Assembly: GCF_020745735.1 (NCBI RefSeq)
Contig: NC_083409.1
Location: forward strand, 36,414,048-36,478,047
Length of the DNA: 64,000 nt
Reading direction: 5' to 3'
DNA from: Hemiscyllium ocellatum
Taxonomy: Eukaryota
In this document: positions 1-64,000 of the stretch, piece after piece
Layout of the letters: each line of letters begins with the position of its first letter
How positions within the stretch are numbered: position 1 is the first letter of the stretch
Notes under the pieces: model-generated
Databases searched by the model: none
What the model saw: only the letters and a program-made list of their open reading frames with translations
Told to the model about the DNA's origin: nothing
Translations under genes and position numbers: made by a program

Positions 1-3000
1 TTTTGAATTCCCACAAGGAATATCCTGATTGTGAGTCTGCACTGAACGGTATTGTTACATTAGAGAAAAATAGCAGAACCAAATCAGCCTTTTCACCTCT
101 ATTTTCACAAACAGTAAAACGAAGCTGTCAAGGACCCCTAAATAGTCACTCAAATGGTTCCTAACCAGATATTTGAATAACTGATCCCAGACTTTGCAAA
201 TAATTAATTTTCAGATACTACTTTTATACTTTAAACAAAGGACTTAACTATTTATAAGATGCAGGATAACTTTAGCAGAGAGAAATATAAATCACACAAT
301 AAACTGATTAATGCCTGTACTTTAAACCGCAAACAGTTTTTCTCAGCTCCCATTCACACAAAAGACAGACAAATACAGTTAAGGGATAAATAAATAGAAC
401 AGAATAGAAATTTATTGTCACGTGTACTTGAACATAAAGAATACACTGAAAAGTTTTATAAGTCACTTCACTGCAGCGTCTCCATCAATTTTTAAAGAAG
501 TTAAACTAAGACAAAGTTCATCACAGTTCAGTCAACGGCTCCTGGGCTTGGGAAAAGCTGTTTAATGAGCAATGATATATCATGAAGGTGCACCTGGGAC
601 AAGACTGTCATTCCGGGACCAGACCACCACGCCAGGCCGTTGGGTACTAGGCTGGCAGCCTCTGCCGAAACAGCCTACCACACTGGGCTGGGACCGCCAT
701 TACTGAATGAGACCTACTGCTAGACCGCTGGAACACCTGGACATCAAAGACAAAGAAGACTTGCACATGGGGAAGTGACCTCCACCATACCAAATCAAAC
801 CCTCCACACTGGGACACTGCCATCCTTCAGGTGCCCGGGCCCAAACTTGGACTGGATCCTTGGTCTAGCCTGAGAGTCTGGGCCGGGGGGTGAGGACTAG
901 GGTCGGGGGGGTGGTGGGGAGGATGGTCGGTCAGCCTGGGACCTGCTGCTTGCTCACCGGGCGACCCCATGCTGGAGTGGACTGAGTCCATCTTGCTGCT
1001 GCCCTCACCGACCACTCTCCAGACCCAAAAAAACAGATAATAGAGGAAGAGCCGAAGAGAAAAAGGCCAGAGAAAGAAGGCCGATGGGAGCAGCTGACCG
1101 ATCTACTGGGCTCAGCCGTACCTACTAGGCCAACAAAACTGGCCAGATTATTTATATGGCTTTCACAGACAAAACTCTGGACTCCTTGGCCGGTTCTGAA
1201 GTTTTGATCAGTTTCACCTTTTCAGTTCAGCCAGGCAAAGGCAGGAAGACATCTCACTGAACTTTCCATCTTTGGGCTTCTGAAAGCTAGTAACGCAGAT
1301 TAGACAGGGAACTTCCAAATCTTCACACTGTCTGAGCAATAACCAAGAATTATCTCTCATTAACCATAGTTCAAATAAAAAACGTTAATTCCGGTTTCAC
1401 CCTAATGGACTGATAGACTCTTCCCAAGGCCTCAGTTACCATTCTGCCATTTGCATGAACAAAGTGTCTTTTCCAAAATTTCCAGAAACAATTCCCAGGT
1501 GCTGACCTTGTTAATAGACAGCTTTTGCTATCTGTTTAAGTCCAATGTTTTTCCCGGGGTCACTGTGTCTGTTGGAACCCTTGTAGTCAGGAATCAGCGT
1601 ACAATTAACCTCCAGGCCTGACCACTCAAGCAAGCAAAAAGCTTATTTTGACAGTTCTTTTCCTTTTACCACAAGCTATCCAAAGTCCACAAGTCATTTC
1701 CACCTCATGATTCAAAATTTATTTTAAAAAAATGAAAACTCAGCCAAGGGTCCAACACTAATACATGCGTGCTATTCCTGATGTGGATCAGAAAAGTGCC
1801 TTAATCAGACTCTCTCTCAAAATTACAGAAGGTATACTGTTCTGGATGTAGTCATGCACTGCTTTCTGCCATGCAGTGTTAACAATCAGTCCAGTAGTGC
1901 AGTCCAAATTCATTCCTTCCCTTCCCTTGGCTCTGGATGCCTAGTGGCAATGTATTACTTCTCTCTTTTTCCCACCATCCAATCAGACAATGAGTGTAAA
2001 CCTGTTTCTTATTCGACTGTAGTGTCTAGAGAAGTACTTGGTAGTTTACCTGCACAGTACAAATGATCTCTTTCAGAAAGTTGTCTAGACTGCTTATCTG
2101 GCATGATTTTTCTCTTGAATTCTGCCTCCCACTTCCACTCATACTCTTTAGTCCTGTTGTTTTTGACCACTTCCTGTGTCCTATTCCCACTTAAGCTTTT
2201 GGGGAGTGCAACATTGTATGGGGAGAGCAAACAGATTTAATTATTGTCATTACACTATTTGCTGCATACATTTTCCACAACATCTTTGGGTTTTGAGTTA
2301 CGTGCACAATTTGGCATTGAATTAATTCATGCAATTGCAGAAGGTGTAAAGTTTAATTCCTTACTTGTGTCGTGTTAACATCCCTCAGCTGGGTTGTGTG
2401 TTGAGATATTGCCATTAATACAGGTGCCCCTGAGCTTGACATTTTACTGCTTCCAATCAGAATTACTTGCATTTGAGAGTGAAACACAAGTTTGAAACTG
2501 GACAGTAGATTAGGGTTAGCGAACATGTCATGTTATCAAGGTAGCTAGCTGACACTAACTTGTTAGGTTTATAGATGGAGAATTGCTCTTCAAGAGCAGC
2601 AGGTACTTGTGGATATACTTTGATGTGAGTGGAAAAGTTTAGAGTACTGTATTTGAGAAGAAAAATTTGATATAAAAACTAAAAAGAATGTAGGCAGAAG
2701 TAAAGTTATGCAGGGTGATATCTATAGAACAGATGAGAGAGGTTTTCAGGAGAGAAAGACAACATTAAAAAAAAATTTGGAGACTTAATATATAATATTA
2801 TTGTTGTGTTCTACTAAAAAGTGCAAAGCAGGTACCTTTGCAAATATTGGAAGTTACGATGTAGATTTGTATTGGGCCACTATAATGTTGTAAAGCACAA
2901 GTGAAAAGAATGCACGTGGTTGTAAAGGAAAAAAAAACATGACTTGTTGCTTTGGATTTTACAATGCAGAAACAGGTTGGGTCCAATAGGATGGTTTTGT

Positions 3001-4109
3001 TGCTTATTCTCCACATAAACTTCCTTCAGTGCCCCTACTTGAACTCGTTCTATCAATGTTGATGGATAACCATGCCAACAACAGAGATATTGTAATCAAA
3101 AGACTACTAATAGATTAAATGAATGAAGGATAGAGAAATGGAGTTAGAAGTATAGATGGACACTTCTTGGTTTGACACTGGGCAATGTAAACAGTGTGCC
3201 CTCACAAAGCAAGTAAAACCTTTTTTAAAAAAACACTCTTATTAAAGGCATGGAAGAAATTTAGAATAAAGAAATTAAAATGTTTTATACTGAATGAATT
3301 ATCATTAGCAAGACAGGTGGATGTAAATGATCATTCATGTTGACATTTGACTAGATTAAGGTTCAGACATTGAACACAACAAATCCTTACCCTCCTTTCC
3401 TAGTATTCCCAAATTATTCAGGATGTCTCATATGCTGAATTTTTTTGGTTAACATTTGTTCCATTTTAAAATATTAACAAATACAGCTTTCCTTTGATTT
3501 CCAGTAGTTAACTATTTTATAGTTACAGCTGTACATTTTGGGGTGATGTAAAACACATATACAGAGAAATTCAGAAATTGAAATCCACAATGAGCCACAT
3601 TATGTGCTTGACTGAATACCTTAAGTTGGGAGTTTGTGTCAAATTTTGTTTTGCGTGATTGAATGAGCTTCATTAGTGATCTCAATGAAAAACCAATCAT
3701 AATGTGATGGAATTACTGCCTTTGAGAGTGAAACACAAGTCTGAAACTAGAATACTGAAATTAACTAAAGATGGTTAGAATGAATTGCATGAGGTAGATT
3801 GGTAAGTTTGATTGAAAGGTATAATGGTTGGCACTTATTTTTAATTCTCAATATACCTACACTGCTTTGAAAACAAAAGCAGCACATGAAAAGGAAATCA
3901 TAATGTGGCTAACTAAAGAGTTTAAAGATAATATTAGATTAAAAGAAGAGCCTTACTACCAAAACATTAGTATTTAAAGAGTTTTAGATATTACAAAAGA
4001 TTACCAAAACCCTGACAGTTATAAAATAGATAAGTGTAGACTAGCCATACTGTACAAATATATTGTGAAATAAATATTTTGTACCCAGTAAATGTCATTT
4101 TGTGCTCAG

Positions 4110-7100
4110 TAAGTGTTTTGTGCTGGCAGATGGGACTGGATTAGGTTGGGATATCTGGTCAGCATGGACAACTTGGACCAAAGGGTCTGTTTTCATGCTG
4201 TACATCTCTGTGACGTGTAAAAAGGAAGCCTGACAAAAGTGAACATTAGTTCCTTGGGCAAGAAACTGACAAAAGTATATTGGCAATAAGGAAACTGCAG
4301 AGACGCAGCTGTCATCGTAATAGAAACTACAAAACGCATATCAGAAATAGTGGGAAAACAGTAAATTAATTTCAGCCAGGAACTTAAAGCTATGTTAGTT
4401 TTTTTTAAAAATTGTATTGAGAAAGGACTGAAAGCTGAAAAGATCTACTCAACCTGAGAGCTATAAGTTATGGTTAGAGAAGAGGTCAGTGGGGTCGTTG
4501 ATCTCCGAAATTGCATAGATTTCAGATTCTTATTGAAGTGAGAAAGAGAGAGAAAGAGTTAATGGAGGGAAGTACATACCATTAGTCTGACATTGATGAC
4601 CAAGAAAATGCTGGAATTGATTGTTTAACAAATAGTAACAGTGCACTTAAATCCTAATATTAGGCAGAATGGACAGTGGGCTGTCCTCTGAGAAGAGAGC
4701 TTGAGAGAAAACAAGATTTTAAGGGGAAGGGCTTACCATATGTTGCAAATGAAGGAAGTTAACGATAATATTAAAGTAAAAAAAAAAGATGATTTGGTAA
4801 AGATGACTGTTGCGTTAGAAGATTGGAAGAATATAAAGAAAACCAAAGAATGACTAAAAGGTTAGAGTGTACCAAAGAAAGCTAGGTGGAAATAGAAGTG
4901 CGAGTTTCTGCAGTTATTTGATAAAGAAAACAGTCATTAAAAGTGAGAGTTGGTGCTCTAGCGATAGTGTCTGGAGAATACTGGACATGAAGGAAATGCC
5001 AATGAATTAGAGATTTTGCAGCAATCTTCATTAATACAACCAATCAGTAGTTATGAATTGGACTGAAAAGAAGGCAGGAACTTAAAATAGTTATATTTTC
5101 TAGGGAAAGTGCATGAAGAAAACTATTAGAACTAGAAGACTTCACACCAGGGACTTAAAAAAAAGATTGGCTGCTGAGATAGTAAATGCGTTGGCCTGAA
5201 CTTTCCAAAAATTGCTAGATTCTGAAAAGGTCCCATCGGATTGAAAATAGCAAATATGGCTATTCAAAAAATAGGTAAAAAGGAAGATGCCAACTGTGGG
5301 CTAGTTACCATTAATTAACTGTAATACCAAAGTCTGCGTTTTGTTGTATTACACTGATGTACTTATGTAAGGTATGATTTGTCCGGATAACACACAAAAC
5401 AATACTTTTTTGCTGCATTTTGGTGCATGTGACATCTGCCAAAGGAAAATGCTGGAATTGGTTATTAAGGAATTAATAGCAGTGCATTTAGATCTCAATA
5501 TACTCCAACAGCATCAGCATGGTTTTATGAAAAGGAAAGCGTATTTGACTAACTTATTGGAGTTCTTTGAAGAAAACTGCAAGCAATGTAACAAACAAAT
5601 AAAAAAGCAATATTAGACAAATAAATGAGGCTGAAGGCTTGCATCCTAAAATCCGAAAACAGGTTGCTACAGAGGTAGTGGATGTTTTAGTTGTAATTTT
5701 CTAAAGAAAAATCTTGATTCTGGAGAAGTACCTGAGGTTTGGAAAATTGCTAAAATGACACCCTTCTTCAGAAAGGGAGGGAGACAAAAAGCTGGGAGCT
5801 ACTGGCCGAATAGTGATTGGAAAGGTATTGGAATCAATTATTAAGGAAGTAAAAACAAAACATTTGGAAAATCATAAACTAATCAAACAGAGGCAGCATG
5901 GCTTCATGAAAGGAATGCCATGCATGACTAATTTGTTAGAGTTTTTTTGAGGAAGTCTCAACCAGAGTGGATAGAGGGGAACCAGTAGATGTGTTGTATT
6001 TGGACTTCTAGAAGGCATTTCATAAGGTAATTCAAAAAGATACTGTATTGGCATGGACAGATAATTGTGTTGCAGGAAGCTGCGAGTCGGGATAAAGATT
6101 TTTTTCAAATTGGGCAATCCATATGCAGTAAGGTTCCACAGGTTTAGTGCTAGGACCAGAACTATTGCATTACATGTTAATGGCTTGGAGGAAGGAAGTC
6201 AATGTACTGTAGCCAAATTTGCAGGTAACACAAAAATCAGTGAAAAAGTAGGTTGCAAGAAGGATACCGACAGTTTACAGAGACATTGATAGGTTAAGCA
6301 AGTGGGCAAATGGTTGGTAAATGAAGTATAACATGGTAAAATGTGTATTTGTTTATTTTAGAAGGGAGAACAAAATAGACAATAGGTGCAGGAGTAGGCC
6401 ATTCAGCCCTTCGAAGAACTGACTGTTATTTATATAGAAAACTGCAAGACAAAGGGACCTCGGAATACACAGAAAGCTAGCATACAGATGCATCAGATAA
6501 CCTGGAAGCCTAAGAGAATGTTGACTCTTAGTTGGAGTTTACAAATAGGGGAGTTTTACTGCAACTGTACAAGGTGCTGTTGAGATCACATCTGGAGCAC
6601 AGTGAGCAGTTTTGGTCCCATTATTTAAGGAAATATATTATTTCATTGGAGGCAGTTTGGAGAAGGAAGATTTATTAGGATGATACTTGGTCTGGAGGGA
6701 TTGTCCAATGAGCATAGATTAAGCAGGTTGGGATTCTACTTGAAACTTAGAAGAATGAGAGCATCCCATTGAAACACATGGAATTCTTAAGGGGCTTGAC
6801 AGCGTAAATGCTGAGAGGATGTTTCCCCTCATGGAAGAATCTAGGACCAGAGAAAATCACCTCAGAATAAAGGGGTGCCAATTTAAGAATGATATGAGAA
6901 ATTTCTGCTCTGAGGATTGAGAGTCTTTGGGACTTCTTGCCACAGAGGGCTAGGGGATGGAGTCCTTGTGTATATTTAAGACTAAGATAAATTCTCGATC
7001 AATAGGGGAATCGAGGCCTACGGTGAAAATGTAGGAAAGTGGATGCACGGAATGGTGGATTGGCGATGATTCTGATGAATGACGGAGCAGGTTCGAGGGG

Positions 7101-7910
7101 CTGATTAGCCACCTCATGTTCTTTCTTCTTGAGGTTTTATGGTGATAATGGGGAATGGATGAATGTACTGTATTTGGGTTTCCAAGAGACATTTGACAAG
7201 ATGCATATCAACAAATATTGGGCAATATAACTGCTCATGTTGTACGGGTAGTATTACACCATGAATAGAGAACTGGTTAGGTGACAGGAAGCAGAGTAGG
7301 AATTAAAATTGGTTAAATGGGATGAGTGGAAGAATCCATGGAAACAGTGCTCAGGCCTCAAATATTTACAATTTACCTCTATACTTGGATGAAGCGATCA
7401 AATGTATGGTGGCTAAATTTGCTGATAAGACAAAGATAGACAGGAAGGCAAGTTATTAAGAGAACGAGCAAGTCTACAAAGAGATATATAGTTAATAGTG
7501 AAAAGAAAGTTTTCAGATGGAGTGTAATGTGGAATAGTGTGAACACGATAATTTTGACAGAACAGAAGAGCAGAATATTATTTAAGTGGAGAGTGATTGC
7601 AGAACAGTGGTATAGAGAGATCTAGGTATCCTGGTACATGAACAATAAAAGTTAGCATGCAGATACAGCAAGTCTTAAGAAGGAAGAATGGCTTTTTAAA
7701 ATTGCCATATGAAATATAAAATGTGAATATTTTGTTGTAGTTGGGCAGGGCATTGGTGAAACCACATCTTCTGGAATGATATAAATGCTTTAAAAGCAGT
7801 TCAGAGAAGGTTCACTGCATTGATATCTAGAATGGATTGGTAATCTTATAAGGTGAGGTTAAACAGGATGGGCCTGTACCCATAAGAATTTAGAAGAATA
7901 AGAAGTAAAA
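4110..7910 (+). mobile_element. Cluster of degenerate CR1 LINE ORF2/3' fragments (several nested copies)
   Basis: ORF 5374-5616 QHGFMKRKAYLTNLLEFFEE; ORF 6065-6289 VAKFAGNTKI (degenerate FADDTK); CR1 3' tails near 4110-4215 and 7000-7135; many stops and frameshifts. Confidence 0.85.
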
Positions 7911-9379
7911 CTGTTATCACCCTGATGGGAAAAAGACACTTCAAGACAAGCCCCACTGTTCCACACACTGTCACAAATGTATAAATGACCAGTTTAATCA
8001 CAAAGGTGGTTAATTTGCCTGGCTTTGAATTCTATATAATACAAAAGAAACACTCACTAGGATTTATCAATAAGCAAAAAAGCAAAACTTATTCATTATA
8101 AACAGACTTACCCTTCACAAAGTGGCAAAAAGAATGATTAATTACCAATCTGCAAACATAAACTATATCCCCTTTAAATCCCAGCAAACACATGCATTCA
8201 TTTATAGGACAGATAAGGCAGACAGTCCTCAGTCATAGAGACTTTGAAATCCAAAGCATGAAAGAAGACGACCTTTTGGTCAATTGAATCTAAGTCAGTC
8301 AAAAAAAAAACAACCACCTAACTTTCTAACACCATTTCCAGGATCTTGCTCATGGCCTTGTATATCTTGGCATTGCAAGTGTACATCTAAATACTACTTC
8401 AATGTTATGAGGCAGTAAGTTCCAGATTCCCACCACTCTATGGGCAAAAAAGGTTTTCCTTGCATCCCCTCATAACCTTCTGTCCCTTAAATCTATGTCC
8501 AGGTCATCGATCACTCCATTAAGGGGAAATGTTCCTTCTTATCTTACCCTGTCATAATTTTATATATCTCAATCATGAGGGTGGTGCGGTTCCCTACTGA
8601 TGGGAATATACCAGATTCTACTCTGTCAGACATTCTGGGAAGGATGATGACCAAATGCACTAAACTACCTTATGCATGCCCATTACAGCGCAAAATTGAC
8701 CATAGTACTGCATCTGCCAGAGACCACTGAGCCTGCAGCCTGTAATTGGGATAGGGAGAAAGAGGAGAAAGAGTCATCGAACACACACATTGACCTACAT
8801 TATTGGGATAGAGGGAGTGTTTAGAAATATTGTGGATGGAAAACAGATAAAAAGGAACAAATTCTTTGGATCAAAGGATAGGCAATGGTGCCTTATCATA
8901 GTTTTGCGTTCTGGCAATGGTATCATGTTGATCAAAGCACTCCTCAATTCTGTAGCTGGCCAGTTGGATCAAGGTTTGATTTTGAGTAAGAGATTTTACT
9001 TTTCACATTCTTAGGTGTTGTTTCTTTTCTATGCTGAGAAAGAAGGAAATTTGTCTAGATTTGCAGATTTTTAGAGTTTTGAATACAACTGCTTCTTTTA
9101 GAATAAAACTACAGAAATGCACATTGCTGGAAATCTGAAGCAAAAACAAAAAGTGCTGGAGCTCTCAGTAGGTAGAGAAACAAACTGAATGACCCTTTGT
9201 CAGAACTGAAAATAGCTGGGAAAGGCTGGCATTGATGGGCTTCGGGGAGGAAGTGCCCAGAAGCAGCGAGAGGAAAAGGGGGTAGGCAAACAAAAGAGAT
9301 TTGTGATAAACCAAGAGTGAGCTAAATGCTGGGCAGGGTTCTAATGAGATGTGTAAATGGATTGGCTGTGCTGGAAGCA

Positions 9380-10023
9380 ACACGTACAAAAAAGGACAAT
9401 TGCTTCATGTGGAGGGTGTGTCTGGGACTCTGGACAGTAAGGAGGGAAGAAGTAAACAAGAAAGTGTTACACACTCTGCAATTGCATGGGAAGGTACCTT
9501 GGGAGCAATGAGGAGTTGAGAGTGGAGGAGTGGATTGTGGTGTTCCAGAGGGAATGGTCACTGTGGAATGCTGACAGAAGTGGGGTGGAGTGGAATATAT
9601 GTCTGGTAGTGATGTCCAGCTGGATGTAGCAGAAATGGTGGCTTCTGATCCTTTGGATATGGAGAGTGTAGGGTGAGGACCAGGGACGCTCTCATTGTGA
9701 GAGGGGAGGAAAGTGGTGAGGGTTCAAGTGCAGGAAATAGGTCAGACATGACTCCGGACCCTGTCAGTCGTGGTGGTGAGGGATCCTTGGTTGAAGATAA
9801 AGATGGAAGTTTCTGAAATAATCCTGTGGAAAATGGCGTTATTAGTTGATGAGATGGAGAAACTGAGAGCATGGAATGGAATCTTTATAAGAAGCAAGGT
9901 GTGACAATACATAGTAATGCTAACTGTAGGAATGGGTCGATTTGTAATTGATATTGATAGCTATCTTATCCCCAGAAATGAAAACCGATGTCAACAAAGG
10001 GAAGGGAGGATGCAGAAATGGAC
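9380..10023 (-). mobile_element. Penelope-like element fragment, split by a CR1 insertion and resuming near 12490-12600
   Basis: ORF 9322-9561 GTFPCNCRVCNTFLFTSSLLTVQSP resembles the Cys linker before PLE GIY-YIG; similar to the PLE copies at 24175-26780 and 60560-61260. Confidence 0.7.
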
Positions 10024-12487
10024 AAGATTTAAGATGCATAGGATGGGAATGGAAACTGCAGGGGATGGGCACAATTGAGATGTGGAGCTTATTCAAGAAA
10101 CAGCTACTGTGTGTCCTTGATATGTATGTATCTGTCAGGCAGAGAGGAAGTGGTTGAGCAAGGGAGCCATGGTTTACTTAAGTTGAATCTCTTGTCAAGA
10201 GGAAAAAGAAGGCTTATGTTAGGATGAGATGTGAAGGCTCATTAGGGCACTTGAGAGTTACAAGTTAGCCAGGAAAGACCAAAAGAGAGAGCTAAGAAGA
10301 GTCAGAAGGGGACACTAGAAGTCTTTGGTAGGTAGGAGCAAGGAAGACCCTAAAGCTTTCTGTATGTATATCAGGAATAAAAGAATGACTAGAGTAAGAT
10401 TAGGGCCAATCAAGGATAGTAGTGGGAAGTTGTTCATGGAGTCTGAGGAATTAGGGGAAGCCCTAAATGAATGTTTTTTGACAGTATTTACTCTGTAAAA
10501 AGACAGTGGTATCGAGTAAATACTGAGATACAGGCTACTAGACTAGATGGGATTGATGTTTGCAAGGAGTAGGTGTTAACAAATCTGGAAAGTATGAAAA
10601 TAGATAAGTCTCCTAGGCCGGATGGGATCTATTCTAGGATTCTCTGGGAAGCTGGGAGGAGATTGCAGTGCCTTTGGATTTGATCTTTATACCATTATTT
10701 CTATAGGAATAGTACCAGAAAACTGGAAGACAGCAAATGATGCCCTTTTGTTCAGGAAGGGGATTAGATACCACCCTGGTAATTGCAGACCAGTGAGCCT
10801 TACTTTGGTTGTGGGTAAAGTGTTGAAAAAGGCTATAAGCAATGATTTAAAATCGTCCAGAGAGGAATAAGTTGCAAAATGTCCATATTACAGAGGAGGA
10901 AGTGCTGGATGTCTTGAAATGCATAAAGGTGGTTAAATCCCCAGGACCTGATCAGGTGTACCCGAGAACTCTGTGGGAAGCTAAGGAAGTGATTGATGGG
11001 CCTCTTGCTGAGATATTTGTGTCATCGATAGTCACAGGTGAGATGCCGGAAGACTGGAGGTTGGCTAACGTGGTGCCACTCTCTAAGAAGGATGGTAAGG
11101 ACAAGCCAGGGTACTATAGACCAGTGAGCCTGACATCAGTTATAGGCAAGTTGTTGGAGGGAATCCTGAGGGACAGGATGTACATGTATTTGGAAAGGTA
11201 AGGACTGATCAGGGATAGTCAACATGGCTTTGTGCGTGGGAAATCATGTCACACAAACTCGATTGAGGTTTTTGAAGAAGTAACAAAGAGGATTGATGAG
11301 GGCAGAGTGGTAGATTGCAGATTCATAGCTCCTTGAAAGTGGAGTCACAGGTTGATAAGATAGTGCAGAAAGTGTTTGGTATGATTTATTGGTTAGAGTA
11401 TTGAGTACAGGAGTTGGGACGTCATGTTGCGGTTGTACAGGACATTGGTTCGACCACTATTGGAATATTGCATGCAATTCTGGTCTCCTTCCTATCGGAA
11501 AGATGTTGTGAAACTTGAAAGGGTTCAGAAAAGATTTACAAGGATGTTGCCAGGGTTAGAGGATTTGAGCTGTAGGGAGAGGCTCAACAGTCTTGGGCTG
11601 TTTTCCCTGGAACGTCAGAGGCTGAGCAGTGACCTTCTACAGGTGTATAAAATCATGAGAGGCATGGATATGATAAATAGACAAAGTTTTTTCCCTGGAG
11701 TGGGGGAGTCCAGAACTAGAGGGCATAGGCTTAGGGTGAGGGGGGAATGATATAAAAGGGACCTAAGGGGCAACTTTTTCACACAGAGGGTGGTATGTGT
11801 ATGGAATGAGCTGCAAGAGGAAGTGGTGGAGACTGGTACAATTGCAACATTTAAAAGGCATTTGAATGGGTATATGAATAGGAAGGGTTTGGAGGGATAT
11901 GGGCTGAGTGTTGGCAGGTGGGACTAGATTGGGTTGGGATAGCCGGTCGGCATGGACAGGTTGGACCGAAGGGTCTGTTTTCATGCTGTATATCTCTGAC
12001 TCTAAATTGATTAGGGATAGTCAGCATGGTTTTGTGAAGGTTAGGTCGTGCCTCAGAAACCTTATTGAGTTCTTTGAGATGGTGACCAAACAGGTGGATG
12101 AGGCTAAAGTGGTTGTATGCTATTACACAAAATACAGATGCATGGGAATTGAGGGTGATTTAGCAGTTTGGATTAGAGATTGGCTATCTATAAGAAGACA
12201 GAGGGTGGTGGTTGATAAGAAATGTTCATCCTGAGGCTATCACAAAGGACATAGCTCTAAGTTGAGGGGTGATCGATTAGGACAGATGTTAGAGGTAGTT
12301 TCTTTACTCAGAGTTGCCTGCAACAGTAATAGACTTGCCAACTTTAAGGACATTTAAATGATTATTAGATAAACATATGGATGAAAATAGAATAGTGTAG
12401 GATAAGGTGGGCTTCAGATTGGTTCCACAGGTCGGAGCAGTATTGAAGGTTGAAGTGCCTGTGCGGCGATGTAATGTTCTATGTTCT
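10024..12487 (+). mobile_element. CR1 LINE (outer, 5'-truncated, decayed)
   Basis: ORF 10622-10870 VPENWKTANDALLFRKG..GNCRPVSLTLVVGK; ORF 11908-12234 SQHGFVKVRSCLRNLIEFFE; tail ending atgttctatgttct. Confidence 0.85.
10875..12002 (+). mobile_element. CR1 LINE (younger, nested in the outer CR1, internally deleted near 11315)
   Basis: ORFs 10872-11201 (KSPGPDQVYPRTLWE..YRPVSLTS) and 11424-11750 (LVRPLLEYCMQFWSP); flanked by taagttg/taaattg as a probable TSD. Confidence 0.85.
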
Positions 12488-14366
12488 AGGTGGTGGTGAG
12501 AGCTTGGTGGAAATTAGAGCCAGAATCTCTCTTCCAGAATTGGAAAAATTGATCAATTTTGCTTCCAATTTCCACTTTGCTCTCAACTTCGCCTGTTTGA
12601 ATTCTAAACAAGTTAAGGAGTTCAGAAATGAACAAGGAAAGCAGGGGTATTATTTAGGATTAGTTATATTCTCATTAACTGATAACCTTGAGTCAAATAA
12701 GTTTGATGGTCTACTCCTATTTGTTCTTAGTGAAAACAAAATTGAGGCCATATGTGAATTGTCATCATTTGAAGTGCTGCATGCAATAGTTAACAAAATA
12801 ATTTCTGAACAATCAGACATATTGGCAAAATAATGTAGATGACTGAGGTCAATTTAAGTTGAATTTTTTCAGTCAGTGGGAAAAGCTGATGAAATGTCTG
12901 ACTTCCTTCTGGTTACCTAATGTTTGGATTATTTGAGGATGTTTTTGGTGACCACCACCCAGCCACTCTTTATTTTTCACTTCCTGTGTTCATAACCAGA
13001 GGGAAATACCTGACAGAGTTTCTTCCATATACTCACTATGAGACTTTCTAAGCCAATGGAAATGCTTTCTGCGAGCCTGAGTTTTTCAGGTAAAATCTGT
13101 GTTCAACATCTCAACAGATAATGCAGAACTTGTGATAGTATTGCTCCAATACAGAAAATTGCACAGTTATCTCTTGTCCACAAACCAAGACCAATGTCAC
13201 ATCCTCAGGCATCAGTGTGAAATAAGGTATAATTGATAGTGCTATTAAGTAGCAATAACCTGCTCACTGTTGCTCAGTTTGATTTCTGCCAAGGTCATCT
13301 TGCCCCTATCCTTGTTGCAGCCTTGATCCAACATGGATTGGAGAGGGGAGGTGTTAGGGCAGTATTTGACCTAGTAAAGCATCAAGGATCCTTAACAAAG
13401 CTGATGTCAGCGGTAATCGGGCAAACATCACAAATAGCAGCAATACCCCCACAGCCATCTGGATTATAGACAAGGGAAAAAGTCTGTACTACTTGGAATT
13501 AAACCTAACACAAAGGAGTTTCTCAAATGTTTAATTAGAGACCTTTCCTGTATCATATGATGAGGATGAATTTCTTGACCCAAAGAGTGGCGAGCCTGTA
13601 CAATTCATGACCACAAAGTGATTGAGACCCAAACATAGTTTTTTTTTAAGAAGAAGGTAGATGTAGCTCTTTTGCCTAAAGAGGTTAAGTGATATAGAGG
13701 AGTGCAGGGTTTGCGTATTGAGACTGATGATCAGCCATGGTTGTATTGAATGTTGGAGCAGGTTTGAGGAATCAAATGGTTTCAAAGTTAAAAAAACACA
13801 GCCAATATTATAGTGACCAAGAATATTGAACTTGAACAATAACTTACAATATTCAAATTGAACTCTTTGCAATCACATTATTTAACAGTCTGATGTGCTT
13901 TGCAATTCACTAGTTTTCTACAATGTAGGTTTGAGGTCATAATAGTTGATCTCAGTAAAACTAAGGATGTATGTTTGCATTTGTTTCATACGTTCATTTC
14001 GGCTTTAAAGGCTCCTAACTTTGATACCAGCTCTTTTTTTTGATATAAATAAGGCCAAAAAGGAAGATGGCCATATCTTAAAAGAGGATACATTACTGTG
14101 CCACCACAAAGACTGTCAAGTCAGTGTTGTAGACGAAACACGGCCATGGGTGGACTGAACTTATATTCATTTCTTAGCTCACCATTGGTTCAAGCACCCC
14201 CCCCCTTGCAGGTACACAGCTGAATAACAACTTCTCTTCAGTCATTTGCCACACGACAAGGCTACTGCCAATAAACAAGGGAAAACTCTGACAACTTATA
14301 TAGTCAACATCTTTTACATCAAGTTTCAGACAGCAGCCGTGCTGTTGGAGACAGAAGACAGGTCAA

Positions 14367-14600
14367 GTGTGAAGTTTGCACATTCTCCCTGTATCTGCAT
14401 TGGTTTCCTCCGAGTACTCCGGTTTCCTCCCACAGTCCAAAGATGTGCAGGTCAGGTAAATTGGCCATGCCAAATTGTCCATAGTGTTAGGTGCATTAGT
14501 CAGAGGAAATGGATCTGGGTGGGTTACTCTTCGGAGGGTTTGTGTGAACTGGTTGGGCCTTAGGGCCTGTTTCCACACTTTAGGGAATCTAATTTAATCA
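14367..14600 (+). mobile_element. HE1-like V-SINE, 5'-truncated
   Basis: V-SINE core (gtttgcacattctccc...ccggtttcctcccacagtccaaagatgtgcagg) and CR1-derived tail ending gggaatctaat. Confidence 0.85.
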
Positions 14601-16280
14601 AATGTAATCAAGTATCTTTAATGTTTGGAAGAAATATGAGCTATTCTATACTCCTCAGATATACAGGGCTGGCATAGTATTGAGCTTCCTTGGTTGTAAA
14701 GTAGGGTATAGTAATGTTTAGGCAAAAGCACATAACCCCTAAGAGGCCCATGCTGAGGCTCTCGTGGTAGTATCCCTAACCCAGGACCAGGAGGCCCGAG
14801 CTCAAATCCCAACTGCTGCAGAAGTGTGTTATAACATTTTGAACAGGTTAGTTAGAAAATGTATTTTAAAAAAGCAGACTCGGGCACGAGTCTGCAGATC
14901 TGACTGTCCCAGGCAAGAAAGCCGTAGAACTGGCCCTTTCCTGTGAAAACATAGAAAAAATGGCTCAGGAGCTTTAGGATTGTGTATGCAGTATCGTTCT
15001 CAGCCTTGTGTGATATCCGTACCACAAAGCCAAGTTCCCAGTGGCTCCATTCATTGCCAAGGACGGATGATTGGGGTCAGAGACCATAAAGTTCCAGATC
15101 TGGACAGTAAGTTTCTCCACAATACAGTGTGGAGAATGTAGTCATAGAGTTCGCCCCAGAAAAGGCAAACAAAATAGGCAAATTATATACTACCCAGGCC
15201 AAAGGCCAAAGTCACCACATGACGGGGGTTTGCAAATAAATCTACTCAAGGATGAGGCATTGATACAGCTAAATTACACCACTGCTCCTGATAATTAACA
15301 TAAAACAGCAGGTAAATGGCCACCCCTTAATCATGGAGGTTGATATATTTATATTGTTATATATTGTTGAGGAGCAAACCTTTAATAAACTCTGCGTTAT
15401 CTTGCTTTTAAGTCTGTGAAACATCAACCCTAGATTGGCAACACGCGCTGGGGAACCCTTACATATTACTTATGGAACTGTTGTAACCCCAGTTATGCAT
15501 GGGCAATAAGCAGTCCGATTTCCCTTACTGGTGATACAAAGGCCAGGTCCCAAACGTTTGGGACGTGACTGGCTCCAGAAAATCTGCTTGGATTGGAAAC
15601 ATATCTTTAAAATGGATACTGGTGATCTATATGAAGCCGTTGGGAAGTATGCTAAAGTGTTCCAAGATGGCCTTGGGAAGATGAAAGGCACCAGAGTCAA
15701 GCTCTATGTACCTGTAGACCAGAAACTTGCCACAAATATTTCAAGGCATGGCCAGATCCAGTGTGCCCTAGGTGTCAAGGTAGAGACTGAAGTGGAACAT
15801 CTTGAGGAACTTGTTATCATATCCCCAGTGCAACTTGTTGAATGGACCAAGTGAGTAGTCCCAGTTGTAAAATCTGACAAATCGCACTGTCACAGTTGGG
15901 ATTATAAGTTAACGATGTGCAGAGCTTCCCCCTCACACAGATACCTAATGCCATGCATAGAAGACTTTGTATGCAAAGCTTAGAATTTTCCACACCTAAC
16001 TCCAACTGGAGCTTGAGATAGTATCCAGGAAATACATCATGAGAAATAATCTCAAAATATTTGTCTGAGTACGTTTGTTTGTCTTTTGGTGTCCTTGGCT
16101 TGTGCCATCTTTCAAAATGTAATGGGGAACACCCTCCAAGGAGTGCCTAGAATGGCAGCCTATCTAGGTGTATTAATGTCGAATACTACTGCAAAGGAAC
16201 ATGTGGAGAGTTTGGCGGAGGGCTCAGCGTAACTTTGAGGCTGGATCTGGCTAAGAAGGGAAAAGTGTGTGTTCCAGGTA

Positions 16281-16443
16281 AAGTTTAAAAAAAAATCACA
16301 ACACCAGGCTATAGTCCAGTAGGCTTATTTGGAAACATTAGCTCTGAAAGCTAGTGCTTCCAGATAAATCTGTTGGATTATAACCTGGTGTGATTTTTCT
16401 TTACTTTGTCCACCCCAATCCAGCATCAGCACCTCCACATTAT
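16281..16443. mobile_element. Short fold-back insertion made of Penelope terminal-repeat sequence
   Basis: About 55-bp inverted arms (acaacaccaggctatagtcc... / ...ggattataacctggtgtg); ttccaggtaaa repeated on both sides. Confidence 0.75.
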
Positions 16444-16478
16444 ATTCCAGGTAAATGAGGTAATGTACCTTGGGTACA

Positions 16479-17409
16479 AAGTTAAAAATCACTCAACACC
16501 AGGTTATAGTCCAACAGGTTTAATTGGAAGCACACTAGCTTTCAGAGCGACGCTCCTTCATCAGGTGATTGTGGAAGGTTCGATCGTTGAAATTATACAT
16601 TGAAAAATTGATTGTCTGTTAAGCCTTTCATCTGTTAGAATACAGTGATAGTTTCACTTCTTTCATGTGTAAATCACGAAGCCCTTTTTTTTAAAAGTTG
16701 CATTCTCGGGTTAGCTGTTAACAATGGTGACAGCTAGACAACATGTTGAAGGTGTTATCCCCCTGTGTTCTCTGTCTATGACCTGATGTCTAGATTGATT
16801 TTAATCTAAAAAGTGGGAAAAGAGTTTTACATAAATTCATGCAGTTTTTGAGCTCAGAGTTCTACATGAATGTATGCAGTTTTTGAGCAAAATGCAATGT
16901 AACTCTGCAAGTACAAATTCACCAAACAAAATAAAATACATGTGTGCATGTGGGTGTTTGTCTGTCTGTGTGTGTCTGTCTGTCTGGGGTGGGGGTTGTG
17001 TGTGTGTAGTGGTGCAGTGTCGTAAGTGTGGGGGGTGCATGTGTGAGTGTGGGAGTTTGTGTGTCTATAAGGGTGTGTGTGGGCGTGTCTGTGTACCTGT
17101 GTCCGTGTGTGTTTGTGTGTGTGTGTGTAGTACAATGGTGATCACCTGTAATGTGACATGAACCCAAGGTCCCGGTTGAGGCCCTCCCTATGGGTATCGA
17201 ACTTAGCTATCAGCCAGAGGCTACAAAGGTACATCACACTGCAAATGTTTGCTATAAATTCTGTGTTACGATCGAGCCCTCCACAATCACCTGATGAAGG
17301 AGCTTGCTCCAAAAGCGAGTGTGCTTCCAATTAAACCTGTTGGACTATAACCTGGTGTTGTAGTTTTTAACTTTGTACACCCCAGTCCAACACCGGCATC
17401 TCCAAATCA
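16479..17409 (-). mobile_element. Penelope-like element 3' end with inverted terminal repeat (family A)
   Basis: ORF 17142-17330 ends LIAKFDTHREGLNRDLGFMSHY (PLE GIY-YIG C-terminus); CA-rich UTR; inverted arms about 16481-16587 and 17268-17372; 13-bp duplication taccttgggtaca at 16466-16478 and 17410-17422. Confidence 0.85.
16533..16567 (-). ncRNA. Minimal type I hammerhead ribozyme (PLE family A)
   Basis: cac-CUGAUGA-a-ggagc(guc)gcucu-GAAA-GCUA-gug: core boxes, stem II, palindromic AGCU stem III, cac/gug stem I. Confidence 0.75.
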
Positions 17410-20400
17410 TACCTTGGGTACAGGTTGGCAAGGATGGATTTCACCCTGAATTCACCCTGAATGTGAAGTACGTAAAAAGAACTCTGACTCTATGCAATGC
17501 AACAGAGTTGAAGTTTTTTCCATATCTTATAAATTACTATGGGAAATCCATACACAACATGACTACTCTGCAGGCATGCCTCCGTGTCCTGCTTAAAAAA
17601 AAGTAAGAAATTGTCTTGACAAATGCCACAAGAGAGAGCATTTGCAAATGTCAACACCAATGACATTAACAAATATATTAACTCATTATGATCCCCTGAC
17701 ACTATTCATTATATCTGCGTTATCTCCCAGTATGCAACAGGGGTGGTATGATTGTACTGTTGGGACAATGCTGCAGACTATCCAGTTGTGTACACATCAT
17801 GTTGTGTACACATCATGAATCCTGGCAAAGGCAGAAAGGAACTATACCTAGATTGATCAAGGTACTTTGGACACAGTATTCACAGTGAAAATGTTCCATC
17901 AGTGTGTGTATATCAGCATTTCACCAGAGTTACAGATCACTAACCTTTACTTTTCAAAGAAAGACGAGGCAATTCTTCGCATTGCATCAGCCTGGTACAA
18001 GGCTGGGCACAGCAGTTCAATGCTTCTGAATGTACCTTAGAACAACATCCAGAACAACATAAAGCCAATGTGGATGCCTTGAGCTGCTTGCCATTACCCA
18101 CTAGCCAACTAACATGTCCAAAGATGAATTTAGCATGGACTCTTTACCAATACCTGACAAGCAAATCCAGGCTTGAACTCAAAAGGACCCTTCTTGCTGA
18201 AGCTATGTCATATCATCCTACACAACAATGTCCTGTGTATAACTTGAAACTCTATCTCAAAAGTTGAGCATAGAAAATGGCATTGTGGGGAGCCCAGATA
18301 GCTGTCCTGCACCCAGTGACTAAAACTTTAATAAATACACAACGGCCATCCAGGAATATCCAAACTGAAAATGCCTTTGAGCAATTATGTTTGGTGGCTT
18401 GGCATAGACACCGATATCAAAATCCTGATCAAGCAGTGCAGTAAAACCTGAAGGCCCCATCAGCAGCCTCATTGCACCCTTCAGAATGGCTAGGGGGACC
18501 CTGGGAGTGAATACTTCAGATTTCCCAAGGCCATTCATGGGCTCTGCATTTTTGATCATTATTCGTGTCCATTCAATCTAGACTGATGTGCAGTAAATGG
18601 ACTCTACTGTCACTTATAACTCTACAGAGGAACTCCATCAATCTTTTAGGTCGTGCAATACACCCACCGTCCCCGCCGCCGCCCCCCCCCCCCAAAAAAA
18701 AAACTAGGCCTAGAAAGCACAGGAATGGGGCCAAGGGCAGAGCAATGCAAGAGGCCTTGTCGTCAAAGGGAACCCTTGAATTTAGAAGGGGAAGGATGTG
18801 TAAATCCTACAAGGCCCATGGGGAATCACTAATTAATCCCCTGGCGGAGCCAATTGAGTATGAGTTCCCTCGCTAACTGGCAGTGACCTACCTAGTTCGA
18901 ATTCATCACCTGAGCCTTTTATAAAGCAGACCCAAAGGACCTTTGTGGCACAATGGTAGTGCCCTACCTCTGAGGTGGGAGATCCAAGTTCATGTACCAC
19001 CCACTTCAGGTATGGCTTGCATCCCCACGTAGGTCAATTTAAGAAAAAAAAACTATAAAACCAGATCTGGGATGGATCTGCAAACTGTCCGTCCTAGGCT
19101 GCCATGTATGCCATGAGTCGAGGCTCTATTTTGGTGTTCACCAATAAACAGTGTTCCTTTCTAGTCAGGCTTCCTGAGTTATTACATTAGACTACTGTAT
19201 TTGCTGCTCATAGTATGGTCTCCTTTACTTTGGCGAGACAAAAAGATACTGGATGACCACTGGATACTGTGGAATACTTCAACACAGTCCATAGAAGTGA
19301 CCCTGACCTCCCAGTTGCTTGCCATTTCAATAAACCACCTTGGTCTCATGCTCACGTTTCTGTCCTGGCACTTTTGCAATGTTGCAACAAAGCAAGTGTC
19401 AATCTTGCACACCTCATTTTGCACTTGGATACTTTTCAGCCTTGAGATCTCAATATTGAATTTAGTAACTTCAGAAACCAATTCCTTATGTTTGTTTTCC
19501 ATTTTTCTACATTCTGTACATTTCCACAGCCTCGTCTTGTTTATGTACTTGGTCCAATAGAGAGGACCTATTTCCTTCCTTTCACACCTTAATTTACATC
19601 AATACTACATCTCATTTTCTCCACATTAACCTTCAATTCACCTTTTGAACTAAACCTCAGTCAAAAGTATTGTGAAGCCCACAGTTTAACACCATTCAGT
19701 TCTGAAGAGGCATTACTTCAGTCTTGAAATGTAACTCTGTCTCTGCACAGATCCTACCAGACCTTGTTAATATGTTGTTGAGTCTGAACATAAAAGTTCA
19801 GACAGTCTTTTACTGTAATTTATTAACATTTCCCAACAATAGATGCTTCTGGGTGTCTTGGCATTAGTGATCGACTGTTTGGAACAATCAAGTCATTTTT
19901 GGCTGACAGATTTCCTGTATGAAAAAAATCTAGATCCAAAGCATTCGCTTAATAGACAAGACATCAAAAACAGGAAATTTTTTCATGTGCACATTCTTCC
20001 ACAAATGAGGTTTTGCGTTGCCAATGCTTTACATTGTTGTCTTTGTAAGATCTCATGAAAATAATAAGTAATATTTTTAGAAATTGGTGCTGGAGCAGCA
20101 GTGGTCTAGATTGTCTGACAAAATCCTACCTCTTTGCCATAGCTATCACAATAACTTTCGTTCTTAAGATTCAGTTTCTCTTACAGAATATCGAATAAGA
20201 ATGCAGTTTTGTGCAGAGAGCGACTGAAGCTTTTAAGCTGTGCATGCATGAGGCTAACGTCACGTGTTATCAGAATTTTAACAACTTGCATTTATGGAAC
20301 AGTCTTAATGCAAATAATCATCTCAAAGTGCAATCAAATGTGCACCGAAATGAATGAGAATCGCGGGCCAGTGACTAAAAGACTTGAGGAACAAGTGAGA

Positions 20401-21329
20401 TCAAAGGAAAGACTTGGAAGAGGGGTGTGTGGAGAGGTTTCTAATGAATTTCCAAAACTTGGAACTAAAGAGGAGTCTGGCTTCAAATGGTCAGCTGGAT
20501 AGAAATCAGAAGAACTCAGAATTGTCTAGTTGATGTATATTTGGATTAACAAAACCATAAAGTGAATTTAGATTACAAAAATGTTTAGTCTGCAGTATTA
20601 TCTGAATAGGAACTGAGGTTGGTTAATGATTGGGACCATGATCCATTAAACAGGATTGGCTGCAGGCACAGATGTACATGAACTGAAGTTTATGGGAGGT
20701 TGTAGGCTAACCAGAAGAGTGTTTGAAAAGCTGAACCTAGGCAATAAAAGACATGTGGAAAGTTTTGAGCAGATGAATGAGGTGGATGCAATGTTAGAGT
20801 AGACATAAATGGCACGTAGAGAAGCAATCTATTTGGCTGATTGCGTCCACAGCAGCTCTCCATATGAGCATTAGGACTTGATGCGACCTATTTTTCCCTG
20901 TACCCCTGCATATATTGTTCCATTTCAAATAATCACTGAATGCCTATTTGAATGTCTTAAATTGAACTTGCTTTGATCACTTCCATGCTGTACATCTCTG
21001 TGACTAGGACTCTATAACTTATCCAATGTACTCGTAGGGTGAAATGGCTTCTCTCTGTTTACTCTATTTCAAGTGCTCATGATTTTGAAATCTTCAGTTA
21101 TCTACCATCTTTACCAGTTTGGAAAGGAGAAGGTCAATAGTCCAAACTACTCCAATCTGTTTTCATGACGAAGTTTCTCATCCCTAGAAGCATTCTTCTA
21201 AACTTGGTCTGTATTGTCCAATGTTTTCACATCTGTCCTGAAGTGTGGTGTTTAGAACTGTGCATAGTATTGCAGCTGGGTTCTAACCAGTCACTTATGC
21301 AACTTCAGTATAATCACCTTGTTTTTGAA

Positions 21330-23870
21330 CAAAGGAACGGGAGAAGACTGTTTCACCATTCGGTGAGATCATGGCTGATCTGAGGCCTTACTCTATATAA
21401 CTGCCTTTGCTTAACAGAAATTTATCTATCTCTCCTTTAAAATTAGCAACTGATCCAGCATTCATTGCTATTTGTCGAAGAGTGTTTCAAATATCTACCA
21501 TCCTTTGTATAGAGAAGTATTTCCCCTCATATCTCCTGAAGGGTCTGGCCCTATTTCTCCATCTCTGCACCTTAGCTCTAGAATTTTCTACGACTGGAAA
21601 TTGTTTATTAATCCTACTTTTTCCTGTTGATACAGAGTCATACAGCACAGAAACAGATCCTTCGGTCTAACCGGTCCATGCCAACAATAATCCTAAACTA
21701 AGCTAGTCCTACCTATCTGCGCGTGGCACATATCCCTCCAAAGATTTCTTATTCATGTACTTATCTAAATGTCTTTTAAACATTGTAACTGTACGCGCAT
21801 CTACCACTTCTTCTGGAAGTTCACTGCACGTGCAAGTCACTCTGTAAAAAAAATTTTGCCCCTCATGTCTTTTTAAAATCGTTTTCCTCTCTCCTTATAA
21901 ATATGCCCCGTCGACTTGAAGTCCCCCTCTCTATGGGAAACACACTTGCCATTCTCCTAATCTATACCCTTCATGGTTTTATAAGGTCACCCCTCAATCT
22001 GCTATGCTCCAGTGGAAAACGTCCCAACCAATCCCTCCCCTCTTTATAATTCAAATCGTCTATTCCTGGTAACCTGCTAGTAAATCTCTTCCGAACCTTC
22101 CCTTGCTTAATGATATCCTTCCTATAACAGGGCAACCAGAACTCGACACTATCCAAGAAGAGGCCTCTTGAATACTTTATCAGATTACCCCTTAACCATC
22201 TAGATTCCAGAGAAGAAAAGTCTAATTTGTGTAATCTCTCCTCATAATCTACCCCTTGAAGTCCAAGTATCATTCTTGTGAACTTACATTGTATTCCCTC
22301 CAAAGCCAATATATCCTTCCTAAAATACAGTGCCCAGATCTGCTCTCAGAACTCCAACTGGTGTCTAACCAGGGCTTTGTATAACTGCAGCATAACTTCT
22401 GTATCCTTGTACTCCACTCCTCTGGATATAAAGGCCAACATCCAGTTAGCTTTCTTGATTATTTTCTGCACCTGTTTGTGACATTTTAAAGATCTATGCA
22501 TCTGGACTCCCCAAATCTTTTTGGACGTCCACTGTACTTACTTTCCTTCCTTCTAGAAAGTACCCTTTTCAGGTCCACAATGGAGAACTCAACACTTGTT
22601 TTCATTGAACTCCAACTTCCACAATTTTGCCATTCACTTAGTCTATCAATATCCCCTTGTAATTTTATGCTATAATCTACCATGCCTACAAAGCTGTCTA
22701 ATATTGTGCCATCTGAAAATTTGGATAAATTATTTTCTGTGCCATTATCCAATAGTTGAATAGTTGAGGCCCTAACACAGATACTGTAGGACATGACTGG
22801 TCACAGCCTGTCATTTTGAGTACTGACCCATTATCCTTAGTCTCTGTTGCCTGCCACTTAACTAATTTCACAGTCGAGTCAGTAATTTTCCCCCAGTTCT
22901 TTGGGCTTCTACCTCAATTAACAGTTTCTTATGTGGGGTTTTATAAAACACCTTCTGGAAATTCATTTAAACAACACCTTTAGACATTCCCCTGTCCTCT
23001 ACCTTAGTCACCTCTTAAAACAAAATTCAATGATTTTTTTTAGGCATTATCTAACTGTCATGCATTCATGCTGGTTCTCCCTGTTTAACTGAAAATTTTC
23101 AAGGTGATCAGTTACCCCAGCTTGATTATAAATTCCACAATTTCCCTCCACAGATGTTAGGCTATCTGGGCCGTGATTCCTTGTCTGTCTTCTTTTTCTT
23201 CATTAAAAAGTGGAGTGATTTTAAATTTTTTCAATCCGGAGGGACAACTTAGTGTCTTGGAAATTCTGAAAGATTATAGTTAAGGTGTCGACAATGTGCA
23301 CCCTTACTTCCTTTCACACACACTGATGGTACTCATCCGTTCCCAGGCATTTTGTCACATTTTAATTCCATTAATTTACTTATTTACTTCTGTTAAATTT
23401 ATTCAGTCCCTGTTATTGATTTACTGTGAATTTCCTTGGGTCATCGGGCAAGGTATTCTCCTTTTCTGTGGTAAATACTGAGTCAAAGTAATTATTCAAC
23501 ATGACTCCTGACCACCCACCTCTGTTGGCTCACCCCTCAGCCTTTGTCTTTCCAGTGAAAACAATTAAGTTTATGCAACCTCTCCTCATAACTAAAACCC
23601 TCCAGACCAGACAACCTTCTCTGCACGCTGTCCAAAATATCTATGTCCTTATGGTCATGTGTCAACCAGAACTGCGCGCAATATTCCAAATGTGACCTAA
23701 CTAAAGTTTTATACAGCTGTTACATAACTTGCCAACATTTTTATTTGATGCCCTGGCTGATGGGGGCAAGTGCACTGTATACCTTCATGATTACCTTATC
23801 CATCTGTCTTTCCACTTCCAGGAATCTGTGGACCTGTGCGCTGAGATCCCTCAGTATGTCAATGCAGATG
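21330..23870 (-). mobile_element. Nested CR1 LINE fragments, antisense
   Basis: ORFs 21971-22309 (ALEGIQCKFTRMILGL..RLRGDLI) and 22486-22794 (LSKFSDGTIL..LQGDIDRL); CR1 tail near 21630-21720. Confidence 0.8.
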
Positions 23871-25276
23871 TGTAGTGTCTCGGAAACATTGGAATACCAT
23901 GTTTGTGGTTGAGCACTGCACCTGGCAGAATGACATATTGGTTTTGAAAAAAAGTGCAGCAAATATTTACCAAAATGTTTCTTGAATTTAGAGAATTCAG
24001 TTTGAAAGAGATGCTGTGTAAGCCTAGCTTGAGTTCTATTGAGTATAAAAATGTTGAAGGGAGATCTGATCAAAGTCATTAAGATGTTAAAAGCATTTGA
24101 TGATGTCAATACGGAGAAACTGCAGGTAAACAGCTGTGAACTGTTGGCATATAACTCAACTAGTTAAAACTCTAGGAGAGAGTGAGAACTGCAGATGCTG
24201 AAAAGTCAGGGTTGAAAAGGGTGGTGCTGGAAATGTACAGCAGGTCAGGCAGCATCGGAGGAGCAGGAAAGTTGATATTTCGGGCATAAGCCCTTCATCA
24301 GGAATGTTAGGGGTGGGGAAGGGAGCTGAGAGATAAAGAGGGTGGGGTAGGATTTGGAGGAAGGTAGCTGGAAAGGTGATAGATAGATGAGAGATGGGGT
24401 AGAAGGTTGGGGGAGTGGCTAATGGTGATAGGTTGGAGTGGAGGGTTGAGCAGATAGGTGAGAAGAAAGATGGACAGGTAGGACAGTTCAAGAGGGCAAT
24501 GCCGAGTTGGAGTGTTGGATCTTGGGATAAGGTGGGGGAAAGGGCGATGAGGAAACTGGTGAAATTGACATTGATGCCGTGTGGGTCGAGGGTCCAAAGT
24601 CAGAGAGTGAGGTGTTCTTCCTACGAGCATCCGGTGGCTAGGATTTGGCAGTGCAGGGGGCCCAGGACTTGCATGTTTTTGGTGGAGTGAGAGGGGGAGT
24701 TGAAGTGGTCAGCCACAGGATGGTGTGTGAGACCTGGAGATGTTCCCTGAAACGCTCAGTGAGTTGGTGTCCTGTCTTCCCTATGTAGAGGAGACCACAT
24801 CAAGAGCAATGGACATTGTAGATGAGGTGGGTGGAAGTGCAGAAACATTTCTGCCGGATGTGAAAAGGTCCTTTGGGGCCTTTGATGGAGGTGAGATGGG
24901 AGGTATGGGTGCAGGATTTACACCTCTTGCAGCAGCAAGGGACGGTGCTGGGTAGGTTGGTGGGGGGGCATGGACCTAATGTGAAAATCATGGAGGGAAT
25001 GGTCTCTGCGGAACATAGATGGTGATGGGGAGAGTAAGAAAGGATAATGCACTGTATCTGGAGATTGGTGGCGTAGAAGGTGAGGACCTGGGGAGGGGAG
25101 GACGGGGAGGGTTCTATCCTTGGTGCAATTGAAGAGTTCAACGATGAAGGAAGAGGAAGTGGAGGAAATGCACTGGAGTGCATTGTTGATCACATGGCAT
25201 GGGAAATTACGGTCCTTGACATAGGCCATCTGGGATGTCCTGGAGCAGAATTGCTCCTCCTGTGAACAAATATGGC

Positions 25277-26053
25277 TCAAAGTTTGTGAGAGATTTGTAG
25301 CTCGGGTGCTCGTTGTTGTGGTTCTGTTCGCCGAGCTGGGAATTTTTGTTACAGACGTTTTGTCCCCTGTCTAGGTGACATCCTCAGTGCTTGGGAGTCT
25401 TCTGTGAAGCGCCTCTGTGTTTTTTTCCTGCAGCATTTATAGTGGTTTGTCTCTGCCGCTTCTGGTTGTCAGTTCCACCTGTCCGCTGCAGTGGCCAGTA
25501 TGTTGGGTCCAGGTTGATATGTTTGTTGATGAAATCTGTGGGTGAGTGCCATGCCTCTAGGAATTCCCTGGCTGTTCTCTGTTTAGCTTGTCCTATAATA
25601 GTAGTGTTGTCCCAGTCAAACTCATGTTGCCTGTCATCTGCGTGTGTGGTTACTAATGATAGCTGGTCGTGTCATTTCATGGCTAGTTGGTGTTCATGGA
25701 TCGTTAGCTGTCTTCCTGGTTGTCCTCTGTAATGTTTTGTGCAGTCCTTGCATGGGATTTTGTACACTACGTCGGTGACAAGCCAAACAGAGAACAGCCA
25801 GGGAATTCCTGGAGGCATGGCACTCATCCACAGATTCTATCAACAAACACATCGACCTGGACCCAATATACCGGCCACTGCAGCTAACAGCTGGAATTGA
25901 CAACCGGAAGTGGCAGAGACAAATCACTATAAATGCTGGAGGAAACAACACAGAAGTGCTTCACAGGAGGCTCCCAAACACTGAGGATGTCACCTAGACA
26001 GGGGCCGAAACGTCTGCAACATAAATTCCCAGCGATGAACAGAACCCCAACAG
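25277..26053. mobile_element. Penelope-like element 3' end as an inverted pair (family B), nested in the family C element
   Basis: Inverted arms about 25312-25596 and 25775-26053; the + arm encodes AKQRTAREFLEAWHSSTDSINKHIDLDPIYRPL; caaatatggc duplicated at 25267-25276 and 26054-26063. Confidence 0.85.
25978..26017 (+). ncRNA. Minimal type I hammerhead ribozyme (PLE family B)
   Basis: (g/a)ca-CUGAGGA-stem II-GAAA-CGUC-ugc with palindromic ACGU stem III; sister copies at 25351-25390 (-) and about 33116-33155 (+). Confidence 0.7.
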
Positions 26054-27328
26054 CAAATATGGCGGTGGATTTGAGAGTAAGGAATTGTGTTTTTACAGAA
26101 AAGTGGATGGGAGGAGGTGTAGTCCAGCTAGCTGTGCAAGCCGGTGAGTTTGAAATAGATGTCCGTTTTGAGTCAGGAGGCTGAGAGGTCCAGGAACAGA
26201 AGAGAGGTGTCTGAGATGGTCCAGGTGACTGTAATGTCAGGGTGGAAGGTGTTAGTGAAGTTGATGAGCTGTTCACCCTCCTCGTGGGAGCAGGAGGTGG
26301 CACCAGTACAGTCGTCAATGTTGCTGAGGAAAAGGTGAGGGAGAGTGCTGACGTAGCTGTGGAAGATGGTCTGTTCGACATATTGTGCAAAGGGGCAGGC
26401 ATTGCTGGGGCCCATGCGGGTGTCCATAGCTACCCCTTTGGTCCAAAGGAAGTGGGAGGATTTGAAGGAGAACTTGTTGAGGGTGAGGGTCTGTTCCAGT
26501 AATTGAATAAGTGTGTTGGTGAAGAAGTATTGGTTGTGCCGCCAAGGAAACTAAGGTCGTGGAGAAGATGGAGGGAGTGGACTGTGTCCCAAATGTACGT
26601 GGGATTCCTTGGACTGGGAGTGGGGCAGGGTAGTGCTGAGATAAGTTTGGTGCGATGGGAGCAGGCAGAGACAATAGGTCAACTGGGGCAGTCAGGTTTG
26701 TGGATTTTAGGTAAGAGGTAGAACTGGGCGGTGTGTGTTGTGGAACTGAGAGGTTTGAGGCTGTGGATGGGAGATCCCCTTCCAAACCCCCCACCCTCAG
26801 CTGAAACAGACAGATCAAATAACCATCGATATAATGAGTGGAAGCAAGATAAAAAACTGAGGAAATAGCATCAGTCCTCCGAATTTGATGGAGAGATTTT
26901 TTTTTAATTTCTCAAGTTTTTTTTAAATGCTCTGAGCTTTTCCTTCAAGGTGTTTTATTTGTTCACAGGCAGAGTGTGTCTAGTCTACAAATTATCAAGT
27001 CTCTGTCATATTGGTTAAAAACAACATAAAGCAACTTGTAGATGGAAACAACTTGCTTTTTTTTAGGTATTCTGCTGGAGAGAGAAGCACACAACCTCCC
27101 ATTCCAGAGGCCCAAGGGCTTGTCACTATTGCTCATACCCACATGTTGTTTAGCTAGCCAATCGGAGAGTTACATAACTAGGAGCAGAGTAGGCAGTTCA
27201 GCTGTTGGAGTATGCTCCATCAGTCAATACAGTCGTAGCTCATTTCATCTCGTTCCCAACACCACATTCTGCCTGGTCTCCATAATCATTCAATCCGTTA
27301 CTAATTAAAAATATGTTTATTGCCTCAT

Positions 27329-27638
27329 TTAGATTAGATTAGATTTCCTACAGTGTGGAAACAGGCCCTTTGGCCTAACAAGTCCACACCGACCCTCTGA
27401 AGAGAAACCCACCTCCTCTGACTAATGCACCTAACACTATGGGCAATTTTACATGGTCAATTCACCTGACCTGCACATCTTTGTACTGTGGGAGGAAACT
27501 GGAGCACCCGGAGGAAACCCATGCACACACAGGGAGAATGTGCAAACTCCACACAGACAGCCACCCGAGGCTGGAATTGAATCTGGGACCTTGGTGCTGT
27601 GAGGCAGCAGTGCTAACCACTGAGCAACCGTGCCACCC
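27329..27638 (-). mobile_element. HE1-like V-SINE, full length
   Basis: tRNA-like head (A box tggttagcactgc, B box gattcaattcc), V-core, tail ending (AATCT)n. Confidence 0.9.
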
Positions 27639-28717
27639 CACTTTATCCCAGTATCCATTGCATTCTAGGGTAGTAACGTCCACCAAATCATGACCCTTTG
27701 AGCGAAGTAATTTTTCTTCGTCTATGATTTGAATCTGCTGCCCTGTCATTAAGTTAATGACCTTTGGCATTCACAGATTATCACAATTCTACAAACCCAC
27801 CAGCAACCTGATGCCAGTCAATTCTCACTTTGCGCACACACCCCTGTCTCCTCTTGTACCTCCCCCACTGCTTGCAAAAGCACAGCGTAATCATGACCCA
27901 AAATGAGTTTGTCACTTCTTTTCTAAAAGCATAACAATTCCTTCCTCAGCCCTCTGTTGTAAAATAAATCTTTTCTCAATTCGTAATCAAAAATATAATA
28001 AAGTGAAAAGATATTAAGGTACTGTCAAGACTGAGACTTGATATGTTTTTGTTGGGTGTGGGCATTGTGGAATCTTGTCCAAAGACAATTTATTGAAGTT
28101 GAGGTGCAGCAGATTAGCCATGGTCAGATGATGAAGCAGATCCAAAGACTGAATGGCCTAATCCTGTTTCTATCTTCCTATCATGCTTTTCCTATTTTTG
28201 TTCTCATAAACACTGAATATGATGACCTTGTCGCACAGTGGACTGTCCCAGTCTCTGTACCAGGAAGTCTAGTTTCAAGTTCCTGTCCTGCATGTGTGTC
28301 ATTGCATGTCCAAACAGATTGATTTTAAAAAGATTTAATAGCTTAATATAATAGTCATAAGCATATAACTATAATTACCTGATGGAAATGGATACTATTA
28401 GGTCAATGGTGGGGAACTAACTGGGTGGATGGGTATTACTGTCCTTGACTTTTAAGAGACAGACATAGATAAAAGTTTAATTAATCTGCAGATAATATTA
28501 AGAGGAGGCCCAGATATTTATTGCTGGTTCTGTAAGAATCATGTTTTGCATCTTGGTTGTTCATCTTTTTAAAGTTTTTGAAGACAGTTCTTAGACACAA
28601 CATGGAAATATGTAGAGTTACTACATATAATGTTACAAACTCTGTTCAAAATTTGAAATATTCTAATTTATCTGTCACTTATTTCCTTTTGTGTTTATTG
28701 TGTGTTTTTCTTTTTAG

Positions 28718-28867
28718 GTGCACAGAGAAGTGATTCCAGCCCACACAGTCTATGCCTTGAATATTGAAAGGATACTAGCAAGACTTTGGCATCCTAGTCA
28801 TGAGGAGTTGGAGCAGGATAAGATTCACCGTCAGAGGCTAGCTATCAAAGAGGGACTTGTTTATTGA
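28718..28867 (+). CDS. tada1: Last coding exon of transcriptional adapter 1 (SAGA/STAGA subunit)
   Basis: Polypyrimidine tract + tttttag acceptor; phase-0 translation [49 protein letters not shown], which matches the vertebrate TADA1 C-terminus as I recall it; no upstream exon recognised in 1-28.7 kb. Confidence 0.92.
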
Positions 28868-29684
28868 CTGATTTGGGCCAAATGCTAGCGGTCAGAGCAT
28901 GTTTTGTCTCCACTGCAAGTTAATGCAATAATCATTGCATTAAGCCTGATTTCTCCTCAACCTTCATTCTATTATCTGTCAATGCTGAGCAGAGTCTGCA
29001 ATATTGAGAAGTTTGAAACAAACACACATCTGGCAGCATCTGAGAGATAGAAACAGGGTTAATGTTTTACGTCCAGTCTGACTCTTTCCTGCTGAGTTTC
29101 TCCAACATTTTCTGTTTGCTTCTGGTTTCCAGCATAGACAGTATTTTGCTTTTGTTATGATGAGGCGTCGCTTTGGCAATATGTCATGAAGTGTGTAAAT
29201 TGAAACAATTTTGTTAAAAATCATCATAATTCTCATAGAAATTGGTTTGTGCTTCATCAATTAAGGTATGCACATTGCAAACATCAAAAGCCAGTTTAAA
29301 TATCTTCCTGTTTCTAAGTGTACTGCCTTGAAGTTAGTGAGTGTGATATTCATGTACAGATATCCTGAAATATTTGCTACTACATCAGAAGTTATGATGC
29401 ATCTAAAATAAACTGGCTTGTGTTATTCCTCTGGTAAAGTACAGGATGGAATTACAAACAGAATCGTTTGTACTGAATATTCCACATCATTGTTTGAAGG
29501 CTTGCACAGTTTGTCCATTTTGTCTAGTACCTGACTACAGATGAAAACTTGGTAGTAAGTTTCAGATTCTTTTTTGTCATTGGTAGTTTTTCATAAACAC
29601 AACTGAATTTTAGATATCTCATTCAATAGAAATTAAAGATTGCCAAGACAGTATAATGACACTGTGAGAATTTTATTTTTGTAC

Positions 29685-29690
29685 AATAAA
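29685..29690 (+). promoter_or_regulatory. Candidate tada1 polyadenylation signal
   Basis: AATAAA about 820 nt after the stop, preceded by a TGTA motif, with GT/T-rich sequence further downstream. Confidence 0.5.
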
Positions 29691-32272
29691 TTGACAGCAT
29701 TTGATCAGTATTAAGGCTATTGCCTTCTCTTGGATACACTGGTGTGTTTTTTTAACTTTTGTAGTCTGTACAAAATCGCAACTATTCATTCATTAAAATG
29801 TAAATGTATCAAAACAAGACATCCTTAAGTGATGTTGTAAAACTTTCAAACTTTCTTCTTTGAATTTGAAGTGCATCACCATAAGAAGTAACTTATTTGA
29901 AAATGATTTGGTCTACAAAGCTTATCCAAGATACATGCAGTTTAGATCCAAGACACACACAGTTTAGATCCTTCAAATCTTTTTTGCTTTGAGTGCACTT
30001 CCTGATGATTTTGATGTTATAGTGAAGCATAAAGAGTCAATTACTAAATTAATTTTGGTTTGAAATTGCTTTCAGGCATTTTCTAAAATATAGCTGCTTC
30101 CATCCTGTTGATTCACTTCCTGGTGTAATAGCTTCAATTTTTAAAGTTGCTTTGAGTTACAGGTGAATGAATTATGCTCCCTTAGTCAAATGTATTTTGC
30201 TCTTTCTTAAACATCCTCTTATATACTGCACATTTTATTGATTCACAAATGTTGGAATGGTTGTCTATTATTTAGCAAATGCTTTAATATTTGGTATTAA
30301 CCTTTGGACTGACATTTATTAGTTATTCTAATACAACTTGTCAGGTTATAGCACTGAGAAGAACATTTTGATTTTTGCCAAGTTCATTGAGACCATTCTT
30401 TTCTTTTGATTATGCCATTCTTGGATCTTCAATCTTGACAAACTTGTTGGACTCTTTTCCCCTTCTGTTGGGTACTTGGACACTCCTGATCTCAAACCTA
30501 ATGTGAGAGTACGCTTCAGCTTTCCTCATCTCATGAATTATTCTTACCTTAAAACCTCCCTAGGTGAGTCCATAGTTACCACTTTTGTCTTCTCCAAAGG
30601 GCCCATCAAAGCACCAGTCTCTCCGTATCTCCTCCTGGAAAGCTTTTCAGCCACAAGCAAGGCATTTGCTATCCATGAACCCACTTTGGATGCTTGCATT
30701 TTATATTCCGACTTTGACTTCATGTTCTCTACTATTTTCCAACCCCACTTGCTTCTTTGTTAATTCTGAAAAATGTGGAGCATCGAGTGACCATGAAAAG
30801 GTGCTTCCTTAACAAGAAGGTAAAATTGGGCATCTGCTGCATTTGGCAATTTGGTGCAGAGAAGGGAATTTTAAAAAAAAAATACTTGCATAGACTTTGG
30901 GCATTTATTGCCCATCTCTCATTTCCTTCAACTATTAGGCAATTTTAGTGACAACCACATTGCTGAGTGTCTGGTTTCATGTGTAGGCCAGACCATCTAG
31001 GGACAATCGTGAGCATTATGGGTTTTTAAGGCAATTGATGACAATTGTCACGGTCATCATTAGTGCAACTAGTTTTATATTCAAGATTTATTAATTAATT
31101 AAGTTTTATCAACTGCCAGGATAAGCATTAGTTTGAGCCTCTGAACACTATTCCAGTGACATTACTGTAGGCCATAATTTAATCCGTAGATGCTGCTTTT
31201 AATAGCTTATTTTACCTCATGGGTATTCTCACTTGTCTTTAAGCTGGGAATGTCTCTAAACAAGGAGACAGGCTATTTGGTATTGTGCGATAATTTCAGA
31301 ATCTGGAATTCTCCATCTGAGAAAGCTTTGAATCCTTAGTTGGTGAGTATCTTCAAATTAGAGGTTGTTAGATTTTTAGGTATGAGAATATTGAGGGAGA
31401 CAGGCATATGCAGAAAGGTGGAATTGAGGTGGAAAATGAGAAATCAATGTGTTGCTGTGAAGCAGTCTTAAAAGGCCAAATGGTCTACTCCAGCTCCTAT
31501 TTCTTATGAGAAAAATTCTTTCCACCAATCACCTGCAGTTACATTTTCTAAATTATGTTAGAAGGATATTTTATGACCAACCCATCCTCCAAACTATATA
31601 AAAAATTGAGAATGTCAAATTACTTTTCTGAACTTGGAATGATGATTCACAGTTTGTGCACAAAATGTTTGGTGTGTCCCTTTCAGTAAACTTTTTTACG
31701 TCCTTTGAATTCATGCCAAGTATAACAAAATGCCTCGTGAGAGGTCAACTCAGATGCAAATTTTCTCCGTGTGGGACCATGTGGAAGAAGTTCAAGAGAA
31801 GATGATTCTTGCATTCTACATCTCTCAGCAGTACCGTCTGAAAAGGCAGTGGCAGTAAATTCACAAATAACTTTCAAAAGGAAGATGATCAATTGAAACG
31901 TTTACAATGCTTTGGCCCAGGAGTGGGGGAGTAGCTTTCTTGCAGCATTCTTTGTGCTCAGTGACCACCTGTTATATTTTCTGTCACTTTCCTTTGACAC
32001 TGCATGTTGTGTTCTCGCTATCTCTAGTACTGTACTCTTGAGAGTGTATTGCACCCTGTAACCAAGCATAACTAATTTGACCACAACTTTTGGATGACAT
32101 TAGCAACAGATTAATCTTTTTGGAATTGCATATTATTCTTTTGGATATTATACAACTTGAGAAAATCTTTTTGCCATCGAGTCTAAATTATCAAACAAAA
32201 CATTGTCAGAATCATCGAATGAAAATAAGGTTGTTACAGCAAACGATTCTCTAAATACCCTTTTATAAATGT

Positions 32273-32358
32273 TCAAATCGCGTTGAGTACCTTCTTTAGA
32301 TTGAGAGGTTTGTTATTTGATTGAAATGAAAGGCATCTGAACTGCAACTTGCTTAAGG
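32273..32358 (-). CDS. Candidate terminal coding exon of an unidentified minus-strand gene
   Basis: ctctttccctattcag acceptor; phase-1 frame (S)LSKLQFRCLSFQSNNKPLNLKKVLNAI* joins in frame to the 45240 donor. Confidence 0.5.
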
Positions 32359-33007
32359 CTGAATAGGGAAAGAGTTCAGAGTTACTACATAGCTGTAATT
32401 AATTTCTCTTTAACTTGTCTCAGCTGTTTGGATCACATCACATGTGTGTGTGTAATCTGTCTTCAGAGTTAAAAGTTAGACTCTCAGCGGTGATGTAACC
32501 ACTGTTGGGTTATCACTAAACAAAAATCTGCTTTGTTAATGCCCTTTGAGAGAAATTTGCCATCCATACCTGGACTGGCCTGCGTGTGACTCAGAAACCC
32601 TTCAGACATGAGTTTGACTATTGGCTGTTGTCTGAGCAATTCAAGATTGGACTTGCCAGCAAAACTCTCATTCCATGAGCAAATTAAAAGGAAAATTGTC
32701 TGTCTGGCGAGAGGGAGAGCTGTGTTTTGCATGGGGTGGGGCCTTAAAAGGGAGATGAGTGGACCAATAAGCCTTTCAAACCTGTTCCACCATTCATTAT
32801 GATCATCACTAATCATCCAACTCAATAACCTGCTTCTGTTTTATGCCCCATATCCTTTGATTCCTTTAGGTCCGGATGCTATATTAAACTTGAAACTGTA
32901 CAATGTTTTTGGCGTATACATTGTATAAGTGTTCTTCTTCCTCTTTTTGCAGTTCGGGTGTGCTGTGGTCCTTTTGAACAGTGTCTTGATGCAACTTTGT
33001 TTTTCAA

Positions 33008-33190
33008 GGACAAGCCAAACCGAGAACAGCTGGAACTGACAACTGGAAGTGGCAGGTACAAATCATTAAGTGCCAAAGGAAATATCACAGAAGCACTTCA
33101 CAGAAGGCTCCCAAGCACTGAGGATGTCACCTAGACAGGAGATGAAGCGTCTGCAACACAAATTCCCAGCTCGGCGAACAGAACCACAAC
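33008..33190 (+). mobile_element. Penelope family B terminal fragment
   Basis: Direct similarity to 25775-26053, including a degenerate hammerhead. Confidence 0.8.
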
Positions 33191-33192
33191 AA

Positions 33193-36100
33193 GGTCAATG
33201 AATTAACGGCCTAAATCATCATGAATGAATATGATTTAGTAGACATTACAGGATGGCCATGACTGGGAGTTAAATACCCAGAGGTATCAGACTATTTGGA
33301 AGGACAGACAGGAAGGTAAGGGAGGTGGTGTAGCTCTGATATTCAAGGATGTCATCAGGATGGTGCTGAAAGGTGTTATAGGTTCTGTGGAGAATAAGGT
33401 TGAATTCATTTGGGTAGAAATTAAGAAATTCTAAGAAGAAAATGTCGCTGATGGGTGTAGTCTATAGGCCACCAAATAACATCACATGGGATGGGGGATT
33501 TTAATCTACACGTCGATTGGTCGAACCAGCTCAGTCAGGGTAGCCTTGTGGAGGAGTTTTGAGTGTATTCATGAAGGTTTTTTGAACAGTGTGTAATGGA
33601 ATCAATGAAGGAGCAAACTATCCTAGATCTGGTCCTGTGTAATGAGACAGGAATAATTAATGACCCCATAGTTAGGGATCCTCTGGGAAGGAGTGATCAC
33701 AGTATGGTTGAATTTAGAATACAAATGGAAAGTGAGAAGATAAAATCCAATACCAGGGTCCTGTGCTTAAATAAGGGAGACTAGAGTAGAATGAAGGAGG
33801 ACTTGGCTAAAGTAGGCTGGAAACAAAGATTTTATGGTGGGACGGTTGATGAACAGCGGAGGGCTTTCAAAGCAATTTTTCAAAGTGCTCAACTAAAAGT
33901 ATATTCCACTGAAGAGCAAGGACTGTAAGAAAAGGGGTAATCTGCCGTGGGTGTCCAAGGAAATAAGGGAGGCTATTGCAATTGAAAGAGAAGGCATGCA
34001 AAATGGTCAAGAACAGCAGGAAATCAGAAGATTAGAAAAACTTTAAACGTCAACAGAAAGCCATAAAAAGAGCTATAAAGAAAAGTAAGTTAGAACATGA
34101 GAAAAAGCTAGCACAGAATATAAAGACAGATAGCAACAGTCTCTATTTATATATAAAATTAAAAAGAATGGCTATAGTAAACCTTGGTCCTTTAGAGAGT
34201 GAGATGGGGCATTTAGTTATGGGATATGATGAAATGGCTGAGGCATTGAATAGGTGTTTTGTATCGGTCTTCACAGTGGAGGATACTAATAAAATGCCTG
34301 TTATTGACAAAGAGACGAAGGTAGGTGAGGATCTGGAAACAATCATTATCACAGAAGAGGTAGTGTTGGGTGAGCAAAGGATAGGCAAGTCTCCTTGCCC
34401 TGATGGAATGTATTCCAGGGTACTAAAAGCAATGGCAGGAGAAAAAGCAAGTGCACTTGTGGTAATTTTCCAAGATTTGCTGGACTCTGGGGCAGTTCCA
34501 GCAGATTAGAAAACAGAAATGTGATGTCATTGTTTAAAACGGGAGTTAGACAAAAGATGTGGAATTGTAGACCAGTTTGCTTAACCTCTGTAATGGGGAA
34601 GATGCTGGAGTCTTTTATCAAAGAAGAAATAGTAAGGCATCTAAGTATAAATAGTCTCGTTGGGCAGACACAGCAAAGGTTCATGCGTCACAAATCTTTT
34701 GGCATTTTATGAGGATATTGCAAACAAGGTGGACAACGGAGACCCAGTAAATGTAGTGAACCTAGATTTCCAAAAGGCCTTCAAGTTGCTGCACAAGAAG
34801 ATAAAGATGCACGGCATTATGGGTAAAATATTAGAAAGGTGAGAGGACTGGTTGACTAACAGGAAGCAAGAAGTATCATAGAATCCCTACAGTGTGGAAA
34901 CAGGCTCTTTGACTCAACAAGTCCACACTGACCCTTCGAAGAGTAACCCATCCAGACCCATTCCCCTACCATACATTTACTCCTAACAAATGCACGTAAC
35001 CTACACATCCCTGAACACTGTGGTCAATTTAGCACAGCCAATTCACCTAAGCTGCACATCTTTGGATAGTGAGAGGAAACCCACACAGACATGGGAGAAC
35101 GTGCAACTCCACATAGACAGTTGCCCGGGGCAGGAATTGAACCCAGGTCCCTGACGCTGTGAGGCAGCTGTGCTAACACTGAGACACCGTGCTGCCCAGA
35201 GTGAGGATAAATGGCTGCTATTCTGGTTGGCAATCAGAAACTAGTGGTGTGCTTCAGGGATCAGTGTTGGGATTGCAATTATTCACAATTTATATCGATG
35301 ATGTGGAGTTGGCTATGTGTAGTGTGTCAAAGTTTGCAGATGACACTAAGACGAGTGGCAGAGCAAAAGACTGAAACTTGGCAGAGGAACATAGATACTT
35401 TTAAGTGAGTAGGCAAAGGTCTGGCAGATGGAATACAATGTTAATAAATGTGAAGTAATCCATTTTGGTAGAAGTAACAGTAAAAGGGATTATTACTTAA
35501 ATGGTAAAAAGTTGCAGCATACTGCTATGTAGAGGGACCTGGGTGTCCTTGTGTGTGAATTGCAGAAGTTTGGTCTGCAGATACAAGTAATTTGGAAGGC
35601 AAATGGAATTTTGACCATCATTGCTAAAGGGATTGAGTTTAAAAACAGGAAGGTTATGTTGCAGCTTTACAGTGTGCTGGTGAGGCCACACCTGGAGCAC
35701 TGTGTGCAGTTTTGGTGTCCCTTATTTGAGAAAGGATGTACTGGCACTGGAGAGGGTGTAGAGGAGGTTCACTGGGTTGATTCCAGAGATGAGGGGTTGG
35801 TTTATGAGGACATACCGAGTAGACTGGGATTATGTTCATTAGGATTCAGAAGAATGAGGAGGGATCTTACAGAAACATGTAAAATTATGAAGGGAATAGA
35901 TAAGATTGAAGTAGAGGATGTTTCCACTGGCGGGTGAAACTAGGACAACAGGGCATAGCTTCAAAATTAGGGGAAACAGATTTTGGACTGAATTGAGAAG
36001 GAACATTTTCACCCAGAGGGTTGTAAATCTATGGAATTCCTTGCTCAGTGAAGTAGTTGACGTTATTTCAGTAAACTTTCTTAAAGCTAAGATAGATATT

Positions 36101-36250
36101 TTTGAACAATAAAGGAATTAAAGGCTTTGGTGAGAGTGCAGGTAGGTGGATCTGAAGCCATGAAAAGATCAGCCATGATCTTAGTGAATGGCAGAGCAGG
36201 CTCGAAGGGCCAGACAACATACCCCTGCTCCTAGTTCTTATGTTTTATTA
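33193..36250 (+). mobile_element. CR1 LINE, near full-length ORF2 (APE endonuclease + RT), decayed
   Basis: ILDLVLCNE..PLGRSDH (EN); CRPVCLTSVMGK; LDFQKAF; GVLQGSVLG; KFADDTK; LVRPHLEHCVQFW; 3' tail. Confidence 0.92.
34876..35197 (-). mobile_element. HE1-like V-SINE inserted in the CR1 RT region
   Basis: tRNA head, V-core and CR1-like tail; the CR1 sequence resumes on both sides. Confidence 0.9.
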
Positions 36251-36591
36251 ATCAGGTGAAAAGTGAGGACTGCAGGTGCTGGGGAGTCAGAGTCGAGAGT
36301 GTGGCGCTGGAAAAGCATTGCAGATCAGGCAGCATCCGAGGTGCAGGAGAATCGGCATTCTGGGCATAAGCCTTTCATCAGGAATGCTCATTCATGCCTC
36401 ACAAATTTTGTAGGTAAAAGGCTTGTGTTCATATGGAAAAAAAGCATGCAGACAAATGTTATTATTCCATATTGGGTTGAGCGGAAGAAAAAAGCTAGCT
36501 TTAAAGCAACTTGTATTCATTTGGTATGTTTCACATAAGAAACCCGTGGTACCTTGCGGGAGATCAATGAAATGCAATTTGGGATAGCCAC

Positions 36592-37252
36592 TGTCGTGGA
36601 GAAAATATGGAGAATCACCAAGATTCGCAGAGAGTTCTTCAAGAAGTAGGTCTTTGCAAACAAAAAACCGTGACACTGAGAAAGCAGATCTTCAAATGCC
36701 CCCAAACCTCAGGGTCCATGGATTTTTATATCTTTTTTTTCATATTTCTGTTAGCTTATCAGCATGTCCAACTGTATTAATCAAAGTACCTCACTCTAGC
36801 TACACAATAAACAAGTTATGATATTTCCCATTATCTCTTTAGAATAACATTAAGTAGAATGTATAACTAATGTTACAGTTAGATATTTATTAACACCTCT
36901 GCTACAGTGATCTTCCATTCCAGACTAACCTGTCATGATAGATATTTAGCTATTCCATCGATTACAATAGTCTCCTGTCTCAAGCTGACTCTTCTTTTAA
37001 TTAGATATTTTAATGTCATGTCCCAAATATTTATGGTCCCAATCCTGTCATAATGACACTTAACAGGGAAATTAGCTCTATTAACTGTTATCTCCTCTCA
37101 CCATAGTGATCTTTCAGCCTTAACCTTACTTTGCTAATTGGCCTAAGAGCATTCCACTATTGTTATCCCATCTTGCCTTCCACAGATCACAGATTGCCAG
37201 TGATCTTCATGCTTTAACCCTCCCCATGCTTTCATGCTCTTTATTTTCCATA
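36592..37252 (-). repeat. ERV 3' LTR (661 bp)
   Basis: Direct repeat of 44024-44686; ends CA on the minus strand; TATAAAA at about 36724-36730; follows the PPT. Confidence 0.95.
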
Positions 37253-37265
37253 TTCCCCCCTTTTT
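37253..37265 (-). promoter_or_regulatory. Polypurine tract
   Basis: AAAAAGGGGGGAA directly upstream of the 3' LTR. Confidence 0.9.
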
Positions 37266-37549
37266 AAGATCTACCGGACTCACCTAGAGAAAGAAGTCAA
37301 TAAGCTCAGCCCCTTCCGTGCCCAGTACAAACAATGTAGGTCCCAACACTGACTAAATAATTTTCAGAGTCTTAGACCTAAAGGTTTCTTCCTCCATTCC
37401 TGGGGTCCCTTGGGCCAAAAGCCTGTTCTCCAATAACCAGGACAGGGTAAAAGACCCAAGATCATTCACAATCTAGGACCCACGCATTCTTCAGAAGTAT
37501 CATTGACGTCCCCACATGGACATATTCCTTGCACTGTGGCGGTTGTCAG

Positions 37550-39080
37550 ATCATCTTGGCAAGCGGTGGGGTTCCGTCAGAGGAGTAAGCACTTCTTAGG
37601 GTAGCTGAAATGGCCACAAGTTGCCGTGTAGTGATGCAAACTAAAAAGGACTTAATAAAAGGTAAAGCGCAACAAAAGACGAAGGTGACAACAAGTAAAA
37701 CCACACCTATAATAAGACCAATCTTGACAAACCATGCTCCCCAAGTCCCTAATATTATTCAAGCAAAAGCCTGATGACCAAGCCCGCACTGTCTTTTAAC
37801 TCCTGTCTTAGATTCTTTCGTTTTTCCATTGCTTCAGTAAAAGTTTCCTCAGGGCTAGTGTTGTTAGGTATAAAGGTACAGCAATGCTCTCCCAAACATC
37901 TCACAAACCCTGCCTTTTTCTGCCAGTATCCAATCTAAAGCCTGTCTGTTTTGCCATGTCATTTTGGTAGTAGCATCCAATTGTTCTCCCAAGGCCACGA
38001 GGGCATCATCAGTATAATTGATAAATCTCTGCTGGTTGTAATAAATGTAAATAATCCATTCAGCATTCTTACTAAGCCCTATCACTGGGATGGAGCCTCC
38101 CAGCCCGCGGCAATCTCATAGCGGGCCTTAAACTCATTAGGAATAGTCTCTTGGCTGTCTTATGCTATCAATCTGAATTGTTGGATCAGGGATTTAGCAT
38201 TGCTTAGTTCAGTGCAAAGCTGACTGTGACGTAGCATCAAGTTACACGTGTGCCGCTGTAACTACCTCATGTAGGAGCATTACGCGGGCACAGCTGCCAC
38301 TCTTTTCTTACCACACAGCCACCAGGTATCTGCTAGTGGGACGCATTGAGAATTTAAAACAGCCCCAGATGTGGTGTCCACCTTGAGTTCAATCGTATTC
38401 CTGTAAAGACCCTTAAAATAGCCGACTGGTGTGGAGCCATTTCGCTTAAAGCATTCAAAACTCAACCCTTCCCGTATCCTGAAAGCAGCCATGGGGAATG
38501 TGTAATAAGTCTTACAGCTGGACCATGGGGTACTATAGCCACAGCACCATTGGAGTTACTGCCTGCCCACATCATCCTGCTGATAGAACATAAAGGCCTG
38601 AAGTAGGAGGCACTAAAAAGGGCAATGGGATTGCATGCAAGTTGATGCATCATCCACGTTAACAGGTCAGCTAGAGTGCTGCAAACGCCATTGAGTACAC
38701 GTGATCGAGTTATAAGGCATAAGGACAACAGAGTATGAGGGGGTTGCCTTAGTACACAAGAAACAGTCCTGTCTAGCCATCATTACAGCCGTGTAGTTTG
38801 CCCATTGATCCCAGTGATTGTCACAGGCGCAAACCCATGTTAGGGCAGCAAGGTCTGCACTCCTAAAATGTCTTTGCCTCCCAGCCTGAGTGACCCTGGC
38901 ATTACCAGTCCCGTCTGCCAGGTTAATTTTCTCCAAGTCTGAGTATGCAGGCCTGGCATTAGATGGGGGGGTATCAGGGCATTCTCCATGTCTTCCCCAT
39001 CCCCACTCCCAGGAGAACTATGCTCCACAGCTCCATCACAATCATTTCTGGAATGATCAGTATCCCCAAGAACTTCACAT
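37550..39080 (-). pseudogene. env: ERV env (gamma-type, frameshifted)
   Basis: SU CxxC (QDCFLC, ORF 38667-38936); ADTWWLCG; TM heptad and ISD QNRQALDWILAEKGRVC; CX6CC (C-EMFGEH-CC) across a frameshift; TM anchor WFVKIGLIIGVVLLVVTFVFCC. Confidence 0.9.
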
Positions 39081-39189
39081 CTACCTTGTGCGGAACCTTG
39101 CTGAGGGGTACCAACCTTTTTTTGGCCTGCCCATGTCCAGGTTCCTCAGCCTCAGCTCCAGTTACCTCAGTGTTAGAGTTAGTTTGTGC

Positions 39190-40912
39190 TGGTGAGAGAG
39201 CTTTAGCACAGTGTTTAAGGTGGTACCATAAGTTTCGCCCTTCCACTTGGGTGGCGATAGGTAATGCCTTAGTCACTACGAAAGGTCCCTCTCTCCTCTG
39301 CTCATTCCGATGTCTTTGAAAAACCCACACGTACACCCAATCCCCGAGCTTAATAGGTCCTTCCACGTTGACAGGTGTCGATTCCCTTTGTGTTTCCTGC
39401 AGGTGGATAGTCTCATGTATCATAGATAGCTGCTGCATATATTGTTTAAGTTCTAAGCTTAACCGCTCCAAGCTAGGGCCTTTGTATGGGCCTCTCCACT
39501 GGCACAGGTCTACCTGTGAGCATCTCATGCGGTGTAAGATTGGTCATGCAATTAGTCTGCATGCAATAACTCATTAATGCCAGCAGTAGCGCATCAACCC
39601 AATTAAGGCTGGTGCTTGTGCAGATCTTGTTTAATTTGACTTTCAATATCCTATTAATTCTTTCCACCATACCCTGTGACTGGGAATGATACATGCACCC
39701 AAACCTCTGCTTGATTCTCAAACACTGCAACACCAATTTAGTTACTTCCTGAATGAAGGCAGACCCATTGTTTGATCTAATTTCCGACGATATACCAAAC
39801 CCTGGGATAACTTCATTTGTCAGAAATGTCACGACTGTCCCAGCTCCTGGTTTCAACCTTATTTCCACTGGGCTAGCTGATTTCACTCTCCCCACATCTG
39901 TATCGTGCTGTGACCACAAAGTGGCTGATAATGCATCCAATTGCTCATTACTATATTGATCATCTTCCTCCACTGTCAGTGGCACGCTCCACTGGGGTGT
40001 TACCTTGACTTCCTTTGGATTCCTTGTCAATTTGCAGCAGGCTGGGATTTTAATACAGCTGCTATCCCTGGATTCCCAAACCCCTGTCGTGAGCATATGT
40101 CATTCCCTAACTGTTTCTACATGCATGGCCATAGGTCCTACGTATTCAGATTGATATCCCTTATTTACCAGTAAGGTTACATGTGGTGCAGTGCCTGGTA
40201 CTCTATACCACTTTTCCAGGAACACATTTCTCTCTATTTGCAGGATCACTCCCTGCTTCCCTAATACTATTGCTTCACTTCTCAAATGTTGTGGAGCAGT
40301 GACTTCCTGCTGCCACTGCCTCTCAAATACCTCATCCTGAGACTCATCAAATATCACTGTACAGTGCCGCTCAGACTTAGGTGGTCTTGCTTTAGTCAAC
40401 ATCGTCAACACTTCTGCTTCCCACATTTCCCAAATATCTTGATTATCACTTGCTATATCCCCTAGCCAATAAACATTAACATCTTTAACTTCTTGCATCA
40501 CCAATTTTGTATTGGCCTTTTCTATGACCAAGCCCTGCTGTGTACACTCCAATCTTACCTCTAACTGTAGTAAAGCATCCCTACCTAATAAGTTAATTGG
40601 CATCTCTTTAGACACTAATATTGACAGAAATCTAATCTAATCTAAAACTATCTCCCTACCCATTGATGATCTTACTGGAGCTGTAAATTGAGTTAACTGT
40701 GATTTCCCTGAGAACCCTACAGTTTTAACAAATTTGCTTGACATGGGAAGGTGAGAGGCATACCGCCGCTGTATACAAGTGTATATAGCTTCAGTATCTA
40801 TCATCACCGCTATCTGTTGCCCTTGTATATTAACTTGTAATACTGTTTTTTGATCAGCCTCCCATGCTACTACAGGGTAGTGCCCCTTCCCACCCAGGTT
40901 CTCAGGGAATTC
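39190..40912 (-). pseudogene. pol: ERV pro-pol: protease, 2H-like domain, RT N-terminal stub fused to integrase core and C-terminus
   Basis: VMIDTEA (DTG decayed) and PINLLGRD protease motifs; HCTV/HVTL; LWSQHDTDVG..LKPGA; IPGFGISSEIRSNNGSAF, QSQGMVERIN, GDWVYV, EGPF integrase motifs. Confidence 0.92.
40100..40480 (-). other. 2H phosphoesterase (CNPase/LigT-like) domain within pol
   Basis: Two HxT+hydrophobic motifs 61 aa apart: HCTV (40355-40366) and PHVTL (His codon 40181-40183), followed by a G..S..VG.M segment. Confidence 0.75.
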
Positions 40913-42847
40913 CTAGCACATCCCATATGGATTAACAGGTCCTGCTGGGCCTGTAAGTGCCGTCTAGGCCCGCTGTAGGACAGAGGGGGCCTGGTCCAAT
41001 AAGGGCAATTCCTCCTAAAGTGGCCTGATTGATGGTATCCCCAGCACATCATTTCTGATCCCCCTTGAACCTGATTATTTATATGTACCTTAGTCCCCCA
41101 TTCCTACGTCCCTGTCCTTGGGAACCCCAGTTCTGTTTAGGCTGTTGTTTAAATCTGCTCTGTCCTGGATACATCACCCGCGGGAAAGCTTCTCTAAAAA
41201 CCCCCATTGCTGGCATGGGACTTTCTGGCCCCTGTCTGGCTACCTGATAGGACCCACCTTGCGCTGGCACTTGGTTCACGCCAGTGTTGATTACTGTGTC
41301 AGTTCTTACTTGCAACACCTTTTTAGCCTTCTCTTTTTCTTTCTTTTTAAGCTCTTCGAGCTGCATTTGTACCAGCTTCCTTTGCACCTCCTCCTGCTGT
41401 TCAGACAGTTTCTCTTTGTCTTTTCGAAACCTTACAGCTGCATGATCTCGAAATTCTCTAAATAGCTCATTGATAATGTCAGACCCACCACTTCCTCCAG
41501 TCTTGACCTGACTTGGGAGGGTATTGCCTCAATAATGGAATTTCGGAATATTGTGGTCAGCAGCTGATTAGTGTCTATGTCATGCTCTATTTCCAGCCTC
41601 CATTTTTTAAACTCCAAGTAGGCAGCCAGATTTTCACTTTCGCCCAGTGGATCCCCTCTCAGAACCTGGGGGTCCATTTTGGTTCTCTTAAAGCCTGCCG
41701 TACATTCAGTCTCACTCGATCAAACCCGACCCCATCAATCATTGGATTGCCTGCCACATTTTTCAAACCGGTTCGGACCATTATTTCCTTTAACCTCATG
41801 AGCCCTACCAACCTCACCAGCAGTGCCTTCAAGTCTCCTATAGCCAGCAATCGCCCTGTGGTTTCATCTTCAAAAGCCTTGATCCACTTTCCCCTCCCTC
41901 ACGTAAACTGGGCAGTGCATTCTTCCGCTCTTCCAGATCCTGAGTTTCCCAAGGAATGTATTGTGGGTTTTTCCCCTCTTTTATAAGGAGCGATAGCATC
42001 CTTCCCTGTTGGCCCTTTTTCCTTTTACTGACACTCCTCAATAATTCCCCCTCAGGCTCTGAGTTCGGTGCTATTTCTAATTCCTCCCATTCTTTAGGTA
42101 TTAAGACCTTTTTCTTTCCTGGTATCTTATCATCCCTTTCTGCTTGCTCTGTGTCACCTTCACTGCTTTTCTCTTCAGCCCTTCTTTTGTATTGCAATGA
42201 GTATTCCTCAATTGCTTTTTATTCCCTTAGCCCACACAGTACACTAATCCCATGTTTCAGCTTTTCTTGCTCTTGTTGAATAGTTTCTATTTGCTCTTGC
42301 CTGTCCCCTTTCTCTCTTTCTCTTCTTTCCCTCAGTTAATTTTTGTCTTCCGCACTTCCATCCCATTCGAACTGTCCCTCTATTTCTACTGTTCCCTTTA
42401 TTACTGGACACTGTTTCTCAATGCCTCTTCATTCAAGTAGGGAGGAGGTCTATTCAGCTCCTCCACATCTGGGTATAGAGGGAGGCTGATTCCTGCTTTT
42501 CTGTTTCCCGTTAACTGCTCAGCTTGTTCTTTGCAGCTTTCCTAGTCACCACAGGTGCCTGACAAGCTACCTTCAGTTCCTCACCCTCCTCCCTGAAAAG
42601 TTTCAATGTTTCCAACTCCTGATCCCTCTTTTGGTTTCTATTTTCAGATTTATCTTTCGGCCTATAGATCTTAATAATCATTCCATCTCATTGCACATAT
42701 ATATATATATCAAAGGTACCTTCTTTTGACCATTTAATCAATAAATCCAGAGTTCACTTTTCCCATTTGTCAGAAATTTTTACAATATCATTTCTTGCCA
42801 CTGGAAATTTCTTACTCAGTATCTCCAAGTGCAGTCCCTTTATCCAT
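40913..42847 (-). pseudogene. gag: ERV gag (frameshifted)
   Basis: Probable ATG at 42847; WSKEGTFD matrix-like motif; LYPD and PPPY (42437-42448) late domains; coiled coil; decayed knuckle CWGYHQSGHFRRNC; TAG at 40913-40915 in frame with the protease. Confidence 0.85.
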
Positions 42848-43494
42848 CCTAACATATATTTCAGTCCAGCTAATGTATTATCTTTGCTCTCATAAATCAC
42901 TTCTTCATACCATTCAAGTCCGGTAGGGCTTTGTCAACTGTATAAGCAATCCCTAACTTTATAACTTGCAATTGCCCCTTACCAATCTACCAATTCCTAA
43001 ACGTCCTCAATTGCAGCTAGTTAATACAAACAACCTATTCTCATTCATTCAGCCTAAACCAACCTAACACTGCACCTTCACTAAGGTTTCTTGAAAAATT
43101 TCTCTCTCAAAAAAAAACTGTCTTAAATTCTTATAGTACAAAATAAAATCAAAATACCCCAGGCTCTCAAGCTTCAGGGAAACAAAACACAAACATCTAA
43201 CCACCAACAAACAATTATGCACACAAATCAGATCACAATGGTTAAACTATAAAGTCATACACACACTCAGAGCCTAGCTGCAAACAGCCAGGAGCTCGGC
43301 TATAAATCTCTCTCTCTCTCACTCACTCACAGCCAGAGCCTTACTTAAACAGACCCTTTGTTCATTTCCAAAAGTCTAATTATCCTACAGGCTTTGTCTA
43401 AAACATTCAACAGTCTAGTAATACTTTAACACTATGACTATTCTCTGCTACTTTACGTTTAACCATCCACTACCAATCTGCCAGCTTTCTAAAC

Positions 43495-43590
43495 ATTCCT
43501 GAAGAAGGGCTCATGCCCAAAACGTCGATTCTCCTTCTCCTTGGATGCTGCCTGACCTGCTACGCTTTTCCAGCAACACATTTTCAGCTC
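43495..43590 (+). mobile_element. Short Penelope family C terminal fragment inserted in the ERV leader
   Basis: attcctgaagaagggctcatgcccaaaacgtcga...gatgctgcctgacctgc matches copies at 24175-24306, 36262-36386, 50674-50764 and 52678-52805. Confidence 0.8.
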
Positions 43591-44001
43591 GGCTTTCCAA
43601 ACAGGTCTATCAGCGCTTTCTGTAAAACAATTTCCCCTTATTTATTCTATCTATCAGGTCTTATATTCACCACATGTAATTTTACTCAGACAATTACTAC
43701 ATTCTATTCTTACTCACCCCTTACCCCACTGCATAGTTTTCTTGACCAATTCTCCACGTCTCCTTCAACTGCAATTTACCCCTCGCCTTTGGATATTGGA
43801 TCAGTGACACCCTCCGGCAGGTTCCCACACCTCCAAGTCCCCAAGGACTACTCCAAGCCTGCAGAATATAGTCTGAATTCACAGCAAAAATGCTAACCTT
43901 TTTTTGTTGGGTACCCTGATTCTGTCAGTCTCAGGAGTGCTCCCGGTGGACCGAGAAGCACCCTGTTACTGCCGCCCTCTGTCCAGGTGGGTCTCTTTTC
44001 C

Positions 44002-44019
44002 ACCCTGCTCGCAGTGCCA
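44002..44019 (-). promoter_or_regulatory. Primer-binding site, tRNA-Ser type
   Basis: TGGCACTGCGAGCAGGGT starts 4 nt past the 5' LTR; about 16/18 match to the complement of the vertebrate tRNA-Ser(UGA) 3' end, from memory. Confidence 0.8.
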
Positions 44020-44023
44020 AATT

Positions 44024-44686
44024 TATCATGGGGAAAATGTAGAGAATCGCCAGGAGACGCAGAGAGTTCTTCAAGAAGTAGATCATTTATTTGCAAACAA
44101 AAAACCGTGACGCTGAGAAAGCAGATTCCTGAATTCCCCCGAACCTATGAGTCCATGGATTTTTATAATTTTTTTATCATGTTTCTGTTAGCTTACCAGC
44201 ATATCCAACTATATTAATCGAAGTACCTCACTCCAGCTACACAATAAACCAGTGATGTTAATTTCCATTATCTCTTATATTCGACTTAATGTTATTCTAA
44301 TGTCAAGGTTAGATATTTATTATCACCTCTGCTGCAGTGATCTTCCATTCCAGACTAACCTGTCATGATAGATATTTAGCTATTCCATCGATTACAATAG
44401 TCTCCTGTCTCAAGCTGACTCTACTAACTATTAATTAGATATTTTAATGTCATGTCCCAAATACCTATGGTCCCAATCCTGTCATAATGACACTTAACAG
44501 GGAAATTAGCTCTACTAACTGTTATCTCATCTCACCATAGTGACCTTTCAGCCTTAACCTTACTCTGCTAATTGGCCTAAGAGCATTCCACTATTGTTAT
44601 CCCATCTTGCCTTCCACAGATCACAGATTGCCAGTGATCTTCATGCTTTAACCCTCCCCATGCTTTCATGCTCTTTATTTTCCTTA
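44024..44686 (-). repeat. ERV 5' LTR (663 bp)
   Basis: Direct repeat of 36592-37252; TATA at about 44160-44166; AATAAA at 44086-44091 (minus strand). Confidence 0.95.
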
Positions 44687-45239
44687 CCACCTAGGAGATA
44701 TTGGGAAAGATGACCAAAAGCTTGCTCTATTAAAGCTTTACAGAGTATCTTAAAGCACGAAAGTGAAAGTTTGGGAGAGAACAGAGTAGGCGTCATCAGT
44801 ACACAAACTGGTTTCCCAGGTCACAACATGTAGGTGGTTGATGTCAGTCATAGGCATGCTAGTACAAGTATTGCAGCAAACATCTGTAGAATGTGAAACT
44901 TTCAAATGACATGAACAACTTCCCACGAAGGTCAGGGCAGTCTGGAGTTTCACTTCAGTCCCTTGGGAATTTTCTGAAGCCAGCAATTACAGCAGAGAAC
45001 AGCTTTCTCACAGGCCTGCCTGACAACCAGGACAGTGTCCCAGAAAAAAGTGACCTCAACCTTCACACCCTTATTTGAGACTGTGCTCCTTCTTTCTAGA
45101 CAAGGGACATATCCTTCCTTTGCACACTCTGTTGATCCCTGTATGAATTTTGAATGTTTTAGTGAGATCATCTCTCATTCTTGCAAGCTCCAGAGAATAC
45201 AAGTAAATTTTAGACAGTTAGGGAAAGGAGACCACATAC

Positions 45240-45398
45240 AGAGAGAGACAGCCCGATTAAATATAAAGTTTGGGAAATTTGCTGGCAATGTAGGAAGTCT
45301 GTACACGGGAATGGAGCGTTTTTGGATTGCTTTCTTTTTGACTCGTAGTTCATCAGGGTTTTTAAAGGTTAATTGAAGCCCAGGATCAGGGGCCAGCA
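45240..45398 (-). CDS. Candidate internal exon (159 nt, phase 1-1) of the unidentified minus-strand gene
   Basis: ttatcactctag acceptor, GTATGT donor; open frame LAPDPGLQLTFKNPDELRVKKKAIQKRSIPVYRLPTLPANFPNFIFNRAVSL; unique sequence. Confidence 0.6.
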
Positions 45399-45559
45399 CT
45401 AGAGTGATAAACCTTAAGTTTATTGGTTTTTGATAGCTACTAGTTTGACTATCCATTATAGGTTACTTTCAGATTGAAGGTAAATTGGGGAAATATTTCC
45501 TGGCTACAAACCAAAAGACCAGTACGAATTTTTAAAAAAATAAGAACTGACTAAATAAG

Positions 45560-48500
45560 AAGTGAATAATTAAAATAGAGATGCTGGGCCAGGCGATGTA
45601 TTGTACCCACATGATGTGGGAGTTGGTGGGTTCCATTGTGGTTCAGAGTGACCATATCTATAGCAAGTGTTGGTTGCTTAGAGTTTATGAGCTAGAGTCT
45701 GAGCTTCGAACACTCCGACACATCAGGGAGCGGGAAAGTTACTGGGACATTATGTTTTGGGGTGCGGTCACACCCCTTAGATTAATTACCTCAAATCCAG
45801 TGAGTGGTCAGGGGCAGAATGGTGTGTCCATGAACGAGGTAAGTCGAGGAATCCCATGAGGTAGTGCTGAAGGATCCTTACCCCTTGACATTGCCTAGCA
45901 GGTTTGAGATTCTCACTGCCTGTGTGGATGAAAATGGGCACTGTAGGAAGGATGAACAAACTGGCCATAGCATCGTGGTACAGGGAGCCATTCAAGAGCG
46001 GAGGGAAAAGAGAAATGTAGTTGCGATCGGGAACAGTGGTCAGGGGAATGCACACTGTTCCCTGTGGCCAAGATTGAGAGGCGTGAAGGCTGTGTTGCCT
46101 GCCTGGTGCTTGGGATCAGGATACCTCATCTGGGCTACAGAGGAACTTGGAGTGGGTGGGGAAAGATTTAGTTATTCTCATCCACGTAGATGCTAATGGT
46201 AAATTAGAAAGAGGAATGAGGTTCTGCTTAGGGAATGCAAGCAGCTAGGGGCTAAACCAAGAAGCAGAACCAAAAAGTAATAATCATCAGGTTACTACCT
46301 GAGCTATGAGCAAATTGGCTTGGGGCCAACAACTTGGATAAGCAAGTAGCTCAGAGATTAGTGTGGGAGAAACGGGTTTGAATTCATGGTACCGGAGAAG
46401 GAGGGAGCCGTTCTAATGGGACCGGAGTCCTGATGAATTGCACAACTCGGGCAGTGGATAGGACTTTAAATAGCAGGGAGGGGTTCAGTTGTGTGGAACA
46501 TAATGGAAAGAGTTCACGCTAGGGAGGTCTCAGCTGAAGTTAAAGTTACCAGACCAGGACAGAGAGTTTGGAAAGGTTGAGAAATTTAACGTCAGGCACT
46601 GCAGAAAAGGGACGACAATGAGAAGGAGTCAATCAATGCAGGACTGAAGGTGTTGTACTTAAACACACATAGTATACAAAACAAGGTAAGTGAGCATGTA
46701 TCACAGATTGAAATTGGCAGGTACAATGGTGTGGGTATCAGAGAGAAATCGCTGCAAGGAAATGAGGGCTGGGAACTAAATATCCGTGGATACACATCCT
46801 ATCGAAAGGACAGGCAGATGCGCGGGGGTGGGGGGGTCAGGATGGCCTTTTTGGTACGAAATGAAATTAAAACAATAGCAAGAAGTGATATGAAGTTGAA
46901 AAGCTTAGAATCTGTGTGGGTAGAGTTGAGGTACCTCAAAGGATAAAAGACCATGACGGGAGTTGTGTACAGGCCTCCTAGCAGTAATCAGGATGTGGGG
47001 AAGAAAATAACTCAGGAGATGGAAAAGGCACGTAAGAAAGGCACTATTAGAATAATCATGGGGAACTTCAATATGTGGGTGACCTAGGAAAATCAGTTTG
47101 GTAGTGGATCTCAAGGAAAGGGATTCGTGAAATGTCTACGAGATGGATTTTTGGAGCATCTTGTGATGGAGCCCATTAGGGAACGTGCAATTCTCGAATT
47201 GGTGAAGTGTAATGAGGCAGACTTAATTAGGGAGCTGAAGGTGAATGAACCCATAGGGGGCAGTGACCATTCTATAATATGACATGAAGGCTGAGAGATA
47301 GAATCAGCTATAACAGTATTATAATTGAGTAAAGGTCACTATAAAGACATGAGGCAGGAGCTGACCAGAGTTGATTGGAGGTGAGCCTAGCAGGGAAGAC
47401 ATTAGAGCAGCAATGGTAAAGATTTCTGGGGGAGTTTGGGATCCACAGCAGAAATTCATCCAAAGGAAGAAAAAATCATTAATGGGTGGATGAGGCAACC
47501 ATGGCTGATAAGGGAAGTCAGGGACAGCATAAAAGCCAAAGAAAAAACATGAGAAAAATGTAGTAAAGGTGAGTGGGAAACCTTTCAAAACCAGCAGAGA
47601 ATAACTAAAAAAGCAATAAGGGAGGAGATGATGAAATATGAGAGTAAGTCAGCTGGTAATATAAAAGTAGATTGCATGAATTGTTTTTAGATATCTATTA
47701 AGTGAGAAGCAAGAGTGGACATTGGCCCATTTGAAAATGAGGTGGGAGAACAAGTAACAAAAAGCAAAGCAATGGCAGAGGAGCTAAATCGGCACTTTGC
47801 GTCAGTTGTCAAAGTGGAAGACATCAGCAGCGTATCAGATCTTCAGGAGAGTCAGGAGGCAGAGGTGAGTGTAGTTGGCATCACTAAGGAGAAACTGTTG
47901 GGGAAGCTGAAAAGTCTGAAGATGAATAAATCACTCAGAGCAGATGGACTACACACCAAAGTTCTGAAGGAAATTGCTGAGGAGATTGCAGGGGCATTGA
48001 TGGTGATCATTCAGGAATTGCTGGGATCAGGGAGGGCCCGAGAGGGCTGGAAAGTAGCTAATACAACACCCTCGTTTAAGAAGAGAGGGAGGCAGAAGAC
48101 CAGAAGCTATAGGCCAATTAGCCTGACTTCAGTCATCGGTAGAATTTGAGTCCATTATTAAGGGGGAGATTGCAGAGTACTTTGGAAGTGCATGGTAAAA
48201 TAGGGTGGAGTCAGCTGGCTTTGTCAAGAGGAGGTCATGCCTGACACATCTGTTAGAATTCGTTGGGAAGGTAATGAGCAAGTTAGACAAATGAGAGGTA
48301 GTAGATATGATTATTTGGATTTCCAGAAGGCATTAAACAAGGTACTGTGCAGAGACTCGGACCTGAAGACACAGCCTCAGAGTGAAGAAAAGGCCCTTTA
48401 GGACTGACTGAGGACTTTAGGGACAAATTACTGCAGATGGTAGGATCTGTACTGAAAATAACAAATGCTGGAGATCACATTGGGTCAGACGGCATCCATG

Positions 48501-48780
48501 AAAAGAGAGTAAGCTAACGTTTTGAGTCCAGATGACTCTTCATTTTAAAATGTTAGCTAGCTTGCTCTCTCTCCATGGATGCTGTCTGACCTGCTGCTGA
48601 GGAGGAATTTCTTCAGCCAGAGGGTGGTGAACTCGTTGCTGCAGAGGGCTGTGGAGATCAAGTAATTGAGTATACTTAAGGCAGAGGTAAATAGGTAAAG
48701 GAGTCAAGGGTTACAGGGAGAATAGAGGAGAAAGGTGTTGAGATACATATGTCATGATCGAATAGTGGAGCAGGTAGTGC
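45560..48780 (+). mobile_element. CR1 LINE with ORF1 (zinc finger + esterase-like) and ORF2, internally deleted near 48350
   Basis: ORF 45581-45859 YCTHMMWEL..YSKCWLL..ELESEL; SRFEIL, VVAIGNS; EN YLNTHSIQNK..YRKDR; YRPISLTS. Confidence 0.88.
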
Positions 48781-50109
48781 GCTAAATGTCCTAATTCTGC
48801 ACCTTATCTGATGGTCTCCATTTCCAGTCTATTTAATTTTTCTTCAAAAGGCAACCCCTTCATCCCAGAAATTAGTTTGGCGAGCTTTTATTCCACTCCT
48901 TCTATGGCAAGTTTAACTTATGTTGGATAAAGGGTTGAAACTAAACACAATGCTTTGAGCATAGTCTCTATGAGTGAAATGAGATTTCTTTATGTCTATC
49001 ATCACATTCTCTTCAACAAATCTTTCTAAGTGCTTGTTCTGCCTGCATGTTAACATTCAGTAAACCATAAACAGGGACACCCTAGTAGAAATGCTATGTG
49101 TTTGTTTCTCCTGTTGGAATTGATAACGTCCCCTTTCTCTATATTGTCCATCTGCCAAATTTTTACTCAGTCACCTAACTTCTCCGAATTCTCTTGAAGT
49201 GCCTGTATGCTCTTCGCAACACACCCTGCCAACTGATTTATTGTTCACCGCAAACTTGGAAATATTATATTTATTTCTTATATTTGAGTGGTCAGTACAA
49301 ATAATGAAGAGCTGACACATAAACACAAATGGTTCCAGCTCACACTGAGTCACAGCTGAGTGTAAAGTCTGTTTATAAATTTGTTTTGTATTTTTGAGAG
49401 TTGGGTTGAAATTTGAAAAGGACTGTTTCAAACAAAAACAAATACGGCACATTTGATAAACTTGACCTGACCCTGATTGTAAATGCTGTTTCCATTGCTG
49501 TTTATTTAAGCAGTGGGGGTAGTTGCTTCTGACAAACTGGAACCAATGCAAGTGTACAATAGGAAGTTCGGTCAGCAATGCATAGCTGATTGACAGCTGG
49601 TCACCACTTCACAGATCAATGAGAAAGGCCTTCTGTCTGCTAACATCAATGTGATTGGTTCTAAGGTAGCTGAATAGCTTGTGAGTATGATTGTTTGGTC
49701 GGAAGCCATCTGACCACCAGAAAAGACGATGCTGTTCTTCCCTCTACAGTGAAGAAACACCTCATGCCTGAAGGAAACCTGATTTATTTCCCTCCATTGG
49801 TTGCTATAAGCTGTGGCTTTTAACCAATTAGTCAGAGACTGCGTAATTGTTCAACCAGTCACCCTATGCTTCCTAAAAGCAAATTAAGGTACCTGACGGT
49901 CTTGACAAGCCAGAGGGATCAGTAAACTGTGTGGACAAAGTGAATTATTTGTCGCCTATAGACAACATCCAACAACATTTTCTGCCCCTTACTATTTAAT
50001 AGTCCCTCCCAAACTTATTCCAAACTACAGAGCTAAGGTCATCATCCCTCACGACTGCTCTAATTCCCTCTAATTAGCTGAACTATCTCACAAGCTTTAC
50101 CAAACTCCC

Positions 50110-51140
50110 TGTCATTGAGTCATAGAGATTTACAGCACGGAAACAGACCCTTCGGTCCAACACGTCCGTGGCGACCAGATATCCCAATTGAACCTTCTCT
50201 CACCTACCAGCACCCGGCCCATATCTCTCCAAACCCTTCCTATTCATAGACCCATCCAGATGCCTTTTAAATGTTGCAAATGTACCAGTCTCCAATACTT
50301 CCTCTGGCAACTCATTCCATGCATGTACCACCCTCTGTGTGAAAATGTTGCCCCTTAGATCCCTTCTAAATTTTTCCCCTCTCACCCTATACCTATGCCT
50401 TCTACTTCTGGACTCCCTCACCTCAGAGACCTTGTCTCTTTATCCTATCCATGTACCCTCATGATTTTATTAACTCTATCAAGCTACCCCTCAGCCTCCA
50501 ATACTCCAGGGCAAAAAACCCCAGCCTATTCAGCCTCTCCCTATAGCTCAACTCCTCCAACCCTAGCAACTTCCTTGTAAATCTTTTCTGAACCCTTTCA
50601 ACTTTCACAGCATTTTTCCTATAGCAGAGAGACCAAAATTGCACACAATATTCTAAAAGTGGCCTAACCAATGTCCTGATGAAGGGCTTTTGCCCGAAAC
50701 ATCGATTTCGCTGCTCGTTGGATGCTGCCTGAACTGCTGTGCTCTTCCAGCACCACTGATCCAGAATGTCCACAACAGGCAGCCACAACATGTCCTCCCA
50801 ACCCCGAGTATATTCAATACTCTGAACAATAAAGGAAAGCATAGCAAACACCTTTTTCACTATCCTATCTACCTGAGACTCCACTTTCATGGAATTATGA
50901 ACTTGCACTCCAAGGTCTCTTTGTTCAGCAACACTCCCCAGGACCCCACCATTAAGTGTATAAGTCCTGTCCTGATTTGCCTTTCCAAAATACAGCACCT
51001 CACATTTATCTAAAGTAAACTCCATCTGCCACTCCATGGTCCATTGGCCCAGCTGATCAAGATTACATTGTATTCTTAGGTAACCTTCTTTGCTGTCCAC
51101 TACACCTCAAAGTTTGGTGCCATCTGCAAACTTCCTACCT
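50110..51140 (-). mobile_element. CR1 LINE 3' portion carrying a small Penelope insertion (about 50674-50764)
   Basis: ORFs 50459-51100 and 50200-50421 with CR1 RT C-terminal motifs; the stretch VVDILDQWCW..QKPFI is foreign to CR1. Confidence 0.9.
50674..50710 (+). ncRNA. Minimal hammerhead ribozyme (PLE family C)
   Basis: uc-CUGAUGA-a-gggc(uuuu)gccc-GAAA-CAUC-ga; sister copies read GAAACGUU (54481) or AAAACGUC (43521), which implies an ancestral ACGU palindrome. Confidence 0.7.
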
Positions 51141-51153
51141 TAGTGTCTCATAC

Positions 51154-51426
51154 CCTTACATATTGAAGTCCCTGCTTTGGTTTCCTTGTAGCCATGTATC
51201 TGTAACTGCTGCCAGAGTTTATGATTCATCTGTTGTATTGCACATGCCGTGGGTCATCTATAAAGTTCTTGATTCAGTTCTGACCCTATCGCTTGGCAAA
51301 TTCTTATGTTTGCAATCACTGTCCCTTCCTGACATTCTTTGATTCTCTTTGCTACTTCATCTATTGTCTTGTCGTTTTCCTTACTTGATTTTTCACTATA
51401 TGTAGCCTCTGGGTTCTCGATGTTAG
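51154..51426 (-). pseudogene. Candidate exon (273 nt) of the minus-strand gene, with an in-frame TGA
   Basis: ctgttatctacag acceptor; AAGG|GTATGA donor (phase 1); frame ANIENPEATYSEK..ELYR*PTACAIQQMNHKLWQQLQIHGYKETKAGTSICK. Confidence 0.4.
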
Positions 51427-51449
51427 CTGTAGATAACAGTATCCACCCC

Positions 51450-51930
51450 ACGAACTGTACTATCCCCTATTATGACCACACTTCCATTAAATCTCTCCAC
51501 TTGAATGGTTTCCTGTAACTTAATGCTCATCTACACTACAACCTTGTCTTTTATCCATTCAAACCACAGGAATCTTAAACCTGTTGGAAACATGCAAAGG
51601 TTGAGGCTCTTGTGCATTCCCACCTTGTTGGCTTCCTTTATCTGCTTGAAATGCAGTCATCTCGTTCTGTCCCTGGCTACTGACCAAATCAGATAATGCT
51701 AGTCTAGCGGTTGTTAATGCCTTCTTGAACAAGGTGTTTAGGTAAGGTTCCTCCTCTTTGCTGGATTGCAATGCCTGTAGTCCAGCCTCCAGCTCAAAAA
51801 CTCTGAGCAGACGCCCAACCCAGGGTGCAGACACACCATAGATAGGTTGCCTTGGATTATTGTGGCATCCATGAACTCCCACATGCAGCAACAGTGACAC
51901 ATCACTTATCCTGCCATTGTTATTGTGTTA
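51450..51930 (-). mobile_element. CR1 ORF1 fragment
   Basis: ORF 51559-51900 LLRVFELEAGLQAL..YLNTLF..SNRFKI is homologous to ORF1 at 45581-45900. Confidence 0.75.
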
Positions 51931-53869
51931 AATAAATGCTATTTTTTTCCAATTTATTTATAATTTTTTCATTCTCCCAACTCCAGACTTATATTCTGTG
52001 AACCCAAGGCAACACTTGAAGAAGACCTATTGAAATTAGATGTCCTTGAGCCAAAAGTGCTTGTTCTTTTCCCCCAGCACCCATGTCGTGTGTGTGCAGG
52101 TGTAGAAATCTGTGAAGAACAATGACTGCAGAAATCTTTATTCATGTTGCACCACCAGGAAGAAAGGAAATGCCCACGTGGCCAGTGACAAGGAATGCCC
52201 TTCTCTTCAAGGGCAATGCCTACATGAACGAAAAAGTGAAAGGGAGGGCAGGAATTAAATCAAAATAAAATTGGAGGGGCAACCGAAAGTTCTTTATTCA
52301 CTCTTTGAAACATGTGTTTTTAATCTGGAAATCGTACAGAATGTGAACTTTGAAAGGAGATTGTTAGTTTTTGTGCATGTAATTTGTCTTGAAGTGCTCC
52401 TTTCATTTAGTTCTGATCCTAGCATTTGAAATAGTCTAAGCTTTTTAAGTAAAATGTCTGTAGCAAAAGAAAACCCTTTGTCAGTGTCAATCAGAATATG
52501 GGACAGTAATAAGTTGGCACTACAGGCATTTTTGATGGTTCATTTGCACTGAGAGTCTGAATAATTTCCATGCACCATTTATTTCATTTACCTATTGCAT
52601 TCCCAGTTACCTTCCCCCCCAACCCCACACCACCCCTCCCCCATTTATCTCTCAGCCACCCCGGCCCACAAGCCTTGTTCCTGATGAAGGGCTTATACCT
52701 GAAACATCGATTCTCTGCTCCTCGGATGATGCGTGACCTGCTGCGCTTTTCCAGCATCACACTCTCGACTCTGATCTCCAGCATCTGCAGTCCTCACTTG
52801 CTCCACCAGTTATTTCATGTCATGCTGAGCTGTCAATTTCTCCACAATTCCATGTGTTCGATCTGGACTTCTGCTCTGCATTTTCTCAAGTCCTTTCAGG
52901 TGCTTCCAACACTATGCACCATTTTGCACAATTGAAAAATTAGATGTGGTTTTTGAACATTAACTATGCTTAGATTTTGAGAATTTACTTCTGAGATTAA
53001 AGTGTCCAACTTGTGTTGCTTTCAAGTATTTATTTATTTTGAGACCCGCAACATTAAGTACTGTCAGACTTCGAAACAAAGCTATCATTTGTTGCTTTTG
53101 CCAATTTTATCTTTATTGTGTCTCTGCTGGGGAGTTTGACTTGCGAAACAAAAGCAAAATTCTTCAAAAGCTGGAAATCTGAAACACAATTAAAATTTCA
53201 AGTCCAAACATGACTTCTCCAGAATGCTCCAAAGAAGTCATCAGGCTCAAAAGGTTAACCTGTTTGTCTTCCCATCAGTGTTGGTGACATTTATAATGAT
53301 CTTGGAGCCAGATTATTATATGTCATTGTTCAATCCCATGTGGCTATGTCCTCAGAAAGAAGTTGGAGGTGGATTGCTAAGGGGGTCATGCAACTATTAA
53401 CCCTGAATTAACTATTAATCATTTGTTATCAGAAAAATGATTCCACCATCTATGCTTCATCTGTAGGACAGTAATTGATTCAACTTTGCTCATCGAGACA
53501 GTATTTCAGGTGATATATTGCCATAAAGTGGACTCTGAGTACTCAAGTCTGAAAGCTGGTAAAGCTATAGTACTGAAGCTGTACTGAGATCACTTTCTGA
53601 TCTTTCTTGACCATTCAATTTTTAATAGACAAGATTAAAGTTGAAATAGGCTTTCCCATGCTCCCCTAAAGGTCAACTCTCTGAAAGTAATGTGATCAAC
53701 TAAAGTATCAGGATGTAGGTCATTGTACCATGTGTAACATCTAGTACCCATGCAGTAAAATATTCAGCAGCTAAACAAAGAAGAGAATCTCTCTCTCCCC
53801 ATCATGTCTAAAAGTCAAAGTCTTAAATCATTTTGTGATCGCACTTCAGAAAAATTACTTTAGAAGCTA

Positions 53870-54546
53870 TCAGTGCATTAGTGTGCAAAATAGTGAGTGG
53901 TGCTGCCTATCAAAGATGGTTCAATTGCCTCTCCTCCAACCTCGTTTACTGCATCAGGTGCTCCCGATGTGGTCTTCTTGACATTGAGACGACCAAATGT
54001 AAATTCGGAATGTTTTGCCAAGCGTCTCAGCCAGGCCCGTAAGGGACAGCCTGACTTTCTGGTCACCACCCATTTCAATCCCACTTAACTCCCTCTCAGA
54101 CATATCCATCCTCAGTTTCCTCCGTTGTGATAGTGTATCAGACTGCAAATTAGAGGAACAACATCTCATCTTCTGTTTGAGCAGTCTACAACCTGGAGGA
54201 CTCAACATTGAATTCTCCAATTTCAAATAAGCCCCCCCGCCCCCCCATCCCCTGACTCCCTTTCCAGCTCCTCCCCCTCCCTTCTATCCCTTTGACCGAA
54301 CCTTCCTTCCAGCCTCCAATCAGATTAATTCCTCCCATTGACCAACCAGGTCATACCCATCAGCTGTATTCACCTATGATTACCGCACCACTTGGCCTTT
54401 CTCCCCACCCAATCTCCCTCCTTCTCTTTATCTGCAGCTCCCCCTACCCTCACTTTTGTTCCTGAAGAAGGGTTACACCCGAAACGTTGACTTCACCACC
54501 TCTTTACCTGGCTTGCCGTGTTCTTCCTGCCTCCTGCTTGCCTAGG
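53870..54546 (+). mobile_element. Penelope-like element 3' end (GIY-YIG + terminal repeat)
   Basis: ORF 54015-54230 KLEEQHLIFCLSSLQPGGLNIEFSNFK*; hammerhead core at about 54459-54492. Confidence 0.85.
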
Positions 54547-54615
54547 ATTTTAGAAAGCATTTTCAATGTAGGTGGTTAGTGTAAGACCTTGATCGTGTAT
54601 GTTTGACCCTCTTAC

Positions 54616-54708
54616 CGAAACCAGCTGGTCAACTTTATGAATGGTCTCCACTTCCTGATAAATCACACTGAATCTCTTCAAAACAACATCCAGCGTACTA
54701 CACCTCCA
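54616..54708 (-). CDS. Candidate internal exon (93 nt, phase 0-0) of the minus-strand gene
   Basis: TAG acceptor, CG|GTAAGA donor; only one frame is open: WRCSTLDVVLKRFSVIYQEVETIHKVDQLVS. Confidence 0.45.
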
Positions 54709-56029
54709 CTATATCAGTGCCAGAAAGTTAGAAGTGACAATATGATCCCAAATAAACAAACATTCAAAGATGGCAGGCTAGTCAGGTGAGCTTTGGAAAA
54801 AGAGATAGTTGAAAAACAATGTAGGGTTGAGGATTTCAGCAGTACATGAGCTGAGGCAAGAATAATAGTTGAATGGTTGAAAGCAGTAAACTTTAGTGAG
54901 GGTACAGATGTGTGGCTGGAAACCTATCTCATCAGGTACAGCACCCAGGTTAGGAATGGCCTGGTTCTGTCTTGGGAATGGTGTCTGTAGCTGTTGATAG
55001 AGGAGAGAGAAAGGGAAGATTAACATAGCAGCAGTTGCCTGCAATTTTGGGTCAGATGTTGTTGTGTGATCTGTACTGGGCAGGTGTGAGTGCTAAGTCG
55101 ATAAAATGTGAAGCTGGAAGAAGCACAATAGGACAAGCAGCATCAGAAAAGCAGGAGAGCTGATGTTTTGGGCAAGAGCTTTCATCATGAATGCTGCCAA
55201 ATGTACACTGGCCACACAAGGAGACGTTTCATTGTGATATTAATCAATGTACCATTGTGTCTCATAACATGATACATATTTCACTAAATAGGTCTGTATT
55301 GACTGATAATTGATCACACTTTCCCTTAACTTTATCTATGCGTATGTATGAAACCCATGTTAACTAGACTTATCGATATCTATGTTTACAAGTACGTGCG
55401 GCCAACTCTTGTTTCATTAAAAAGGTCAAACAACTAAGGCTTCTTCTGCTGCAAGCAACTTCTGTCGTGACTGATTTTGTGGAAGTACTGTGGCTTGTTA
55501 ATGGAGAACAAAAAGACTGTTGTGCTTACACAGCATCTTTCACAATCCTCCACATTCTAAGACGTGTCAGAGCTAATTGAATACTTCTCAAATGTAGTCA
55601 CCGCTGTAATGCAAGAAATACAACAGCTCCCACACACAGCAAACTTGCATAACTGGCATTGTGATACTTAGACTTTTCTTGTAATGTTGATTGAGGCAGA
55701 AATAGTGGCTAGGACACAGAGGTTAATGCACTTCAGAATAGTGACATAGGATACTGAGTTGGAGACAGGTTTAGAACTCATTTGAAAAATGACACCTTTG
55801 ACAGTGCAGCACTCCCTCTCACTGCACCTGGAATGACAGCCACTGAAATAACTCAACAGAAGTCAGTGCCCTGTCACCAAGTTAGCCTTCAATGGCACTT
55901 GTATAGTACTTGACAATGACCTAGTTTCCTCAGAGTCAGCTCTCAGAATGAAAAGAACCTCTGACACTCCTGTATGTATCTTTCAGCCAGGGCTCCCTGA
56001 TTTGACCAGGTTAACGGCCCCAATCAGGG

Positions 56030-56587
56030 AACTCATTTTCTATAAGGTTCACCTGGCTGACCTCGTTGCAATCATGACGGCCATATCTTTGTGACTGAAA
56101 TCCTCAACTTTCTGATGGCAGAAAAGTGCTACCAACTGAGCCATAGCTGAGACAGCTGACATTGTGATTTTGAAGCGAGCAGTTGTATCCATTCAGGGAG
56201 GCAGGTGAAGTTGGTGACACAAAGTCTTCACAGTCCAAGCAAAAGATATTGGAGTTTTTCTTGAAACCTTATTAGGCCTGCAACATGGCAATAAATGGAA
56301 CAGAGACTACAGAAAGGGGAAGATCTGTAAAATTGGAAGAGCACTACATATAAGATCTGATCTTACCACCATGGATTTTCATGAGCTTTTCCCATACCTC
56401 CACCTAACCTAGAAGCTGGGTCATAGAACCAAGTGACTTCCTTCATGTTGCCAGGGATAGCAACAATATCAGCTGTATCAGCTATGGGCTCTTTTCTGCT
56501 ATCAGAACATTGAAGATTTCAGTCACAAAGATATGCTGTAGTGATTGCAATGAGGTCAGCCAGGTGAACCTCATAGAATATGAATTT
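56030..56587. repeat. Inner inverted repeat: arms about 56030-56166 and 56462-56587
   Basis: ggttcacctggctgacctc...catatctttgtgactgaaatc...catagctga is present in both orientations. Confidence 0.85.
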
Positions 56588-57005
56588 GAGCTGTAGGGAG
56601 AGGCTGAACAGGCTGCGGCTGTTTTCCTTGGAGTGTCGGATGCTGAGGGGTGACCTTGTAGAGGTTTATAAAATCATGGATAGGATGAATAGACTAGGTC
56701 TTTTCCCTAGGGTGGGGAGTCCAGAACCAGAGGGCATAGGTTTAGGGTGAGAAGGAAAAAATTTAAAAGGGACCTAAGGGGTAACTTTTTAACACACAGG
56801 GTGGTCCATGTATGGAATGAGCTGCTAGAGGAAGTGGTGGAGGCTGGTCCAATTACAACATTAAAAGGCACCTTGAAGGTTATATTAACAGGAAGGGTTT
56901 AGAGGGATAGTGCTGGCAAATGGAACTAGATTTGGTTGGGATGTCAGGTCAGCATGGACGAGTTGGACCGAAGGATCTGTTTCCGTACTGTACATCTCTA
57001 TGACT
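56588..57005 (+). mobile_element. CR1 LINE 3' end
   Basis: Very similar to 11565-12002; tail ctctatgact. Confidence 0.9.
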
Positions 57006-58736
57006 TTATGTCCCTCTGGTCTGGAGTCTTGCTCAGGGGAAGGGCTTTTCACCTTTAATTTGCCATGTCCACAATAAATGAAAAGTGATCATAAGTTGTC
57101 CTTATATTTGCCACATTTTGTTATTTGCATTTTAATAAGATCTTGGCTGGACCAAGTGAAACCAATCATGTGATCCAAGTTTACTAGAATTTCTGGAAAG
57201 TTCCAATCGACATTTAGCAGGATACAGTTCGGAAACCAACTGTGGTAGTTTTAAGCCAGCTTTTTAACAGATGGAGTTTGTCTCATTGATCTGGTTTTGA
57301 TTCCCTAAGTTTCTCATTGCTTGCTCTCAGGGAAGTCTGCAGGTGGATCTTTCTTGGGAACATTGGTACATATAGAGTGCAGGCAATGGATTAACAAGCC
57401 ATAATAGAGTGGGAAATTCAGATACAGCATGGATGGGGTTGCTTATCTGTCAGAGAATGTGTGGGAGAGTGATGTTTACAATAACAGGAAGCCAGGATGG
57501 AGGTGGTCACTAGTGACTTCCCCTTATGATTCACATTGTCTGAGTATCACTGTCATTTATGTTTGTTTGGGATCATGTTGTCACTTCTAATTTTCTGGCA
57601 CTGATATAGTGGAGGTGTAGTACGCTGGATGTTGTTTTGAAGAGATTCAGGAAGTGGAGACCATTCATAAAGTTGACCAGCTGGTTTCGGTAAGAGGGTC
57701 AAACATACACGATCAAGGTCTTACACTCACCTACATTGAAAATGCTTTCTAAAATAATCTGAAAGCAGGCGTAGAGTTACTGGAGGAACTGGACGCTCTG
57801 AGGAAGTGTCACCGGATCTGAAACGTTAACCCTGATTTCGCTTTACAGATGCTGCCAGACCGACTAAGCCTTTCCAGCAACTTCTGTTTTTGTTATAGCT
57901 ACTGAAGCTCACAGCTGCCTATGATACAGTGGTTCATTGGTCTTCTCCTAAAGCTTTCCAGCCTGGGAAGGGACTGTTATTGAAATACACCTTTGCAAGA
58001 GAAGACTTAGTGTCCACCTTGATAAGGAAGAAGTAAGTGGAGAAGACTGGCCATTGGACACCCACAAGACTCAGTGCTAGATCCGATGTGATCAACATGT
58101 GCACAAACAATCTACCAACCAACAGCAACTCTTGGCAAGGTCATCTATACTAATTAGCTCTATCATACCACCTAAGCTTCATCTTTCTGTACTATTGGAC
58201 CAGATTAAGGATTGTACCGAGGTACTCTGTACCTCAGATGGTGCCATGTGTTGGTGACATTGTCACACTGTAGCTAATTTTGTTACTGAAGAAGCTGTAC
58301 CTGGCTACCTTTGTAGCTAAGATGATGCTGTAAGTTACAACATATAAACGTTTCACTGTACTCATTTGAGTACATGTGACAACAAAGCTCACTCATTCAT
58401 TCATTCAAAGACATAGCACAGTTGCAGTGTTTTATAAGATCAACCAGAGCAATTAACAAAGCTACCTTTTTTCCTCTCTGCATGGATTCTGCTAGACTAG
58501 CTGAATATTTTCAGCATTTTCTGTTTCTACATTAGGTTTCCACCAGCAGCAGTGTACTGCCTGCCATTATTGCTTTTCTTGCATTGTCTACATCACCCTT
58601 TGTCCTGCTATTGGCCTGAATCCTCTGGGGATTGACGGGGCATCTGATCTCCAACAGAGGCATGTGCTTTCTCCTGTGTTGGATATATGATGCATGATCT
58701 TTGGATGATGAGTGCAAGTGGGAATCAGGTTCTTAC

Positions 58737-58785
58737 TCTGAGTTAGAACTCGTAGGCGAAAAGTTGAAGAATGACGTGACACCCT
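58737..58785 (-). CDS. Possible 49-nt exon of the minus-strand gene
   Basis: tgtttctacattcag acceptor and GTAAGA donor in unique sequence; phase link to the next candidate exon is unresolved. Confidence 0.3.
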
Positions 58786-59399
58786 CTGAATGTAGAAACA
58801 GCATCGTCACTTCACCCTTATCTGAAATAAATTATAAAGCATGTAAATAAATGCATCACAGCTGTTTGTGGCTGATCAAATCTATTGAGTGAGTCAGAGC
58901 CTTCAGCCACCACAAACAGAAAAATGTATTTCTGTGGGTAGCATAAAGGAAGTGACTAATATTTAAATATAAAACCAAACAATAAAAAGATTGACAGGAT
59001 AACAATTTGTATTTAGAATTTGTCACTTGCTATTTACTTTCTTTTGTAGTAATAAGAACAAGCACTCAGAACAGGTATTGGTTAACTTACAATCGCACTG
59101 AGGAACAAATGAATATGAAGGAAAGCATGGAAGTGATTTTAATTTGTGTATTATATCTCACTCTTCTCTCCCTTTACTACTTTTTCTGTCTCCTCACAAA
59201 TCTTCCACCCTCACCAGATAAACAACACTTGAACACCCATCATCTTTGCAAATTGTTTCCTCAGAAAGTGCTATTGCTTCCAAAATCCATTTCCATCTTT
59301 CCTGGAACGCTGCTTATTAATCCCTTCATTCAGCTTTCTGTCCCTGACTCAGTATTGAAACTGGTCCCCTTGAGTCACATTCAAGACATCCTGGAAATT

Positions 59400-61260
59400 T
59401 GAAAGTAAAGATGGAAGTGCAGGGGGAAACCCATCATGTCTGGCAGCGTCTGTGCAGGGAGAAACAGAGTTTATGTTTCAGTTCCAGTACTCGTCAGGAG
59501 AGACGACAGAGGTATTCTACGAAGAGGCTACACAGTCTGTGTTTGGTCTCCCCAGTGTAAAGGTGAACAGTGAATACAGGAGACTAGATTGGAAGAAGTA
59601 CAAGTGACATTCTGCTTCACCTGGAAGATGTGTTTGGGGCCTTGAACAGTCAGGATTCAGGAGGCAAAAGGGCAGTATCCTGTTCAGGGCCAACTTTGGA
59701 ATATCCGTCTCCCTGATATTGGAAGGATATTGTAAGACTTGAAAGGATACAGAAAAGATTTACAAAGTTGCTGTCAGGGTCGGAGCTATGGAGATAGGCT
59801 GATTATAGAATCCCTACAGCGATTTGGCCCAACAAGTCCACACCAACCCTCTGAATGGAGTCCCACCCAGACCCATTTCCTTACATTTCCCCTGCCTAAC
59901 GCACCTAATCCCCACTCCCTGAACACGAAATTGGCAATTTAGCATGGCTAATTCATCTAACCTGCACATCCTTGGACTGTAGGAGGAAGCTGGAGCACCC
60001 GAAGAAAACCCCACACAGACACAGAGAGTGTGCAAACTCCACACAGTCACCCAAGGCTGGAATTGAACCCGGACCCCTGGCACTACGAGGCAGCAGTGTT
60101 AACCACTGAGCCACCATGCCATCCTTATTATGCTGGAGGTATTTTCTTTGGAGTGTCAGAGGCTGAGGACTGACCTTATGGAGGTGTATAAGGTCATGAG
60201 AGGCATGGATAGGGTAAATAGTCAAGGTCTTTTCCCCTGGGTGGGTGAATCCATGACTAGAGGGCATCGGTTTAAGGTGAGAGTGGAAAGATATAAACGG
60301 ACGTAAGGGGCAACTTTTTCATGCAGAGGGTGGTGCATGTACGGAATGAGCTGCCAGAGGAAATAGTGGAGGCTAGTACAATTACAAGATTTAAAGGGCA
60401 TCTGGATGGGTATATCACTAGGAAGGTTTTAGAGGGATATGAAACAAAAGCTAGCAAATTGGACTAGATTATTTTAGGATATCTGGTCAGCATGGATAGG
60501 ATAGACCGAAAAGTCTACTTTCTTGCTGCACAGCTCTGTGGCTCTAGTACGCTAAGTGTTACACCTTTGGAATTGAATTGGAAGGTGTCATGAAGTGCAG
60601 GGTGTGGTATTGAGGAAGTGTTAAGAGTGTTGGAGGAAAGCACCAGCATCTCCCAGAGTGAATGGCACGTGTGGAGGGGAGAGGAAGATGCTTTTGGTGG
60701 TGGCTCCCTCCTGGAGGTAGCAAATGTGCTGAGGATGATCCTTTGAATGTGGAGAATGGTGGGTTGAAATGTAAGGAGAACCGTGTTATTATTCTGGGTA
60801 GGAGGGGAAGGGGACAGGTCAGAAGTTTGGGAGTTGGGTTGGACCCGGCGCAGGGCCCTGTCAACCATAGTTGGGGATGTGGAAACGTGGGAGTGGAATC
60901 CTAAGCTGAGGAAAGAAGAGGACATATGGCGATGCTCCAATGGAGCTTGGCATCATTGGAAAAGATGAGAAAGGCGGACAAACTGGGAAAATGAAATGGA
61001 GTCCTTGCAGGAAGCAGAATGCAAGGAGTTGTAGTCAAAGAAACCATGGGAGTGGGAGGGTTTGTTGTGGTTATTGGTGGACTAGTGTCTCCCCAGAAAT
61101 GGAAAAAGTGAATTCAAGGAAGGGAAGGGTGAAAGATAGACCCAGTTAACATTAGGGAAGGGATGGAAATTGGAAGGAAAACTGATTATTATTCTATTTG
61201 TCATTGAAAGAAGCAACCCCGATGACATTATGATCAGAGAAAGAGTTGTGGGTGGGTCCC
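59400..61260. mobile_element. Nested cluster: Penelope (-) interrupted by a CR1 3' end (+, about 59680-60520), itself interrupted by an HE1 SINE (-, about 59803-60120)
   Basis: ORF 60515-60940 VLLTFQPTILHIQRIIL (PLE); CR1 tail; SINE head and V-core. Confidence 0.8.
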
Positions 61261-62059
61261 TTCCTCCACTGGCAACCTGTTGACTACACCATCCCTCCCC
61301 ACCATCTCTCCACTGTCTCAATTGTGTTTGGTCTTTACTATAGCCTTATGGTCTGTATCCACGAGAATTGAGGTATATGAGCGATGATCTTTTTGAAACT
61401 TTTAAGACCCTGAGGGGATTTAAAAGGGATTAATACTGAAACAATAGACTCAAACCAAGGGATTAGTGGGTGAAGGATTTAAGTGATTCAAGAAATTTCA
61501 TCAGCCACAAACAATTGTGATGCATTTCTTTACATATCAGCCAATTTAGTTCAACAGAGATTATGTGATAATGTTACTTCCACATTCAGTGAAAGTGAAA
61601 TAATTTATAACCTTCTGTCCACAAGTGTGAACAATAAGGGTTCTCCCACCTAAAGACGGGGGAGACGCAGTGAACATCTTTTCTCTTTGAAAGTCATTAG
61701 TTTATGAAACTCTCTTCCTCAAAAAACAGTGGAGGCAGGATCATTGTGTAGTTTTGTGACTGATCATTTAGGTTCTTGACTGACAAAGATGGCATAAGTG
61801 CTCAGGGCTTACAAAATTGGTGTTGAACAGGAGTACTGTTAAAATATTTTGAATGTTGCACTCCCCTAATCTCTCCTAGATCAATTAATACCTCTCCTCC
61901 AACTCACAAATGTCCCTCTTCTCTTTGTTGACGTACAACTACGCCTGCTATGGTACCTTGCCATTGCTTATGGATGAGCTTATTCAGGAGACCCATGAAC
62001 TACAGGCTAAATCTAGATCCCTTTCCACGTTGCTCTGACCTACAGAAACCCACTTAACT

Positions 62060-62343
62060 AGATTAGATTCCCTACAGTGCGGAAACAGGTTCACACCGAC
62101 CCTCCAAAGAATAACCCACCCAGACCCATTTCCCTCTGTCCACCTAACACTAAGGGCAATTTAACATGGTCAATTCACCTATCCTGTACATCTTTGGACT
62201 GTGGGAGGAAACTGGAACAACCAGAGGAAACCCACGAAGACACGGGGAGAATGTGCAATCTCCACACAGGCTGAGGCTGGAATCAAACCTGGCACCCTGG
62301 GGCTGTGAGGCAGCAGTGCAAACCACTGAGCCACCGTGCCACC
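62060..62343 (-). mobile_element. HE1-like V-SINE
   Basis: tRNA head, V-core, (AATCT)n tail. Confidence 0.9.
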
Positions 62344-64000
62344 ACAATGTCCCTCTGCTGAGTGGAACTATAGGTAAATAAACCCATTCATCACTGGCAG
62401 GGCAAAGAAAACACACAAAGTGTGATGGAATACACTCTACTTGCCTGGATGAGTGCAATACCAATAAGGGGAGCTTGGAAAGCTCAACAGCATTCGGGAC
62501 AAAAGCAACCTGCTTGATGGAGACTCTATTCAACACTTAACATTCACTCCCCTCACCATTGATACCCGATCTGTTTTATGCTAAGCCACACACCATCCTG
62601 ACTTGGAAAGAAAGCACCATATCTTCAGTGTCAGTGGGTGAACATCCTGGAACCCACTCCCTAACATCTTTCCAGGTGTAACTACCCCACATGGACTGCA
62701 ACAGTTCAAAAAGGTAACCCGGCAACTTTGGCAGAAGGGTAACCAGGGGTGGACACACAATTGCTTGTCCTTCCATTATGCCCACCTATCTCAAATGAAT
62801 AAAAAACAGAGGAGACATGGTTAACTCAACATCAGGAGAGATGGTGGCTTCGTGTCATTGACCATTTACTCAGGAGCAACCCAGAAAGCCAGGCTAATGT
62901 TGTGCAGACACAAGTTCAAATCCCATTAACAGCAGCTGGTGGATTTTAATTTCAATTAATAAATATGAAATGTAATGTTCATCCCAGGGTGTAATCAATT
63001 GTCATAAAGAAAACCCAACTGGTTCACTAATGTCCTTTACACGTAGGAACTCTGCCATTCTTACCCGACCTGGCTACATATGACTTGAGTTCCAAATCCT
63101 GCCTCAGGAATCCATTGTAGCACAGCAGCTGATTAGGTGCAATAGCCACGAGGGACCCTTCCCTGAGCCTTGGTGCTTGTTCTCCTCCATTGCTGAAGCT
63201 GTTCCGTCTCCCTGATCATAATTGTTAGACCAAAAGCAAGAGAAGGATAGAAATGATAGGTTGGAGAGAAGTGGAAAAGATCATAGAGTTGTGCATTTGT
63301 GTGAGAGAGAGAGAGAGAGAAAAAAGTGAAGCTGAGTGAAACAGATTGATAGGCGGTAAAATGACCCAAGATTGCAAGGCATTAAAAAACGTATCTTCTC
63401 ATTCTCTTTAGATCCACTAGATGTCTCCATGACATTATCTCTGGAGTATTTAGAGCCTATCTTTGGGGTATATCCAATCAGCAGTTTGTAATGTTGATAT
63501 GATGAAGACTGGAGGTCGGTTAGTTCAGTTGGCTAGATGGTTAATTTGAGAAGCAAAATGAAGCCAAGAGTGTGGGTTCACTTCCTGCGCTGCCTGAGGA
63601 TACCATGAAGACTTGTTTTCTCAACCTCTCTCCCAACCAGTAGTATGGTGACCCTCAGGTTAAATTCACCACCAGTCATCTTGCTTTAACAACATTGCAG
63701 CCCTACAATCTGCTGGGACGATGATTATTTTGCCTTTACTGATGCACTCTGCAAACAGTGTCAACATTCAAGGTTGACATTTTACCCACTCCAACATGCA
63801 ATGGGAATCATTGGTGAATGGAGCTTCTTAATCTGATTCATTTTGGAGCCAGTTAGCCCTCACTTTGGAATGAGGATGTATGGTAGCATAGTGCTGGTGA
63901 TATTGGAGTAACATTCCAGGCTGGAATAAATGAACAAGGCATATGACTTCATTCCCCACCATGGCGATTTAACAATTTAGATTAGATTACCTACATTATG

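Follow-up and report, generated by a model that had tools for sequence, protein, structure and literature searches.

A predicted CNPase-like 2H domain in the Pol polyprotein of a decayed shark retrovirus and of its fish relatives

An endogenous retrovirus of the shark Hemiscyllium ocellatum carries an insert between its protease and its reverse transcriptase (RT), and structure prediction identifies this insert as a 2H-fold domain with two H-x-(T/S)-hydrophobic motifs. We propose that the insert is the 2H domain typical of fish epsilon-like Pol, from the branch of the 2H superfamily that includes CNPase and the CPD of fungal tRNA ligases. The domain is conserved and selected in the viral lineage; the copy in the window (the whole 64-kb stretch of DNA that we analysed) has decayed. 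Taken as a whole, the explanation that we favor, and consider fairly probable, is that a CNPase-branch domain was packaged by the virus and hydrolyzed 2',3'-cyclic phosphates.

Layout of the provirus

The provirus is 8.1 kb long and lies on the minus strand, running from LTR to LTR from 44686 to 36592 (Table 1). Aligned over 647 bases, the two LTRs show 46 differences (K2P 0.075). Host genes that match the complement of the primer-binding site, as it reads in the copies, were identified as tRNA-Ser(tga) by ARAGORN at all three loci scanned. By its layout (LTR-gag-(amber)-pro-pol-env-LTR), its MLV-type integrase C-terminus, and the kinship of its Pol to fish class I elements, the element is an epsilon-like (class I) fish retrovirus.

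Some of the labels in Table 1 need comment. No part of gag matched a Pfam model at E ≤ 0.001, so its label rests on its position and on the zinc knuckle, which reads CX2CX4HX4C in sister copies. Similarly, Pfam gave no match for the env remnant, so we infer its identity. The protease's C-terminal piece has a weak match to RVP, which is also found in relatives, and the integrase remnant matches MLVIN_C (E = 6.3e-08) and, weakly, rve_3. The TAG that ends gag is at the same place in most of the copies that cover it, including the distant copies L036-L038; we take the junction to be of the read-through type, as in class I retroviruses.

Table 1. Features of the provirus in the window.
Feature	Position	Strand	Basis or comment
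Target-site duplication GTGG	44687..44690 (5' side) and 36588-36591	-	Identical 4 bases outside both LTR ends
5' LTR	44024..44686	-	Paired with 36592-37252
Primer-binding site, complementary to tRNA-Ser(UGA)	44002..44019	-	Site in copies compared to host tRNA genes
gag, broken by stops and frameshifts, zinc knuckle altered	40916..42950 (start approximate)	-	Three-frame translation
gag amber stop TAG, in frame with pol	40913..40915	-	Junction of (presumed) read-through type
Aspartic protease, catalytic motif altered, stop at 40637-40639	40514..40912	-	RVP
Predicted 2H phosphodiesterase domain, CNPase branch, interrupted by TGA at 40100-40102	39989..40510	-	Fold and motifs
First motif, HCTV	40355..40366	-	Conserved in relatives
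Second motif, HVTL	40172..40183	-	Conserved in relatives
RT N-terminus stub, ends at deletion junction	39842..39931	-	RT-bearing copies break alignment here
Integrase remnant: part of core, frameshifted C-terminal domain	38977..39841	-	MLVIN_C, rve_3
env remnant, broken	37500..38960 (limits approximate)	-	Position and hydrophobic membrane-like stretch
Polypurine tract	37253..37265	-	Purine run adjoining 3' LTR
3' LTR	36592..37252	-	Paired with 5' LTR

Short interspersed repeats have inserted into the leader of the window provirus (43495-43600), inside the RT of L032, and after the 2H domain of L033. The repeat in the leader recurs in the window at 24216, 36277, 50674, and 52678. The flanks of the provirus (34036-35937 and 45843-48149) hold fragments that we take to resemble ORFs of CR1-type LINEs.

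A motif pair between protease and RT

In the pol frame, on the minus strand, the protease motif PINLLGRD (40600-40577) is followed by HCTV (40366-40355), PHVTL (40186-40172), and the start of RT, LWSQHDTDVG (39919-39890). The GRD motif and the start of RT are separated by 220 codons, and the histidines of the two motifs are 61 residues apart. This is the arrangement described in an initial annotation of this DNA, and the 2H superfamily membership that it claimed agrees with the predicted fold and with the conservation of the motif pair. The in-frame TGA and the alterations of the protease catalytic motif, of an integrase catalytic position, and of the Gag knuckle are also as it described. The motif pair is unlikely to arise by chance: when the 174-residue insert was shuffled, a comparable pair appeared in 85 of 100,000 shuffles, and the only stop-free pair of such motifs in all six frames of the 64-kb window is the insert's.

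The initial annotation placed the domain at 40100..40480. A domain is there, but this lower limit is too short: the model's strands continue to residue 170 and the alignment to CNPase spans residues 5-170, which puts the end near 39990. Thus, the TGA lies inside the domain.

The closest fold is CNPase

Among solved structures, CNPase has the closest fold, by a clear margin over other 2H groups; the CPD of fungal tRNA ligase comes second. The 2-5A phosphodiesterases (AKAP7, NS2, and VP3) are not the closest structural kin. In BFVD, the domain matches proteins of walleye viruses (E = 2.6e-10, TM 0.76, and E = 9.8e-08, TM 0.70). (These walleye matches are labelled "Envelope polyprotein" despite having 1,159-1,317 residues.) Two features of the CNPase branch (described in the accessible part of PMC4643303) are recognizable. 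The helix after the second motif, helix 7 of CNPase, corresponds to residues 121-133 of the model, and the aromatic base-stacking residue five positions after the first histidine is Tyr or Phe in 59 of the 63 relatives described below, with the glycine register kept in 56 of 63.

At the level of sequence, the similarity to CNPase is slight. The identity to the catalytic domain of vertebrate CNPase or fish RICH (PF05881) is 11-15%; the window's domain has no match to Pfam's CNPase model, and one of 55 members matches it at E = 0.084, below Pfam's cut-off. Aligning profiles of the domain and the shark CNP exon with hhalign gave a probability of 1.1% and E = 0.048, and a sequence search of the PDB with the domain found no match. 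The retroviral domain is also shorter than CNPase or RICH, and the N-terminal kinase-like domain of CNPase is absent from Pol. Furthermore, Lys or Arg occupies the position of CNPase's Val321, which forms the opposite face of the base pocket, in 44 of 63 relatives; because of this substitution and the shorter spacing of the histidines, the pocket differs from CNPase's. Given the sub-threshold Pfam scores, the missing N-terminal domain, and the Lys/Arg at Val321, we believe that the retroviral domain works like CNPase but is not its orthologue.

This difference in the pocket is one reason to consider that the domain might instead degrade cyclic dinucleotides (2'3'-cGAMP), either to blunt the sensing of viral cDNA by cGAS-STING or to remove particle-borne cGAMP. 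The cGAS-STING pathway exists in fish, and cGAS recognizes retroviral DNA as a ligand. Other viral 2H enzymes, pigeonpox PDE and Acb1, do cleave cGAMP (PMC11410667, in the part available), and Acb1-labelled proteins are among the weaker BFVD matches (E ≥ 0.008, TM ≤ 0.47). Fold scores against the cGAMP phosphodiesterases (Acb1 and avipox) are low. Fold scores do not decide the substrate, and the same excerpt of PMC11410667 describes how easily 2H enzymes change substrates, so we view cGAMP cleavage as unlikely rather than dismissing it.

Conservation, selection, and inheritance with Pol

Searching 1.84 billion representative proteins with a profile of 11 natural copies yielded 72 matches; the ten that we looked up include stingray, seadragon, tilapia, a zebrafish cluster, pipefish, and catfish. 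A wider profile found 29 long proteins, which are mostly full teleost Pol. Both motifs, 61-68 residues apart, are present in 63 distinct proteins (of 105 proteins read). In 45 of these 63, the end of the protease lies just before the domain or the start of RT just after it; the remaining 18 entries are 100-436 residues long. As no Pfam model covers the retroviral 2H domain, it is invisible in the routine annotation of fish Pol proteins. Some pieces of retroviral Pol (P0002, P0062, and P0086) have misleading public names, such as Siah1 ligase in stingray, RAD9B in tilapia, and a ferret label beside a tilapia label.

In the relatives that cover the first motif, His is present in 55 of 59 and Thr in 57 of 59; for the second motif, His is present in 55 of 58 and Thr or Ser in 56 of 58. 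The four catalytic columns are thus 93-97% conserved, compared to 24.5% for the median column, which bears out the expectation that the motifs are conserved in related ERVs and points to catalysis. We also considered a non-catalytic role, as a spacer in Gag-Pol or as a decoy for host CNP, a protein that binds to the Gag of lentiviruses and prevents assembly. A CNP gene is present in the shark, and inhibition of HIV assembly by host CNP via Gag is cited in PMC5434554 and PMC7471995 (parts of both available). However, such a role would not account for the conservation of the catalytic positions, and the viral domain lacks CNP's N-terminal domain; we consider it very unlikely.

The domain is under selection in the viral lineage, at a constraint like that of the protease. 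Comparing viral lineages within this genome (close copies against L038, L036, and L037) gives dN/dS values of 0.35-0.45 for the domain, 0.36-0.38 for the protease, and 0.18-0.34 for the integrase, with bootstrap intervals that stay under 0.7. Neutral decay at a later stage contributes to these values, and the local pairwise alignments may trim divergent ends. Hence, of the dN/dS test that the initial annotation called for, purifying selection appears between lineages but not among close copies, which evolve neutrally (see below).

The 2H domain was inherited with Pol. In the 24 proteins that contain both domains, the tree of the 2H domain tracks that of RT (Spearman 0.70, 0 of 2000 permutations; the RT tree is without WDSV and WEHV RT). 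The supported splits common to both trees are 7 of 10 and 7 of 9, and 2H distances are about twice as large. This argues against a recent capture from the shark's CNP gene, of which the genome has a single one, on contig C110.

The window copy is a fossil of an RT-less subfamily

In the window, stops and frameshifts interrupt gag, protease, integrase, and env. RT continues for about 30 codons before the reading frame passes at 39842/39849 into the integrase core, with an 8-base overlap (39842-39849) at the junction. A longer copy, also broken, has 2,616 extra bases at this place, with matches to RT and RNase H. At least 151 places in the genome match the element (150 scored of 682 candidates), and 19 of the 30 best loci (L001-L030), the window's own included, have the same junction. 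(Loci with the junction, on many contigs, are L002-L004, L007, L010, L015-L018, L020, L023-L030, L035, L039, L042-L045, and L054.) This common in-frame deletion, which defines an RT-less subfamily, removes RT, RNase H, and the N-terminus of integrase. On contigs C198 (with L035 and L044) and C116 of this genome (G000), there are dozens of near-identical copies within a few megabases, probably because of segmental or tandem duplication after insertion.

In a tree of 38 copies (three near-duplicate loci left out), the branching is star-like and RT-less copies are mixed with RT-bearing ones. Within this burst, transition-weighted dN/dS is 0.88-1.07 for the 2H domain and 0.86-1.14 for the protease, so the copies have decayed neutrally after insertion. 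Because RT-less and RT-bearing copies share one star-like burst, and the RT-less ones decay neutrally, the latter were copied in trans, and the window copy is a non-functional fossil of this subfamily.

The initial annotation pointed to the contrast between the intact 2H motifs and the mutated motifs elsewhere. Across the 38 copies, 23 have the first 2H motif unchanged and 30 have H-[VIL]-T as the second; of the 32 copies that cover the protease motif, 24 keep it intact. Since the 2H motifs are kept no better than that of the protease, intact motifs in a single copy are uninformative about selection, and the contrast seen in the window is due to chance. The same numbers bear on whether the shark co-opted the window copy as a phosphodiesterase gene. 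Both motifs are intact there, within 136 open codons. But there is a stop inside the domain, the tree is star-like, dN/dS among RT-less copies, window copy included, is 0.88 (0.69-1.08), and the 2H motifs are kept no better than the protease's; co-option is extremely improbable.

Proposed function

The nearest fold suggests that the domain probably converts 2',3'-cyclic phosphates, either RNA 3' ends or 2',3'-cNMP, to 2'-phosphates. It would use the two histidines and the two Thr/Ser for this, with no metal. In a replicating ancestor, the domain would have been made only in read-through Gag-Pol, at the level of Pol, because TAG ends gag in most copies (by analogy to class I retroviruses). It would then have been packaged with RT and the tRNA primer, and the viral protease probably freed it. 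As a modest hint at such release, Q-[MLV] words are about twice as frequent at the two borders of the domain as inside it.

The likely benefit would be to clear the cyclic-phosphate ends that host metal-independent RNases leave on the primer, the genome, or host RNA. This would remove substrates of RtcB and also cyclic-phosphate fragments that innate sensors detect. This biological role is the weakest step taken alone, and we propose it tentatively. CNP acts on cyclic RNA ends, opposes RtcB, and replaces the CPD of yeast Trl1 (PMC13247085, excerpt), and cyclic-phosphate RNA fragments stimulate several sensors (PMC8406329). Simple healing of the primer seems doubtful because the 2'-phosphate product is not obviously a good primer end for RT. 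Also, in 42 of 48 relatives the domain carries a net negative charge, which gives no hint of strong RNA binding. To our knowledge, most retroviruses replicate without such a domain.

The initial annotation had offered two kinds of function, and of these, cyclic-phosphate processing fits the CNPase fold, and then the tRNA-ligase CPD. The other was to antagonize the second messengers of OAS-RNase L or of cGAS-STING. Its first form, blocking RNase L by cleaving 2-5A (as NS2, NS4b, VP3-CTD, and AKAP7 do), fares worse. In the accessible text of PMC10400998, cartilaginous fish have a working OAS-RNase L pair, and we found OAS genes in H. ocellatum (11 exon matches on two contigs). (About three units are clustered on C59 at 18.29-18.36 Mb, and one is on C2 at 58.01 Mb.) But ray-finned fish, which supply most of the relatives, have lost this pathway (same excerpt), and their retroviruses retain the motifs. 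So antagonism of OAS-RNase L fails as the role of the family and is very improbable here, although the domain may act against RNase L as a side activity in H. ocellatum.

Another potential substrate is ADP-ribose 1'',2''-cyclic phosphate, which 2H enzymes can use (PMC9503650, in part); the domain would open it jointly with the macro domains of some fish retroviruses. Macro domains are reported in some teleost ERVs (PMC4977317, in part). We found none beside the 2H domain in eight long Pol proteins or in the longer shark copy, and we consider this joint activity highly improbable.

Comparison to known systems

A 2H or CNPase domain is already known as a feature of fish epsilon-like Pol, so this is not the undescribed system that the initial annotation suggested. 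In the parts available to us, a 2016 review (PMC4977317, citing Basta 2009) states that some epsilon-like elements of ray-finned fish encode CNPase or macro domains, and a 2022 survey (PMC9503650, citing Mazumder 2002) reports 2H domains in fish retroviruses and WDSV. The claim that function had not been characterized agrees with our search, in which no title described a functional test of a retroviral 2H/CNPase domain; most subscription papers lie outside the literature searched. By word search, the enzymology papers PMC11410667 and PMC8406329 do not mention retroviruses, and a survey of zebrafish ERVs contains neither "phospho" nor "CNP". The domain is absent from the first 10,000 of the 14,366 characters of a paper on elephant shark ERVs.

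Walleye epidermal hyperplasia virus 1 and WDSV have the same fold as the shark domain, and teleost epsilon-like Pol has it at the same site between protease and RT, with the same motifs. Here the host is a shark (and also a stingray), and identity to bony-fish and other relatives is 24-38% (21% at the low end). The shark element is primed by tRNA-Ser(UGA) instead of the tRNA-His of the walleye viruses, and unlike the walleye and teleost elements, the window copy is dead and lacks RT. Fungal Trl1 CPD (PF08302) and tRNA_lig_CPD-like proteins of phages and giant viruses are the top feature match (0.97) as well as the second structural family, but the retroviral genome has no kinase or ligase partner. 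With MHV NS2, MERS NS4b, rotavirus VP3-CTD, AKAP7, Acb1, and avipox PDE, the domain shares the 2H fold and two Hx(T/S) motifs; all of these except AKAP7 are virus-encoded, as is the retroviral domain.

Implications

Pol is the most conserved retroviral gene. An extra enzyme that persists there from sharks to teleosts, under constraint like the protease's, must serve replication. What is new is a further shark host, the structural placement in the CNPase branch, the evidence for selection and co-inheritance, the case against RNase L, and a subfamily without RT; the shark copy extends the host range and adds a parasitic subfamily, not a new system. The question of function is narrowed to the CNPase branch rather than the 2-5A group, for a domain that is present in hosts without RNase L. 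The domain is small, predicted to be well folded, and readily accessible to tests with natural sequences.

A broader idea, which we consider somewhat unlikely, is that this virion-packaged Pol nuclease of sharks, rays, and teleosts destroys an innate-immune nucleotide signal. The signal may be cGAMP, or it may be the cyclic-phosphate RNA or cNMPs that are read by TLR7/8 and RIG-I-like sensors. If so, it would mark the first demonstration of a retroviral enzyme that breaks down a signal of this kind, and a 2H enzyme of the CNPase branch would have been turned to immune evasion.
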